Below are positions 1 to 41,915 of a stretch of 41,915 nt of DNA, piece by piece (positions within the stretch are counted from its first letter, which is position 1; each line of letters begins with the position of its first letter). The DNA comes from a virus. The stretch is taken from UHGV virus genome UHGV-0393368. One strand, written 5' to 3'. Both the position numbers and the translations under genes were made by a program. The notes below the pieces were generated by a model. It was not told where the DNA came from. It searched no databases and saw only the letters and a list, made by a program, of their open reading frames with translations.

Positions 1-55
1 GATATGCTTGTGTCATGGGCGATGGATGTTTTTCCATATCTTTTATTGCTGCCAT
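1..55 (-). CDS. 5' fragment of a hypothetical gene (ATG at about 53-55 on the minus strand) that runs off the window start.
   Basis: An open minus-strand frame MAAIKDMEKHPSPMTQAY continues past position 1. The SD is weak. If the genome is circular, it continues in frame at the window end and stops just before the SD of the next gene. Confidence 0.2.
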   Translation of the reverse strand, partial: MAAIKDMEKHPSPMTQAY

Positions 56-90
56 TCTTTGGCGTTCTGAATTTTCGCTATATTGATTTT

Positions 91-345
91 TTATTTTATT
101 TTCCGGCATTCAAGCACATCTCCCTTCTCAAAAACGTAATGACATCCAGGTATTGTAATCGTCCTTGGGCATTCATCCGTATAATCAATCAGTCCCTTAT
201 CTCTCATGTCACGTAAATATCCCCATATGGTAGAACTAGATGTATATCCAACTCCATCCCCAATCTCCCTGGTAGTAGGAGGATAGTTATGGATCACCAT
301 GTAGGACTTAATATAGTCAAGTATACGCCTATGTGCTTCCTTCAT
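91..345 (-). CDS. LexA-like winged-helix DNA-binding protein. It has the LexA N-terminal domain only, with no S24 peptidase domain.
   Basis: The 84 aa protein has a TTREIGDGVGYTSSSTIWGYLRDMRDKGLI motif typical of the LexA_DNA_bind domain. It is too short to carry the Ala-Gly/Ser-Lys autocleavage domain. Confidence 0.6.
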   Translation of the reverse strand: MKEAHRRILDYIKSYMVIHNYPPTTREIGDGVGYTSSSTIWGYLRDMRDKGLIDYTDECPRTITIPGCHYVFEKGDVLECRKIK

Positions 346-1096
346 CTGTCCCCTCCCCTACCCAGTCCTGTACCTGTTTTAGCATCAATGCATCGTAGTC
401 CGTATCTCGCTGGTCAAAATTATGAAACTGGTTCTTGCTTACAGTAGCCTTCTTATCTGGCTTCACAACTGGTTCCCTGTAGTCTGTTTTGAGATAATCG
501 TCAAACGAGGTATCTGGTCCAAAAAATGTTGCTGCATGTTTTACAAACTGCTCCTGGGTACCTAATAACTCACACTCTCTGGCATATCTTTTAACTGCTG
601 TCTCCAGCTCGTCCTCTGAAAAACCATCCTTTAGGCGGGCATTGTACGCTTTATATGCTTTCGCCTTTTCTTTTTTTCTCGGGTATACCTTCCAGATTTC
701 CTCAAAACGCACACAATATTTTTTATTACTATCATTTACATTATCATTATCATATACATTATCATTATCATGTTTTTTTGCTTCGGTTTGCTTTTCAAAA
801 AAACCATTTGCTTTTTTTGACTCCGAATTTTTATCAAACGAAGCACTTCCTTTTGGCCTTCCTCCAAGTTTCCCAGCTTCTCTTCTGGATTCTACCATCT
901 TCTGGTACTTCTGATTATCTCTATCAAGCTGAGCCTTGATGAAGCTAAAAGCCATTTGTGTCATTCCATCCATCTGTGGAAGTTCTTTATCCGCTGCATA
1001 TAACATGATAGCAGTAAATAGATTTCCTCTCTGCTCCATGTTCAATAATAAAATTTGGTCAATATTTGCTGTATACATTACAAAACTTTCTCTCAT
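329..1096 (-). CDS. Phage replication or replisome-organiser-like protein.
   Basis: 255 aa. The N-terminal region resembles the replisome-organiser N-terminal domain. The centre is Lys/Asp-rich linker. The C-terminus carries an FEEIWKVYPRKKEKAKAYKAY...FGPD motif common in phage replication-initiation helper proteins. It lies in the early module next to recombination genes. Confidence 0.45.
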   Translation of the reverse strand: MRESFVMYTANIDQILLLNMEQRGNLFTAIMLYAADKELPQMDGMTQMAFSFIKAQLDRDNQKYQKMVESRREAGKLGGRPKGSASFDKNSESKKANGFFEKQTEAKKHDNDNVYDNDNVNDSNKKYCVRFEEIWKVYPRKKEKAKAYKAYNARLKDGFSEDELETAVKRYARECELLGTQEQFVKHAATFFGPDTSFDDYLKTDYREPVVKPDKKATVSKNQFHNFDQRDTDYDALMLKQVQDWVGEGTDEGST

Positions 1097-1476
1097 AATC
1101 CTGCACCAAACATACTCAATTGCCCAGGAAATCCGGTATCTTTCCTTTTAGTGTTCTTATTTTGTTTTATAAAGAGCTGTGCGCCACGCTCTGCCGCCTT
1201 TATGCTCTCTATCCGGCTATTCTGGCTTTCCATCCATTTATAGGCTTCTTGCCGTCCCTGTGCATCGTCACGGGGTACATAGTAACCTTTGCCTGTTGTC
1301 AAGGAAAGAATCACTTTATCATGCCTTAACATCTCTATCGCGGTTCTTACATCTCTGTCCTTTTCTCCTGTCTTGGATACTAATTCATCCCGGTTCAATG
1401 CATTCCCTTTCCCTACAAGGAGTGCATTATATACCCTTGCTTGAACATCTTCACTAACAGTTCGCTTATTCTTCAA
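1093..1476 (-). CDS. Hypothetical winged-helix protein of the replication module, starting at TTG.
   Basis: The 127 aa ORF is preceded by an AAAGGAGGGA SD. An HTH-like segment reads ALNRDELVSKTGEKDRDVRTAIEMLRHDKVI. Confidence 0.4.
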   Translation of the reverse strand: MKNKRTVSEDVQARVYNALLVGKGNALNRDELVSKTGEKDRDVRTAIEMLRHDKVILSLTTGKGYYVPRDDAQGRQEAYKWMESQNSRIESIKAAERGAQLFIKQNKNTKRKDTGFPGQLSMFGAGL

Positions 1477-1482
1477 ATAATC

Positions 1483-1566
1483 CCTCCTTTCGGGCCGGGT
1501 AAAGGAGGTTTGATAGGTCCCGGCCCAGGGTCAGAAAGTATATCATGACATATCAGCATTCTGACC
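1483..1566 (-). promoter_or_regulatory. Tandem stem-loops in the 5' leader of gene 1093..1476, with an anti-SD element.
   Basis: Stems GGGCCGGG/CCCGGCCC (1492-1499/1519-1526) and GGTCAGAA/TTCTGACC (1529-1536/1559-1566). The loop of the first stem contains CCTCCTTT on the mRNA, which is exactly complementary to the downstream SD AAAGGAGG. Confidence 0.35.
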
Positions 1567-1622
1567 AGTACTCATTTCCGTTGTATGTATCATCCCACAA
1601 GGGGGAATAGATACCAAAAATG

Positions 1623-2069
1623 TCAGTTTAAATGAACTACTTCTGCCTTTTTCACAGGCTGGCTACAATATTCCACCGTTACATTCCGCTGATATGAAAA
1701 CACACTGCCACAGCAAGGACACTCACACTCGTCTTCATCATCGTCAGCTTCCCAACTGTCACCATTTTCATATCCACAATATGGACAAGTAATCTGTCCT
1801 GTGTAATCTTTATCTTCTGGCTCCTCGCCATCAATAAAAACTTTCTGCAACTTTAATTTCTTAACATATGCCGTATGATACCTCCCCCCTTTTCCGGCTA
1901 GGGAGGTGACGCCATATGCAGTGTTGTCTATGATTAGCGTGTCCCCAATGTTGATTTCCTTGTCGGTCTCTATAATGGGCTTTATCCCATTATCTTCAGG
2001 AGTAAGTCCGTTCATGCTGAAATCCCACGAACGCTTACTACCCAAATCTGCATAATCAAATATTTTCAT
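1623..2069 (-). CDS. Hypothetical protein with a C-terminal zinc ribbon.
   Basis: 148 aa with CPYCG...CECPCCG cysteine pairs near the C-terminus. It sits in the early operon. Confidence 0.45.
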   Translation of the reverse strand: MKIFDYADLGSKRSWDFSMNGLTPEDNGIKPIIETDKEINIGDTLIIDNTAYGVTSLAGKGGRYHTAYVKKLKLQKVFIDGEEPEDKDYTGQITCPYCGYENGDSWEADDDEDECECPCCGSVFSYQRNVTVEYCSQPVKKAEVVHLN

Positions 2070-2100
2070 CTTCCACCTCTGTTAAATCTTAATTTTGCTT

Positions 2101-3237
2101 TCAAGGCATCATCTCCAGGAAACCCTTTATGGTCATCTGGCCACCGTTCTTCGCCTCTGCCTGTTTCATCTTCTTAAAATCGTTATATCTCTGTCTGTAC
2201 CTATAGCTGTCACCAAATATATTCCATGCAGCCTTAACAACATTCGGTTCGTATGCTCTTATCTTTTCCAAATCCGCTACCGCTTTAGAGGAAATACTAC
2301 ACCCACAACATCCTGTACGTGTCAACCCATACACCTCGTAAGCGTCCGAATATCTTATCTCATACCGCTCTTTATACCATGCCTTATCTGCGTCCGACAC
2401 ATAATACAATGGCTTTAATCGGAACTGTCCGCTGCTCGTTTCTGAAAAACACATCGTTCCATTTGCATCTTCAGATTTTGGCACGGAGCGCATGCCTCCC
2501 TCGTCCCGGCGTTCTCCTGTAATAACCATTTCATATCCCGCTTGTACCTTATGGGCTATCTGTTTCTTGCAGTAGTCACAGCATTTTGCGCTGATTTTAA
2601 AATCGCACGGATTTTCTTTCATAAACTCGTATAGGTATTTCGATGAATCAATCACTAACTGTATATTTGGCCTTGGTTCCCCATCTCGGTTACAACAACA
2701 CAGAAAATTGATTCCCTGTTCTGATTTCGGATACCGCTCTCGCAATTCCTCTCTCTTTGCCATTTTATTCTCCGCATTGTCATATTCTTCCCTGATAGAA
2801 AGTGGAAGCTCTTTCTTCTGCACCGTTTCCATTGCGCTTGATACAATTTTTGAAATGAATGGGATACCATATTCCCTCGTAGACTGTACAATGTTTTTCT
2901 TAGGTCTGTACTCCGTTATCTCAACACCATATTTATTTTTAACATCTATTACATGGTCTTTTGTCGCCTTCATTTCAAGCCCAGTATTGAAAAAACAGTA
3001 TTTCACCTCAGGTAGGCCGAACAACGTTCTTGTCCGTTCTATCAAATCGAGCATAATATCACTGTCACTTCCACCGGAATACGAACATATTGCATTTGGA
3101 TGCTCTTTTAATCTCCTTGCAATAATCGACTGTATTGCCTGAAATTTACTCGGCGCATCAAAATCAGCGTACGCCGGGCGTTCAGTGTATACTCTTGAAT
3201 AATATACTTCCTTACTATTTTTATTTGTCTGTCTCAT
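2101..3237 (-). CDS. PAPS reductase family PP-loop ATP pyrophosphatase-like protein, large phage type with several Cys clusters.
   Basis: 378 aa. It carries a canonical SGGSDS PP-loop (CSYSGGSDSDIMLDLIE) and multiple Cys clusters (CCCNRDGEP, KCCDYCKK, GCCGCS). Confidence 0.7.
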   Translation of the reverse strand: MRQTNKNSKEVYYSRVYTERPAYADFDAPSKFQAIQSIIARRLKEHPNAICSYSGGSDSDIMLDLIERTRTLFGLPEVKYCFFNTGLEMKATKDHVIDVKNKYGVEITEYRPKKNIVQSTREYGIPFISKIVSSAMETVQKKELPLSIREEYDNAENKMAKREELRERYPKSEQGINFLCCCNRDGEPRPNIQLVIDSSKYLYEFMKENPCDFKISAKCCDYCKKQIAHKVQAGYEMVITGERRDEGGMRSVPKSEDANGTMCFSETSSGQFRLKPLYYVSDADKAWYKERYEIRYSDAYEVYGLTRTGCCGCSISSKAVADLEKIRAYEPNVVKAAWNIFGDSYRYRQRYNDFKKMKQAEAKNGGQMTIKGFLEMMP

Positions 3238-3307
3238 TTTTTTTTTAAGAAGCCCGGTATACCCTTACCCCTGCAGGAGGCTGGCTCCTTTCTTAGTTTT
3301 CAAAATT

Positions 3308-3484
3308 TTAATTATTGAGCAAATCACCCTCAACCTCAAAATATATGTACCGACTACTCTGTTTAACCGGTTTTTCAATGTCCACCCACTTTTTTAATAA
3401 TCTGGCATATATCCGCAGTTCTTTTACTTTAACCTTAAACCTGGTCCAAGTCTTTCCATCTCGCTCAAAAACTCTTGTCTCCAT
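3308..3484 (-). CDS. Small hypothetical protein of 58 aa, below the ORF-track cutoff.
   Basis: Open minus-strand frame METRVFERDGKTW...EVEGDLLNN with a GGAAAAGAGG SD region. It fills a gap in an otherwise tightly packed minus-strand operon, and the overlapping plus-strand ORF 3315..3593 is probably spurious. Confidence 0.3.
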   Translation of the reverse strand: METRVFERDGKTWTRFKVKVKELRIYARLLKKWVDIEKPVKQSSRYIYFEVEGDLLNN

Positions 3485-3505
3485 CCTCTTTTCCTTTCTC
3501 CGGTC

Positions 3506-3670
3506 TTATATTTTTTCTATTGGACTTATTTGTTTTTCAGCATCAATAGCAATTAAAATCGCTACATTAGCTTTGGCTTCTGACATTCCATAATCATTAA
3601 TCAGAATATTACGAACCGACCAAATAGAAGAAGAAAGTGTAAAAAGCAAATTCTGAATTTCTTGATTCAT
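3506..3670 (-). CDS. Small hypothetical protein of 54 aa.
   Basis: Open minus frame MNQEIQNLLFTLSSSIWSV... begins 4 nt after the HNH gene stop. The GGAGA SD has a rather long spacer. Confidence 0.25.
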   Translation of the reverse strand: MNQEIQNLLFTLSSSIWSVRNILINDYGMSEAKANVAILIAIDAEKQISPIEKI

Positions 3671-3673
3671 GTA

Positions 3674-4303
3674 CTAATCATCTCCAAATTTAATTCCATA
3701 TACCTTATATCTACTTTCAAACGCTGTCATACCAATGCTATGCGCTTCTGTGTGGTGCTGCCGGCATAAACATATTTTCCGGTACTCCGAATCATCAACC
3801 TTCCTCCGGTCATTCCCCATGCCAATTGTGTCTACATGATGTATTTCACCCTCTCGACCGCATATAGCGCATTTCCGAAGCTTGAGACATGCATACAAAT
3901 AATGGCCTATATCATCGGTACGATTAAGTGCAAAGTCCAGTAATGGTATCCCCTGCTCCAGCGCATAATCCAGCATGGTATTGATAAATTCCCTGGCAGT
4001 ATCCATAGAGCAATCAGACAGGGAAAAATATCCGCATCCGGTCCGGTTGATGTGTAAATACTTAAGCCATTCTTTCTCAACCTCCGGCACGTTCCCGGAA
4101 TAGGCGGAGATGTCATTAACTGTGGCATAAATCTTCCTGCGCTGGTCTGCACTTATATGTCTACCATCGTCAAGCCATACACTGCATCTATTCATGTGCT
4201 TATCAACGATTGGTTCCATAAGATTTTTTCCAGGAATAAATATCTTTAGATACGTTCCCTCTGGAACAAGCTTGTATGCTATTATGTCTGCTGCCTCATG
4301 CAT
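3674..4303 (-). CDS. HNH-like zinc-binding nuclease domain protein, phage recombination-module type.
   Basis: The C-terminal CAICGREGEIHHV...GMG...LCRQHHTEAH motif is a His-Me/HNH finger. The start was moved to an internal ATG (MHEAAD...) that has a strong AGAGGTGA SD and avoids overlap with the upstream gene. Confidence 0.55.
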   Translation of the reverse strand: MHEAADIIAYKLVPEGTYLKIFIPGKNLMEPIVDKHMNRCSVWLDDGRHISADQRRKIYATVNDISAYSGNVPEVEKEWLKYLHINRTGCGYFSLSDCSMDTAREFINTMLDYALEQGIPLLDFALNRTDDIGHYLYACLKLRKCAICGREGEIHHVDTIGMGNDRRKVDDSEYRKICLCRQHHTEAHSIGMTAFESRYKVYGIKFGDD

Positions 4304-4307
4304 ATAA

Positions 4308-4982
4308 TCACCTCTTTGGGTCATTCCATGGTAGTTCACTATCCTGCATATCATTCGGTGGCTGCATAACTAACTCTTTCTTTGGATTCTCTTTCAGTTT
4401 TTTAATTGTTTCATTTGCCTGGGAATTAGTCATATCATGGATATCAGTCAGTCCATACTTTGATAGCACATTCTTAATCCCTATTCCGGTACGTTTAAGC
4501 TCCAGGAATATTTCATTGATATCGGATTCATTAATCAAATCAGGATTATTCTGCTTATTGTATTTAGTTCGGTCTGAATCCCAATAAACATCCGCGCCAA
4601 TCCCAAGCTGCTTACACGCTACCGATATAGCATCTGTGGTTGCCATCTTGTAACATTCGTCCGAAACGTATATGCCGGATTTCTCTTTTGATGCAAACAT
4701 GCTGCCGCCGTTTCCTGGGATTGGTTTAGACCATTCCCCATCAACCTTTATGTATAATTCGATATCTACAAAAGCTGCTATCTCATTACCCGATGTTTCC
4801 AACCACTTCTTCGTTGGGATGTAGTACCATCCTATCCCACATGGCCCGAACTGTTCAGTAAGGACTTTTATGCGCCACATAGGGTTAATATCGGTCATAC
4901 CGCTGGTACGACCTCCCTTAATGGTTTTCTTAGCGCTATCTGGAACAGAACGGACCTTTTGGTATAAGTCAAGATTTTCCAT
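4308..4982 (-). CDS. Rad52/Sak-like single-strand annealing protein.
   Basis: The N-terminal core reads KGGRTSGMTDINPMWRIKVLTEQFGPCGIGWYY, consistent with Rad52/22-type phage annealases. It is followed by Gp157 and an HNH gene, the usual arrangement. The start was chosen at MENLDLY, which has an AGGTG SD. Confidence 0.5.
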   Translation of the reverse strand: MENLDLYQKVRSVPDSAKKTIKGGRTSGMTDINPMWRIKVLTEQFGPCGIGWYYIPTKKWLETSGNEIAAFVDIELYIKVDGEWSKPIPGNGGSMFASKEKSGIYVSDECYKMATTDAISVACKQLGIGADVYWDSDRTKYNKQNNPDLINESDINEIFLELKRTGIGIKNVLSKYGLTDIHDMTNSQANETIKKLKENPKKELVMQPPNDMQDSELPWNDPKR

Positions 4983-4991
4983 ACACAACAC

Positions 4992-5453
4992 CTACTTAAT
5001 CTGTATATTCTGTTTCTGTTCAATATGCGCCCCTGGAACTGTAAGACCTCCTTTTATGGCTTCTTTAATTTTGGTTTTGCTCGGTTCCGGCTCCTTGGTA
5101 ACAAGGTATTCTGTAGGGATATTAGATGTATCCTCAATCACAACCGATTCTGATTTACGGTAAGATATTGAAATTCTCGCCGTTTTGAACTTCTCACCGT
5201 CAAGATATCCAGATAAGTATTCCTTAAGCCGTTCGGCCTGATTACCTGCGGCTACTTTTCTTGCATTAAGATTTTTAATTTCAGAATCAATGGCACCCTC
5301 CTCCGCTTTGAGATTTTTGTACCAGCAAGCTATATTCTCAATCTTCTTTTCCTTTTCCATCTGGAGTCGGTCCAGACGTCCATCGTCTATGATTTCCCCT
5401 GTTTCCATGTCAACGCAACCCAATATTTCTGTATCAATTTCATATAAGTTCAT
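4992..5453 (-). CDS. Siphovirus Gp157-family protein.
   Basis: 153 aa. The N-terminal MNLYEIDTEILGCVDMETGEI and the coiled-coil middle are typical of the Sipho_Gp157 family, which is usually adjacent to a Sak annealase. Confidence 0.55.
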   Translation of the reverse strand: MNLYEIDTEILGCVDMETGEIIDDGRLDRLQMEKEKKIENIACWYKNLKAEEGAIDSEIKNLNARKVAAGNQAERLKEYLSGYLDGEKFKTARISISYRKSESVVIEDTSNIPTEYLVTKEPEPSKTKIKEAIKGGLTVPGAHIEQKQNIQIK

Positions 5454-5631
5454 CTACTTGTCCTCCATCTGAATATAAAGTGTAATTCTGACCCTCTGAT
5501 TTGATAGGCTCCTGCATTCTTTCTACCTTTTTCACTCGCTTAAGCTTCCTCTGATGGCATTTATCACATTCTTTCCAATGTTCCGGGTCAAGGAAACATC
5601 CGCAAGAATCACATTTAGAATTATTCATCAT
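5440..5631 (-). CDS. Small zinc-finger protein.
   Basis: 63 aa with CDSCGC...C..C..KCHQ. Confidence 0.4.
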   Translation of the reverse strand: MMNNSKCDSCGCFLDPEHWKECDKCHQRKLKRVKKVERMQEPIKSEGQNYTLYSDGGQVDELI

Positions 5632-5803
5632 GTGTTTTATCCTTAGGAACTTTAACCGGTACGCCTCTCAAAATACCGACCAGCACATTACGCTGGGCAT
5701 ATTCATCTGTATCCAAAAAAACCAAAGCTGCATTTACCCGACCTTCAAGCTCAATAAGCTTTCTATATTCATTGGCAGAAATTTCAACTGTTCTTTCTTC
5801 CAT
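5621..5803 (-). CDS. Hypothetical small protein.
   Basis: The start was set at MEERTVEIS, which has a GGAGG SD. The protein is about 60 aa. Confidence 0.35.
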   Translation of the reverse strand: MEERTVEISANEYRKLIELEGRVNAALVFLDTDEYAQRNVLVGILRGVPVKVPKDKTHDE

Positions 5804-5857
5804 CTTGCAAACCTCCATAATCTCTGATATAATCAGACTGAGTTATTTTTTGTATCC

Positions 5858-5896
5858 GGTCGTTTAGCTCTGTCAAGCTGACGACCTTTTTTTATT
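5858..5896 (+). terminator. Candidate intrinsic terminator oriented for the plus strand.
   Basis: GGTCG...AGCT..AGCT..CGACC stem followed by TTTTTTTATT. The minus-strand reading has an A-tract upstream and no U-tract, so it would act only on plus-strand, antisense or convergent transcripts. Confidence 0.3.
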
Positions 5897-6096
5897 GGCT
5901 TACCATATCCGGTGTACCGGCTTGCATTCACCATTGCTCCGGCCCGGTTGGTGCCATTCCGGCGGCGGCTCATAATATCACCGCCACACATATCACCAGC
6001 AATCCGCTTAAGACCATCACCGCAGCGGTTAAACCGCGAATAATCATACGGTCTTTCTGCCGCGGGCTTAAGTGTGTTTTACCAACAGGTATGTAT

Positions 6097-6324
6097 TCAA
6101 GCTGTTTCAACAAATTTCATCTCCTTTCCGGTCAATTGCAGAAGTATCTGTAATTTTTCTATTGTCAGTTTTTCAGGGTTGGCTTTACGCTCTCTAAACG
6201 AGCTTGTACAAAAACCCAAATACAAGGCCAGCTCATTATCATCAAAGTTATTTCTTATTTTGGCTTCTTCTATCAGTAGCCGGATGCTGTCCTTTTGCCA
6301 TTCTGACGGCTTCTTAGATTTCAC
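6097..6324 (-). CDS. Small HTH-like protein with a GTG start.
   Basis: 75 aa. An AGGAGG SD precedes the GTG start. Confidence 0.4.
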   Translation of the reverse strand: MKSKKPSEWQKDSIRLLIEEAKIRNNFDDNELALYLGFCTSSFRERKANPEKLTIEKLQILLQLTGKEMKFVETA

Positions 6325-6327
6325 GCT

Positions 6328-6432
6328 TTACTTCCTCCTTTTAAAATACTGATAAATAGCAGCCAATATAATGATTAATACCTCGCCAAAGATAGTGCAG
6401 ATAACTCCCGCTAAAAATGGATTAACATACAT
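6328..6432 (-). CDS. Hydrophobic mini-protein of 34 aa, a single-TM peptide.
   Basis: ATG is preceded by a GAGGAGGAG SD. The frame MYVNPFLAGVICTIFGEVLIIILAAIYQYFKRRK is a TM helix followed by basic residues. Its stop overlaps the SD of the downstream gene. Confidence 0.35.
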   Translation of the reverse strand: MYVNPFLAGVICTIFGEVLIIILAAIYQYFKRRK

Positions 6433-6481
6433 GGGCTATCTCCTCCTCTTTCTCTTGATTCCCCGGCTCTTGCCGTTCTTC

Positions 6482-6748
6482 TTAATCCTGGCTCTCTGTC
6501 CCATTCTCTAAGTCTCCTTGTGTTCCTGTGTTGATGTTGTTCAGTCCGGTGCCATCCTGGGAAACATAATCATATGTTCCGGCTGTATAAAGCCATGCGG
6601 CATTGGTTCCTATCAGCGCTGCCAGCGTTACCAGGAATGCTATAAACCAATGCTTTGCATTCCTCTTGCTTTGCTCTATTACCTCTACAGCAAAATACTG
6701 CTCCAGCCCTTCCCATGTTGGCTTGTCCTTCTGGTTTTCAATGTTCAT
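6482..6748 (-). CDS. Small membrane protein.
   Basis: 88 aa with a central TM segment WFIAFLVTLAALIGTNAAWLY. Confidence 0.4.
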   Translation of the reverse strand: MNIENQKDKPTWEGLEQYFAVEVIEQSKRNAKHWFIAFLVTLAALIGTNAAWLYTAGTYDYVSQDGTGLNNINTGTQGDLENGTESQD

Positions 6749-7044
6749 AAATATTTTCCTCCTGTGCTTGCGTAATACAGGAGAAAATGGTAAAATATTC
6801 CTGTATCCGCATTAGACTGATTAATGTGTGATACCGGGGTTATCTGTGTTCGAGACAGGTGGCCCCACCTTTATTTTGTTTCCTTGCTTCTATGACTTCC
6901 TTCATTAAGAAATCCATCCACGGGTATTTTTCTGCTTGCATATGTACAAGTTCATTAAATGATTTATCACTAAGCGAAATGCAATCATCATAAAATTGAG
7001 TTCCGATTAAAATAATATTTCCTCCTTGTAAGCTAATCTGAGAA

Positions 7045-7791
7045 TTACTTTTCCCTCCTTAAAAACTTGTTAATAAAATACTGCTGACCTTTTCCAGTAA
7101 CTTTGGTAGTCTTGTTTATTCTTACGGAGCCATCAGGATTATTCACTGTACTTTCCTTCACCTCAAACAATCCAGCCTCCATACTGCGTTGTGTTGGCAT
7201 ATTCCATTCCGAACCATTCCGTTTAATGAGATAGCCATTATCCCTCAACCAAGAAAATAGTCTTTTCTGTCCGATGTCCACGCCGTTTTGTTTAATCAGC
7301 TTTGCCAAGTCACCAATAAGAATTGATGTATGACTAGTTGCCACAGCATCAGCGAATATTTCTTTCGGTTTCATACGCTGAACGTCCTCCAGGAGTACAG
7401 TGTTTTGTGACTTTAGTTTGTCAATGGTCTTTCCTGCCATTTTTAACGCCCTTGCCATGACCTGCTCCGGTGTGTTCCATGCTTTCTCTAAGTCAAGGAA
7501 ATACTGACGGTACTGCCTGCCTTTTTCGGAACGTTGTATCATGCAAATCTGTTTTGCCATGTCTACGCTAATCTGATAGTCAACTATCTCCCTTTTAACC
7601 TCTCTACTTCCCTCAATTTGAACCCGCTCATTTTTGAGCATGTTGAAATCTTTACCGATTTCAAATCCATATTCTGCCATTCTAGGAAACCAATCCTTAA
7701 AAGCTGTCTTGATTTCCAGTCCCTCATGCAATTCCCTTGCCGATACTGTTGGCTGTTCAGCATCGTAATTGATTTTTATAATTTCTTCCAT
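7045..7791 (-). CDS. ant: Phage antirepressor, AntA/AntB N-terminal domain plus KilA-C C-terminal domain.
   Basis: SARELHEGLEIKTAFKDWFPRMAEYGFEIGKDF matches the AntA domain. The C-terminal half is KilAC-like. An AGGAGA SD is present. Confidence 0.7.
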   Translation of the reverse strand: MEEIIKINYDAEQPTVSARELHEGLEIKTAFKDWFPRMAEYGFEIGKDFNMLKNERVQIEGSREVKREIVDYQISVDMAKQICMIQRSEKGRQYRQYFLDLEKAWNTPEQVMARALKMAGKTIDKLKSQNTVLLEDVQRMKPKEIFADAVATSHTSILIGDLAKLIKQNGVDIGQKRLFSWLRDNGYLIKRNGSEWNMPTQRSMEAGLFEVKESTVNNPDGSVRINKTTKVTGKGQQYFINKFLRREK

Positions 7792-7804
7792 TAAATCTCC
7801 TAAT

Positions 7805-7987
7805 CTAAGAAATAAGCTTGTCCACTTTAACTTTTAAAACATCCGCGACCGCTTTGAGGCTTTTTACAGTTGGGCTTGAATCATTCCATTTGCTAATAGC
7901 TCCATTTTTTAATCCTGCTTCGATTTCAATAGACCTAACGCTCAAACCTCTTTCTTCGCATATTTCTTTAATTTTGTCATAAATCAA
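7805..7987 (-). CDS. Cro-like XRE-family HTH regulator with a TTG start.
   Basis: About 60 aa HTH: LSVRSIEIEAGLKNGAISKWN. It is divergent from the CI-like gene. A GGGGGTGA SD precedes the TTG. Confidence 0.6.
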   Translation of the reverse strand: MIYDKIKEICEERGLSVRSIEIEAGLKNGAISKWNDSSPTVKSLKAVADVLKVKVDKLIS

Positions 7988-8206
7988 TTTATCACCCCCT
8001 CTCATTTTAGAAAATATTCAGCAAAACCCTTGACAAAACTTAGAAAGTATTCTAATATAAAGTTACCACACAATTTATTAGAAAAATATCTGTACCCATT
8101 AAGTTTTACCGAAAGTTTTCTGTGTTCATACCTCTATTATACAGAATTCTTTCTAATTGTCAAGCCTTTTTTACAGAAATTTTTCTGTAGGTTAGAAAGG
8201 AGTTAT
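7988..8206. promoter_or_regulatory. Lysis-lysogeny switch region with divergent promoters and operator-like inverted repeats.
   Basis: A plus-strand sigma70-like promoter TTGACA (8030-8035), 17-nt spacer, TAATAT (8053-8058) sits upstream of the CI-like gene. Operator-like palindromes are TTAGAAAGTATTCTAA (overlapping the -10) and TACAGAAA-TT-TTTCTGTA (8172-8189), with related TTAGAAA and TTTCTAA half-sites. Confidence 0.5.
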
Positions 8207-8629
8207 ATGACCGTATATGAGCGGATTGAAAGCTTAAGGAAATCCACTGGGCTTTCGCAAGGAAAATTAGAAAAAGAGCTTGGTTTTTCTAATGGTTCTG
8301 TATCAAAATGGAAAACCAGCACTCCCACACCGGAGCGATTACAGAAACTCGCTGATTTCTTTGGTGTAACTGTTGATTACTTAATGAATGGGAAGGAGGA
8401 AACCCCAGAAGAAAAGAAGCCCACTCTTTCTAATAACGAAGAGCTTAATGTAATTAATGATGTTGACGAAATTATGAAGCGCATAAGGAACAACGAGACG
8501 GTTGTCCTAAGATTTAACGGCGAGGATTACTCGGGGGATGAGGATGAGGATAAATTATTAAGAGACTCACTGTTATCACTTTGTAGGGCAGCTAAGATTA
8601 AGAAAAAGCAGGAAGGCTTTGGAGAGTAG
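8207..8629 (+). CDS. CI-like XRE-family repressor, HTH plus a C-terminal acidic region, of the ImmR type.
   Basis: GAAAGGAG SD then ATG at 8207. The N-terminal HTH reads LRKSTGLSQGKLEKELGFSNGSVSKWKTS. The ORF-track start at 8030 is a TTG read through the promoter. Confidence 0.7.
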   Translation: MTVYERIESLRKSTGLSQGKLEKELGFSNGSVSKWKTSTPTPERLQKLADFFGVTVDYLMNGKEETPEEKKPTLSNNEELNVINDVDEIMKRIRNNETVVLRFNGEDYSGDEDEDKLLRDSLLSLCRAAKIKKKQEGFGE

Positions 8630-8632
8630 CGA

Positions 8633-9058
8633 TTGGAGATTAAAGATACTGTTTTGAATCTGGTTGAAAAATACGGAACCAGAAATCCTATGGAACTTGC
8701 GGACTATTTAGGTTTTATTGTACAAAAGCATGACCTGGGGAAATACTCGGGTTACTACATAGAATACGAAGGAGTACCGTGTATATGCATCAACTCACGC
8801 ATTACCGATACCAAATACAGTGATATTGTCTTAGCCCATGAAGTAGGTCATGGGGTGTTACACAAAGGTACTGAATGTATGTTTTTTGGAGGAACTTTTT
8901 TTAGTAAAGCCAAGCCAGAGCAAGAAGCAAATATTTTTACTGCGGAGCTACTGATACCGGATACTACTATATTAGAAAACCCAGGATTAAACAAAAAGCA
9001 ACTTTCCTGTTTAACAGGATACAGAGAAAAACTTTTTGAATTTAAAGAATGGAGATAG
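8633..9058 (+). CDS. ImmA/IrrE-family zinc metallopeptidase, an anti-repressor protease partner of the CI-like repressor.
   Basis: HEVGHGVLH is a HEXXH motif. It lies immediately downstream of the XRE repressor, the ImmR-ImmA arrangement. Confidence 0.7.
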   Translation: MEIKDTVLNLVEKYGTRNPMELADYLGFIVQKHDLGKYSGYYIEYEGVPCICINSRITDTKYSDIVLAHEVGHGVLHKGTECMFFGGTFFSKAKPEQEANIFTAELLIPDTTILENPGLNKKQLSCLTGYREKLFEFKEWR

Positions 9059-9061
9059 CCT

Positions 9062-9742
9062 ATGCGTCCCAGTCAATACCATTATATAAAGCGCATGTGG
9101 GTAAGAAGTTCGTATAAGCGAAAAGAAAAAAGGAAACGTATATTATTGCTACCATTTCGACTGTTTTATAATTTATATAGTTTTCCTTTTAGGTTAATGG
9201 CCTATCCATTTAAAAGTAGCAGAAAAATAAAAACATATAAAAATGATATGTCTAAAGAAATAATAAAAGGTATTTTGGGTGGGGTATCAATTTTACTTAT
9301 AATATTTTTAATATTATACTGTATTCAGAATTTCTTTTATTTATTTGGTTATGGACCTATAATATTGTTTGTGATTTTATTATCTATATTTATATATTGT
9401 AAGTGGGCTAAAAAAGAAATCTATGAATTACCAGAAAAAATTTTAGAACATATAAAAACATTGGCAGAAATCGTAAACACCACCAAAGATGAAGATATAT
9501 TTGAAACTTCATTGAATGAGATTAAAATAGAATTGAATAAATTGGTATCTTATGAAAAAAATGGATGTCTGGGGCCAGAATTTTGTCCATCAAAGGACCT
9601 GGAAAAAATTACTGCTAACGAACAATTAACCAGAAAAAGATTTGAAGAAAGAAAAAAGTTTGATGTAGAACAATATGCAAAAATGTGTAATGCCTATATT
9701 GAACATCAAGAAGAGATGGAACAGTATAAGGATTCTAATTGA
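9062..9742 (+). CDS. AT-rich moron encoding a two-TM membrane protein with a basic N-terminus and a coiled-coil C-terminus. Candidate superinfection-exclusion or abortive-infection protein.
   Basis: GGAGAT SD. GC is far lower than flanking genes. Two TM helices (ILGGVSILLIIFLILY and GPIILFVILLSIFIY). It sits between the immunity genes and the integrase. Confidence 0.45.
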   Translation: MRPSQYHYIKRMWVRSSYKRKEKRKRILLLPFRLFYNLYSFPFRLMAYPFKSSRKIKTYKNDMSKEIIKGILGGVSILLIIFLILYCIQNFFYLFGYGPIILFVILLSIFIYCKWAKKEIYELPEKILEHIKTLAEIVNTTKDEDIFETSLNEIKIELNKLVSYEKNGCLGPEFCPSKDLEKITANEQLTRKRFEERKKFDVEQYAKMCNAYIEHQEEMEQYKDSN

Positions 9743-9789
9743 ATCACAGGGATGGTTATTGAGTCTGATGCACATTACGGAGGATGTTC

Positions 9790-10485
9790 ATGAGTATTAA
9801 GGGCGCTTCGCAAGAGTTATTTGTAGGTAAAAAGGATTCCAAAATTATAGACTTGTTTGGGAATTCTACAAAAATTTTTTACTCAGATTTAAAAAAAATT
9901 GAGTATTGCTATTTTCAAATTGGCGTAGGTGGTGGATATCTGGATTTTGTTTATGATTCAAATAATGTAAAACGTTTTGACTTTAATCATAAAGCAAATG
10001 ATAAAATAAGAAGAACTATTGAACTAATACAAGAAAATAATCCAGAATTAGAAATTATTGAACATTCTACTGAAGATTATAAATTCTATCAAAAGGATTG
10101 GTTTTATCTTCTAATGCTTTTCATTTGTTGTATGCCTTTAGGATTGTTTTTAATGTGGTATTACAAAAAAGGCACAAAATCAATGCGAATTATACTTACG
10201 GTTTTATTTATAACTTTATGGGGCATTGGGATATTCTCATCATGGCCACGCACTTACAGTTATCACATAACACTGAATGAATATAATCAATGTACTACTG
10301 GAATGACATACCAAGAATGTGTAAATATAATTGGTGGAGAAGGAGAACCTATGGCAGAAACTAATATTTTAGACATTAATTCTACCGCATACATTTGGTA
10401 CGGAGATGATTCATCAGGAGCTAATGCAACGATGTATTTTACAAATGGAAAATTGACTTCAAAAGCGCAATTTGGTTTGAAATAA
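9790..10485 (+). CDS. AT-rich moron encoding a membrane protein with an N-terminal PH-like cytoplasmic domain, two TM helices and a C-terminal DUF3862/BLIP-like extracytoplasmic domain.
   Basis: GGAGGA SD. The C-terminus LNEYNQCTTGMTYQECVNIIGGEGEP...TAYIWYGDD..GANATMYFTNGKLTSKAQFGL matches the DUF3862 pattern (GMT.EEV..I.G.PG...T.Y.W.G...GANM...F.NGKL..K.Q.GL). Confidence 0.5.
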   Translation: MSIKGASQELFVGKKDSKIIDLFGNSTKIFYSDLKKIEYCYFQIGVGGGYLDFVYDSNNVKRFDFNHKANDKIRRTIELIQENNPELEIIEHSTEDYKFYQKDWFYLLMLFICCMPLGLFLMWYYKKGTKSMRIILTVLFITLWGIGIFSSWPRTYSYHITLNEYNQCTTGMTYQECVNIIGGEGEPMAETNILDINSTAYIWYGDDSSGANATMYFTNGKLTSKAQFGLK

Positions 10486-10651
10486 GTAAAAACCGGCCCC
10501 TGCGCCAACAGGAACCGGCCTACATACCCGAAGATATGCACTATAATTCGCACCTATATTGTACCATCTTCGGGGCGGCTTTGCAAGATATTTGCGGAGC
10601 TGTATTTTTTATACCTATTTTTAGGAAAATCAATTGAAGGAGGAAAGAGAA

Positions 10652-11722
10652 GTGACTACAAAAGCCCCGAAAAAGAAAAAAGGAGAACTACCATCCAAAA
10701 ATATCCGTGTACAATTATATTTATACACGGATGAAAAAGGTAAACGGCATTACAAAAGCTTTGTTGCCCCATCACGCAAAATCGCACAAGAAATGGCTGC
10801 CAGATGGAAATTAGATATGAAGGATAAGCCCATAGAGAAATACAATGAACCGGAAGAGGACGAAGAAGATATTACAGTCAATGATGCTATTGAACGCTAT
10901 TTAAGCGCCAAGAGCGGTGTTTTAAGCCCTTCTACGCTTAGAGGGTACACTGGTCTGCAAAGACAGTATTTCGGCGGCGCATTTGGCCAAAAAAAGCTTT
11001 CAGAACTGACAAGTCCATCTGTGCAAATATGGGTAAGTAATTTAGCTGCAAAAAAACTATCTCCAAAGACGGTAAGAAATGCCTATGGTCTGTTATCTCC
11101 AACACTGGAAATGTTTGCACCCGAATTAACTTTAAACGTTAAACTGCCTCAAAAAAAACGTCCTAACTTATATTGCCCCAATGACAATGATATTAAAAAG
11201 TTGCTGGATGCTATTAAAGGCACTGATTTGGAGATAGCTGTATTATTGGCTGCGTTTGGTCCACTTAGGAGAGGGGAGATAAGCGCTCTAACTGATAAGG
11301 ACGTGGATGGAAAAATTATCCATGTAAGAGATAATATGGTCAAGGGGCCAGACAATCAATGGTATATCAAACAGCCAAAGACAGATGACAGTACAAGGGA
11401 TGTAGAAATGCCCGCATTTGTAATTGACCGGATATCTAAAAGAAAAGGAAAGCTGGTTGACATGAACCCGGATTACATCACACACCGATTCGGGCGAGTA
11501 CTCAAAAAAATTGATATACCACACTTCAGATTCCATGACCTACGGCATTATGCTGCATCCATTATGCACGCTATAGGGATACCGGACCAATATATTTTGC
11601 AGCGGGGAGGATGGGCCAGCGACAATATTATGAAAACCGTATACAGAAATGCGATTGACTCTGAAACCGTCCGGCAAAATAAAAAAATTAATAAGCACTT
11701 TGAAAAGTTGAACAGCATGTAA
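10652..11722 (+). CDS. int: Tyrosine site-specific integrase.
   Basis: AAGGAGGA SD then GTG. The C-terminal catalytic region has HDLRH and the Tyr motif (...RGGWASDNIMKTVYRNA). It is the last gene before the att-like region. Confidence 0.85.
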   Translation: MTTKAPKKKKGELPSKNIRVQLYLYTDEKGKRHYKSFVAPSRKIAQEMAARWKLDMKDKPIEKYNEPEEDEEDITVNDAIERYLSAKSGVLSPSTLRGYTGLQRQYFGGAFGQKKLSELTSPSVQIWVSNLAAKKLSPKTVRNAYGLLSPTLEMFAPELTLNVKLPQKKRPNLYCPNDNDIKKLLDAIKGTDLEIAVLLAAFGPLRRGEISALTDKDVDGKIIHVRDNMVKGPDNQWYIKQPKTDDSTRDVEMPAFVIDRISKRKGKLVDMNPDYITHRFGRVLKKIDIPHFRFHDLRHYAASIMHAIGIPDQYILQRGGWASDNIMKTVYRNAIDSETVRQNKKINKHFEKLNSM

Positions 11723-11739
11723 TAAAATAGCATATTTTT

Positions 11740-11955
11740 CGTGTTGCATCGTGTTGCATATATCATAAAAAATATAATATAATCCTCCGTAATAGGCAGA
11801 GGAAGTGATGTTTAAAAACATGAAAAAACCTTGTAAATACGTTGTTTTTCCCGTATCTACAAGGTTTTATGGAAAAGCTGCTGACGGGAATCGGACCCGT
11901 AAAATACAACGGTTTTATGCGGTTTGTAGGCTCCGTGTTGCATTTCGTGTTGCAT
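11740..11955. repeat. attP-like region with four direct copies of CGTGTTGCAT bracketing an imperfect 13-bp inverted repeat.
   Basis: Tandem CGTGTTGCATCGTGTTGCAT at about 11740-11759, and CGTGTTGCAT-TT-CGTGTTGCAT at about 11934-11955. Between them is CCTTGTAAATACG..CGTATCTACAAGG (about 11827-11867) and a duplicated GGTTTTATG. The copies look like integrase arm-type sites flanking a core. Confidence 0.4.
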
Positions 11956-12010
11956 ATTTCCGAAGATGGTACTTTATTTATATAAGCGTCAGAGTCAAGT
12001 TCTGGCGCTT

Positions 12011-12751
12011 TTATATTGAATTAGAATCCTCTATGTACCAGACATCCAGTGCCCCATTGTCCTGGCTATGCCAGCACGCCCCCTCCAATGGACCGTTTGG
12101 TGTAGGGTCAAAGTAATACCAATCCCCCGAACCATCATCCGGGTCACATGCACTTCCATTCCAGCGGTGCCAGCTGGTGCAAGCATATCCGTCTTTGTTA
12201 AACAGATACCAATGGTGATTTATGACACACCACTTATTAGCCGGGTAAGTTCCATCTGGTCTGCGGTACCACCAGCCGTTATTATCCTTAATCCAGCCAG
12301 TGTGCTCCTCCGTAACCCAGGTTTTCATAAATTCATCCGGGGTGCGATATAGTTTCTTGATTCCAAATGTGCTACTTCCCCAATCCGGCAATTGGAAATG
12401 TGGCTTGTCCACAGGAGACTTCCAATTTCCACCCCATTCAAGTCCCAAAGATACACCGATAGCACCTACACGGTTAAAAAATCCACCAATTTCGTTATAG
12501 GCTCCAGCACCATCATTTCGGAATATATCAAAAGCCGTTCCCCACTGATGATAGGAGCTGTAGCTGCTGCCGGGAGCATTAGTTACAATGTTCCCCGGTT
12601 TAGTCCTGCCCTGAGCGTATAAAGCATCCTGTTCTGCCACGGTTCGCAGTGTTTCGCCTATCTTAATTTTTAATCCCTGTTTATTGCATTCATCCACCAA
12701 CTGACCCGCTAAAAGCTGCAAGCGTGGATGGCACAATGTGATATCTCTCAT
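12011..12751 (-). CDS. Endolysin with an N-terminal M15-family peptidase (VanY or L-Ala-D-Glu peptidase-like) and C-terminal cell-wall-binding (choline-binding-type) repeats.
   Basis: LCHPRLQLLAGQL...ETLRTVAEQDALYAQGR...SYHQWGTAFDI are M15 motifs. The repeats are of the GWIKDNNGWWYRRPDG...WYLFNKDGY type. The start was set at MRDITL, which has a GGAGGA SD. Confidence 0.7.
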   Translation of the reverse strand: MRDITLCHPRLQLLAGQLVDECNKQGLKIKIGETLRTVAEQDALYAQGRTKPGNIVTNAPGSSYSSYHQWGTAFDIFRNDGAGAYNEIGGFFNRVGAIGVSLGLEWGGNWKSPVDKPHFQLPDWGSSTFGIKKLYRTPDEFMKTWVTEEHTGWIKDNNGWWYRRPDGTYPANKWCVINHHWYLFNKDGYACTSWHRWNGSACDPDDGSGDWYYFDPTPNGPLEGACWHSQDNGALDVWYIEDSNSI

Positions 12752-12753
12752 AA

Positions 12754-12879
12754 TCATCCTCCAATTATACTGTTTTTCTGCTGCTCTGTAATCCATCCAA
12801 TTGACACAGCCCGGTTAAGTTCGGCAACAGTTAATGGACCTTTACCATTGTTATATAGCCTTTTTAATGTTGTATACAT
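12754..12879 (-). CDS. xkdX: XkdX-family small phage protein of 41 aa, missing from the ORF track.
   Basis: MYTTLKRLYNNGKGPLTVAELNRAVSIGWITEQQKNSIIGG. The pattern (short protein, 'W.T.EQ...I' ending, directly upstream of the lysin) matches XkdX-like proteins. A GGAGGTG SD is present. Confidence 0.5.
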   Translation of the reverse strand: MYTTLKRLYNNGKGPLTVAELNRAVSIGWITEQQKNSIIGG

Positions 12880-12880
12880 G

Positions 12881-13294
12881 TTACACCTCCAGCTGACTTA
12901 AAATTATTGCATCCACTGTATCTTGCAATGTCCGCACTGTATCCCGGATATCTGGCCTACGAAGTTTAACAACCATAATGGTATCCTTCACTTCATTGGT
13001 TTCATAATTCGGCTCTTCCTCGGTTCCGGTATTTACTGTTTCAGATGAAATGACATAATCCATTTTCTTGCGCATCTCAACCAGCTGAGTAAATCCGGTT
13101 TTTACTTCCATCGGCTGACCGTCCAAACCAAGTATGTAAATTTTTTCTGTATTTGTCGGATTAAATTCGGATTCTACCGTTTCAAAACTGTCTAGGCCGG
13201 GAAGAAACGACAGGGTTAGGTAATCGCCTGATTCTTCCACCCCGTTTGTTATTAAGTCGTATTTTGTGTTGTTTGATAGTTTTAATTGGTTCAT
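12881..13294 (-). CDS. Hypothetical tail-fibre-associated protein, XkdW-like by position.
   Basis: 137 aa with an AAAGGAG SD. It lies between the tail-fibre genes and xkdX. Confidence 0.35.
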   Translation of the reverse strand: MNQLKLSNNTKYDLITNGVEESGDYLTLSFLPGLDSFETVESEFNPTNTEKIYILGLDGQPMEVKTGFTQLVEMRKKMDYVISSETVNTGTEEEPNYETNEVKDTIMVVKLRRPDIRDTVRTLQDTVDAIILSQLEV

Positions 13295-13327
13295 TTTACT
13301 CCTTTCATGGGTATGTTTTTATATTAC

Positions 13328-13340
13328 AAATAGCAATTTG
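13328..13340. repeat. Left copy of a perfect 13-bp inverted repeat, AAATAGCAATTTG.
   Basis: Its exact reverse complement occurs at 13850-13862. Both copies are read as Asn-Ser-Asn-Leu codons in the local coding frames. Confidence 0.7.
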
Positions 13341-13571
13341 ACTGATGTTTCCAATACAGCTGCTACGGCAAATAACAAAGTCATCCTGAATGGTGTTAAG
13401 AACATTAATGGGTTTACAACTGTCTATTCTGACCGCACTGATCGGGCAATCCAGTTGCAATACGCATCCGGAGAGATTGCATCAATAGCCTTTAATAATA
13501 CGGGAATTTGGTATGACTTTTACAATGGAACCACTTGGAACCAGGTTTGGAAACTTAATAAGCCGACATAA
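13341..13571 (+). other. Promoterless alternative tail-fibre C-terminal coding segment of 77 codons ending in TAA, in inverted orientation. Invertible cassette half.
   Basis: Open plus-strand frame TDVSNTAATANNKVILNGVKNINGFTTVYSDRTDRAIQLQYASGEIASIAFNNTGIWYDFYNGTTWNQVWKLNKPT. It has no own start or SD. It begins exactly after the left IR in the same codon phase. Its composition and junction peptide resemble the C-terminus of gene 13580..14128. It ends 8 nt from that gene's stop, tail-to-tail. Confidence 0.55.
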
Positions 13572-13579
13572 TGATCATT

Positions 13580-14128
13580 TTACCATCCCTCCGAAACAAC
13601 TTTAGATTGATTGGTTGCCCAGTTGTCAGTTGTCCGGTACATGGTAAGTTGCCCCGTATTCTCAATTTGGAGGCGATACCGTATACTCTCTCCAATGTTT
13701 AGTGTCATGGCTGCCCACTGGTTATTATTGGACAATTCCACATACCATCCTTCTGTTCCTTTGGTTCTTACCGTGGATCCAGCAAGGGGGCCATCATAAC
13801 CGCTGGAAAAATTTTCCTCAAGCGAGGATACGCGATTATTTGTACTTCCCAAATTGCTATTTAAGTCATTAATCGCAAGCTGCATTGTATTAGCTAAAGC
13901 CAATGATGGAACCTTATCTGTAGCATCAGATAATACGTTAGATATAGCAGATAACGCTAACTTCTCCCGGTCCAGTTGCTTTAATGCATCAATTGCTTTA
14001 TTGGCTGCATCGGTTACCCGTTTTATTGCCTGTTCTGTTTTGTTTAAGTTTGTCTCATCCAAATCTGGCTCAGAGTCATTAACATACACAGTAGGTATAT
14101 ATTCTTGGATATTTTCTATGTTATTCAT
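13580..14128 (-). CDS. Tail fibre protein with a conserved N-terminal collar motif and a variable C-terminal segment, currently in the expressed orientation.
   Basis: N-terminus VYVNDSEPDLDETNLNKTEQAIKRV shows the tail-fibre N-terminal motif shared with genes at 15480 and 15944. An AAGGAGG SD is present. The right IR (13850-13862) lies at codons N90-L93. Confidence 0.6.
   Translation of the reverse strand: MNNIENIQEYIPTVYVNDSEPDLDETNLNKTEQAIKRVTDAANKAIDALKQLDREKLALSAISNVLSDATDKVPSLALANTMQLAINDLNSNLGSTNNRVSSLEENFSSGYDGPLAGSTVRTKGTEGWYVELSNNNQWAAMTLNIGESIRYRLQIENTGQLTMYRTTDNWATNQSKVVSEGW
13850..13862. repeat. Right copy of the 13-bp inverted repeat, CAAATTGCTATTT on the forward strand.
   Basis: Reverse complement of 13328-13340. 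It lies inside the tail-fibre gene at the constant/variable junction. Confidence 0.7.
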
Positions 14129-14137
14129 GTAACCTCC

Positions 14138-15040
14138 TTACAGATTAAATCTAGCCAAATATAAATTGTAGTCAAACGCAGCCCCAGAAGCTCCAATATA
14201 CAGGTAGGCATTGCCAGTTATTCCGCTTAAGGTAAATGTTTTTTCTTGCTCCCATTCAGCGCCGGAAGAGCTACTTCTTCCAATTGACCCATCAAGTAAT
14301 ATGTCACCTAGATTCGGATTATATCTATATTGCACGCTTGAACCGGACTGATATGCTTCCTCAATATAGTTTTCCACCCTATTCCGGCATACCATAACCT
14401 TGCAAACCTTTCCGGTTCCAGACATTTGGACCGTAACCGATTTTACATTTGTAAGGTTGATGGGTAGGTCAAAAACAAATGCGACTGTTTCTCCTGAACC
14501 TGCACTTGCTTCTATGTGGTCCTTTGACAGTTTTACCGTACCAGTACCTTGTCTATATGTTGTATACCTAAAATATGTAATACCCTGTGAGCCATAAAAT
14601 GTCCCGAATAGATATGGGGTATATGGGTCCTCATTTACATATCCTTCCCACAGTCCAGGACCTACGCCTGCAACATATTCACCTTTTTTAATGACCGAAG
14701 GGGTTAGGTTTTTAACCGGATTAATAGTGATATCACCATTCCCGTATTTTCCAGCAGTCTTGACCGTGATTTGTTTTGCTCCAGGACCGATTGTCTGTGC
14801 ATTAAATGTTTCAATGTTCTGGGTGATTTTCCCACCTGAATAATATCCAGGTTCAAGTTTTATTTCCCCGTTTGCCGACAATATAATTGTTGGGGATTTT
14901 TTGTCTGGAAGTGTTCCGGTCTGTTTCTCCTCGCTTCCTTTCCCAAGGAATATATTACCTTCCAATACATCCTCTGGCATTGCTGTTAAGTCATCCAGAT
15001 TCGCCTGACTACCAAATTTATGTAACGCCAACTTCGCCAT
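14138..15040 (-). CDS. Tail fibre or receptor-binding-like protein.
   Basis: About 300 aa, Gly/Thr/Ser-rich and beta-rich. It shares a PGY..G....N.ETF segment with the upstream gene. The start is uncertain because the ORF-track start overlaps the upstream gene by 22 nt. Confidence 0.4.
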   Translation of the reverse strand: MAKLALHKFGSQANLDDLTAMPEDVLEGNIFLGKGSEEKQTGTLPDKKSPTIILSANGEIKLEPGYYSGGKITQNIETFNAQTIGPGAKQITVKTAGKYGNGDITINPVKNLTPSVIKKGEYVAGVGPGLWEGYVNEDPYTPYLFGTFYGSQGITYFRYTTYRQGTGTVKLSKDHIEASAGSGETVAFVFDLPINLTNVKSVTVQMSGTGKVCKVMVCRNRVENYIEEAYQSGSSVQYRYNPNLGDILLDGSIGRSSSSGAEWEQEKTFTLSGITGNAYLYIGASGAAFDYNLYLARFNL

Positions 15041-15057
15041 ATACACCATCCATTCCA

Positions 15058-15483
15058 CTAACTTACAAAACCCTGCCATGTACCAGTTACCGCCCCTTCA
15101 CCTTCACCAACAGTCACGCCATATTTTATCACTTCTGGTCGCAATCCGCTTACTTCCAATACAATAATATCATACATTACGTATTTTCCTTTTGTTTCAA
15201 TCACCTGTTTACCAGGACCAGGGTCAACAAATCCACCTCTGTATGTTTCAAGGTTTTGGAAGAATGTATCATTTCCATCATGGTATCCAGGCGTAATATT
15301 ATATGTTTCATTTACGTCCATCTTTTTATTAATCGATTCAACATCTTGCATTGTCCCAGACTGTTCATTATCAGTCCCAGCTCCATAAAATGTTTTTCCT
15401 TTTCTGACTCTTGGTGATGTAGCGGTTAGGCCGGTCACATCAACCCCACTTCCTTTAAACGGTAATCCGATTCTCATTGTCAT
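15058..15483 (-). CDS. Tail fibre-associated protein.
   Basis: 141 aa. A paralogous segment (NITPGYHDGNDTFFQNLETY) relates it to gene 14138. Confidence 0.35.
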   Translation of the reverse strand: MTMRIGLPFKGSGVDVTGLTATSPRVRKGKTFYGAGTDNEQSGTMQDVESINKKMDVNETYNITPGYHDGNDTFFQNLETYRGGFVDPGPGKQVIETKGKYVMYDIIVLEVSGLRPEVIKYGVTVGEGEGAVTGTWQGFVS

Positions 15484-15947
15484 ATTCCTTTCAATACAAG
15501 TATGAAATCTGCTGTTGGTTTCCTATAATTACATGTAATGGTCACTGATCCATTATTCGTTGTTATGTCGGTGATATACCCCACGCTTCTGTCCACGTCT
15601 TTCTGTTGCTGTTCCGAATTAATGACAGGATACTCGAACATTGGCACTGGGACATCCGTATCATTTATACCCGCATTGTTTACAGTCTGTTTATATGGTG
15701 CCTGGGTGCTCCACCCAGTTTTAGGGAAATCGAGCCTGATTGCCCCAATCATATCATTAACTGTTCCTTCTATCTTGTTAATGGCCTTATTTGTATTATT
15801 GATATCATCAGCAGAGAATATGTCTCCTACCTCCACATATTCGGTTTTATCATCCAATGTAGATAGTCCGGTTTCAGAATCAGTTTCAATTTTGTATTTA
15901 CGCATTCCAGAAAATTTATCATTTTTATAATCAGTTTTCAAACTCAT
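15480..15947 (-). CDS. Tail fibre protein, N-terminal collar-motif family.
   Basis: SADDINNTNKAINKIEGTV motif, with a CAGGAG SD. Confidence 0.4.
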   Translation of the reverse strand: MSLKTDYKNDKFSGMRKYKIETDSETGLSTLDDKTEYVEVGDIFSADDINNTNKAINKIEGTVNDMIGAIRLDFPKTGWSTQAPYKQTVNNAGINDTDVPVPMFEYPVINSEQQQKDVDRSVGYITDITTNNGSVTITCNYRKPTADFILVLKGI

Positions 15948-16381
15948 AGGCTTATACTCCTGTTTCCTAATGTTTTCCTTCCGAGTGTGAATGCAAGATG
16001 GTTTGGACCTGGACAGGATTTTACAATCAGATTCCCCAAATCATAAATGATTCTTTCTATAGCGTTGGCCTGATAAATTGATGTGTATGTTATCTTATCA
16101 GGGGTTAGCGGGGTGTTGCTGTCTGTATAGTATGCATTCCTTATTGCAACTATATTTTTTCTCAGACGGTCCATTTCGTAATCCGTCCTATGGTCCTGCG
16201 GTTTCCATGTCTTAGATACAATCGTATTTCTATATCCGTACTGATTAAGGACATAAGATACCCATTTGATCGCCTGTTCGACACGGTTTAGGTCTTTGTA
16301 ATCAATGTAAGCCTTGTCGGTTAATTCTATTATGTCTGACTGCGTACGGTCAAAAATAAGGGATTCTAAATACTTACTCAT
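15944..16381 (-). CDS. Tail fibre or baseplate upper protein, N-terminal collar-motif family.
   Basis: DRTQSDIIELTDKAYIDYKDLNRVEQAIKWV motif. Confidence 0.4.
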   Translation of the reverse strand: MSKYLESLIFDRTQSDIIELTDKAYIDYKDLNRVEQAIKWVSYVLNQYGYRNTIVSKTWKPQDHRTDYEMDRLRKNIVAIRNAYYTDSNTPLTPDKITYTSIYQANAIERIIYDLGNLIVKSCPGPNHLAFTLGRKTLGNRSISL

Positions 16382-18167
16382 GTATTTTTACCTCTGCCTT
16401 AATTTCGTTGGGAGAAAAGCTATAATTATAGCTCTCAATGATACCTGTGCGGTATCCATCGTAATCTGTATCAATCTTGACTTTCTGTCCTAATTTTTTC
16501 GTTCCAACAAGCACATCCCCCACCACATTTTCTGCTCGCTGGTAATATGCATATACGCGGTCAAGCACTTGCTGCGCATTTCCGCTATAAACTAATGTTG
16601 CATCTGTCACTTCGCGAATATTTTTGTTAAATACAATATCTGGATTTTCCTTAAGGATTGAAGTGGTAAGATGGTTATATCTCTTACCAGTTAGTGTTAC
16701 ATTGCCACCGGTTCCAGTTATATAGGCATAGTTATCACCATACTGAGCAATGGTACCACCAGTTATCTCCAAACTGTGATAAGGTTCACTAAAAATAACT
16801 TCTGCCGTGCCATTCAAATTATCATTATACAATTCCTGCGTTTCGTTTGATTTCTGATAAGAATGGACTGTCAAGCGGATTCCAGTGACAATATCAGAAT
16901 GCTCCAATGTAACGCCAGAAAATACTTCATCATTTAAAAATTCATCACTCAAAGCATTTTCTTGCGGATATATAACAATTCCATCGTAATTGCTTGTATC
17001 TGCAATAGCTCCAATAGAAAAGCATATGTATACTAACGCGTTTCTCTTTGTGGTATACGGTATGTAACCATAAAGCGGAATATCTGAGAATGATTCATCC
17101 AACAAATAATTAAAATCTTCATTCTCAAATATTTTCTCTAATACCTCAGAAACCGGCTGGCCTGTATATATTCCTCCAGTGAACTCATTACCATCCAATA
17201 CACCCACTGCATCATGCGCATCCATATGGTAATCTGTTTTGTTTTTCCTTGCGCCGTTTTTAAGATAAAAATTTCCTATCAACTCACCGTTGAAATATAA
17301 AGTAAGTTTCTGCTTTTTCTGTAAATCAAACGGTATATCGGATGTTGTTCTGACCGTGAAATTTAAGGTGTTAATACTTATGCTTTCTGATATTGCATTG
17401 ATTTCTTGCAAACAGTTTCTTTCCAATAATTCGTTGTCCAGAAAATCACGGTATATTCCATAATCTATTCTGGTAACAAATACTGGCCTTATGGGTTTTG
17501 ATGTCTGCAAAAACGTGATTTCAAGTTTATTATATCCTCTCACATAGTTATTACAAAAATATCGCACTGATTCCGGGGAAAACTCCATATCTGACAATAG
17601 GTTATTATCCGCGTACCACTTTACTCTCATTCGTGTGCAATAATCTCCAGACATCATATTAAAAGTAAAAAGCAGTCCTACACTGGTGAATTTTTGATTA
17701 AAGGTTACTGTCAGCATGGGGGATTCAATTAACTTTTCAGTTGTTGATTTAGGATATAAAAACATTCCTGGATGCAAACCCATTTGGGGCTTAAGTCCTT
17801 GGCTTTGCTTAACATATCCGAACAATCCTTGTTCATTTGATACTTCTGGGCTTATATATCCATACGGAAGCGGATTATCTGGAAAATTGATATACTTTCC
17901 ATTCAGCAGAGAAAACCGTGGAAAGCATAGAGCATATCCAGGATAAGAAATATCATCTCGCTTTAATTCTGGAAATTCCTGCTCTGTTATTGTCCCACGC
18001 GGATGTAAACCAGGGCCTGGACGAAGTCCTATTCTCGGTCTTAATCCAGGTCTTGTAATGGATGCTGTACTATTTTCTTTGGCATAAGGGGCCAAGTCAT
18101 CATAAACAATCTTTAATCCCTCAGTATTCTGTTCTGCATCAGATAATATGGATTGCTTTAAAAACAC
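16374..18167 (-). CDS. Large tail protein (tail-associated lysin or Tal-like structural protein).
   Basis: About 597 aa. The start was reassigned to the GTG just after the upstream stop, with a GAGGAGG SD. It lies directly after the distal-tail-like gene that follows the tape measure. Confidence 0.45.
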   Translation of the reverse strand: MFLKQSILSDAEQNTEGLKIVYDDLAPYAKENSTASITRPGLRPRIGLRPGPGLHPRGTITEQEFPELKRDDISYPGYALCFPRFSLLNGKYINFPDNPLPYGYISPEVSNEQGLFGYVKQSQGLKPQMGLHPGMFLYPKSTTEKLIESPMLTVTFNQKFTSVGLLFTFNMMSGDYCTRMRVKWYADNNLLSDMEFSPESVRYFCNNYVRGYNKLEITFLQTSKPIRPVFVTRIDYGIYRDFLDNELLERNCLQEINAISESISINTLNFTVRTTSDIPFDLQKKQKLTLYFNGELIGNFYLKNGARKNKTDYHMDAHDAVGVLDGNEFTGGIYTGQPVSEVLEKIFENEDFNYLLDESFSDIPLYGYIPYTTKRNALVYICFSIGAIADTSNYDGIVIYPQENALSDEFLNDEVFSGVTLEHSDIVTGIRLTVHSYQKSNETQELYNDNLNGTAEVIFSEPYHSLEITGGTIAQYGDNYAYITGTGGNVTLTGKRYNHLTTSILKENPDIVFNKNIREVTDATLVYSGNAQQVLDRVYAYYQRAENVVGDVLVGTKKLGQKVKIDTDYDGYRTGIIESYNYSFSPNEIKAEVKIHE

Positions 18168-18168
18168 A

Positions 18169-18579
18169 TCACGGCCTCCTCTGCGGCTCCATAGCGGTAA
18201 AGGTAATGGATAACCCGGTCCAATGGTTACGCTCACCTTCTTTTCCGTTCTTGTTGATTTTTAAATCATCATCCCCGCTCGTTATGTATGCTTCAAACTC
18301 TTTGGTAACTTGACCATATGGAAATACCATATTATGAGACTCGACCGGAGCGGAGATAATTTCATAAAATGTATCATAGTCAGCTGGGTTACTTCTTTCT
18401 GCATCAATATCAAGCGTATAATTATAAAATGTACCGATAATATCACGGTGCATCCTATAAGACTGCAAACGTCCAGAATTTTCACTATCTGCGACCGAAA
18501 AATTTCGCTTTAAGGATTTTACCCATAGGCGGAGATTAACTCCGTCTATGGTAAATACTCCGTTCCCATTCTGAGCCAT
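18169..18579 (-). CDS. Distal tail or tail-tip protein, small.
   Basis: 136 aa. It starts at the stop of the tape measure gene. Confidence 0.35.
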   Translation of the reverse strand: MAQNGNGVFTIDGVNLRLWVKSLKRNFSVADSENSGRLQSYRMHRDIIGTFYNYTLDIDAERSNPADYDTFYEIISAPVESHNMVFPYGQVTKEFEAYITSGDDDLKINKNGKEGERNHWTGLSITFTAMEPQRRP

Positions 18580-21035
18580 TATACGCTACCCTCCGTGACC
18601 ATTCTTACACCCACACGGTTCTTTTCGTTGTTTCCAAATTTGACTACAAGCTGACCAAATCTTGTACCATCAAGTATTAGCTCCGCTTTAGCAATCTGGT
18701 TTCCACCAGATATATTGCTTTCTGCCAGCGCTTCCTTAAGTGCTTGCTTCATAGTTGATAGCGGAGACACAACTTCTGTTTCACGGTTGTTATCTCCCAA
18801 GATAGCAGCAAACATTCCTGCCCGCGGTGGTACTACTGTACCGGTTGCAAGCATTGGCATTTTATAGGGGACTGCTGCATAGGCAGACATGGGGTAGGCA
18901 CTTCTTCCTCCATACCCACCAGAATATCCGGCAGATGCAGCACGCTTACCAGCATTAATTGCTATTGTAGCAGCAGCTATTCCAGCGGCTAATGAAGCAG
19001 CTACAACACCAGCGCCCACGCCACCAGCCAAAGCGCCCAAAGCAACCGCCAAGATTCCTACTGCCGAAGCCGCTGCCAGTATACTTGCTATGACTTTTTC
19101 TGTTGGGGACATGTTGCTCCAGTTTTTGGCCAACACAGCAATCAACGATATTATGCCTGATATAGCAAGGACAAGGGGATTTATATTTGATACAGTCCTT
19201 GCTAAAAGTGAAATAACACGTTCTCCAATTGCTAAAAATCCTCCAAGATTGCTTATTAATTGTCCTATTCCCAATACAAATTCTGAAAACTTCCACGCTG
19301 CAAAAAATGCCAGTACTGCAAGTGTAATATTTTCCACCAATGTCTGGTTTTGACTTACCCAATCCGAAAATCTAGTAAGCCATTCTACAACTTTTTCCAA
19401 TGCGGCTATAATAACTGCTCCCGTCCACTCGCCTAATGGTTTTAAAAATTCTTCCCAGAGCCACAGACCTAATGGCTTAAGTGCTTCAACCACACTATGT
19501 ACTGCTTTCAACGCTGATGCAATTAAATCAAATATTTTTGGTAATGCTTGCTCTATTCCCCATTTTGCAATAGGAAGTAGTACATTGTTAAGAAACCATA
19601 ATAGTAAGTTTCCAACATCTGATACAATAGGTTTTACAGCAATCAAAGCCCTGTCAAAGCTTTCCAGCAAAGGTGAAAAATCCAAATCCGCAGACCATTC
19701 TTTTAAACTTTCTGATGCTTGACGGAAAAATCCTGTTATTTCAAGAATAATATCCCCAAGGTGCCTTAAAATGTTTGTGCCAGTATCGCCAGATACCCAC
19801 GCCTTATCAAAGTTTGTAACTAGATTACCAACTGTATCAACCAGATTTGCAAAAGTAATTAGTAAATCATCCGTGATTGCTTTCCCATATCCCTCTACAT
19901 TCCACACCTGCATAAACGATGCGCCTACATCACTTGCAAGCTGCTTAATAGCAGAGAATGTGTTTTGCAACGAACTCATTACCTGTGGGCCATTTTCAAG
20001 CCACGATTCCTTAAGCGGGTCGAACAGTTTCCCGAGCGTATCCTTTATAGCCTCTGCCTGTAGCTTAATATCATTGGATACTTCTTCCGTGGTAAACATA
20101 TCCTCTGGTTTAAGCTCGTTCTTTTCTTCGCTTTTTTTCTTTCCTGTTGTTATCTGTATCAGCTTGTCAAATGGTGCTAATGCCTTTTCTGTTTCTTTGG
20201 CTGCATCCTTGGTTTCGTCTTTGGTCTTATCCAGACTATCCGCATAATCCTGCTGAACTTTAACCGCCTTGACAAATGTATCCTTTCCAGTTAATGCCGC
20301 CAGCAGTTGCGCCGTCCAGGTGACGGCCTGGGATAACAAATTGATGAACTGTGCCAGGGCTGGAGCTGCGTACTCAACCAACGGGGAAAAGGCTGTGCCA
20401 AAGGAGTTTTTAAGCTGGGTCATACTGGACATTAGCATGGATAATGCTTTATTGGTATCATCTGAATACTGGGCCAGATTATCCATACCTTCTTTTAATC
20501 CGCCCGTTACTGCGGAAATGGCACGGAATACAGTGCTAAATAAGATAGATGTTGCAAGCATTCGGCCCAATCCCATTCGTGCACCTCGGGATGCTTTCTC
20601 AGTACCTTTTAATGATTTATTGAGCTTACTTCCACTTTTGCTTGCCTTCTTTTGCTCATTATCAACACCGAGCAGCTTTTTTTTGTAATCCTGCATTGCT
20701 TTTTTAGCCCGTTGCAATCCTGCTAATGCCTTGTCATATGGCGCATCGCCAAGTCCATAACCAGCTTTTTCAGCGTAATACAACGCATCTTTATACCGGT
20801 CCACTTCATCTTGCAAATTGCGCACACTTGGAGAAAGACTTTGTATGGATTTAGAAGCAGATGAAAATGTATGTTTCATAATGCCCGGAATATCCTTAAA
20901 AGCCTGAGGTAGCAATTTTATATAATCCATTGTGCCGGATAGCGTCCTTTTGATATCTTCGCTTCCTGTTTTTGCACCATCCGTTTTGATTTTAGTATCT
21001 ATTAATACAGTTCCATCAGGTTGCAAAGATATCAC
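18579..21035 (-). CDS. Tail tape measure protein.
   Basis: 818 aa. It has a coiled-coil-rich N-terminus, a Gly/Ala-rich TM-like central region and the typical TMP composition. Confidence 0.85.
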   Translation of the reverse strand: MISLQPDGTVLIDTKIKTDGAKTGSEDIKRTLSGTMDYIKLLPQAFKDIPGIMKHTFSSASKSIQSLSPSVRNLQDEVDRYKDALYYAEKAGYGLGDAPYDKALAGLQRAKKAMQDYKKKLLGVDNEQKKASKSGSKLNKSLKGTEKASRGARMGLGRMLATSILFSTVFRAISAVTGGLKEGMDNLAQYSDDTNKALSMLMSSMTQLKNSFGTAFSPLVEYAAPALAQFINLLSQAVTWTAQLLAALTGKDTFVKAVKVQQDYADSLDKTKDETKDAAKETEKALAPFDKLIQITTGKKKSEEKNELKPEDMFTTEEVSNDIKLQAEAIKDTLGKLFDPLKESWLENGPQVMSSLQNTFSAIKQLASDVGASFMQVWNVEGYGKAITDDLLITFANLVDTVGNLVTNFDKAWVSGDTGTNILRHLGDIILEITGFFRQASESLKEWSADLDFSPLLESFDRALIAVKPIVSDVGNLLLWFLNNVLLPIAKWGIEQALPKIFDLIASALKAVHSVVEALKPLGLWLWEEFLKPLGEWTGAVIIAALEKVVEWLTRFSDWVSQNQTLVENITLAVLAFFAAWKFSEFVLGIGQLISNLGGFLAIGERVISLLARTVSNINPLVLAISGIISLIAVLAKNWSNMSPTEKVIASILAAASAVGILAVALGALAGGVGAGVVAASLAAGIAAATIAINAGKRAASAGYSGGYGGRSAYPMSAYAAVPYKMPMLATGTVVPPRAGMFAAILGDNNRETEVVSPLSTMKQALKEALAESNISGGNQIAKAELILDGTRFGQLVVKFGNNEKNRVGVRMVTEGSV

Positions 21036-21036
21036 C

Positions 21037-21594
21037 TCACTTTAGCAACTCTGCAAAATAATCAAATTCTTCTTTAGATTTGTCAGTGGATTTTTCAAGT
21101 TCACATAGCTTTTTATTGTTCTGTAAAAACTCCTGCTCCCACTTTTCTAAGCGCTTCCCTTTTGACAGTTTCTGCCGGATAGAAAGGACCTGAGAAAACA
21201 ATCCGTCCCCAATTTCCATGAACCATCCGTAGAAAGTCCACCAATGGATTATCTGGCATCCGCGTGTTTCAAACCCTGCAATCCTGTTAACCGCCGGGAA
21301 AATAATTCCTGCGTCCTGTTCCCAGTCAATTACGCGCGGTGATGGAGTATCTTCATGCACCACACCACAGTCGATAAACCATAATGCTTTTTCTGCCGCT
21401 TCTGTTAAATCCTGCGGAGGCGGGATAACGGGCCAGTAAAGAATTTCAAGCATTGCTTGTGTTTTCTCTGGGTCAGACAATTCTTCATCCGCAAAGGCTG
21501 ATAAAATATCTAATATTGCCCGGAAGTCCTCACGAATTTCATAATTTACCCCATTAACAGAGAGAGAATATGGGAGGGACCACGCTGCACTCAT
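21037..21594 (-). CDS. Phage Gp15-like protein, tail assembly.
   Basis: 185 aa, immediately upstream of the TMP, with Phage_Gp15-like composition. Confidence 0.45.
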   Translation of the reverse strand: MSAAWSLPYSLSVNGVNYEIREDFRAILDILSAFADEELSDPEKTQAMLEILYWPVIPPPQDLTEAAEKALWFIDCGVVHEDTPSPRVIDWEQDAGIIFPAVNRIAGFETRGCQIIHWWTFYGWFMEIGDGLFSQVLSIRQKLSKGKRLEKWEQEFLQNNKKLCELEKSTDKSKEEFDYFAELLK

Positions 21595-22061
21595 TTAACA
21601 GGAAATGGATATTTTCCAGGACCAGCATTATACTGTTGTGTATATTTCCCGGCTTTACTTTCCATTTCCGTGAAATTTTTACCCGTTTCCTGCTCTATAA
21701 TTTTTTTAACGCTCTCAAGTATCACCAGCGCCCAAGGGTCGCCATTTTCCATAGGGGTAAATGGACTGGCGATTTTGAAGAAGCCAGAAGTATCTGCGTT
21801 AAATAGATAATCAAATTTTTCCTGAAGCGACTTTGCATATTTATTAATTATCTCTAACGACATTTCTTCCTTCTTCTTGTTATCAAGAGTTGTTTTTAAT
21901 TCCATCCACATATCCTCGAATGCTTTATACACATTCTGCTGCCGCTCGAATATGTCAAGGTCGGTTGGAACAAATTTGAAAGTTGCCAGCACATCTCCAT
22001 GCTGGTCCGTAAAATCGTAGTATTTAACTGGGCTTTCAATATTTATTGGAATATTAGGCAT
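21591..22061 (-). CDS. Tail assembly chaperone-like protein.
   Basis: 156 aa, between the major tail protein and the Gp15/TMP genes. Confidence 0.4.
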   Translation of the reverse strand: MPNIPINIESPVKYYDFTDQHGDVLATFKFVPTDLDIFERQQNVYKAFEDMWMELKTTLDNKKKEEMSLEIINKYAKSLQEKFDYLFNADTSGFFKIASPFTPMENGDPWALVILESVKKIIEQETGKNFTEMESKAGKYTQQYNAGPGKYPFPVK

Positions 22062-22074
22062 AATTTATCCTCCT

Positions 22075-22638
22075 TTACTCTGACAAAGAAGCTCCATCAG
22101 CCGTAAAAGTCATCGTTTTAGGGTTTACAGCGCCAAGAGTCCTATCACCTACATAGTGCACCGTATGCGTTGCAGAAACACCTTTCAGGCCTCCTGCAAA
22201 GTCTCCCAACTCAACAACACCCTCCTGCACCCATGCACGCATATTTCCGGTACTATCGGTTTTGTATCGCTTTACACAGAGATATTTCAATCTCAAATCT
22301 GACAGAGTTGCCCTTTCTTCCATGAGCGTATCTATCTTCTGAGCGTATTTACTTTCTCCAGATACATTGGTTGGGTCCACTGTCATGCTTTCTGCATAGC
22401 CGGTGATGTCATAGTTATTATTTCCAAGCACATCCTGGCTTTCTTCCGTCTCTGGATTCATCGAAATCGGCATATCTTCAACGCCTTTTCCAATAATTTC
22501 AAGTTTATCTTTTGTGATATTTGTGGTGCTTCCATCAGTTATCCAAAAGACCATAAAGTCTTTTCTTTTTGCCTCTCCATCGGCATAAGTCCATGTTGCC
22601 ACTGTCTTTCTCCTTTCAAATAAAAATAGAGCCATCAC
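22075..22638 (-). CDS. Major tail protein.
   Basis: 187 aa, upstream of the chaperone/TMP genes. Composition is beta-rich. Confidence 0.5.
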   Translation of the reverse strand: MMALFLFERRKTVATWTYADGEAKRKDFMVFWITDGSTTNITKDKLEIIGKGVEDMPISMNPETEESQDVLGNNNYDITGYAESMTVDPTNVSGESKYAQKIDTLMEERATLSDLRLKYLCVKRYKTDSTGNMRAWVQEGVVELGDFAGGLKGVSATHTVHYVGDRTLGAVNPKTMTFTADGASLSE

Positions 22639-22666
22639 ACAAGGCTCTGCGTCTTAGCGTCTGGCT

Positions 22667-23182
22667 CTACCATCTTTCAAAATCATATTTATATTCTATC
22701 GATACCGGAAGTATCCAATCCTGCACACCACTTTCCTGAGGTTCCAGGCCATAAGAGTTATCACGGGTAACTTTGGTTATCTTCCTTCCCTGGGATAATG
22801 TGGGATAATTTGATAATCGTTGCTCACTCCCATCAATCACAACCGGCTCCCGGCATAACCACTTTCCAAATGTATCAAGAAATTCCTGTATGCTCATTTT
22901 CTGGCGCTCTTTTGTGGATGATGTACGGTATATAATATAGAAAGGATACTGGCAGGTCTGGTGAACTCCTCCAATCACGTCCTCTGTTTCAGAAAAGATT
23001 AAAGCTCCGTTATCTGCCGAAAATGCAATTCCGTAATCTTTTTCTAGTTCTTCAAATTTAACAGCTTCATATTCATATAAACCTGGAAATTGATTAAGCA
23101 ACGCCTTTACCGCGGTCGTTAATACATCATAACCGCTTGCATCTTTCCCGATTGGTTTTCGTTCATCATCCACGTTTTCCAC
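22667..23182 (-). CDS. Minor capsid or head-tail joining protein.
   Basis: 171 aa in the head-tail joining module. Confidence 0.35.
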   Translation of the reverse strand: MENVDDERKPIGKDASGYDVLTTAVKALLNQFPGLYEYEAVKFEELEKDYGIAFSADNGALIFSETEDVIGGVHQTCQYPFYIIYRTSSTKERQKMSIQEFLDTFGKWLCREPVVIDGSEQRLSNYPTLSQGRKITKVTRDNSYGLEPQESGVQDWILPVSIEYKYDFERW

Positions 23183-23678
23183 CTCCAGCAGTTTTCTTGG
23201 CTTGCTTTATCCACTCTTTACCATCTGCTTTTTTGGCTGCGTCAAACCATTTAGCTTGTGCCTTAGGATGCGCTGTTTTGGTATATTGTAAATCCTCTTT
23301 TGCTTTGGTTTTTCCGCTATACTGGCTAACCAGCACTTTCTTTTCACCTTTTTTTGCCCATGTACTGCCTGTCACTGGGCTAACCATAGTTTTGCCCAGA
23401 TATAAAAACCAACTAGTAATTCCATAGGCAGCATACACTTTTCCAATTCCTTGTATTGTGGCGCTTTCGGCTCTGGTAACATCCACAAAATCGCCTGTAA
23501 CCATAGGCATAAAAGGAACCATACTATTCATGACATTTCCATCAAGCTCATACTGCGCACGCTGGAATTGTTTATCAAATCGGGATAATTTGAGCGTAAT
23601 CTTTATCTCTCCATCAACAACGGAAAAGCCTTTAAAATGTGTTGTTTTGCTCGCCATATTATTTCCCCAATATCTCAA
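23166..23678 (-). CDS. Minor capsid protein with a Lys-rich C-terminus.
   Basis: 170 aa. The C-terminus is KAQAKWFDAAKKADGKEWIKQAKKTAGGGKRG. Confidence 0.35.
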   Translation of the reverse strand: MRYWGNNMASKTTHFKGFSVVDGEIKITLKLSRFDKQFQRAQYELDGNVMNSMVPFMPMVTGDFVDVTRAESATIQGIGKVYAAYGITSWFLYLGKTMVSPVTGSTWAKKGEKKVLVSQYSGKTKAKEDLQYTKTAHPKAQAKWFDAAKKADGKEWIKQAKKTAGGGKRG

Positions 23679-24126
23679 AGTGAGGAATCACAGAGTATGG
23701 ACCTCCAACAGAGGATACCAAATATACAAAGTCATACCGGTTGTTCATATAGGCATAAAAACCGTCACGATAATCTTCATCATTTACCGGACCACTATCC
23801 CATACTCCTTCCCAAAAAAAGCAATCGTCTGAAAAATCGAATGTAATGGTATCGTCCAACAAATCATTTACCTGTCTCCTCCACTCCTTCGGAGGGAGCC
23901 AGGGCAATTCTTTACCGTCTGCATCGCGGATTATCTGTTTACCGTCTTGTAATTCGTAAACTATGTGTAATTCGGCATTATCCGTGCTATCTACCCCATA
24001 CTTTTTTAGTATTGCGCCTTTGTCGGTATTAAGGTCAACACCAGATAATACATGGGGATACCAAATACCAATGCCAGTTGTGGATGATTCATAATAGTTA
24101 AAAACAGTCACCGTGGCATTGTACAT
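23659..24126 (-). CDS. Hypothetical structural-module protein.
   Basis: 155 aa. Confidence 0.3.
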   Translation of the reverse strand: MYNATVTVFNYYESSTTGIGIWYPHVLSGVDLNTDKGAILKKYGVDSTDNAELHIVYELQDGKQIIRDADGKELPWLPPKEWRRQVNDLLDDTITFDFSDDCFFWEGVWDSGPVNDEDYRDGFYAYMNNRYDFVYLVSSVGGPYSVIPHFEILGK

Positions 24127-24141
24127 AAGGTATCCCCTCCG

Positions 24142-24405
24142 TTATTTATTCATCTGCTTATACATCTGGTTAACCCCCGTAGCCGCCAGACCAGACACAG
24201 CGCCTACCGCTACAGCCGTGATATAGTCAGTTGCCGGGAAATCTGGTATGGTTCCCATTCCAAGCGCGCCCAAAGCGCCACCCACTACAGCCATAATGAC
24301 CGGAATCCATTCGTCCGGTATCTTCTTTGCCGCTTTGCATCCAAGACCAACCACATAGCTTAAAGCCACAATAGCCACACATGTTCCCAATGTCGTTATA
24401 TCCAT
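24142..24405 (-). CDS. Holin-like small membrane protein, phage holin family 4_1 / phiLC3-like.
   Basis: 87 aa. Gly-zipper TM helices (IPVIMAVVGGALGALGMG; ITAVAVGAVSGLAATGVNQMYKQ) and the NQ.YKQ C-terminal signature resemble clostridial and bacillus phage holins. Confidence 0.5.
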   Translation of the reverse strand: MDITTLGTCVAIVALSYVVGLGCKAAKKIPDEWIPVIMAVVGGALGALGMGTIPDFPATDYITAVAVGAVSGLAATGVNQMYKQMNK

Positions 24406-24407
24406 AT

Positions 24408-24905
24408 CTACCCCATTCCGGCGTACAGCAATGGAACGCCATTATTATCTCTTACTCCCATCAGATACACCTTTGCAGTATCATACAAGAGCTTATTAGT
24501 TGCCTGTTCATCCCCTGCCGCAGAGTATACAGTACTCCAGGCTTTAGCTCCGTTAGCTATTTCAGAAGGGGATGCATAGCTGACTGATTCGGAACCGGAC
24601 GACTTTGACGTGATAACGCCTGTGGTTGCGCCGCCGGTCCCGCTGGTTATACTTCCCGCGGCGGCAGATAGCGCCTGTTTTTCTGCCAGTTCCAAACCAT
24701 ACAGCTTATCAGCTAAGGCACATACGGCTTTCTTGATTTTGGTTTGCGCTCGTTCATTGTCTGGGAGGCCATAAACCAACCTATCTCTAGTTACAATGTC
24801 AAGAAAGTCGCTTGCCCGTTCTGCTTCTTTATCAAATGATTGAGAATCCGGTATGGCGCTGCCGTAGTATTTTGTTGTGTAAAACTCATAATCAGCATAG
24901 GCCAT
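24408..24905 (-). CDS. Head-tail connector or adaptor protein.
   Basis: 165 aa directly downstream of the major capsid gene. Confidence 0.4.
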   Translation of the reverse strand: MAYADYEFYTTKYYGSAIPDSQSFDKEAERASDFLDIVTRDRLVYGLPDNERAQTKIKKAVCALADKLYGLELAEKQALSAAAGSITSGTGGATTGVITSKSSGSESVSYASPSEIANGAKAWSTVYSAAGDEQATNKLLYDTAKVYLMGVRDNNGVPLLYAGMG

Positions 24906-24988
24906 GCCGGTTCCTCCTTACTTACTTCGTGCTTTCTTACTCCCTGTCAGTTCTTCGCCGTCAGCGTCCAGGGATAAAGTGCTGGCGG

Positions 24989-25858
24989 CTACGCTCCCCC
25001 CGCGCTGATGCTTCCAACCACGATTCCATCAATTCGCTCTGCAAAAAGTTCAATTCCAGACACAACTGTATCTGATGCAGTCATATTGGTATAATCTGCC
25101 TCTTCATGAATTCCAATATATCCAGTTTCGTCAGAAGTGAACGAAAATGCTTCGTTTAAATCAGCTCCATTTACTGGGATATAATACAATACAATGTTGT
25201 CAGCAGCCGTTGCGTATATTTTTCCTTTCGGAACAGAACTATTAAAAAATACAGTTCCAAGACCCAGGAAGTTTTCCACATATGTCATACCAAATGCGGT
25301 CTGTAAAGTAATGTTTGCAGATGCAAGGTAATCTGCTATATCCAATGGGTTAAGAAAATAAACGGACTGGATTTCATCATCTTCAAAAAGCACTTGTAAT
25401 TGTCCCCATGCCTGAGCAAGAGTTGCCTGAAAACTAGCACCAGTTGCTGTCCCTGTACCCGTTGCCAAAAAATCAAAGAAATCTTTTCGGATTCCTTTCT
25501 GAACATCTCTTAGCATCTCATCTGTGGTCATATCCACTGCCTGTTCATATCCTCGGTCGATAATGGCTTCGGCTGATGTTGCTTTTCTCCATTTATGCAG
25601 TGTGATTTCTTTGTATGTGACAGGCTCTGTTTTATACTTTGACAGTGGAATGGTGTCTCCTTCTGCCACTTCCCCATTTTCCAATGTTCCAGCCGCCTTA
25701 TAAGATTTAAGGACAGTACCGGCCTGTTTCGAAATCTTTCTTGTTACACCCAGTGCTTCCGTTAATTTTTTAAGGGAATAGCCAAACATATTGGTAAATT
25801 CGACTTCGCGCACCTTGGCTAAGTCGGATTTTTTAATTAAATTTACTTCTGCTGCCAT
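24989..25858 (-). CDS. Major capsid protein.
   Basis: 289 aa following the scaffold gene. Position and size fit. Confidence 0.55.
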   Translation of the reverse strand: MAAEVNLIKKSDLAKVREVEFTNMFGYSLKKLTEALGVTRKISKQAGTVLKSYKAAGTLENGEVAEGDTIPLSKYKTEPVTYKEITLHKWRKATSAEAIIDRGYEQAVDMTTDEMLRDVQKGIRKDFFDFLATGTGTATGASFQATLAQAWGQLQVLFEDDEIQSVYFLNPLDIADYLASANITLQTAFGMTYVENFLGLGTVFFNSSVPKGKIYATAADNIVLYYIPVNGADLNEAFSFTSDETGYIGIHEEADYTNMTASDTVVSGIELFAERIDGIVVGSISAGGA

Positions 25859-26475
25859 TATTTATCTCCTTCAAATAAATGCATGTTTTGAGCTATGGCG
25901 GTGCGGCGTTCCCCCCGGTCCTTAATAGCCATAATCTCATCTTTACTCATGGTGCCAGAACTATTCGTTTTTTTAGGTGCAGTAAACCTCGCCATGTTCT
26001 GCTGTACCTGCTGCTGTGCACCATCAACAAAAGCCGAAGCATCTTTTTCTTTCATTTGAGACAAAAGGTCATTCAGCCCCAGAATTTTACCATCTTTCAG
26101 TTTTAAACCGGCCTCTTTTACTTCTGCCATAATTGCCCGCTTTGCTGCCTCACTGGAAAATTTAATCCCTTCAAATTCTGTCTTAAGCGCATCCGCGAAA
26201 TCACGTTCATAAAGCTGTGCCTGGGCGTTCTTTTCGGCTTCTGTAGCTTTTTGTTTCCAGTCAGACAGTTCTTTCTGCATCGTCTCCAGGTCAACCCCTT
26301 CAAAGCCTTTCAGCGTTGTTTCTGCTGCTTCTGCTTTTTCTTTCCAGGTATCCCGTTCGGATGTAAGATTGTCATTTTCTTTCTGCAACTTTTTAAGGTC
26401 TTTTCCATTTTCAGCCATGACAAAAGATATCTGTTCCTCTGTTAATCCCTGTGCTTTTAATTCTTCGGTTTTCAT
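25858..26475 (-). CDS. Scaffolding protein.
   Basis: 205 aa, highly charged coiled-coil (KEKAEAAETTLKG...), immediately upstream of the capsid gene. Confidence 0.6.
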   Translation of the reverse strand: MKTEELKAQGLTEEQISFVMAENGKDLKKLQKENDNLTSERDTWKEKAEAAETTLKGFEGVDLETMQKELSDWKQKATEAEKNAQAQLYERDFADALKTEFEGIKFSSEAAKRAIMAEVKEAGLKLKDGKILGLNDLLSQMKEKDASAFVDGAQQQVQQNMARFTAPKKTNSSGTMSKDEIMAIKDRGERRTAIAQNMHLFEGDK

Positions 26476-26737
26476 TGATGATTCTCCTTTTCCGTTATTA
26501 GGTTATTTGTAGGTGTGTAACCGTCCACCAACGGTTTGCCATTTTGTAGGACTTGGCGTGTCCCGAAACGCACATGCCGGAAATTGCATCCGCTTTTCAA
26601 CCTCCAGGCCGTTTATGCTATGCATTAGGACCCGTTTCTATTAAGGACATGTGCAGTTGGAGGAGGTTCAAATACTAGAAAGAGCCACACAAACTACATT
26701 CTTGTAATCTGTATGGCTCTGCGACTGGCGACTGGCT
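26476..26737 (-). other. Structured GC-rich 260-nt noncoding spacer inside the late operon. Possible cis-regulatory RNA, processing site or terminator-antiterminator.
   Basis: No ORF. The mRNA-sense sequence has multiple stems: GAGCCA...TGGCTC after the KTR stop, AACCTCC...GGAGGTT, and AACCGT-TGGTGG-ACGGTT. A GCCAGTCGCCAGTCGC tandem is also present. Confidence 0.3.
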
Positions 26738-26941
26738 CTAATTAATGTTTTGCATTCTTTTTATTTCACTTCCGTATATATCCATTACAATTGTATTCCT
26801 ACACTTTGGACAAAACACAGGTAAATTCTTGGCTTCGGTATCTTTTCTGATTTTTGTTCTCGTCTTATTACTGCATATGGGGCAGTATACCCAACCATCC
26901 TTGACCATGCTTTTACCCTTTCTGCTTATTCCTACTCCCAT
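26738..26941 (-). CDS. Cysteine-rich KTR zinc-ribbon protein.
   Basis: CPICSNKTRTKIRKDTEAKNLPVFCPKCRN matches the Cys_rich_KTR family signature (CxxC..KTR...CPxC). Confidence 0.6.
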   Translation of the reverse strand: MGVGISRKGKSMVKDGWVYCPICSNKTRTKIRKDTEAKNLPVFCPKCRNTIVMDIYGSEIKRMQNIN

Positions 26942-27013
26942 TTTACCTTATTCAAAAAAAATAATCGTCCCCACATTTTTTAAAGGCGGTAGGTAAAACC
27001 TACCGCCAATGTG

Positions 27014-27553
27014 TTACATCATATTGCGAAGCTTTTCAATATATCGCTTCATGGTTTCTCTTTCTTCCCGGCAGTCAGCATCTTTGGACATTTCTCCTAT
27101 TTCCTCGGTCAATTCATCCATGTGATGTTCAAGTGCCGCAAGCATACGCCGCTTGCAATCTTCATCTTTCCCACCGCTTCGATAACTCTGTTTCTGGTTC
27201 ATGTAATCGTCATAGGCTGGACCATTTGCGCGGCTGTAATGTCCTCTGACGTAATGTTTCCCACGTGTTCCACGGTACGAACTATCATTATCATATCCCT
27301 GATACATTCCATCAGCACGACTATAACGTCCGATGCTGTCACGCTTGTTGCGTGCTTCGCTGTATTCTCCACCGTCCATTTCGTCCATTACCTGATTGTA
27401 GTACTCTTTTTTGCACTTCCAGTACTCCACGTTCTCCATGTCTTTCCACATGTCAATCAGTTTGTATGCGTTTTCAAGGTTGCTGGTGTTCAGGCCCTTC
27501 TCCGCAATATTGTCCAGCTCTTCGTGGATTTTTTGCATTAATTTATAACTCAT
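27014..27553 (-). CDS. Hypothetical protein with Tyr/Arg/Gly/Ser-rich low-complexity, spore-coat-like composition.
   Basis: 179 aa. Motifs include YSRADGMYQGYDNDSSYRGTRGKHYVRGHYSRANGPAYDDY. Confidence 0.35.
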   Translation of the reverse strand: MSYKLMQKIHEELDNIAEKGLNTSNLENAYKLIDMWKDMENVEYWKCKKEYYNQVMDEMDGGEYSEARNKRDSIGRYSRADGMYQGYDNDSSYRGTRGKHYVRGHYSRANGPAYDDYMNQKQSYRSGGKDEDCKRRMLAALEHHMDELTEEIGEMSKDADCREERETMKRYIEKLRNMM

Positions 27554-27565
27554 AGCCTTACCTCC

Positions 27566-27964
27566 TTAACCTATTCTGCTAACTACAAGGTTAGCGTCTG
27601 ATACTGTCGCCGCTGCGGTTCCAACGTTTTTCACCGACAGGGTAGCACAACATGGCTTGCACACTCGTACTTCTACAGTTGCTGCTCCATTGATTGTTGC
27701 GCCGGCGGCAACCGTGTTCTGGATTCTTGCACCGGGAATGCCTTCGCCGTCCTGCTGTACTTCAAAAATAACGTCACCTGCTGCGGCTGCGGAAAAGTTT
27801 CCGTTAAATCCTACGCGGTACAGGCCAGGAAGCAAAACTACCCTACCAGAGAGTGCCTCATGCCTTATGTTTGGACAATTGCAAGAATATATCCTGTTTG
27901 CTGCAAACAGAACGCTTGCATTGACTGCAACAGTCTGTGTCCCAGCAGTTACAAAATCTGCCAT
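27566..27964 (-). CDS. C1q/TNF-like (BclA C-terminal domain-like) jelly-roll protein. Candidate fibre or decoration protein.
   Basis: 132 aa. It is Ala/Val/Gly/Thr-rich and beta-rich with a ...ANLVVSRIG C-terminus typical of BclA-C/C1q-like trimeric domains. It has no collagen repeats. Confidence 0.4.
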   Translation of the reverse strand: MADFVTAGTQTVAVNASVLFAANRIYSCNCPNIRHEALSGRVVLLPGLYRVGFNGNFSAAAAGDVIFEVQQDGEGIPGARIQNTVAAGATINGAATVEVRVCKPCCATLSVKNVGTAAATVSDANLVVSRIG

Positions 27965-28026
27965 AATAAATCCTCCTTATATGCACAGAAGGGCAAGCTT
28001 ATGCATACCCTTCCATGTGTGTAATA

Positions 28027-28266
28027 CTACTGTTCAGTAGACATGTCCTTTTCGGACAAGATACGCAATATGCGGTTGTTTTGGTCGATAATCTTTTCCA
28101 TGTATTCCTTATTCTCCTGTTGCAATGCTTCCATAATATCATTATTTGACACATCACCAACAATCAAAAGCAAATTTATCATTTGCAATGCAGTTGCATA
28201 CAGAGCAAGATTATCGTAAAACTGTTCGTTTCTCATTAGCACCCGCATCCAGTATTGTATCCACAA
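28027..28266 (-). CDS. Hypothetical small protein.
   Basis: 79 aa. It overlaps the start region of the upstream gene by 31 nt. Confidence 0.25.
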   Translation of the reverse strand: MWIQYWMRVLMRNEQFYDNLALYATALQMINLLLIVGDVSNNDIMEALQQENKEYMEKIIDQNNRILRILSEKDMSTEQ

Positions 28267-28952
28267 CCACAGTTAGAGGCATATGGATATGGCGCTGGAA
28301 CCGTATAAGCCGGTACAGGCTGCGGCTGACGAAGCTGTGCAACGATTGAGTTACCAACTGCATCAATAAATCCGTTCTGGGCAGTCTGGCTTGCCTGGAA
28401 TCTAAGGGTTTGATTCTCCGCCTGTAAGGTAGAAATCTTATCCTGAGTTAAGAAGTCAAGAATAGCTCTTGTATTGCTGTTGTTGTTGTCCAGAATATCC
28501 CTAGTTGCGGTCTGAATGGTGTTTCTGGTATCGCATGACTGTGTAGCCAGGTTATAATTTACACCATCAATTGCGCGCTGTGTCTGGCAGCAGCAATCAT
28601 GGAGCTGATAGCCCATCTGGCATAAGCTACGGTCCACTCCGCTGAAACCGCTGGTAATGGTGTTGTTCAGCGCATACGTGCTATCACAAATGCCCTGCTG
28701 AATACCCCTTATACCATTTTCGATTCCGTTGAGGGCAAATCCCTCATTGATGTCTGCACGTGTTGCTAATCCCTGCAATCCTGCACCTCCTGCTCCATTG
28801 TTTCCAAAGCCGTTTCCATTGCCCCAGCCACAGAAAACAAATAAGAACAGTATAATAATCCACCATGCGCCGCCATCTCCAAAGCCATCATTGTTGCGGT
28901 TTGTTCCTCCTGTAGCGGCGGCAATGTCTGCTAAACTATAGCCTGAATCCAT
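28236..28952 (-). CDS. Gly/Asn-rich, Cys-rich membrane protein with a YjcZ-like Gly-rich N-terminus plus TM helix and a CGCGYNTGCGC C-terminus.
   Basis: 238 aa with a TM helix AWWIIILFLFVFCGWG, a GNGNGFGNNGAGGAG tract, and DCCCQTQ and C-terminal Cys clusters. Confidence 0.4.
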   Translation of the reverse strand: MDSGYSLADIAAATGGTNRNNDGFGDGGAWWIIILFLFVFCGWGNGNGFGNNGAGGAGLQGLATRADINEGFALNGIENGIRGIQQGICDSTYALNNTITSGFSGVDRSLCQMGYQLHDCCCQTQRAIDGVNYNLATQSCDTRNTIQTATRDILDNNNSNTRAILDFLTQDKISTLQAENQTLRFQASQTAQNGFIDAVGNSIVAQLRQPQPVPAYTVPAPYPYASNCGCGYNTGCGC

Positions 28953-29006
28953 AATTGTCTACTCCTTTAAAATATATTTACAAAATCATGCGCATTGATT
29001 TATGTA

Positions 29007-29255
29007 CTATTTTTTCATGCTATTAAGCATCTGCTGAAACTGCCGGGCCATTTGTTGGGCCCGGTCTAACTGCTGCTGAGTTATCTGGCCAGACTGTAGC
29101 ATCTTCTGTACTTCTTCTTGAGGGTTTCCCCTGAAATTTTTTTTAAACTCCATGAATTTCTGTATCATTTGCATAGGGTTGTTTCCCCCACCCATTCCAG
29201 GCATTATTCCACCCATTGGAGAGCCACCACCAAGCATATTAAATAATGGATTCAT
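29007..29255 (-). CDS. Gly/Met-rich and Gln-rich small protein.
   Basis: 82 aa: MLGGGSPMGGIMPGMGGGNNPMQMIQ...QQQLDRAQQMARQFQQM. Confidence 0.3.
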   Translation of the reverse strand: MNPLFNMLGGGSPMGGIMPGMGGGNNPMQMIQKFMEFKKNFRGNPQEEVQKMLQSGQITQQQLDRAQQMARQFQQMLNSMKK

Positions 29256-29259
29256 TTAT

Positions 29260-29730
29260 CTATTTCCCCTTTCCTGTTGGTGCTGTACTGGTTTCTAAAA
29301 GTCCATATAATTCATCATATTTTGCCTTTAAATCCTGATACTCATTTCTGGTAACATACTTTTCATCCAGATTTTCAGCCGATGTAGATTCCTTTTTCCG
29401 TCCATTAACAATCTCTTTATATTCAAAAGTGCGGAGTGTTGGCATACCTGCTGCATCTGTTGTTTTAATATAAAAGTACTCATTTTCGCTATCCATCAGT
29501 AATATGGATGTGCTTGGCGCTACTAAATACGACTTTGCCCCGGCTTCACCCTGCACCCATAATATTCCCTGGTTGGTCTGCGGGACCTGTGAAACCTGCG
29601 TCTGTTGCGGCATTTGGTATGGTGCCTGTAGCTGCTGCAATCGGTCCATAGGTGGTTGCATCTGTGGCTGATAAGGATATGCGTTTGGATATGTATTCAG
29701 ATAGTTTGGATTGATAAATGGTTGCGGCAT
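29260..29730 (-). CDS. Hypothetical protein with a Pro/Gln/Tyr-rich N-terminus and a globular C-terminus.
   Basis: 156 aa. The N-terminus reads PFINPNYLNTYPNAYPYQPQMQPPMDRLQQLQAPYQMPQQTQ. Confidence 0.35.
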   Translation of the reverse strand: MPQPFINPNYLNTYPNAYPYQPQMQPPMDRLQQLQAPYQMPQQTQVSQVPQTNQGILWVQGEAGAKSYLVAPSTSILLMDSENEYFYIKTTDAAGMPTLRTFEYKEIVNGRKKESTSAENLDEKYVTRNEYQDLKAKYDELYGLLETSTAPTGKGK

Positions 29731-29781
29731 TATATCCCCTCCGTTCTTTTATAATCCAATTATCCCATAAAAAATAAGCCC

Positions 29782-29796
29782 TTGACAGGTCGTCAA
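29782..29796. promoter_or_regulatory. Palindrome TTGAC-AGGTC-GTCAA in a 92-nt intergenic gap within the late region. Candidate internal promoter or operator.
   Basis: The two arms carry -35-like hexamers on either strand. A TGTCAA / 17 nt / GATAAT arrangement is present on the minus strand upstream of gene 29260..29730. Confidence 0.25.
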
Positions 29797-29822
29797 AGAC
29801 TTATAAAAGTATCACGCAAGTA

Positions 29823-30023
29823 TCAACATAATCGGATTATTTTGTTGTTTACTTTTCTGCTCAATCTCTTTGCTGTGGATACACTTACATTCATTAATTC
29901 AGCGCAATACTCCAAAGGATAGTTCTTGGCCCGGTACTCAAACAGTGCCCGTTCTTCATCCGTAAAGTTACAATATGTACGAAAATAGTTTAGTTCTGGC
30001 ACTGTAAAGTCATATACCTTCAA
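29823..30023 (-). CDS. Sigma-70 region-4-like HTH protein, with no region 2. Candidate small transcription regulator.
   Basis: 66 aa. FTDEERALFEYRAKNYPLEYCAELMNVSVSTAKRLSRKVNNKI fits the region 4.2 pattern (L.ERE...L.y..g.s..EIAe.lg.s..TVK.R..RA..KL). Confidence 0.45.
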   Translation of the reverse strand: MKVYDFTVPELNYFRTYCNFTDEERALFEYRAKNYPLEYCAELMNVSVSTAKRLSRKVNNKIIRLC

Positions 30024-30034
30024 CGCAACGCTCC

Positions 30035-30328
30035 TTAAATACCTTCTGACAAATGCTTTATCATAGCTTCTTTGGTTTTTTTTAAACCCTCTATGTTGTT
30101 ACCGGTTATACGATTATCAATTAATGCTATCATTCCTTGGCATAAAAGAGATTGCATATCTCTTATTTCTTTGATAGATTTATAATCATTTTCCACATTT
30201 ATTTCTAATTTATCCACTCGATTTTTTAGCTTAAATGCCGGATGCAACAATTTGTATATTACGGCTCCTGCGCCTCCAAGAGTAATAAGCCAACCGCATA
30301 CAACCATAATAGAGTTTAATGTTTCCAT
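30035..30328 (-). CDS. Single-TM protein with a charged coiled-coil C-terminus, with BhlA/UviB-holin-like architecture.
   Basis: 97 aa. The TM helix is IMVVCGWLITLGGAGAVIYKLL, followed by about 65 charged residues. Confidence 0.35.
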   Translation of the reverse strand: METLNSIMVVCGWLITLGGAGAVIYKLLHPAFKLKNRVDKLEINVENDYKSIKEIRDMQSLLCQGMIALIDNRITGNNIEGLKKTKEAMIKHLSEGI

Positions 30329-30331
30329 AAA

Positions 30332-30715
30332 TTATCGCCTTTCCCAGTAGTATATTGGTATTTCTTGACCGCTGTCCCATGTGTCCCAGTAAAATCCATC
30401 CACAACCGTTACCACATGACCATCAAGCCCAAGAACAAATACTCCGTTTTGGTGGTCTGCCGAAAATTCTTCCACGGTATAATCTTCTGGATATTCGTCT
30501 GGTATAATGTTTCTCCGAAACCCGTTGCGCCTGAGATATGTCCCCCACACGCTGTTAGCTGACGGCATATCTGATTTCTCGCACGCCACCACCATAACAC
30601 CAGCAAAGACGGTTTCCCAATCCTGTCCGGTTGCTTTGCAGATTGCACGTATGGCACAGTCGCCTACACGCTGATTACGGACTGGGTTAGGGTTATATGG
30701 TTTCCATCTATTCAA
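30332..30715 (-). CDS. Hypothetical protein with papain-like Cys...His..Asp spacing. Possible thiol peptidase fold.
   Basis: 127 aa. GDCAIRAI (Cys21) ... HVVTVVDGFYWD (His100, Asp106). It is translationally coupled to the MuF-like gene by a 4-nt overlap. Confidence 0.3.
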   Translation of the reverse strand: MNRWKPYNPNPVRNQRVGDCAIRAICKATGQDWETVFAGVMVVACEKSDMPSANSVWGTYLRRNGFRRNIIPDEYPEDYTVEEFSADHQNGVFVLGLDGHVVTVVDGFYWDTWDSGQEIPIYYWERR

Positions 30716-31935
30716 ATTAATTCCCCTTTCGCATTTTGATACCGCCTTGCCGCCCCTCTGGCCTTTGCGGCCTGTTCACGGCTCCAGCGGGCAATCTGTA
30801 ACCGTTCCTGCTGGGTGCGTAAGTCATTCGCTTTGCAAAATTCGTTGTATGCTTTATTCTTCCGCTGTAACAGATACGACTTTCGGTCAAGGTCAAGCTG
30901 CATTTCAAATTTAACTGATTCGTCCTTGCATTTATCCACGGCCTCTTGCATCCCAATGACTTCGCGTTTGGTCTTTCTGATGCGCCGTTCAAGCGTTCTC
31001 TGTCGCTTCTCCAGCTGCTCAACCTTGTAGTTGTCTGCGGTCTGTATGTCTTTGTATGGATTGTTTACCCCATCCCCACTGCCAAAACTATGACGGCAGT
31101 TCCATCCGCATAATCCTTCACCCGTTCCATAGCCAGTCTGAGAAAACGGAGGAAAGTGCTTATCCTTTCCGGTCCTGCTGTAAAACTGCCCTTGCCACCA
31201 CAAATGATTTCCTGGATTCTGGCCACCATCCCCAGTTCTGGCCCCAATGTGCGCCGACACCAGTATGATATCCCAGTCCATTTCTTCCATTCGCTTAATA
31301 GAGATATCGCCTGTAGCCTGGGCTACTCCAGTACGTACTGCACGCGCTGTAGCGGTCTCTATGGTATCTTTGTGGCCCGAAGGATAATGTACTATCACTC
31401 CATCAGATACCACATTATTAACTGCCTCTTTGACGGCCTGTGTGTACGATACAGCCCCAGAAGATACAAGATGGTAAGCATTATCGCATTCGTTAATAAA
31501 TAATCTTTGAGCAGATTGCGCAGTTGTCCTAGTGTAGTTTTTCCATTCCCCTAATGTTGCCAGGTAATTGCGTTCCATCAGCCGAATAAGGGCCGGGGAT
31601 TGTGTCAGGGGCATAGGAGACAGGCCGGCGGCCTCGTATATTCTGTGGTCGTATTCCAGAGCTTTTATCCCGGCATCCTCCATAGCCGCTTTAATCTCTT
31701 TCTCCTGCCTCTTGGTATACTTGGATAACTCTGCTGTTATATCCTCCAGCAGATATCCTGCATCCTGCAATACCTGTATGCGCCATCGGTCAGAGGATGT
31801 AAGCAAGTAATCATCACCGCGCCCAATACGTATCATCATGCGGTCTATTATCTGACGGATAATATATGTATGGAGTTGTGAGGCTATTTCTTCGCTTCCT
31901 TCTGCGATTCTTGCAAGGTAATCAGGGCTTAACAT
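30712..31935 (-). CDS. Minor head protein of the Mu F-like / SPP1 gp7 family.
   Basis: 407 aa with a head-morphogenesis domain. It lies immediately downstream of the portal gene. Confidence 0.7.
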   Translation of the reverse strand: MLSPDYLARIAEGSEEIASQLHTYIIRQIIDRMMIRIGRGDDYLLTSSDRWRIQVLQDAGYLLEDITAELSKYTKRQEKEIKAAMEDAGIKALEYDHRIYEAAGLSPMPLTQSPALIRLMERNYLATLGEWKNYTRTTAQSAQRLFINECDNAYHLVSSGAVSYTQAVKEAVNNVVSDGVIVHYPSGHKDTIETATARAVRTGVAQATGDISIKRMEEMDWDIILVSAHIGARTGDGGQNPGNHLWWQGQFYSRTGKDKHFPPFSQTGYGTGEGLCGWNCRHSFGSGDGVNNPYKDIQTADNYKVEQLEKRQRTLERRIRKTKREVIGMQEAVDKCKDESVKFEMQLDLDRKSYLLQRKNKAYNEFCKANDLRTQQERLQIARWSREQAAKARGAARRYQNAKGELI

Positions 31936-32041
31936 TTACCCTTCCTTCTTTCCCTTATGCTTAATCGACCATTCAAACACTTTCGGGGCAAATGGACCAA
32001 GTGGTATATTGAATACTATCCAAATTAATAAGTTTCTCAAT

Positions 32042-33475
32042 TTATTCCTCCTCAAACATCCTCGGCCCATCCTTCGGTTGTGCTTCCTGTACCATAGCCT
32101 TTGCATCTTCCTCGGATAACCCTTCAAACTTCTGGAAATACATCCAGGGTGGTACCTTCCCCTGCACAACATACTGCCACCATCTTGCTCTGTCCTCTTC
32201 ACGATTGTATGTAATGTCCCCAAAATCATATGTGATTTCGTAGTTGCCGGCGGGTGCCAGTCCGTACAGGTCAGCATATACATTGAGCGCATATATTGCG
32301 CCATCAAGGCAACTTTCCAGTTTGTCGCGCACATCCTTAATTAACTGGATAGTGCGGCGGTCATCAGCCTCTACCTGTGTGGCTGTGACCATTCCTGTTT
32401 TTTCATCAAGCACAAAGTACCCGTTGGAATATCCACACTTAAATCCAACAAACGAAAGTAGGTTGTTTATTCCAGTAATTCTGATATCAGTATTCAATGA
32501 TGGAACAATCTCCTGATAGAAAGACTCCGTTCCATTTCCAAATACATTTTTTACATAATGAGGAAGCTTTTCGTTGCTCATACCAGCATAGCGCCCCTTA
32601 ATGTTTGTACCGCTTCCAAACATTAGCTGGTCATCTGCCAATATGATTTTCTCACTGTCAAATATTTCACCCACATTCCGACTATATGCCACATCAAGGT
32701 CTTTTAATTCCTCTATAGCCTCGGCATATATTGACAATCCTAAAGGTGATGAAATATCCAAATTATTAGCCTGTGGAGTGCGTAGTATGCCAAACATGGG
32801 ACCATCGATTTTATCATTATTTGCTTTAAGTATAGGTGGTGTCTCTGGAAGTAAGTCAGACCATTTAGTCCTGTTTAATGCTATCGGGTCCCCCACACTT
32901 TTTGCAGAGCGAGACACATAAGCTCTATTGGATATGTAATATGGGTAATAGGTGTTCTCCCCATCTTTGACTTCGACAAACCGATGATACTCAAATCGGG
33001 TATAGTATTTGTCATTTTTGCTGTAGCTATCCTTGAACACGATTCCATATATACCTTCATTGTCGCAATCCGTAATGATAAAATCCATTGGTGTGAATAT
33101 GTCCAGTCCCTTACCATTTGGCTTAAGGATGATTGTGCCGTAGGCCATACCATATTCTACCCAGTGACGAATCTGGAAATATATCTTATCAATCTGCTCC
33201 TGGAGCCATGCCGCCCGCGCGCTCCCATCAACCTGTATTCCGATTGCCAGGGTAACAAGCCGGGCCGTCTCGGAGCAGATGGCCTTTGCAAAATTAATTG
33301 TCTTAACGTTATCGTCAGCATTCACCCAATAGGGAGTACCCCGGTAGATATTGGCGCACTCTGTAATCTTGCTTTCCATCTCCGGGGATACCACTGATTC
33401 AACGTTGAAATCTTCTTCTGCCTGTCGCTTGAATATCATTCCTATCACCTTTTTAGCCCATGTTATTAGTCCCAT
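32042..33475 (-). CDS. Portal protein, SPP1 Gp6-like.
   Basis: 477 aa. Position is between the terminase and the MuF-like gene, with characteristic size and composition. Confidence 0.8.
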   Translation of the reverse strand: MGLITWAKKVIGMIFKRQAEEDFNVESVVSPEMESKITECANIYRGTPYWVNADDNVKTINFAKAICSETARLVTLAIGIQVDGSARAAWLQEQIDKIYFQIRHWVEYGMAYGTIILKPNGKGLDIFTPMDFIITDCDNEGIYGIVFKDSYSKNDKYYTRFEYHRFVEVKDGENTYYPYYISNRAYVSRSAKSVGDPIALNRTKWSDLLPETPPILKANNDKIDGPMFGILRTPQANNLDISSPLGLSIYAEAIEELKDLDVAYSRNVGEIFDSEKIILADDQLMFGSGTNIKGRYAGMSNEKLPHYVKNVFGNGTESFYQEIVPSLNTDIRITGINNLLSFVGFKCGYSNGYFVLDEKTGMVTATQVEADDRRTIQLIKDVRDKLESCLDGAIYALNVYADLYGLAPAGNYEITYDFGDITYNREEDRARWWQYVVQGKVPPWMYFQKFEGLSEEDAKAMVQEAQPKDGPRMFEEE

Positions 33476-33479
33476 TTAC

Positions 33480-33668
33480 TCACCTAATTTTTTCTGCTAT
33501 TTTTTCGCCTATCAAAAACGCAAGATTAAATGTGCCAAAGATTAGAAGAAGAAATAGTGTCAACGGCCAGAAGAACAATGGAAGCAAAGAAGGCTTTCCG
33601 TTTACTTGCATGGCCCCAGAAACAATAGTGCCAATTAACAAATAAATTATAATCAATATATAAATCAT
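33480..33668 (-). CDS. Small membrane protein.
   Basis: 62 aa with two hydrophobic helices, between the terminase and the portal. Confidence 0.3.
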   Translation of the reverse strand: MIYILIIIYLLIGTIVSGAMQVNGKPSLLPLFFWPLTLFLLLIFGTFNLAFLIGEKIAEKIR

Positions 33669-34906
33669 GCGCTGTTTCCTCTCATCATTGATAGCGGGCT
33701 TGTAGCATAACGGAGAGCATCAATCCAGTGGTCATTTCCATCTGGGTAATCCGCTATTACTTCTCCGTTTCCGTCTACCTCATGCTCATACTCTATTATT
33801 TCCTTGTATGCTCGTGGCGTGCGGGCCGGGTCTATAACGATTGTACGGCACTGCAACCACTCAAAGGTATATTTCCTGCTTCCTGGTGTTACAATGGCTT
33901 TACGTGCCGGTAAACCAGCGTCACGGAAGTCTATAATGCTTTCTTCTTCATCCACACCGCAATAGATTGTATAATCATCGTACCCAGCCGTCTGTATATC
34001 CTCAGCCATCTTGCTGTTACGAATTTTACAGCCACCCATTTCATCAAGCAACACAACCAATTCTTTGTTTGGTATGTAAGCGGCCCGGATAAAGGCTTTT
34101 GGGTCCGGGAACCAGCCCCAGTCTTGCCCCTGGTATATGCTTTGGTATTTCTGAATTTCCTCGTCTGTGATTGTCCGTACATCCAGCATATCAAATATAT
34201 TTGTACCAAGTCCAACCGGCAAGCCTAAATACTCGTGGTTGTATGCCCGCTCATTGGTGGCTTTAAGATGTTCTGCGCGTTCAATAAACATTTCTCCCAG
34301 CCATTCAACCGGTACAGAACGGTAATCGCTTTTATGCCTATACGCGCTATCGTCTGGAGTATTTACATACTGATTAGCCCAGTTGCTTTGGCTGATGGGT
34401 GGGTTGAAGGATTTAAACACAACAAACTTGCTTCCACCACGCAACACTGATTGTTCAACAGTTCGTATTTCTTCCGGTCCTGCAAATTCGTCCAGTTCCT
34501 CGAACCATAGATATTTAAAGTATCCTTTACTGGCTTTTATAGATTTTGTTTTCTTTGCCTTGTCAAGTCCACGGAATATTATCTTTTGCCCTGTTGGCTT
34601 ATAAACGAATCGGTATGGGCTTGTACGTGATTCCCATAAATCAGTTACCCCTAATGCATCTATGGCCCACTGTATCTGCTCAAAGACTGATTCTCCGATG
34701 GTCACCGCATATTTACGAAACACTACCGCATTAGCCTCTGGGTCATCCATCATACCCAAAACAATCTCCACAGATATGAAAGAGGACTTCGTGGAACCTC
34801 GCCCACCGTACAGGTCATAATATGTATGATTACCTTCGAGTATATCCCAATGAACATCATAGAAAGAAGGGGCGATTACATCAGTCAGATTTATTATGTC
34901 ACTCAT
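33665..34906 (-). CDS. terL: Terminase large subunit, PBSX family.
   Basis: 413 aa. The Walker A motif is YGGRGSTKS, typical of PBSX-type headful terminases. The C-terminal half is a nuclease domain. Confidence 0.85.
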   Translation of the reverse strand: MSDIINLTDVIAPSFYDVHWDILEGNHTYYDLYGGRGSTKSSFISVEIVLGMMDDPEANAVVFRKYAVTIGESVFEQIQWAIDALGVTDLWESRTSPYRFVYKPTGQKIIFRGLDKAKKTKSIKASKGYFKYLWFEELDEFAGPEEIRTVEQSVLRGGSKFVVFKSFNPPISQSNWANQYVNTPDDSAYRHKSDYRSVPVEWLGEMFIERAEHLKATNERAYNHEYLGLPVGLGTNIFDMLDVRTITDEEIQKYQSIYQGQDWGWFPDPKAFIRAAYIPNKELVVLLDEMGGCKIRNSKMAEDIQTAGYDDYTIYCGVDEEESIIDFRDAGLPARKAIVTPGSRKYTFEWLQCRTIVIDPARTPRAYKEIIEYEHEVDGNGEVIADYPDGNDHWIDALRYATSPLSMMRGNSA

Positions 34907-35322
34907 GCATCATCATTCCCTTTCTCCGGTTTTGGTATATCGTTCAGTATAGTGACTCCTTGTGCATTTTCTCCCTTTTTTGTATTATCCATAAACTTAT
35001 CAACTACTATCCCCATCGCTGTTGCAATTTGGGAGATAGTAGCATTTTCTAACTTATGCGGGTCCGCCAGCTTTTCAAGATATTTATCAATAATACCCTG
35101 TGCTTGTTCTTTTCTGGAATCCATATATGCCAACATATCGGCTGTATTCTGTTCTTTTTTTTGTGCGCACTTCTGCGCAATATCTGCACTTTTTGCGCAT
35201 ATGTTTTTTACTGTGTTATCTGAAACACCGAATTTTTTTGCTGTGGCACGATAGCTTCCAGATTCCACATAATCAGCTATTATTTTCTTTTTCTGTTTAT
35301 CTGTTAATCTGGAAGCCACGAT
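34903..35322 (-). CDS. terS: Terminase small subunit.
   Basis: The HTH reads YRATAKKFGVSDNTVKNI. It overlaps terL by 4 nt. The start is uncertain (GTG with an AAGAGGTGA SD). Confidence 0.65.
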   Translation of the reverse strand: MVASRLTDKQKKKIIADYVESGSYRATAKKFGVSDNTVKNICAKSADIAQKCAQKKEQNTADMLAYMDSRKEQAQGIIDKYLEKLADPHKLENATISQIATAMGIVVDKFMDNTKKGENAQGVTILNDIPKPEKGNDDA

Positions 35323-35409
35323 CACCACCTCTTATTCTCTGTGCTTCACACGATATAATAGTCCTATACTAATTTTACCATGTACAGGTTAAGCAAACCG
35401 TCCCCACAT

Positions 35410-35715
35410 TTATGCATATCCATTCATCGTTCCTACTTGCATCCACTTTTTATCAGAATAATTTCCGTATCGATAAATATATCCACTTGTCGGATACTCA
35501 ACTATTGTTAAAATTAGTGATTCTCCATATTTTTTTCTAACCTGCTCATAAATATCTTGAAGATTTAGTATTTCATCTCTTTCATTCTCTCTCCATTCTG
35601 GTATAAATAAAACATCTTCTGGCATTCCATTTTGATATGGAGATACAATAATTCTTAAACTTGCTCCTCCCATCCTATAGAATTTTATTTCATCTGGATT
35701 TTCTATTGATTTCAT
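35410..35715 (-). CDS. Hypothetical protein.
   Basis: 101 aa and AT-rich. Confidence 0.3.
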   Translation of the reverse strand: MKSIENPDEIKFYRMGGASLRIIVSPYQNGMPEDVLFIPEWRENERDEILNLQDIYEQVRKKYGESLILTIVEYPTSGYIYRYGNYSDKKWMQVGTMNGYA

Positions 35716-35850
35716 TTTTTATTTCCTCCATTTTCTCCGCAATGTTTTTAAGTATTACCATATCTTCATCGGTTAATTTCTTACTGGCTTCTATAACCAA
35801 TCGTAAGGCATATAAAAACTCTGTTACCCGTATAGTGCTATCAGTATTAA

Positions 35851-36153
35851 TCATCCTTTCCACCTACCAAACAGTGTCATTAACCGCCTATATTCATCCA
35901 ACGTTTTTCTTTGATACCCGTAAAAATCATCCCGCTTAATTGGTATATTCTTTCTCTTGCTCAACTTGTCATATCCGATATTACTTACAAGGCTTTCGTA
36001 TATCTCCACCTCCAGTCCAGGAGCCGAGGATATAGCACACTGGAACAATGTAAGCTTATCTTCTACGCTGGCGGTCTGGCAGTATTCTTTTATGCGTTTG
36101 GCTTCATCATCGGTAATGCCATAATCACTATAGTTCTTGTCCCTGGTCCTCAT
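35851..36153 (-). CDS. Hypothetical protein. It occupies the position where late-gene activators usually sit, upstream of terS.
   Basis: 100 aa. There is no recognisable domain. Confidence 0.3.
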   Translation of the reverse strand: MRTRDKNYSDYGITDDEAKRIKEYCQTASVEDKLTLFQCAISSAPGLEVEIYESLVSNIGYDKLSKRKNIPIKRDDFYGYQRKTLDEYRRLMTLFGRWKG

Positions 36154-36164
36154 AGCCCTCCTTC

Positions 36165-37211
36165 CTACACATTAACTCTTTCTCTTACTGAACGAAGAGT
36201 GCGCGGGTTAGACTGTGCATAATAACGTGCCGTAACTCCTGGGTCTGCATGGCCCATAATTTCCTGTATGGTCCCAATATCAACTCCTCTGTTTTTCAGA
36301 TTCATTCCCAGCGTCTTGCGTGACTTATGCGGATATACCCGACATGTTAGACCGGCTCTTTTCCTTATGGTTTTCAATATCGCCCGAAATCCACAAGTAG
36401 TCATCTTTCCATACGGTTTTCTGGAGCGTGGGAACATATATGGACAATCATCTTTCCTGCTGTCAAAATACAGGCCGTAGTAATGACGCGCATCATCATC
36501 CAGATAGATAGTCCGATATCTTCCGCCTTTCTCTCCCTGTATCCAAATATCGCCGGTTCTCATGTCTATCTGGTCCAGAGTTATTTCTGCAATCTCCCCT
36601 ATCCTGGCTCCAGTACTTCGAAGTACCTCCAGCAAGGCCCTCTCGCGGATATTTTTGCACGCATCCCTTAATCTTGCAGATTCTTCCGGGCTGTAATAAT
36701 CAATTGGTTTAATTGGTACTTTCTTGGCAGGTATTGGTTCCACCGGATTATCTGTAATAAGCTTTTCAAGGCGCATCCATGTAAAGAATGCTGATAGAAA
36801 ACGGCGTTCATTGTTGTAGGTACTGGGCTGATTTTTCTTTCCTCCGCTGGACACATTCCTAATTTCGTATCGGGATAAATACCAATCAATATCTGTGGTA
36901 TCCATCTGGTCCAATGATTTTGTGTTTATTTCTGTCAACAATCTTCGTATGGCATTCAGATAGTTTTGTTTGGTTCCTCTTGCTAAATCGCGTTTTTTAA
37001 TCAGGAATAATTGTATTATGTACTGATTCCGCTGGCTTATATCATCCTTTCTTTCTGCCGGAAGAGTAGTTATTTCCTCCATATTTACCCTTACCAATTC
37101 CTGCTGCATTACATTTTGCAGAATGTTAAGAGTCTGCTGCTCCACAATATATAAGGACATGGCTACCAGTACATTGTTAATTATTTCAGCTTTAATTGTC
37201 TGTGTACTCAT
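36165..37211 (-). CDS. Second tyrosine recombinase (XerD/Rci/Cre-like phage integrase family), separate from the canonical integrase.
   Basis: Catalytic residues lie in RSTGARIGE (Arg), YPHKSRKTLGMNL (His-x-x-Arg) and IMGHADPGVTARYYA (His ... Tyr). The start was set at the internal ATG (MSTQTIKAE...) that has a GAGGAGGA SD. The ORF-track start at 37313 lacks an SD. Confidence 0.8.
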   Translation of the reverse strand: MSTQTIKAEIINNVLVAMSLYIVEQQTLNILQNVMQQELVRVNMEEITTLPAERKDDISQRNQYIIQLFLIKKRDLARGTKQNYLNAIRRLLTEINTKSLDQMDTTDIDWYLSRYEIRNVSSGGKKNQPSTYNNERRFLSAFFTWMRLEKLITDNPVEPIPAKKVPIKPIDYYSPEESARLRDACKNIRERALLEVLRSTGARIGEIAEITLDQIDMRTGDIWIQGEKGGRYRTIYLDDDARHYYGLYFDSRKDDCPYMFPRSRKPYGKMTTCGFRAILKTIRKRAGLTCRVYPHKSRKTLGMNLKNRGVDIGTIQEIMGHADPGVTARYYAQSNPRTLRSVRERVNV

Positions 37212-37242
37212 AATTATATCCTCCTCATTCGTATTGATTTTC

Positions 37243-37274
37243 ACGTCTGAGTGAGATATAATATACTCAGACGT
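37243..37274. promoter_or_regulatory. Perfect 10-bp inverted repeat ACGTCTGAGT..ACTCAGACGT flanking a 12-nt spacer that contains TATAAT, 32-64 nt upstream of the recombinase start.
   Basis: ACGTCTGAGT-gagatataatat-ACTCAGACGT. It could be an operator over a -10 element or a recombinase binding site. Confidence 0.35.
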
Positions 37275-37369
37275 ATTTACGAGAGCGGTGGAATCATCTT
37301 GGCGGGTGACCATCGCTCAGTTTTCATTCTGTGCATATATGTGTTCCTTTATCTATTTTTCTTTAATCT

Positions 37370-37407
37370 GAAACTGCTAATACTACTGATATCAGTTTAG
37401 CAGTTTC
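37370..37407. repeat. 38-bp nested palindrome, the founding copy of a motif family repeated four times (also at about 38134-38154, 38444-38471 and 39507-39535).
   Basis: GAAACTGCTAA-TACT-ACTGATATCAGT-TTAGCAGTTTC has 11-bp outer arms and a 12-bp perfect inner palindrome. The copies at 38444 and 39507 share TAATACTGCTGATTATCA(T/G)TTTAA. All copies overlap the stop of one small gene and lie 20-60 nt upstream of the next start. Confidence 0.5.
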
Positions 37408-37628
37408 TCTATGATAAATTTCGGTACATAAACCACTCCATTTTCTTCGTTGTCTCTTAAGTAGTGTTTTAAATCTGCTTCCATAATAATCCACTTTTTC
37501 AGCGCTTTAATACCCATCTCGCAGGCCTCAAGCCCTTCCAATGTTTGATGTGCACCATCAGATTTAGCTACTACCTGTCTATCAAATACCGCTAATATAT
37601 TCATAGCCTCTGTTTTTGTCATGATCAT
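37392..37628 (-). CDS. Hypothetical small protein.
   Basis: 78 aa. Confidence 0.35.
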   Translation of the reverse strand: MIMTKTEAMNILAVFDRQVVAKSDGAHQTLEGLEACEMGIKALKKWIIMEADLKHYLRDNEENGVVYVPKFIIEKLLN

Positions 37629-37655
37629 TCCCTTTCTGGATTATAATTTAAAATC

Positions 37656-37946
37656 TTAATTCTCCAACTCCTCAGCCCAGGCAGTATGGTTGTATGTATA
37701 AACTACATTACCCGTAACAATGGCCTCAAGCCCCTCCCATTCTTCTACATTTTCAAGAGACAGTTCTTCGCTATTCAATGCACAAGCGATAGCTTCTTTC
37801 TCGTTTTCCGCCTCGACTTCCACATAACATGCTGCAACTATCGGTACCATAACTCGATATTTTTTCATCTTTATTCCTTCCTTCGTTACTCCCGGAAATA
37901 TCAGTTTTGTTGTGTAACGATACACATTGTTACGCAACGTTATCAT
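37656..37946 (-). CDS. Hypothetical small protein, probably starting at the internal MKKYRV.
   Basis: 96 aa ORF. Confidence 0.3.
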   Translation of the reverse strand: MITLRNNVYRYTTKLIFPGVTKEGIKMKKYRVMVPIVAACYVEVEAENEKEAIACALNSEELSLENVEEWEGLEAIVTGNVVYTYNHTAWAEELEN

Positions 37947-38097
37947 TAAGATACCTGTCCAGGGCCTGCCGGATCACCCAACTTATAGCCCTGTCCTCTT
38001 TCTGGCAGTAGGCGGTTACCCGTTTTAGTTGTTCCGGGTCCATGCTTATGTTCTGCCGGATATACTTCTTATTGGTCTCTTTCTTTGGTCTTGCCAT
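37930..38097 (-). CDS. Ribbon-helix-helix (CopG/Arc-like) DNA-binding protein.
   Basis: MARPKKETNKKYIRQNISMDPEQLKRVTAYCQKEDRAISWVIRQALDRYL matches the RHH pattern. The start is at the internal ATG. Confidence 0.55.
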   Translation of the reverse strand: MARPKKETNKKYIRQNISMDPEQLKRVTAYCQKEDRAISWVIRQALDRYLNDNVA

Positions 38098-38147
38098 ACC
38101 TCTGCCCCTTTCTGTGTATGTATACACAATTTTTGATCAATATCAGT

Positions 38148-38420
38148 TTAGCGACCTAACTCGTCAGCATAAATAAGCCCAGAACAACCAAACTTATTAC
38201 CATACCAATAACAATATTTTCCGCTTAAAATCGGATAATCCTCACATTTTAATTCATACGGTGCTATTACTTGCGCCTTATAAACTCCATCTGATATTGC
38301 TCCGTACTTTTTCCTTTGTGACTCTTTTTCCAAACTGTTATGCCTGACTTTTATAATGGCGCTGTCTCCGACTTCCAATCTCCTTAAAGGACGCTGCCAG
38401 TCATACTCAAATTCTTTCAA
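38148..38420 (-). CDS. Hypothetical protein with a TTG start after a GGAGG SD.
   Basis: About 90 aa. It is Cys- and aromatic-rich. Confidence 0.35.
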   Translation of the reverse strand: MKEFEYDWQRPLRRLEVGDSAIIKVRHNSLEKESQRKKYGAISDGVYKAQVIAPYELKCEDYPILSGKYCYWYGNKFGCSGLIYADELGR

Positions 38421-38444
38421 ATTTTCCTCCTTCTCAATCAAATG

Positions 38445-38660
38445 CTAATACTGCTGATTATCATTTAACGGACAAATTCCAATTACAGAACAAGATATAC
38501 TGTCACACCATATCGGACATTTTTGGCAATAAGTTCCGTTAAAATCCTTAGGCACAACAACCGATATTGTCATTATCTTTTCATCTTCTGTGATTTTTGA
38601 AATTTTACATTCATTACTTTTATCTGTTTCATACAAACCACCATTTTTTATAAATTTCAT
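38445..38660 (-). CDS. Small Cys-rich protein.
   Basis: 71 aa: C..C.IWCDSISCSVIGICP. Confidence 0.35.
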   Translation of the reverse strand: MKFIKNGGLYETDKSNECKISKITEDEKIMTISVVVPKDFNGTYCQKCPIWCDSISCSVIGICPLNDNQQY

Positions 38661-38869
38661 ATTTTCTACCTCTGGAAAACTTAATATCTCTTAAAAGTAT
38701 CATCATAATCAAAGCAGTAGCAACTTGGGTGATTAACATCCACCTGTTCTCTTATATCAACATTACAAATTACCATTCCTTCTGTTTCTTTCTCACATTC
38801 ACAATATATGCAATATTTACATATATATCTTTCTTCTGTCTTCTGGTATCATTCTTTATCCTCCAGATA

Positions 38870-39040
38870 CTAATCTTCAAAACATTTTTTTGTTTCCACT
38901 GGAACATCAAAAACACTTATCTTATTGCAATACCACTGCCCCCTATGGAATGCTTGTAGATTGCAGTGCCTACAATTTTCGCAGCTTTTTTCCCGTTTCT
39001 TTGTTTCAATAATCCCCAACAGCTCTTTGTTTTTAATCAT
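38870..39040 (-). CDS. Small Cys-rich protein of 56 aa, missing from the ORF track.
   Basis: GAGGT SD, 6 nt, ATG. MIKNKELLGIIETKKREKSCENCRHCNLQAFHRGQWYCNKISVFDVPVETKKCFED. Confidence 0.4.
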   Translation of the reverse strand: MIKNKELLGIIETKKREKSCENCRHCNLQAFHRGQWYCNKISVFDVPVETKKCFED

Positions 39041-39057
39041 ACCAATACCTCAAAATT

Positions 39058-39288
39058 TTAAATTAATGGGATATCTGCTTCTTCAATGGCTCGATTTAGA
39101 AGTGATCTATAATCACCCAAACAAGCCACAGTGTCAATCAACAACCCTGAAAATGATTTTACGCCTGAATAGCATTCAATGCTTTCCTCAATGCTATCGT
39201 CAATATCTCTTGATTTATCTACTTTTTCAAGATCAGACATTAGGCTCTCTATTCGTTTCACCATCTCACGCGTCTGTTTTACTTTCAT
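39058..39288 (-). CDS. Hypothetical small acidic protein.
   Basis: 76 aa. Confidence 0.35.
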   Translation of the reverse strand: MKVKQTREMVKRIESLMSDLEKVDKSRDIDDSIEESIECYSGVKSFSGLLIDTVACLGDYRSLLNRAIEEADIPLI

Positions 39289-39311
39289 GTTATTTACTCC
39301 TCTGTAAAATT

Positions 39312-39488
39312 TTAATCTTCCTGCTTTTTAGAATAATTTAAGCAGTATGTCAAATTGTCAAGCAATGCATTTTCTCCACATGGTATATCGTTTTCCGAAT
39401 GTGATGATATTAATACCACGGATAACTTACATCCCATTTTCTTATTATGATTTTCGCAATCATGATTCCCGCATCTTACATATGCCAC
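39312..39488 (-). CDS. Small Cys/His-rich protein with a GTG start.
   Basis: GGAGGAA SD then GTG. AYVRCGNHDCENHNKKMGCK. Confidence 0.35.
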   Translation of the reverse strand: MAYVRCGNHDCENHNKKMGCKLSVVLISSHSENDIPCGENALLDNLTYCLNYSKKQED

Positions 39489-39528
39489 AGCTGGTTCCTC
39501 CATAATGTTAATACTGCTGATTATCAGT

Positions 39529-39771
39529 TTAATGGATTATCGCCTGACCACATGTAGAGCAACGCCCTGTATTTACACAGTCTTCCGCAGTTGATTCACC
39601 ACAATTAGGGCAGAGATAAAATCCCCTATCATACGCACATCTCTTGTAAATATCCTTTCGCATAGATACTATAGCGATTTTATATGCCTCCTCGATATCA
39701 GAAAAACTTTCACCCTCATTAGGGATTGTTGTTTTTCTGCTAACAATTTCTATTGCCTTTTCAATTTCCAT
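39529..39771 (-). CDS. Zinc-ribbon protein.
   Basis: 80 aa. CPNCGESTAEDCVNTGRCSTCGQ. Confidence 0.45.
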   Translation of the reverse strand: MEIEKAIEIVSRKTTIPNEGESFSDIEEAYKIAIVSMRKDIYKRCAYDRGFYLCPNCGESTAEDCVNTGRCSTCGQAIIH

Positions 39772-39826
39772 TCGCTACAGTCCTTTCTCAAATCCTAATT
39801 TTCATCGTTTAATACAATATTTCCTT

Positions 39827-40552
39827 TCAGTCATTTATCCAGCCTATCCCCTGGCTAAGTAATTGGCAGGCTATCGTACAGTCTTCCATAACCTCCAGGT
39901 CCATCCTTCCACGGTTCGGGTCTAACTCGTCCAGATATACTCCCCCGATACAACTATGCCCTATCTCCCTCTCCTGCCTAGCCCGGCGTTCAAATACCTC
40001 CGGGAAATCAATCCGAATCTTATTCCAGTATCCCATGCCGCCTTTTACGCAACCAATGCAGTTGTTGTTTGGATACCCCATGTCATACATTACTGGGCGT
40101 TTCAGCCCCAGTTTATCGGCTATCCCGTGGCACTCTGCTTTTGTCAATCCATTCTCAATCAACGGGAACTCATGGTCGTAGTCAGAAAGCGCTTTAACAA
40201 CTGCGTCTGCTCTGTGCATCTCATTCACATCATAACCCCACACATATGTATGATGGTCTGGATTCGCTGCCTCCCAGTCTCTGCGTACCTGTTTTTTCAA
40301 CCATTTAGTGCAGGGTGCTCCAAAAGCTGTGTTTATGCATCTGGTATTTTCAATTACATCATCCACATCTTTGTATTTATCTGATTGTATAGGCTCAATC
40401 TTTCTTCCCAAAATCGCCTCGCAATCCTTCAAAAATCTCAGACTATCAGGATGTTGATTTTCGACATGAGTGTAAATAATTTTATCAATATCCTTAGCCA
40501 AGTAACACGCCACAAAAGACGATACTCCGGTGCTAAACCAACATACTTTCAT
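39827..40552 (-). CDS. PAPS reductase / PP-loop ATPase-like protein, second copy in the genome, with a degenerate P-loop.
   Basis: 241 aa. The N-terminal WFSTGVSSFVACYL sits in the position of the SGGxDS PP-loop. NNNCIGCVKGGMGYWNKIR is a CxxC motif. Confidence 0.5.
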   Translation of the reverse strand: MKVCWFSTGVSSFVACYLAKDIDKIIYTHVENQHPDSLRFLKDCEAILGRKIEPIQSDKYKDVDDVIENTRCINTAFGAPCTKWLKKQVRRDWEAANPDHHTYVWGYDVNEMHRADAVVKALSDYDHEFPLIENGLTKAECHGIADKLGLKRPVMYDMGYPNNNCIGCVKGGMGYWNKIRIDFPEVFERRARQEREIGHSCIGGVYLDELDPNRGRMDLEVMEDCTIACQLLSQGIGWIND

Positions 40553-40637
40553 AGGTACCTCCTAAAATGAATAATTACTATTATCGCTCACCAGCGCTAA
40601 TGTATTGACTGGTAAATCCTGTAATTTTACCATTCAG

Positions 40638-40651
40638 AAAGTGATCACTTT
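40638..40651. promoter_or_regulatory. Perfect 14-bp palindrome AAAGTGATCACTTT in the 155-nt intergenic region upstream of the PAPS-like operon.
   Basis: It is the only sizeable intergenic gap in this early cluster, and the palindrome is operator-like. Confidence 0.3.
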
Positions 40652-40708
40652 ACCCGGCCAGGACTGTTTTACTTTCTATTTCTTTAATTGCTTAAATAGC
40701 GATTTTGG

Positions 40709-40981
40709 TTAACAAATTGGCGACTGAAACGAGCATATTCCATCCAGATAACACCGGTTCGCAAACTCCTCTGCCTCCCCGCTCTCCAGTGCTTTGATTG
40801 CCATCTTATATGCCTGTATCTGCTTTTCTGCGTCTGCCCGGAATGCCAACTTGTCTTGTATCGTGTTTCTGGCAATTCCCATACGCACCATCTGTTCCCA
40901 TCCACCATCCGTAATTTGGTGGTGGTATGTATTAATGTGTTCCTGCAATATGCCTATGGCTTCTCTTTTGTCAATTGTCAT
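40709..40981 (-). CDS. Hypothetical protein.
   Basis: The start was set at MTIDKREAIG, which has a GGGAAGGAAAAG SD. Confidence 0.35.
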   Translation of the reverse strand: MTIDKREAIGILQEHINTYHHQITDGGWEQMVRMGIARNTIQDKLAFRADAEKQIQAYKMAIKALESGEAEEFANRCYLDGICSFQSPIC

Positions 40982-41333
40982 ACTTTTCCTTCCCTCGCTC
41001 CCCATAATCATGTTCTTTTTCCTCTTCCCAGATTACCTTAATAACCTCCACTTTATCGAGCGGAATGTAGAATGATCCTTGAGCCTCCCACTCTCCAGCC
41101 TTCCACTGCTGTTCAAACTCTTCCAAACTATCAGCCAGCAAAAATCCGGCTTCCTCTTCTGTCTGGTACATAGTTCGCATCATTGCATCGTCCGATTCAT
41201 CCGGCCAGCTGAACAGATGATACATCTCGTAGTTGTCATAATCCCATAACGTTAACGCTACTACATACCCATCTATCGGCCATCCAGTGCTGTTTACCCG
41301 TCCTTCAACGAGTTTTGGTCTATATCCCTTCAT
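40971..41333 (-). CDS. Hypothetical acidic protein.
   Basis: 120 aa. Confidence 0.35.
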   Translation of the reverse strand: MKGYRPKLVEGRVNSTGWPIDGYVVALTLWDYDNYEMYHLFSWPDESDDAMMRTMYQTEEEAGFLLADSLEEFEQQWKAGEWEAQGSFYIPLDKVEVIKVIWEEEKEHDYGERGKEKYDN

Positions 41334-41635
41334 CCCTCTGCCTCCTTATATGGATCCGGTGCTGGATGCCATGCAATCACATCAAGAAGTCCTTCATCAT
41401 CAACCTTCCACCATTCTTCTCTAACATCATCATAATATCCAACTTCAACATATCCACGTCTAACCGTAACGTGTACTATCTCTCCACACGGAGGAAGGTC
41501 CCTTTCAACCGGAACCCACTTATTCTCTGTTTTTGCGGTTGGAATTTTTCTTATATCCTCGATTATGTACTCTTCTCCCTCATATCTTGCAATAAGCAGT
41601 TTTTTTACATCATCCGAATCAATTAGTCTTCCCAT
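41330..41635 (-). CDS. DUF551-family phage protein.
   Basis: 101 aa ending ...VIAWHPAPDPYKE, which matches the DUF551 'W.P.P.P' terminal signature. A GAGGAGGAAG SD is present. Confidence 0.5.
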   Translation of the reverse strand: MGRLIDSDDVKKLLIARYEGEEYIIEDIRKIPTAKTENKWVPVERDLPPCGEIVHVTVRRGYVEVGYYDDVREEWWKVDDEGLLDVIAWHPAPDPYKEAEG

Positions 41636-41660
41636 TCTGCTTCCTCCTCTAAATCTGTGT

Positions 41661-41822
41661 TTATTCTTTTACCTCCCACCAAGAACAATCTAAATGACTA
41701 TTTTTCCAATCCTCATACGAATCTTCAACTTCTTCCTGCGATGCATCATCATCAAATTCAAATTCTTCTTCATGGGTTGCCCCGGCAAATCCTGTCCCCA
41801 TATAAAAGTGATATTTTTTCAT
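41661..41822 (-). CDS. Small acidic protein of 53 aa, missing from the ORF track.
   Basis: AAAGGAGAAG SD. MKKYHFYMGTGFAGATHEEEFEFDDDASQEEVEDSYEDWKNSHLDCSWWEVKE. Its stop lies just before the SD of the DUF551 gene. Confidence 0.35.
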   Translation of the reverse strand: MKKYHFYMGTGFAGATHEEEFEFDDDASQEEVEDSYEDWKNSHLDCSWWEVKE

Positions 41823-41915
41823 TCAGTTTCTTCTCCTTTCAGAAATGGGCATTTTGATTACTTGGACGCCTGGAATGATCCGGGCATATTTCCGTCCTAT
41901 CATAGGCTGGACGTA

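Follow-up and report, generated by a model that had tools for sequence, protein, structure and literature searches.

The closest described system to the locus reported here is, by description, the Rin shufflon of Bifidobacterium and Eggerthella prophages (Mavrich et al. 2018, PMC6109161; PMC8778435). The Rin-type traits found here are a constant N-terminal part of an RBP or fibre whose alternative C-termini are joined to it by inversion at a core that is short and asymmetric (11 bp in the Rin rix site, 12 bp here) and a predicted XerD-like tyrosine recombinase, the putative invertase, that is separate from the prophage integrase. In both cases, the phages are temperate and belong to Gram-positive gut bacteria. 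However, a recombinase gene flanking the cassettes is absent (that of Rin adjoins them, whereas the candidate here is ~22 kb away), as are three or more cassettes with multiple sites: Rin has three to five Rv cassettes and several rix sites, some of them direct, whereas exactly two cassettes and two sites are present here. The core sequences are unrelated (TTCCCTAACCC in Rin and AAATAGCAATTT here), and the hosts here are Lachnospiraceae (Bacillota) instead of Bifidobacterium and Eggerthella. Unlike in Rin, one core is found across unrelated phage backbones, which appear to exchange whole cassette pairs.

A second bifidophage inversion is known from the single genome pair 689b-1 and Bb423phi2, for which no candidate enzyme was proposed (PMC6109161). 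There too, an inversion of ~500 bp exchanges a structural gene's 3' end for a small convergent gene, the repeat is very short (8 bp), and the flanks contain no recombinase gene. The repeat (CAGGGTTA) and the genes are nevertheless unrelated to ours, and that one genome pair contrasts with the 55 loci, five reciprocal pairs, and candidate recombinase described below.

Host-range switching by tail-fibre gene inversion is classic in phages Mu and P1. The Mu G/Gin, P1 C/Cin, e14 P/Pin, and p15B Min systems share with this locus the constant N-terminus, the invertible alternative C-termini, and the logic of host-range switching. However, they rely on serine invertases encoded beside the segment, on 26-bp gix/cix sites in which the crossover spans 2 bp, and on an enhancer that depends on Fis, and their invertible segments also hold fibre-assembly genes. 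We found neither an adjacent serine invertase nor 26-bp sites nor fibre-assembly genes here; in place of the two half-sites of the Gin/Cin/Pin/Min/Hin type, 12 bp are conserved and both flanks are free (~50 contexts). Pfam scans of ~40 ORFs of the window (the whole stretch of viral DNA analyzed, 41,915 nucleotides) detected no PF00239 domain, in agreement with an earlier note on this DNA, and phmmer with an approximate Hin query gave no match among ORFs of at least 50 aa in the window and nine loci or of at least 80 aa in 80 further loci. The same note had likened the locus to Mu G, P1 C, and shufflons; the likeness extends to function, but since there is no serine invertase and no gix-like site, Rin is nearer than Mu G or P1 C. 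In the R64/IncI shufflon, the tyrosine recombinase Rci, encoded adjacently, acts on 19-bp sfx sites to rearrange several segments of the plasmid pilV adhesin gene, and because Rci sites are conserved on one side only, inversion alone results. Common to R64 and our locus are a tyrosine recombinase (a candidate here), short sites conserved on one side, and the C-terminus swap of a specificity protein, whereas the protein (pilV versus a phage fibre), the site (19-bp sfx versus an unrelated 12-bp core), and the location of the recombinase gene (adjacent versus remote) differ.

The fibre gene and its inverted repeat

The region is very probably a two-state switch in which site-specific DNA inversion exchanges the receptor-binding C-terminal head of a fibre (Table 1). 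An invertible C-terminal cassette had been proposed in the earlier note, and this reading is supported by homologs of the predicted fusion, by the 55 loci, by five cassette pairs found in two orientations, and by recombinase co-occurrence. In the proposed mechanism, the fibre would consist of a constant N-terminal stalk (residues 1 to 93) followed by cassette A, with cassette B, which has no start codon, lying tail-to-tail with A on the opposite strand. Each cassette would start at a copy of the core (Asn-Ser-Asn-Leu), the two copies being mutually inverted, and strand exchange inside the core would flip the 509-bp segment. The stalk and B would then be in frame as a 169-aa fibre and A would be silent. 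The flip would be catalyzed by the XerD-like recombinase, whose gene heads the packaging/late region 22 kb away, and would change host or receptor specificity.

Table 1. Features of the putative fibre switch and of the two recombinase genes in the window
Feature	Position	Strand	Remarks
Canonical phage integrase, invertase role judged unlikely	10634..11722	+	Differs among phages with the same core
137-aa conserved gene, phrog_12931, fixed outer flank	12881..13294	-	Directly downstream of the segment
Outer 12-bp core AAATAGCAATTT	13328..13339	+	Outer edge of the silent cassette; codon phase as in the inner core
Invertible segment, 509 bp, two convergent cassettes	13341..13849	.	Homologous segments in both orientations between collinear flanks
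Silent cassette B, 76 codons and TAA, no start codon of its own	13341..13571	+	B-type expressed elsewhere
Active cassette A, fibre residues 94-182 and stop	13580..13849	-	Exact protein on 41 contigs
Inner (in-gene) 12-bp core, proposed crossover site	13851..13862	-	Minus strand reads AAATAGCAATTT
Constant N-terminal fibre part, residues 1-89, predicted helical stalk	13863..14128	-	Shared N-terminus
XerD-like tyrosine recombinase, clade R1, candidate invertase	36165..37313	-	Pfam PF00589 (3.7e-30) and SAM-like core-binding domain
Small ORF, phrog_9348	37656..37946	-	Upstream of the recombinase, co-conserved

The perfect 13-bp inverted repeat was confirmed: AAATAGCAATTTG at 13328-13340 (plus strand) is the exact reverse complement of CAAATTGCTATTT at 13850-13862. 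The match stops at once in the flanks, and the arms are separated by 509 nt. The 13-bp length holds for the window, but comparison of relatives showed that the conserved site is only 12 bp long and that base 13 is a passenger of the cassette. The 12-mer is palindromic except for one base pair, as the description "near-palindromic" implied. The right copy of the repeat is located in the 182-aa ORF 13580..14128 (minus strand), where it covers the last base of Leu89 and Asn90-Ser91-Asn92-Leu93; the inner core itself extends only two bases into the Leu93 codon. The left copy keeps this codon phase (AAT AGC AAT TTG) and opens the plus-strand frame that terminates at TAA 13569-13571. A and B are convergent, with stop codons 8 nt apart, and inversion would fuse B in frame to the N-terminus; B adds 76 residues and a stop, rather than the 77 aa counted previously.

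Exact 13-mer inverted pairs within 1 kb occur four times in the window, against a mean of 0.81 in a first-order Markov simulation, and at least one comparable pair was present in 44% of the simulated windows. Taken alone, the repeat is within chance expectation; its significance comes from the reading-frame geometry and the conservation in relatives, not from the repeat per se. Across 55 related loci, the 12-mer is invariant at both positions in ~50 different flank contexts. The inner core is unchanged, with a fixed codon choice, in 23 distinct left-flank contexts that include at least three unrelated N-terminal families, and the outer core is unchanged in 30 distinct right-flank contexts, some from loci that were integrase-anchored and not fibre-selected. 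Over ~50 contexts and three unrelated N-terminal families, it is the DNA sequence of the core that is constrained. A second perfect inverted repeat, of 14 bp and beside the recombinase gene (35074/35548), is treated as a chance occurrence, because its inner orientation was alike in 23 of 23 relatives.

The N-terminal fibre part is 99 to 100% identical among hundreds of proteins that have unrelated C-termini. The predicted fusion of the N-terminal 93 residues with B (N93+B) has natural full-length 169-aa homologs with 90% and 82% identity, and B-type cassettes in expressed form were identified in P0001, P0002, P0134, and P0135. The fibre family received no assignment in Pfam, PHROGs, or NCBIfam; a profile search against PDB sequences gave no match, and no relatives were detected in deposited phage genomes (INPHARED) by blastn with the region or by tblastn with two fibre families. 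The region showed no Rfam match and no signal of a promoter or terminator that exceeded chance. The AF2 model of the B-type fusion had a mean pLDDT of 59, reaching 77 to 87 in the last ~45 residues only, and placed the junction within a helix (residues 76 to 106) at low confidence. Gene position, lectin/knob/XkdV annotations of homologs, and this low-confidence model suggest that the cassettes bind the receptor. A diversity-generating retroelement was rejected as an explanation: the cassettes are unrelated sequences and not adenine-mutated copies, and there was no sign of a reverse transcriptase.

Cassette pairs among related phages

The repeat-bounded two-cassette architecture is common to 55 related loci (L001 to L003 and 52 others). 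Each locus has exactly two cores and two cassettes: one core lies in the gene and the reverse-complement core at the far end of an intact, start-less, convergent ORF, which is arranged stop-to-stop with the active cassette. The stop-to-stop gap was 0 to 8 nt in the first survey, and the set was extended with a detector that allowed gaps of -12 to +40 nt. A generic geometry detector gave 52 matches in 80 capsid-anchored loci versus 1 in the reversed-sequence control. In a distant fibre subfamily (L025 to L030; junction ...LTKLNGEM), the C-termini are variable, and no inverted repeat or silent cassette was detected in the short downstream stretches.

Five cassette pairs were found in both orientations, with collinear flanks and breakpoints at the repeat, inside the 12-mer. 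Between L018 and L031, a D/E-type prophage of Enterocloster hominis CLA-SR-H021, the collinear flanks are 98.2% and 98.5% identical, and the inner 464 nt are 95.9% identical as the reverse complement versus 33% directly. L001 and L123, from different samples, represent an exact flip (539/539 nt as the reverse complement), as do L155 and L161 (612/612 nt, with 400/400 identity in the left flank). The other two flipped pairs are L140 and L148 (99.6%) and L151 and L169 (84%). Base 13 travels with the cassette, and therefore exchange takes place within the 12-mer. Both natural orientations of a site-specific, gene-altering inversion are documented by these five pairs of relatives; the flipped segment expected from the earlier reading was thus found in related phages, but not for the window's own A/B pair. 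The exact flipped N93+B chimera of the window was not found among 15 billion collected proteins, and neither the JGI metagenome nor the IMG/VR collection contained the flipped junction. A control search with the core and the start of B retrieved only two contigs, both A-active and both of another backbone. Several contigs end at the site. Contig ends 42 to 43 nt beyond the core are at most suggestive of mixed orientations within one sample.

It is conceivable, though unlikely, that the pair is frozen in the window's phage as a relic of a past inversion or cassette import and does not flip appreciably now. The A-form protein cluster is listed on roughly 100 contigs and the B-active form on none, the flipped junction is missing from three collections, and the copies of the silent cassette that were examined do not differ from one another. 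However, assemblies report only the majority state, so that a minority orientation would be missed. Moreover, both cores are perfect, the recombinase ORF is intact and 95 to 97% identical to the copies of relatives, and exact recent flips have occurred in sister lineages that share this core and this recombinase. The silent B is also intact, with a dN/dS of 0.14 (at a dS of 0.9) relative to the active, expressed B of L001. Similarly, dN/dS was 0.12 between two silent C copies and 0.09 to 0.10 between silent and active D, in an overall range of ~0.1 to 0.4 for silent cassettes. The silent cassettes are under purifying selection, and 17 of the 33 cassette families were seen in both active and silent states.

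The A/B segment is also present in L131, a phage without other DNA homology to the window, where it is identical from repeat to repeat (533/533 nt); outside the cores, the match is lost within 7 bp on the left and 1 bp on the right. This identity is the strongest single observation for cassette exchange. In this second backbone (L131 to L133), the A/B pair is likewise A-active, and the phrog_12931 gene has a 27% identical counterpart in L131. In addition to inversion, the shared core would let unrelated co-infecting phages swap whole cassette pairs, and such exchange between co-resident genomes may be a natural form of recombinase-mediated cassette exchange. We propose tentatively, rating it at a little under an even chance, that unrelated Lachnospiraceae phages exchange cassette pairs through a standardised docking site of 12 bp and its XerD-like recombinase, drawing on a communal pool of at least 33 head families that is open to every phage carrying the site.

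The candidate invertase

The second tyrosine recombinase, which the earlier note had raised as a possible driver, is the best candidate invertase by co-occurrence, and its ORF is given as 36165..37313. The gene is located upstream of the packaging genes. The protein contains PF13495 and PF00589 domains and an N-terminal extension of ~100 aa; in NCBIfam it matches XerA and XerD best, and the models for tyrosine-type DNA invertases weakly. We consider it probable that the enzyme of the switch is this phage-encoded recombinase acting at a distance, as co-occurrence with the core suggests. One comparison is with L141, which has no structural genes in common with the window and yet uses the identical 12-mer. 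Over the 28.4 kb compared, 4 of 51 window proteins match (recombinase, 71.5%; upstream phrog_9348 ORF, 90.6%, with 95.7% DNA identity; integrase, 26%; lysin, 31%), and the L141 recombinase gene is ~15 kb upstream of the core.

Recombinases and cores do not pair one-to-one, and the loci behind the co-occurrence counts are not phylogenetically independent. A recombinase gene is next to the segment in none of the 55 loci, and in L213, L214, and L190 to L193, a recombinase is present but the architecture was not detected. A tyrosine invertase encoded by the host (Enterocloster/Lachnospiraceae) could instead act in trans, leaving the XerD-like recombinase to, for example, multimer resolution or late-gene control; we regard this as unlikely. 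Global trans-acting invertases such as Bacteroides Mpi are known, unrelated phages use one 12-mer, and the GCAA core occurs with clade R2 as well as with R1, although these are only 26% identical. Two loci (L146 and L164) show the architecture with no recombinase within 10 kb upstream, and for a recombinase-less bifidophage inversion, a trans-acting enzyme has been proposed (PMC6109161). Against a host enzyme, the recombinase and its neighbor ORF alone are well conserved between the two structurally unrelated phages that share the core, the R1-type recombinase is found on all near-complete second-family contigs with the 12-mer system, and a different clade, R3, accompanies a different core (AAATAGTGATTT).

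The integrase is an unlikely invertase, because phages with the identical 12-mer have unrelated integrases and because in the integrated prophages L031 and L128 it is at the far end. No core-like sequence was identified in the int-lysin interval, the presumed location of attP. Within the window's own phage group, co-occurrence is nondiscriminating, since both recombinases are always present. The recombinase adjoining the fibre gene in L027 was also set aside as evidence, because no cassette separates the two. Finally, the absence of any dedicated switch, with rare homologous or illegitimate recombination at a chance repeat or the integrase at a secondary site as the cause of the orientation differences, is highly improbable. 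In favor of this reading, the repeat taken alone could be due to chance, a recombination module (Sipho_Gp157 and an exonuclease) is encoded by the phage, and the integrase gene is 1.6 kb off in the circular form. Against it, 12 bp is far too short for efficient use by RecA or single-strand annealing proteins, and the core, codons included, does not vary over ~50 contexts. Moreover, no silent cassette is broken or out of phase, and purifying selection acts on them; the five reciprocal pairs are independent and break exactly at the core; one and the same core accompanies differing integrases; and the int-lysin interval contains no core-like sequence.

Implications for gut phages

To our knowledge, tyrosine-recombinase fibre switching has been reported so far for only a few Actinobacteria prophages. 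The inversion switch favored here would extend it to phages of abundant human-gut Lachnospiraceae (Enterocloster), in a minimal design of a 12-bp core and two cassettes in which the recombinase need not adjoin its substrate. The recombinase and the 12-bp site are a candidate compact inversion and cassette-exchange tool for Clostridia, and the cassette pool represents a library of receptor-binding heads on a shared stalk for phage-specificity engineering. Silent cassettes are routinely unannotated and passed over as "intergenic" DNA, and assembly-based host predictions and "strain" calls for such gut phages may be wrong or unstable. A single core sequence would tie otherwise unrelated phages into a cassette-sharing network.

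The inverted repeat, the fibre gene, and the silent cassette

The perfect 13-bp inverted repeat described in the earlier note, AAATAGCAATTTG and its exact reverse complement, is present in the window as claimed. Its right copy spans codons Asn90-Ser91-Asn92-Leu93 of the fibre gene, and its left copy, in the same codon phase, opens a start-less frame on the opposite strand whose stop codon lies 8 nt from that of the fibre gene. The proposed alternative C terminus is in frame, but it comprises 76 codons followed by TAA rather than 77 amino acids. Taken alone, the repeat has no statistical significance: exact 13-mer inverted pairs spaced within 1 kb number four in the window versus a mean of 0.81 in simulated sequences, and at least one pair occurred in 44% of the simulations. 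When ORFs are called mechanically, the silent frame reaches further upstream to a GTG, as a hydrophobic read-through overlapping the start of the opposite-strand 137-aa gene; this GTG is probably not a real start, since the upstream sequence differs among relatives. In this region, no promoter or terminator signal beyond chance expectation and no Rfam match were identified. The silent cassette is probably merely transcribed antisense within the late operon and would be expressed only once inverted.

Features of the phage genome (positions in the window)
Feature	Coordinates	Strand	Remarks
PAPS-reductase domain protein	2101-3237	-	378 aa; early region; PF01507, E = 4.5e-13
Integrase	10634..11722	opposite to structural operon	tyrosine recombinase
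GTG-extended ORF call	13266-13571	+	GTG at 13266
Repeat, outer copy	13328-13340		
Silent cassette B	13341..13571	+	TAA at 13569-13571
Fibre gene	13580..14128	-	182 aa; last of the tail genes
Repeat, in-gene copy	13850-13862		
Small and large terminase	~35.3-33.7 kb	-	structural operon, running down to the tail genes
14-bp inverted repeat	35074-35087 / 35548-35561		5' part of small-terminase gene and neighbouring ORF; ~600 bp from XerD-like recombinase
XerD-like recombinase	36165..37313	-	tyrosine recombinase; core-binding and catalytic domains
Small ORF	37656-37946	-	phrog_9348; upstream of recombinase
Short ORF	37930-38095	-	directly upstream of phrog_9348 ORF; putative ribbon-helix-helix protein, by eye

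The window comprises the full genome (~41.9 kb) of a temperate phage, in circularly permuted form. Many assemblies contain this phage; the exact fibre protein is indexed in 67 blocks of the protein collection, and contigs of this phage (e.g., vOTU_03549, 41,911 bp) reach 43.7 kb. The hosts are Enterocloster species: one locus is found in E. hominis CLA-SR-H021, and E. aldenensis and E. citroniae are the named sources of related proteins. Past the 3' end of the fibre gene come, in order, the 137-aa gene, an ORF of 41 aa, and the gene for an M15 endolysin. In the early region, the PAPS-reductase domain gene adjoins an HNHc_6 nuclease and a Sipho_Gp157/exonuclease recombination module.

Family and domain profile searches gave no family match for the 182-aa protein itself. 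However, homologs with the same N terminus have H-type lectin, XkdV_N, or collagen matches, and others carry the name "pyocin knob domain-containing protein" or "Baseplate component"; based on these annotations, the protein may reasonably be regarded as a tail fibre or receptor-binding protein. The AlphaFold2 (AF2) model of a B-type fusion was poor overall (mean pLDDT, 59). It contains two long helices, with the NSNL junction within the second, and a small C-terminal beta domain (pLDDT, 77 to 87), which would fit a coiled-coil stalk carrying a swappable head.

Conservation and inversion of the cassettes in related phages

A search with the hypothetical fusion of the N-terminal 93 residues to cassette B found natural proteins that match its predicted length of 169 aa exactly and align along the entire query (100%) with 90% and 82% identity, in line with the earlier proposal that inversion would yield an in-frame alternative C terminus. 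The query also retrieved hundreds of proteins of 151 to 290 aa in which the first 93 residues were 99% to 100% identical and the C termini were unrelated. In the contigs encoding the 169-aa proteins (L001 to L003), the active cassette is of the B type, and next to it on the downstream side is an ORF of a third type, C, convergent and lacking a start codon. This ORF ends at the 12-bp core of the repeat (the 12-mer), in reverse complement, beyond which the outer flank of the window follows. In every complete locus with the fibre N terminus of the window, one copy of the core lies within the gene and a second copy, in reverse complement, delimits an intact convergent ORF; stop-to-stop gaps were 0 to 8 nt in the first survey. 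In integrase-anchored loci, chosen without the fibre, the outer core occupies the same position, and the intact in-phase cassettes next to it include new types. The same core and geometry are present in a fibre family with an unrelated CBM5/12-type N terminus, and in a third N-terminal family, known from protein sequences alone, NSNL directly precedes B-like C termini. The survey yielded 55 loci with the full architecture and 56 distinct cassette sequences in 33 families, 17 of which were found both expressed and silent. A generic detector (inverted repeat of at least 10 bp, both arms read in one codon phase, and convergent ORFs that meet stop to stop) gave 52 hits in 80 capsid-anchored loci versus one in reversed-sequence controls.

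The invariant element is the 12-mer AAATAGCAATTT; the bases directly before and after it vary. Its Asn-Ser-Asn codons are constant even in N-terminal domains without DNA similarity, which points to the DNA, and not the protein, as the level of constraint. A length difference of one base (TTT versus TTTT) occurs right at the outer edge of the outer core (e.g., L001:5394-5410, L016, L018, L020, and L031) and, being seen in both segment orientations, is not linked to the flip. In L099 (~4690-4706), the core is partly duplicated (AAATAGCAAAATAGCAATTT).

Five cassette pairs were observed in both orientations, and inversion has thus occurred, repeatedly and recently. In the D/E pair (L018 versus L031), the inner 464 nt are 95.9% identical as the reverse complement and 33% in direct alignment, between collinear flanks (98.2% and 98.5%). 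The B'/C pair (L001 and L002 versus L123, different samples) matches at 539/539 inner positions as the reverse complement and 249/250 in the left flank. Two variant-core pairs, L155 versus L161 (inner 612/612 as the reverse complement) and L151 versus L169 (inner 84%, likewise), each have a left flank of 400/400, and the inner segment of the fam3/fam16 pair (L140 versus L148) is 99.6% identical as the reverse complement on diverged backbones. In the exact B'/C flip, the base 3' of the 12-mer (G for B', A for C) travels with its cassette, which places the exchange inside the 12-mer. Four independent contigs (L021, L022, L023, and L136) end 42 to 43 nt past the in-gene core and L155 ends 3 nt past the outer core. 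A de Bruijn assembler (k ~55) would produce such forks where one cassette start has two preceding sequences in one sample, but the pattern is no more than suggestive.

Flipped orientations are therefore found in related phages, whereas the A/B pair of the window is A-active without exception in ~100 contigs and both backbones, despite perfect cores and an intact recombinase gene. Inversion may be infrequent (e.g., with the recombinase produced only at a late stage of lytic growth), the sampled hosts may strongly select for A, assemblies may show only the majority orientation, or the switch may be locally inactive. Decay of the silent cassette, which the earlier note had named as grounds against a switch, is excluded by a dN/dS of 0.14 (dS, 0.9) between silent B and the expressed B of L001. 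The ratios for silent C versus silent C (0.12), silent D versus active D (0.09 to 0.10), and the E comparisons (0.26 to 0.43) likewise indicate that silent cassettes are maintained as coding sequence.

Some other repeats and junctions were noted. The 14-bp perfect inverted repeat TTCAAGATATTTAT was rejected as a second switch: its inner segment has one orientation in all 23 related loci, and it looks like chance. The detector also flagged CTGCTTATAA in tail-region genes ~2 kb upstream of the fibre (L144 and L146 to L150; e.g., L144:17664-18523) and GGAAATCAAT at the end of an ORF of ~1270 aa (L201 to L211; e.g., L201:18454-18930). Both are conserved, in-phase inverted repeats with convergent ORFs and could be more inversion switches or inherited chance repeats. 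In the L025 to L030 subfamily (fibre from 6001), an N terminus of ~56% identity is followed, after a fixed junction (...LLTKLNGEM), by at least four unrelated C termini. Several of these contigs stop at or shortly past the junction, and the short stretches downstream of the fibre contain no inverted repeat or silent cassette. In L027, a XerD-like recombinase gene lies 170 nt downstream of the fibre gene, convergent with it.

Candidate invertase

The reported absence of a serine invertase held: no serine recombinase was found by Pfam in ~40 ORFs of the window or with a Hin query sequence. Twelve conserved base pairs are too short for a gix- or hix-type site, and the cores of tyrosine invertases are short, as in the 9-bp fim repeats and likewise sfx. 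The core would fit these and rix, the 11-bp core of Rin (PMC6109161). Of the two tyrosine recombinases of the phage, the integrase is unlikely to be the invertase because unrelated integrases accompany the identical core and no core-like sequence is present in the int-lysin interval, the presumed attP location.

The XerD-like protein has the domain layout described for the Rin recombinase (PMC6109161). For comparison with the second family, whose phages have the same 12-mer on a structurally unrelated backbone, L141 and L137 were merged into 28.4 kb that span the genes for packaging, head, tail, fibre, lysis, and integrase. Matches there were limited to 4 of the 51 window proteins: the XerD-like recombinase (71.5% over 354 aa), its upstream neighbour, the small ORF (90.6%), the lysin (31%), and the integrase (26%). 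At the DNA level, this small ORF is 95.7% identical in the otherwise unrelated phage versus 67.7% for the recombinase. Recombinases of the window's clade, R1, are present on every near-complete second-family contig with the system (L133, L134, L136, and L137), which include at least two integrase types; the match in L133 spans residues 53 to 356 only. Clade R3 (~27% identical, same genomic position) goes with the variant core AAATAGTGATTT, whose loci likewise show reciprocal orientations. However, clade R2 (26% identical to R1) goes with the same GCAA core as R1. In addition, no recombinase is encoded within 10 kb of two loci that show the architecture, one being mosaic in that region, and in some loci with a recombinase the architecture was not detected. 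Recombinase and core thus appear to covary in part, not simply one to one. The XerD-like protein, which the earlier note had proposed, is the best candidate and is rather likely to be the invertase; the main alternative is a host-encoded invertase acting in its place.

Exchange between phages and relation to known systems

Loci L131, L132, and L133 carry the A/B segment of the window, identical from repeat to repeat at 533/533 positions as measured in L131. Over 14.5 kb, the sole DNA homology of L131 to the window is a 542-bp block (L131:1646-2187 versus window 13328-13862) whose left and right ends lie within 7 bp and 1 bp of the cores, respectively. This phage differs from the window in its fibre N terminus (CBM5/12-like), lysin, and integrase. 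The cassette pair thus acts as a module that is exchanged horizontally, with the 12-mers as its borders. Cassettes also occur in reshuffled pairings in different phages (e.g., F/G, G/J, J/K, and K'/F). Since breakpoints at the 12-bp site argue for site-specific and against homologous exchange, we infer that cassette pairs are swapped between phages by the former.

The suggested likeness to Mu G and P1 C extends to the functional logic but not to the mechanism: with no serine recombinase found and only 12 bp conserved, the switch falls outside the serine-invertase systems. The closest known systems are the Rin shufflon of Bifidobacterium and Eggerthella prophages (PMC6109161, PMC8778435) and an inversion of two segments that lacks a recombinase, also described in PMC6109161. 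Rin is a multicassette shufflon, whereas the system described here has two cassettes and two sites, and its candidate recombinase is encoded ~22 kb away from them. The core sequence is also unrelated to that of Rin, the hosts are Bacillota, and phages with unrelated backbones have the core in common. Prophage tail fibres form one class in a systematic survey of gene-altering inversions (PMC9881135), but none of its entries matches this system; no description of it came up in full-text searches, and the deposited phage genomes searched contained no relatives.

Follow-up and report, generated by a model that had tools for sequence, protein, structure and literature searches.

In a family of temperate siphophages of Lachnospiraceae (gut bacteria), a short DNA motif marks the exact points at which small genes are swapped between phages. 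The motif is always located on the coding strand, at the 3' border of small genes in that part of the early non-structural operon that varies; there it usually supplies or adjoins the stop codon of the upstream gene and is followed by the leader and ribosome-binding site that belong to the next gene. Its anchor is the stop of the upstream gene and not the start of the downstream one. I consider it about an even chance (a probability near 0.5), judging from sequence comparison, that the motif acts as a linker for short-homology shuffling of cassettes in this variable small-gene (hyperplastic) early region. In what follows, the window is the whole stretch of virus genome UHGV-0393368 that was analysed, 41,915 nucleotides long.

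Form and location of the motif

All genes of the region lie on the minus strand, and the junction repeat needs to be read on this coding strand, where its sense sequence is TAAACTGAT(A)ATCAGCAGTATTARCATTT. Two forms occur. The short form has a 12-nt core, AAACTGA-N-ATTT, and the long form of 28-29 nt, TAAACTGATAATCAGCAGTATTARCATTT, is present in three copies in the window; its architecture is AAACTGA-TAATCAGCAG-TATTARN-ATTT, so that in a subset of copies about 16 extra bases are inserted between the two blocks of the short form. A 25-mer consensus with at most 3 mismatches is found twice in the window versus 0.00 expected, and a Hamming scan allowing 6 or 7 mismatches out of 29 finds three copies versus 0-0.03 in shuffled sequences. 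The exact 9-mer AAACTGATA occurs four times, on the minus strand only and always within 37390-39530. For scores from the position-weight matrix, the 95th percentile of shuffled maxima (18.1 bits) was taken as yardstick.

A first-pass annotation of this DNA had described four copies of one repeat on the forward strand, at 37376-37403, 38134-38154, 38444-38471 and 39507-39535. The four sequences are indeed found there; three of them are copies of one element of 28-29 nt, whereas the one at 38134-38154 is only a degenerate short form. The long-form copy at 39503..39531 (TAAACTGATAATCAGCAGTATTAACATTA; like all copies below, on the minus strand) carries in its TAA the stop of an 80-aa gene (39529..39771) and is directly followed at its 3' side by ATGGAGGAACCAGCTGTG, with the Shine-Dalgarno (SD) sequence GGAGG and the likely GTG start of a Cys-rich 63-aa gene. 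At 38440..38467 (TAAA-TGATAATCAGCAGTATTAGCATTT), a 71-aa gene (38445..38660) reads through the motif and ends at the TAG within it, upstream of the AGGAGG SD of a 97-aa gene. The copy at 37372..37399 (TAAACTGATA-TCAGTAGTATTAGCAGTT) provides the TGA stop of a 78-aa gene (37392..37628), with the Xer-like recombinase gene some 60 nt downstream, and lies, as had been annotated, within a 38-nt palindrome (37370-37407), which is formed with the 3' terminus of the upstream gene and predicted to fold at -17.5 kcal/mol (z -5.35). The degenerate copy at 38135..38151 (CTAAACTGATATTGATC) contains the TAA stop of the 97-aa gene and has the RHH gene downstream. It shares the left block only, TAAACTGATATT, and its 14.3 bits are below the 18.1-bit threshold and not significant alone; it belongs to the short form by position and strand, the rule for the family, and not by score. 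Overlap with stop codons, as annotated, thus holds for all four, though the stop is found at differing positions of the motif, and the downstream genes (a Cys-rich gene, a hypothetical gene, the RHH gene and the tyrosine recombinase gene) had been named correctly.

Two clear short-form copies had been missed. The best match in the window, at 37893..37909 (CAAAACTGATATTTCCG, 22.4 bits), has the RHH gene and its 3' palindrome on one side and a 70-aa gene (start 37868) on the other; the second, at 1615..1631 (TTAAACTGACATTTTTG, 19.5 bits), contributes with its TGA the stop of a 148-aa gene (1623..2069). Further sites on the minus strand I infer to be relics of the motif. Decay is probable for 2081..2097 (CAAAATTAAGATTTAAC, two transitions from CAAAACTGAGATTT; 6.7 bits), at the junction of a PAPS-reductase-like gene (2101..3237) and the 148-aa gene, and likewise for 41648..41664 (ATAAACACAGATTTAGAGG, compared with TAAACTGATATTTAGAGGAGG in relative L107; 4.9 bits), at the junction of a 53-aa and a 101-aa gene. 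The sites at 39048..39066 (TTAATTTAAAATTTTGAGG), upstream of a 56-aa gene, and at 39790..39814 (TTAAACGATGAAAATTAGGATTT), between a second PAPS-reductase-like gene and the 80-aa gene, are possible relics.

A motif search of relatives bears out the earlier view that this is a real, conserved element of early-gene junctions. Across 40 related phage contigs, the motif is found 47 times on the sense strand and not once on the antisense strand in the 154 kb upstream of the conserved Xer-like recombinase gene, and on neither strand in the 271 kb of recombinase, packaging and structural DNA downstream. At 21 of the 34 distinct short-form junctions a stop codon lies inside the motif (14 times the TGA of AACTGA, 7 times the TAA of TAAACTGA), and at 26 of the 34 it is found within 10 nt, while the distance from the motif to the next SD varies from 0 to 49 nt. 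The long form gave no significant match in collections of cultured phages and plasmids; scans of viral and genome collections with degenerate patterns returned mostly chance matches (Bacteroidota, marine phages), which were filtered by context.

Mosaic breakpoints and the proposed linker function

The positions of crossovers coincide with the motif in several independent ways of comparing these phages. Eleven unrelated upstream modules, with a median identity of 29% in the 59 nt preceding the motif, join one recombinase leader exactly at AAACTGA, and conversely, in L005 and L013, a single upstream gene end plus long form is joined to three different downstream leaders. The homology of the window with L015, L016 and L026 breaks at 38425-38440, 39056-39064 and 39790, all of which are positions of the motif or of a putative relic. 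The related phage L068 equals L066 plus a cassette of about 540 bp with one open reading frame, flanked by a 22-nt direct repeat that contains the short form; in L079, an 81-aa open reading frame lies between two copies of AAACTGAAATTT, and in L015 a stretch of 640 bp is duplicated, the junctions of the duplication being occupied by long-form copies. Conservation at the level of protein C-termini (…KN*, …QN*) was rejected as origin of the motif, because the same extended string of DNA belongs to coding sequence in one cassette but not in the other (L066/L068).

The forms of the motif also replace each other at the same junction. At the recombinase junction the window has the long form, whereas 19 of the 25 close relatives compared have the short form; 2 loci have only an ATTTT remnant and 3 are free of the motif. 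The end of the 148-aa gene carries the short form in the window versus the long form in L046, and before the identical 56-aa gene the putative relic of the window is matched by a full long-form variant, AAAACTGATAATCATCAGTATTAGGATTTTGAGG, in L015. As long form, short form, relic or no motif at all are interchangeable at one and the same junction, the flanking genes do not depend on the 16 extra nt, or even on the core.

In the linker explanation, the shared 12-29 nt would serve as the linker, within which short-homology recombination between phages or prophages could produce a crossover, so that whole cassettes of leader, SD, open reading frame and stop would be swapped, inserted, deleted or duplicated in register, leaving the reading frames and the operon intact. 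The motif would then be one-stranded and regional because directly repeated linkers are the sole point of entry for cassettes and shuffling is limited to the hyperplastic region. The phage encodes an exonuclease and Gp157 as recombination genes, and no single-strand annealing protein was identified in the window; relaxed recombination over short homologies by phage recombinases has been documented (PMC3945230). I infer that the recombination is homologous rather than targeted by an enzyme, and that linker function rather than cis-regulation conserves the motif. However, a core of 12 nt is short for efficient homologous recombination, and the perfect AAACTGA and ATTT across three diverged types of recombinase leader could equally mean purifying selection for another function. 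Any shared functional sequence would coincide with breakpoints, so the breakpoints do not explain why the motif is shared. The copy at 39503..39531 is identical at 28 of 28 positions to copies in L005, L013 and L017 despite unrelated flanks, and such near-identity of the long form in unrelated contexts fits recent spread, but also strong selection on a site recognised by protein or RNA.

Alternative explanations

Among the functions that could conserve the motif, a cis-acting signal in the transcript is possible, if rather doubtful. It would be an unstructured primary-sequence site after the stop, read by an RNA-binding protein or an endoribonuclease, which could cut the early polycistronic mRNA at cistron boundaries or set stability or translation of the neighbouring cistrons. 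The absolute strand bias (47:0), the restriction to the early operon and a core that is more conserved than the surrounding leader are all consistent with it, and anchoring to the stop with a variable distance to the SD suits a site of boundary cleavage. The core moreover has a single G in an A/U-rich context with a free N at the putative scissile position, and may resemble in this the loose preferences reported for RNase Y and RNase E, yet AAACUGA is more specific than such generic RNases need. Neither a candidate nuclease nor a candidate RNA-binding protein was found in the window, and a signal of this kind sits badly with junctions that tolerate every form of the motif or none. Structure does not speak for it either: no conserved RNA fold was found, the long forms have fold energies of -2.7 to 0 kcal/mol with only the window copy at 37372..37399 being stable, a candidate RNA hairpin CTGA-N3-TCAG was rejected because intermediate long forms have lost it and the short form lacks it, and the Rfam 15 covariance models gave no match at E<=1 in 36000-41915 and only a spurious lncRNA match in 1-2300. 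No intrinsic terminator (GC-rich hairpin plus U-tract) is predicted on the minus strand in 36100-41915, and I know of no convincing complementarity of the motif to the 3' end of 16S rRNA or to boxA. The promoter that the first-pass annotation had proposed is very unlikely. As a phage-specific (middle or delayed-early) promoter, the motif would combine a -10-like TATTAA with AAACTGA as activator box some 10 nt upstream of it, as in MotA-dependent promoters of T4; the long form spaces these elements 9-10 nt apart, many genes of one temporal class have the motif upstream, and intergenic repeats bear promoters in other viruses, for example HF2 (PMC8707807). However, no sigma-70 promoter was found in the scan at any motif copy on the coding strand (20 sites in the whole region versus 18.1 expected), a conserved -35 is absent, and the short form has no -10 element at a fixed distance. 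The candidate -10 hexamers at the motif are TATTAA or NATTTN, and where ATTT adjoins GGAGG, a transcript from them would begin inside or after the SD and so lose it; the position of the motif is moreover set by the upstream stop and not by the downstream start. Genes for a sigma factor or an RNA polymerase were not found; the supposed sigma-r4-like protein is in fact the small terminase subunit, whose gene lies immediately upstream of that for the large terminase. Manual readings as -35/-10 or extended -10 promoter (TGnNATTT, TATTAA, TAACAT) were dropped because of their spacing, a -7 position that is not conserved or a start that removes the SD, and on inspection alternative sigma or ECF-type readings (AAC...CGT) had no -10 partner.

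A protein that binds or cuts the DNA could be served by the motif instead. By analogy with the stoperators of Cluster A mycobacteriophages, which are asymmetric repressor sites within operons at which elongating RNA polymerase is halted and accessory genes are silenced or delayed, it might be an orientation-dependent site for a phage regulator, which I regard as improbable. Like the motif, stoperators are asymmetric (12-13 bp), oriented with transcription and located in short intergenic gaps, often over stop codons (PMC6550527, PMC9283540), and the long-form palindrome CTGAT(A)ATCAG would suit a dimeric binder. This palindrome is missing, though, from the short form and from intermediate long forms such as AAACTGACATATACACTATTAACATTT. 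Stoperators share the primary operator sequence of the repressor and are spread genome-wide, whereas the motif is confined to about 6 kb and absent from late genes and from the divergent cI/cro control region (7790-8040, no match to the matrix), where the operator of a repressor must be. A regulator that co-occurs with the motif was not found. The RHH protein, named earlier as candidate binder, is not supported in this role: its gene is bracketed by a palindrome of its own, TGTGTA-N4-TACACA, at 37911-37926 and 38113-38128 (2 found versus 0.08 expected), which on sequence grounds is the better candidate for an RHH operator, and RHH homologues were detected in 6 loci only, the motif in dozens. 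It is also highly doubtful that the motif is the recombination site of the adjacent Xer-like tyrosine recombinase in an integron-like or pdif-like cassette array. Written in a dif-like 11-7-10 layout, the long form shows AAA(C)TGATAAT and ATTARCA(G)TTT as imperfect inverted arms, of which 9 of 10 positions are complementary around the 7-bp spacer CAGCAGT; the arms of the copy at 37372..37399 are perfect against the upstream AAACTGCTAA, and the array is unidirectional, has its repeats at stops in the manner of attC sites and terminates in a tyrosine recombinase gene. Against this, the short form cannot be written so and lacks an inverted repeat, conservation is absent at the arm positions (no more than about half of the long-form contexts retain the C25 that pairs with G7), and the recombinase scores 64.7 bits versus the 265-bit cutoff for integron integrases (TIGR02249). 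Motif and recombinase are uncoupled as well, as L021 and L122 have the motif without such a recombinase between early genes and terS, and the cultured phage phiCs5676-1 has a 55% identical recombinase and no motif. Somewhat less far-fetched, but still a long shot, is that the small-gene array is an actively serviced cassette system, in which a dedicated enzyme, which may be the conserved Xer-like recombinase, a nuclease or another factor, would recognise the stop-associated AAACTGA...ATTT linker and excise and insert single-gene cassettes as circles. If true, this would be a phage counterpart of integrons, with a site of 12-29 nt unlike attC or dif.

Comparison with known systems

A tendency of mosaic joints to cluster at short conserved boundary or linker sequences is reportedly an element of the modular theory of lambdoid phages, associated with Susskind and Botstein in 1978 and Clark et al. 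in 2001. The lambdoid boundary sequences are likewise short, conserved and located at gene boundaries, but they are few and weak, whereas here one defined motif shows an absolute strand bias in dozens of independent junction contexts. The imperfect palindromes of attC sites are 57-141 nt long, with R''/L''-L'/R' boxes, and fold as a single strand; Xer dif/pdif sites have two 11-bp inverted arms around a spacer of 6-8 bp, which a Xer recombinase binds. As the attC and Xer dif/pdif sites do, the motif forms direct, stop-proximal repeats that separate unidirectional promoterless cassettes near a tyrosine recombinase gene, and its long form resembles a core site of arm, spacer and arm; the short form and the recombinase differ from these systems as described above.

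As a proposed linker, the motif resembles in function the PeSL (promoter-early stem-loop) elements of T4-type phages, which are also conserved repeats in gaps between small ORFan genes of hyperplastic early regions, in which the joints of insertions, deletions and replacements between close relatives fall, and which have been proposed as linkers for modular shuffling (PMC2839356, PMC4122927). However, PeSLs are about 100 bp long and contain a strong sigma-70 promoter and a terminator stem-loop, whereas the motif has neither in its 12-29 nt; the genes it separates remain together in a single polycistronic operon, and it belongs to a temperate phage whose host is a Gram-positive anaerobe. The start-associated sequences (SAS) and extended SAS (ESAS) of Cluster K mycobacteriophages are, like the motif, short asymmetric repeats of one orientation in the non-structural half of the genome, next to genes of different families and with an extended form in a subset (PMC3203893). 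In contrast to the motif, which lacks the SD and is tied to the upstream stop, SAS are located 3-7 bp from the downstream start and include the SD core; the sequences are unrelated, and ESAS add a 17-bp inverted repeat upstream, whereas the extension of the motif interrupts its core.

Little is understood of how the many small accessory genes of temperate phages of gut Firmicutes are exchanged. In one widespread group, the motif gives a defined marker that can be searched for to locate cassette boundaries and the joints left by recombination, and by which inventories of cassettes could be extracted from metagenomes. The old idea of linker sequences in modular phage evolution becomes directly testable with it, and the motif separates this idea from promoter and terminator function, a confounder in the case of the T4 PeSLs. 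Should the motif instead be a regulatory site or be recognised by an enzyme, it would be a new cis-element in an unstudied group of phages.

The tie to the upstream stop rather than to the downstream start, the interchangeable forms and the coincidence with mosaic breakpoints are features that were absent from the first-pass annotation. A likeness of the degenerate copy at 38135..38151 to the nick site of phiX174/pC194 (AACTTGATATTAATAAC) was judged to be due to chance, and no HUH Rep protein was found. The string CTGAATATTTTCTAAA in the cI/cro region (7790-8040) was considered as a cI operator or stoperator copy of the motif and rejected, being without the AAA block and without a score. This same string resembles some short-form leaders in other loci.

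Copies and forms of the motif

From about 36.1 kb to the end of the window every gene lies on the minus strand, and the junction motif is therefore to be read as the reverse complement. The first-pass annotation had reported a motif of 25-30 bp in four copies (c1 to c4 by rising coordinate), and its four sequences are all present and correctly placed. The motif itself is real and robust, but the copies of that length number three rather than four: c4 (39531->39503, minus strand, TAAACTGATAATCAGCAGTATTAACATTA), c3 (38467->38440, minus strand, TAAA-TGATAATCAGCAGTATTAGCATTT) and c1 (37399->37372, minus strand, TAAACTGATA-TCAGTAGTATTAGCAGTT) are copies of a single element of 28-29 nt, the long form, for which shuffled sequences give an expectation of 0 with up to 6 mismatches and 0.03 with up to 7. 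The remaining copy, c2 (38151->38135, minus strand, CTAAACTGATATTGATC), shares the left block alone and does not reach significance by itself (14.3 bits vs. 18.1 bits at the shuffled 95th percentile). The exact 9-mer AAACTGATA occurs 4 times in the window, always on the minus strand and within 37390-39530.

The proposed conservation at early-gene junctions holds up, as an exact 18-mer from the motif recurs in IMG/VR contigs with its extended context kept and with unrelated flanking genes. I fetched related loci by anchoring on the Xer-like tyrosine recombinase (n = 51); about 30 IMG/VR contigs encode it at 90-97% identity and about 17 others at 57-62%. Where the recombinase is 95% identical, most relatives do not have the long form, and the same junction carries AAAACTGA(C/T)ATTTTC, so that the core of the motif is AAACTGA-N-ATTT, a 12-nt short form. 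In the long form, about 16 extra nt separate the two blocks of this core; intermediate long forms are seen (AAACTGACATATACACTATTAACATTT, ...CATAAGCAATATTAAC..., ...GAGATAGACACTATTAGG...), and constant across long forms are AAACTGA, 9-11 variable bases, TATTA, three variable bases and TTT. About 34 distinct junction contexts were found for the short form and about 22 for the long form, with further new flanks from four metagenome contigs.

Within the window, two good short-form copies had escaped the first reading (37893-37909 and 1615-1631), and several other junctions look, by their sequence, like decayed copies, here called relics. AAACTGA also occurs on the minus strand at 41823-41829, between the Shine-Dalgarno sequence (SD) and the start codon of a 53-aa gene (AGGAGAAGAAACTGAATG), and at 37317-37323, directly before the recombinase start (AAAACTGAGCGATGG); either may have arisen by chance or be another remnant of the motif.

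Genome context

A related IMG/VR contig (L023) joins position 41915 to position 1 with 100% identity across that junction, from which it follows that the window is a complete genome, circularly permuted, whose early operon crosses the coordinate origin. The lysogeny module is on the plus strand, with a cI-like HTH gene (8030-8629), an ImmA-like peptidase and an integrase (10634-11722). The long minus-strand operon begins near 8040 with a Cro-like gene and an antirepressor, continues with Gp157, an exonuclease, an HNH-like protein, a PAPS-reductase-like gene and a DnaD-like replication initiator, and wraps to 41915, where some 15 small genes without known function and a ribbon-helix-helix (RHH) protein of 55 aa follow. 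It then reaches the recombinase (36165-37313, minus strand), a second one besides the integrase of the lysogeny module, with the genes for the small and large terminase directly after it. The small terminase is the protein that had been called sigma-r4-like. The recombinase leader (37314-37372) is conserved; its strong SD precedes a short upstream ORF (ATGCACAGAATGAAAACTGAGCGATGG...), which overlaps the annotated recombinase start, itself without SD. The hosts are Lachnospiraceae, and the element is also found in Enterocloster citroniae DSM 19261, with two long-form copies on its contig NZ_JBEPLZ010000052.

Distribution of the motif and recombination joints

The distribution of the motif was counted in 40 recombinase-anchored loci. 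The 154 kb upstream of the recombinase hold 47 sense-strand copies and the 271 kb of recombinase, packaging and structural genes hold none on either strand; antisense copies number 0 throughout these loci. The stop codon of the upstream ORF lies within the motif at 21 of 34 short-form junctions (14 times as the TGA in AACTGA, 7 times as the TAA in TAAACTGA) and is at most 10 nt from the motif at 26 of 34, while most of the remaining junctions have a hairpin between stop and motif. As the distance to the next SD varies from 0 to 49 nt, the motif is associated with the upstream stop and not with the downstream start.

The motif demonstrably marks recombination joints. Eleven unrelated upstream modules, with a median identity of 29% over the 59 nt preceding the motif, join one homologous recombinase leader, and the switch is exactly at AAACTGA. 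In two related loci (L005 and L013) three different leaders come after one gene end plus the long form. Compared with L015, L016 and L026, the window is 99-100% identical in blocks whose ends fall at 38425-38440, 39056-39064 and 39790, each a motif or relic position. Another locus, L068, equals L066 plus a single-ORF cassette of about 540 bp flanked by a 22-nt direct repeat, TTAGTCAGCAAAACTGA(C/A)ATTT; one copy of this repeat is coding and the other non-coding, so that its conservation is at the nucleic-acid level. L015 (51-3186) contains a 640-bp tandem duplication of the block from a 56-aa to a 71-aa gene with a 1.1-kb foreign insert between, and has long-form copies at three junctions, namely the two that bound the insert and the one that follows the second of the duplicated blocks; the arrangement resembles what unequal exchange between two phages would produce. 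The motif thus delimits cassettes composed of leader, SD, ORF and stop.

Neither form is indispensable at a given junction. The recombinase junction has the long form in the window, the short form in 19 loci, an ATTTT remnant alone in 2 and no motif in 3; the junction after a 148-aa gene has the short form in the window and the long form in L046; and the junction before the 56-aa gene has a relic in the window and a long-form variant in L015 before an identical gene. The 16 nt specific to the long form are therefore not required by the flanking genes, nor is the whole motif where it is missing; this favours a linker, kept through recurrent recombination and second-order selection, rather than a cis-regulatory site that is essential. 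A modulatory role may exist.

Alternative explanations

The suggestion that the motif is a promoter element did not survive a sigma-70 scan of the coding strand, which gave no promoter-like site at any copy and no regional excess. When TATTAA or NATTTN is taken as a -10 box, the transcript would start inside or beyond the SD at junctions like AAACTGACATTTGGAGG or TATTAATATTTAGGAG. A promoter dependent on an activator has very little chance of being the explanation. A boundary signal acting at the RNA level is possible, though unlikely. Terminator prediction on the minus strand gave none, the long form folds with only -2.7 to 0 kcal/mol, the junctions have no common structure, and an Rfam search of 36000-41915 returned nothing. 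The single stable copy is c1 (-17.5 kcal/mol, z -5.35), because its right arm forms base pairs with the 3' terminus of the upstream gene; this perfect-stem hairpin of 38 nt (37370-37407) is peculiar to this phage, is not seen at this junction in relatives, and is without a U-tract and so not a classical terminator. A stoperator-like DNA site is rather improbable; such sites resemble the motif in asymmetry, orientation and stop overlap, but the motif is not distributed genome-wide, nor is there a copy in the cI/cro control region, which argues against a cI operator. The RHH protein, earlier put forward as a binder, is not supported as such, as its own palindromes bracket its gene and its homologues were detected in only 6 loci. 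These palindromes, TGTGTA-N4-TACACA, occur in 2 copies (37911-37926 and 38113-38128; 0.08 expected), one just upstream of the RHH SD and one just past the RHH stop; the downstream copy is within a hairpin with a 14-bp stem (37908-37939), the pair is also present in L015, and it is a likely autoregulatory operator pair of the RHH gene.

That the motif is an Xer-type recombination site, the recombinase being its neighbour, is highly improbable. L021 and L122 have the motif, yet between their early genes and their small-terminase genes, which are unrelated, there is no recombinase. In the cultured Clostridium phage phiCs5676-1, the same position holds a 55% identical recombinase, and the motif is wholly lacking. 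An inverted-arm reading of the long form is not maintained either, as only about half of the contexts have a C to pair with G7, and the recombinase scores far under the integron-integrase cutoff.

Known systems and proposed mechanism

The closest functional analogue is the promoter-early stem-loop (PeSL) of T4-type phages, likewise an intergenic repeat in hyperplastic early regions and a site of ORFan cassette exchange (PMC2839356, PMC4122927). The defining parts of PeSLs, however, are a promoter and a terminator stem-loop (PMC2839356, PMC4122927), and the motif, examined for both, has neither. The start-associated sequences of Cluster K phages (SAS/ESAS) follow similar distribution rules, but are start-associated and include the SD (PMC3203893), whereas the motif is stop-associated. 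It belongs among the conserved junction repeats of phage accessory regions, and no named family fits. It generalises as a two-form, stop-associated, strand-specific junction element in a group of gut Lachnospiraceae phages. This is not a new principle, but a clean test case for linker-mediated modular exchange, free of promoter or terminator function.

I give a probability of about one half to the motif being a linker for modular cassette exchange. The early operon would be one polycistronic unit across the small-gene region, as no promoters or terminators are predicted there. The shared 12-29 nt could provide the microhomology for phage-driven recombination in co-infected cells or on a phage's encounter with a resident prophage; an exonuclease and Gp157 are encoded in the genome, and no annealase was identified among the window genes. 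Relaxed recombination over short homologies is documented for phage recombinases (PMC3945230). A crossover within the motif would leave the upstream stop in place, since TAA and TGA are available there in two frames, and would also leave the downstream SD intact, so that recombinants would stay viable. Direct orientation would be inherited, and inverted copies would flip operon segments and be lost. An enzyme-targeted cassette system is conceivable but improbable.

Additional observations

Two different PAPS-reductase-like genes are present in this one 42-kb phage (2101-3237 and 39827-40552, both minus strand). Related loci (L122) and phiCs5676-1 also have homologues, and in phiCs5676-1 the gene adjoins a helicase and a ParB-like gene; a function in DNA modification or anti-defence may be considered. 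Directly after the replication initiator, an 82-aa protein (100-345, minus strand) matches only the N-terminal DNA-binding domain of LexA (TIGR00498, 48.7 bits, under cutoff). The short-form copy at 1615-1631 is followed by an unusually long intergenic region of 146 nt (1477-1622, minus strand) with three predicted hairpins (-45 kcal/mol, z -2.2), which is partly conserved in L043 and L084 and had no match in an Rfam search. As it lies just upstream of the gene pair ending in the DnaD-like replication initiator, it could be a replication-origin or leader element.
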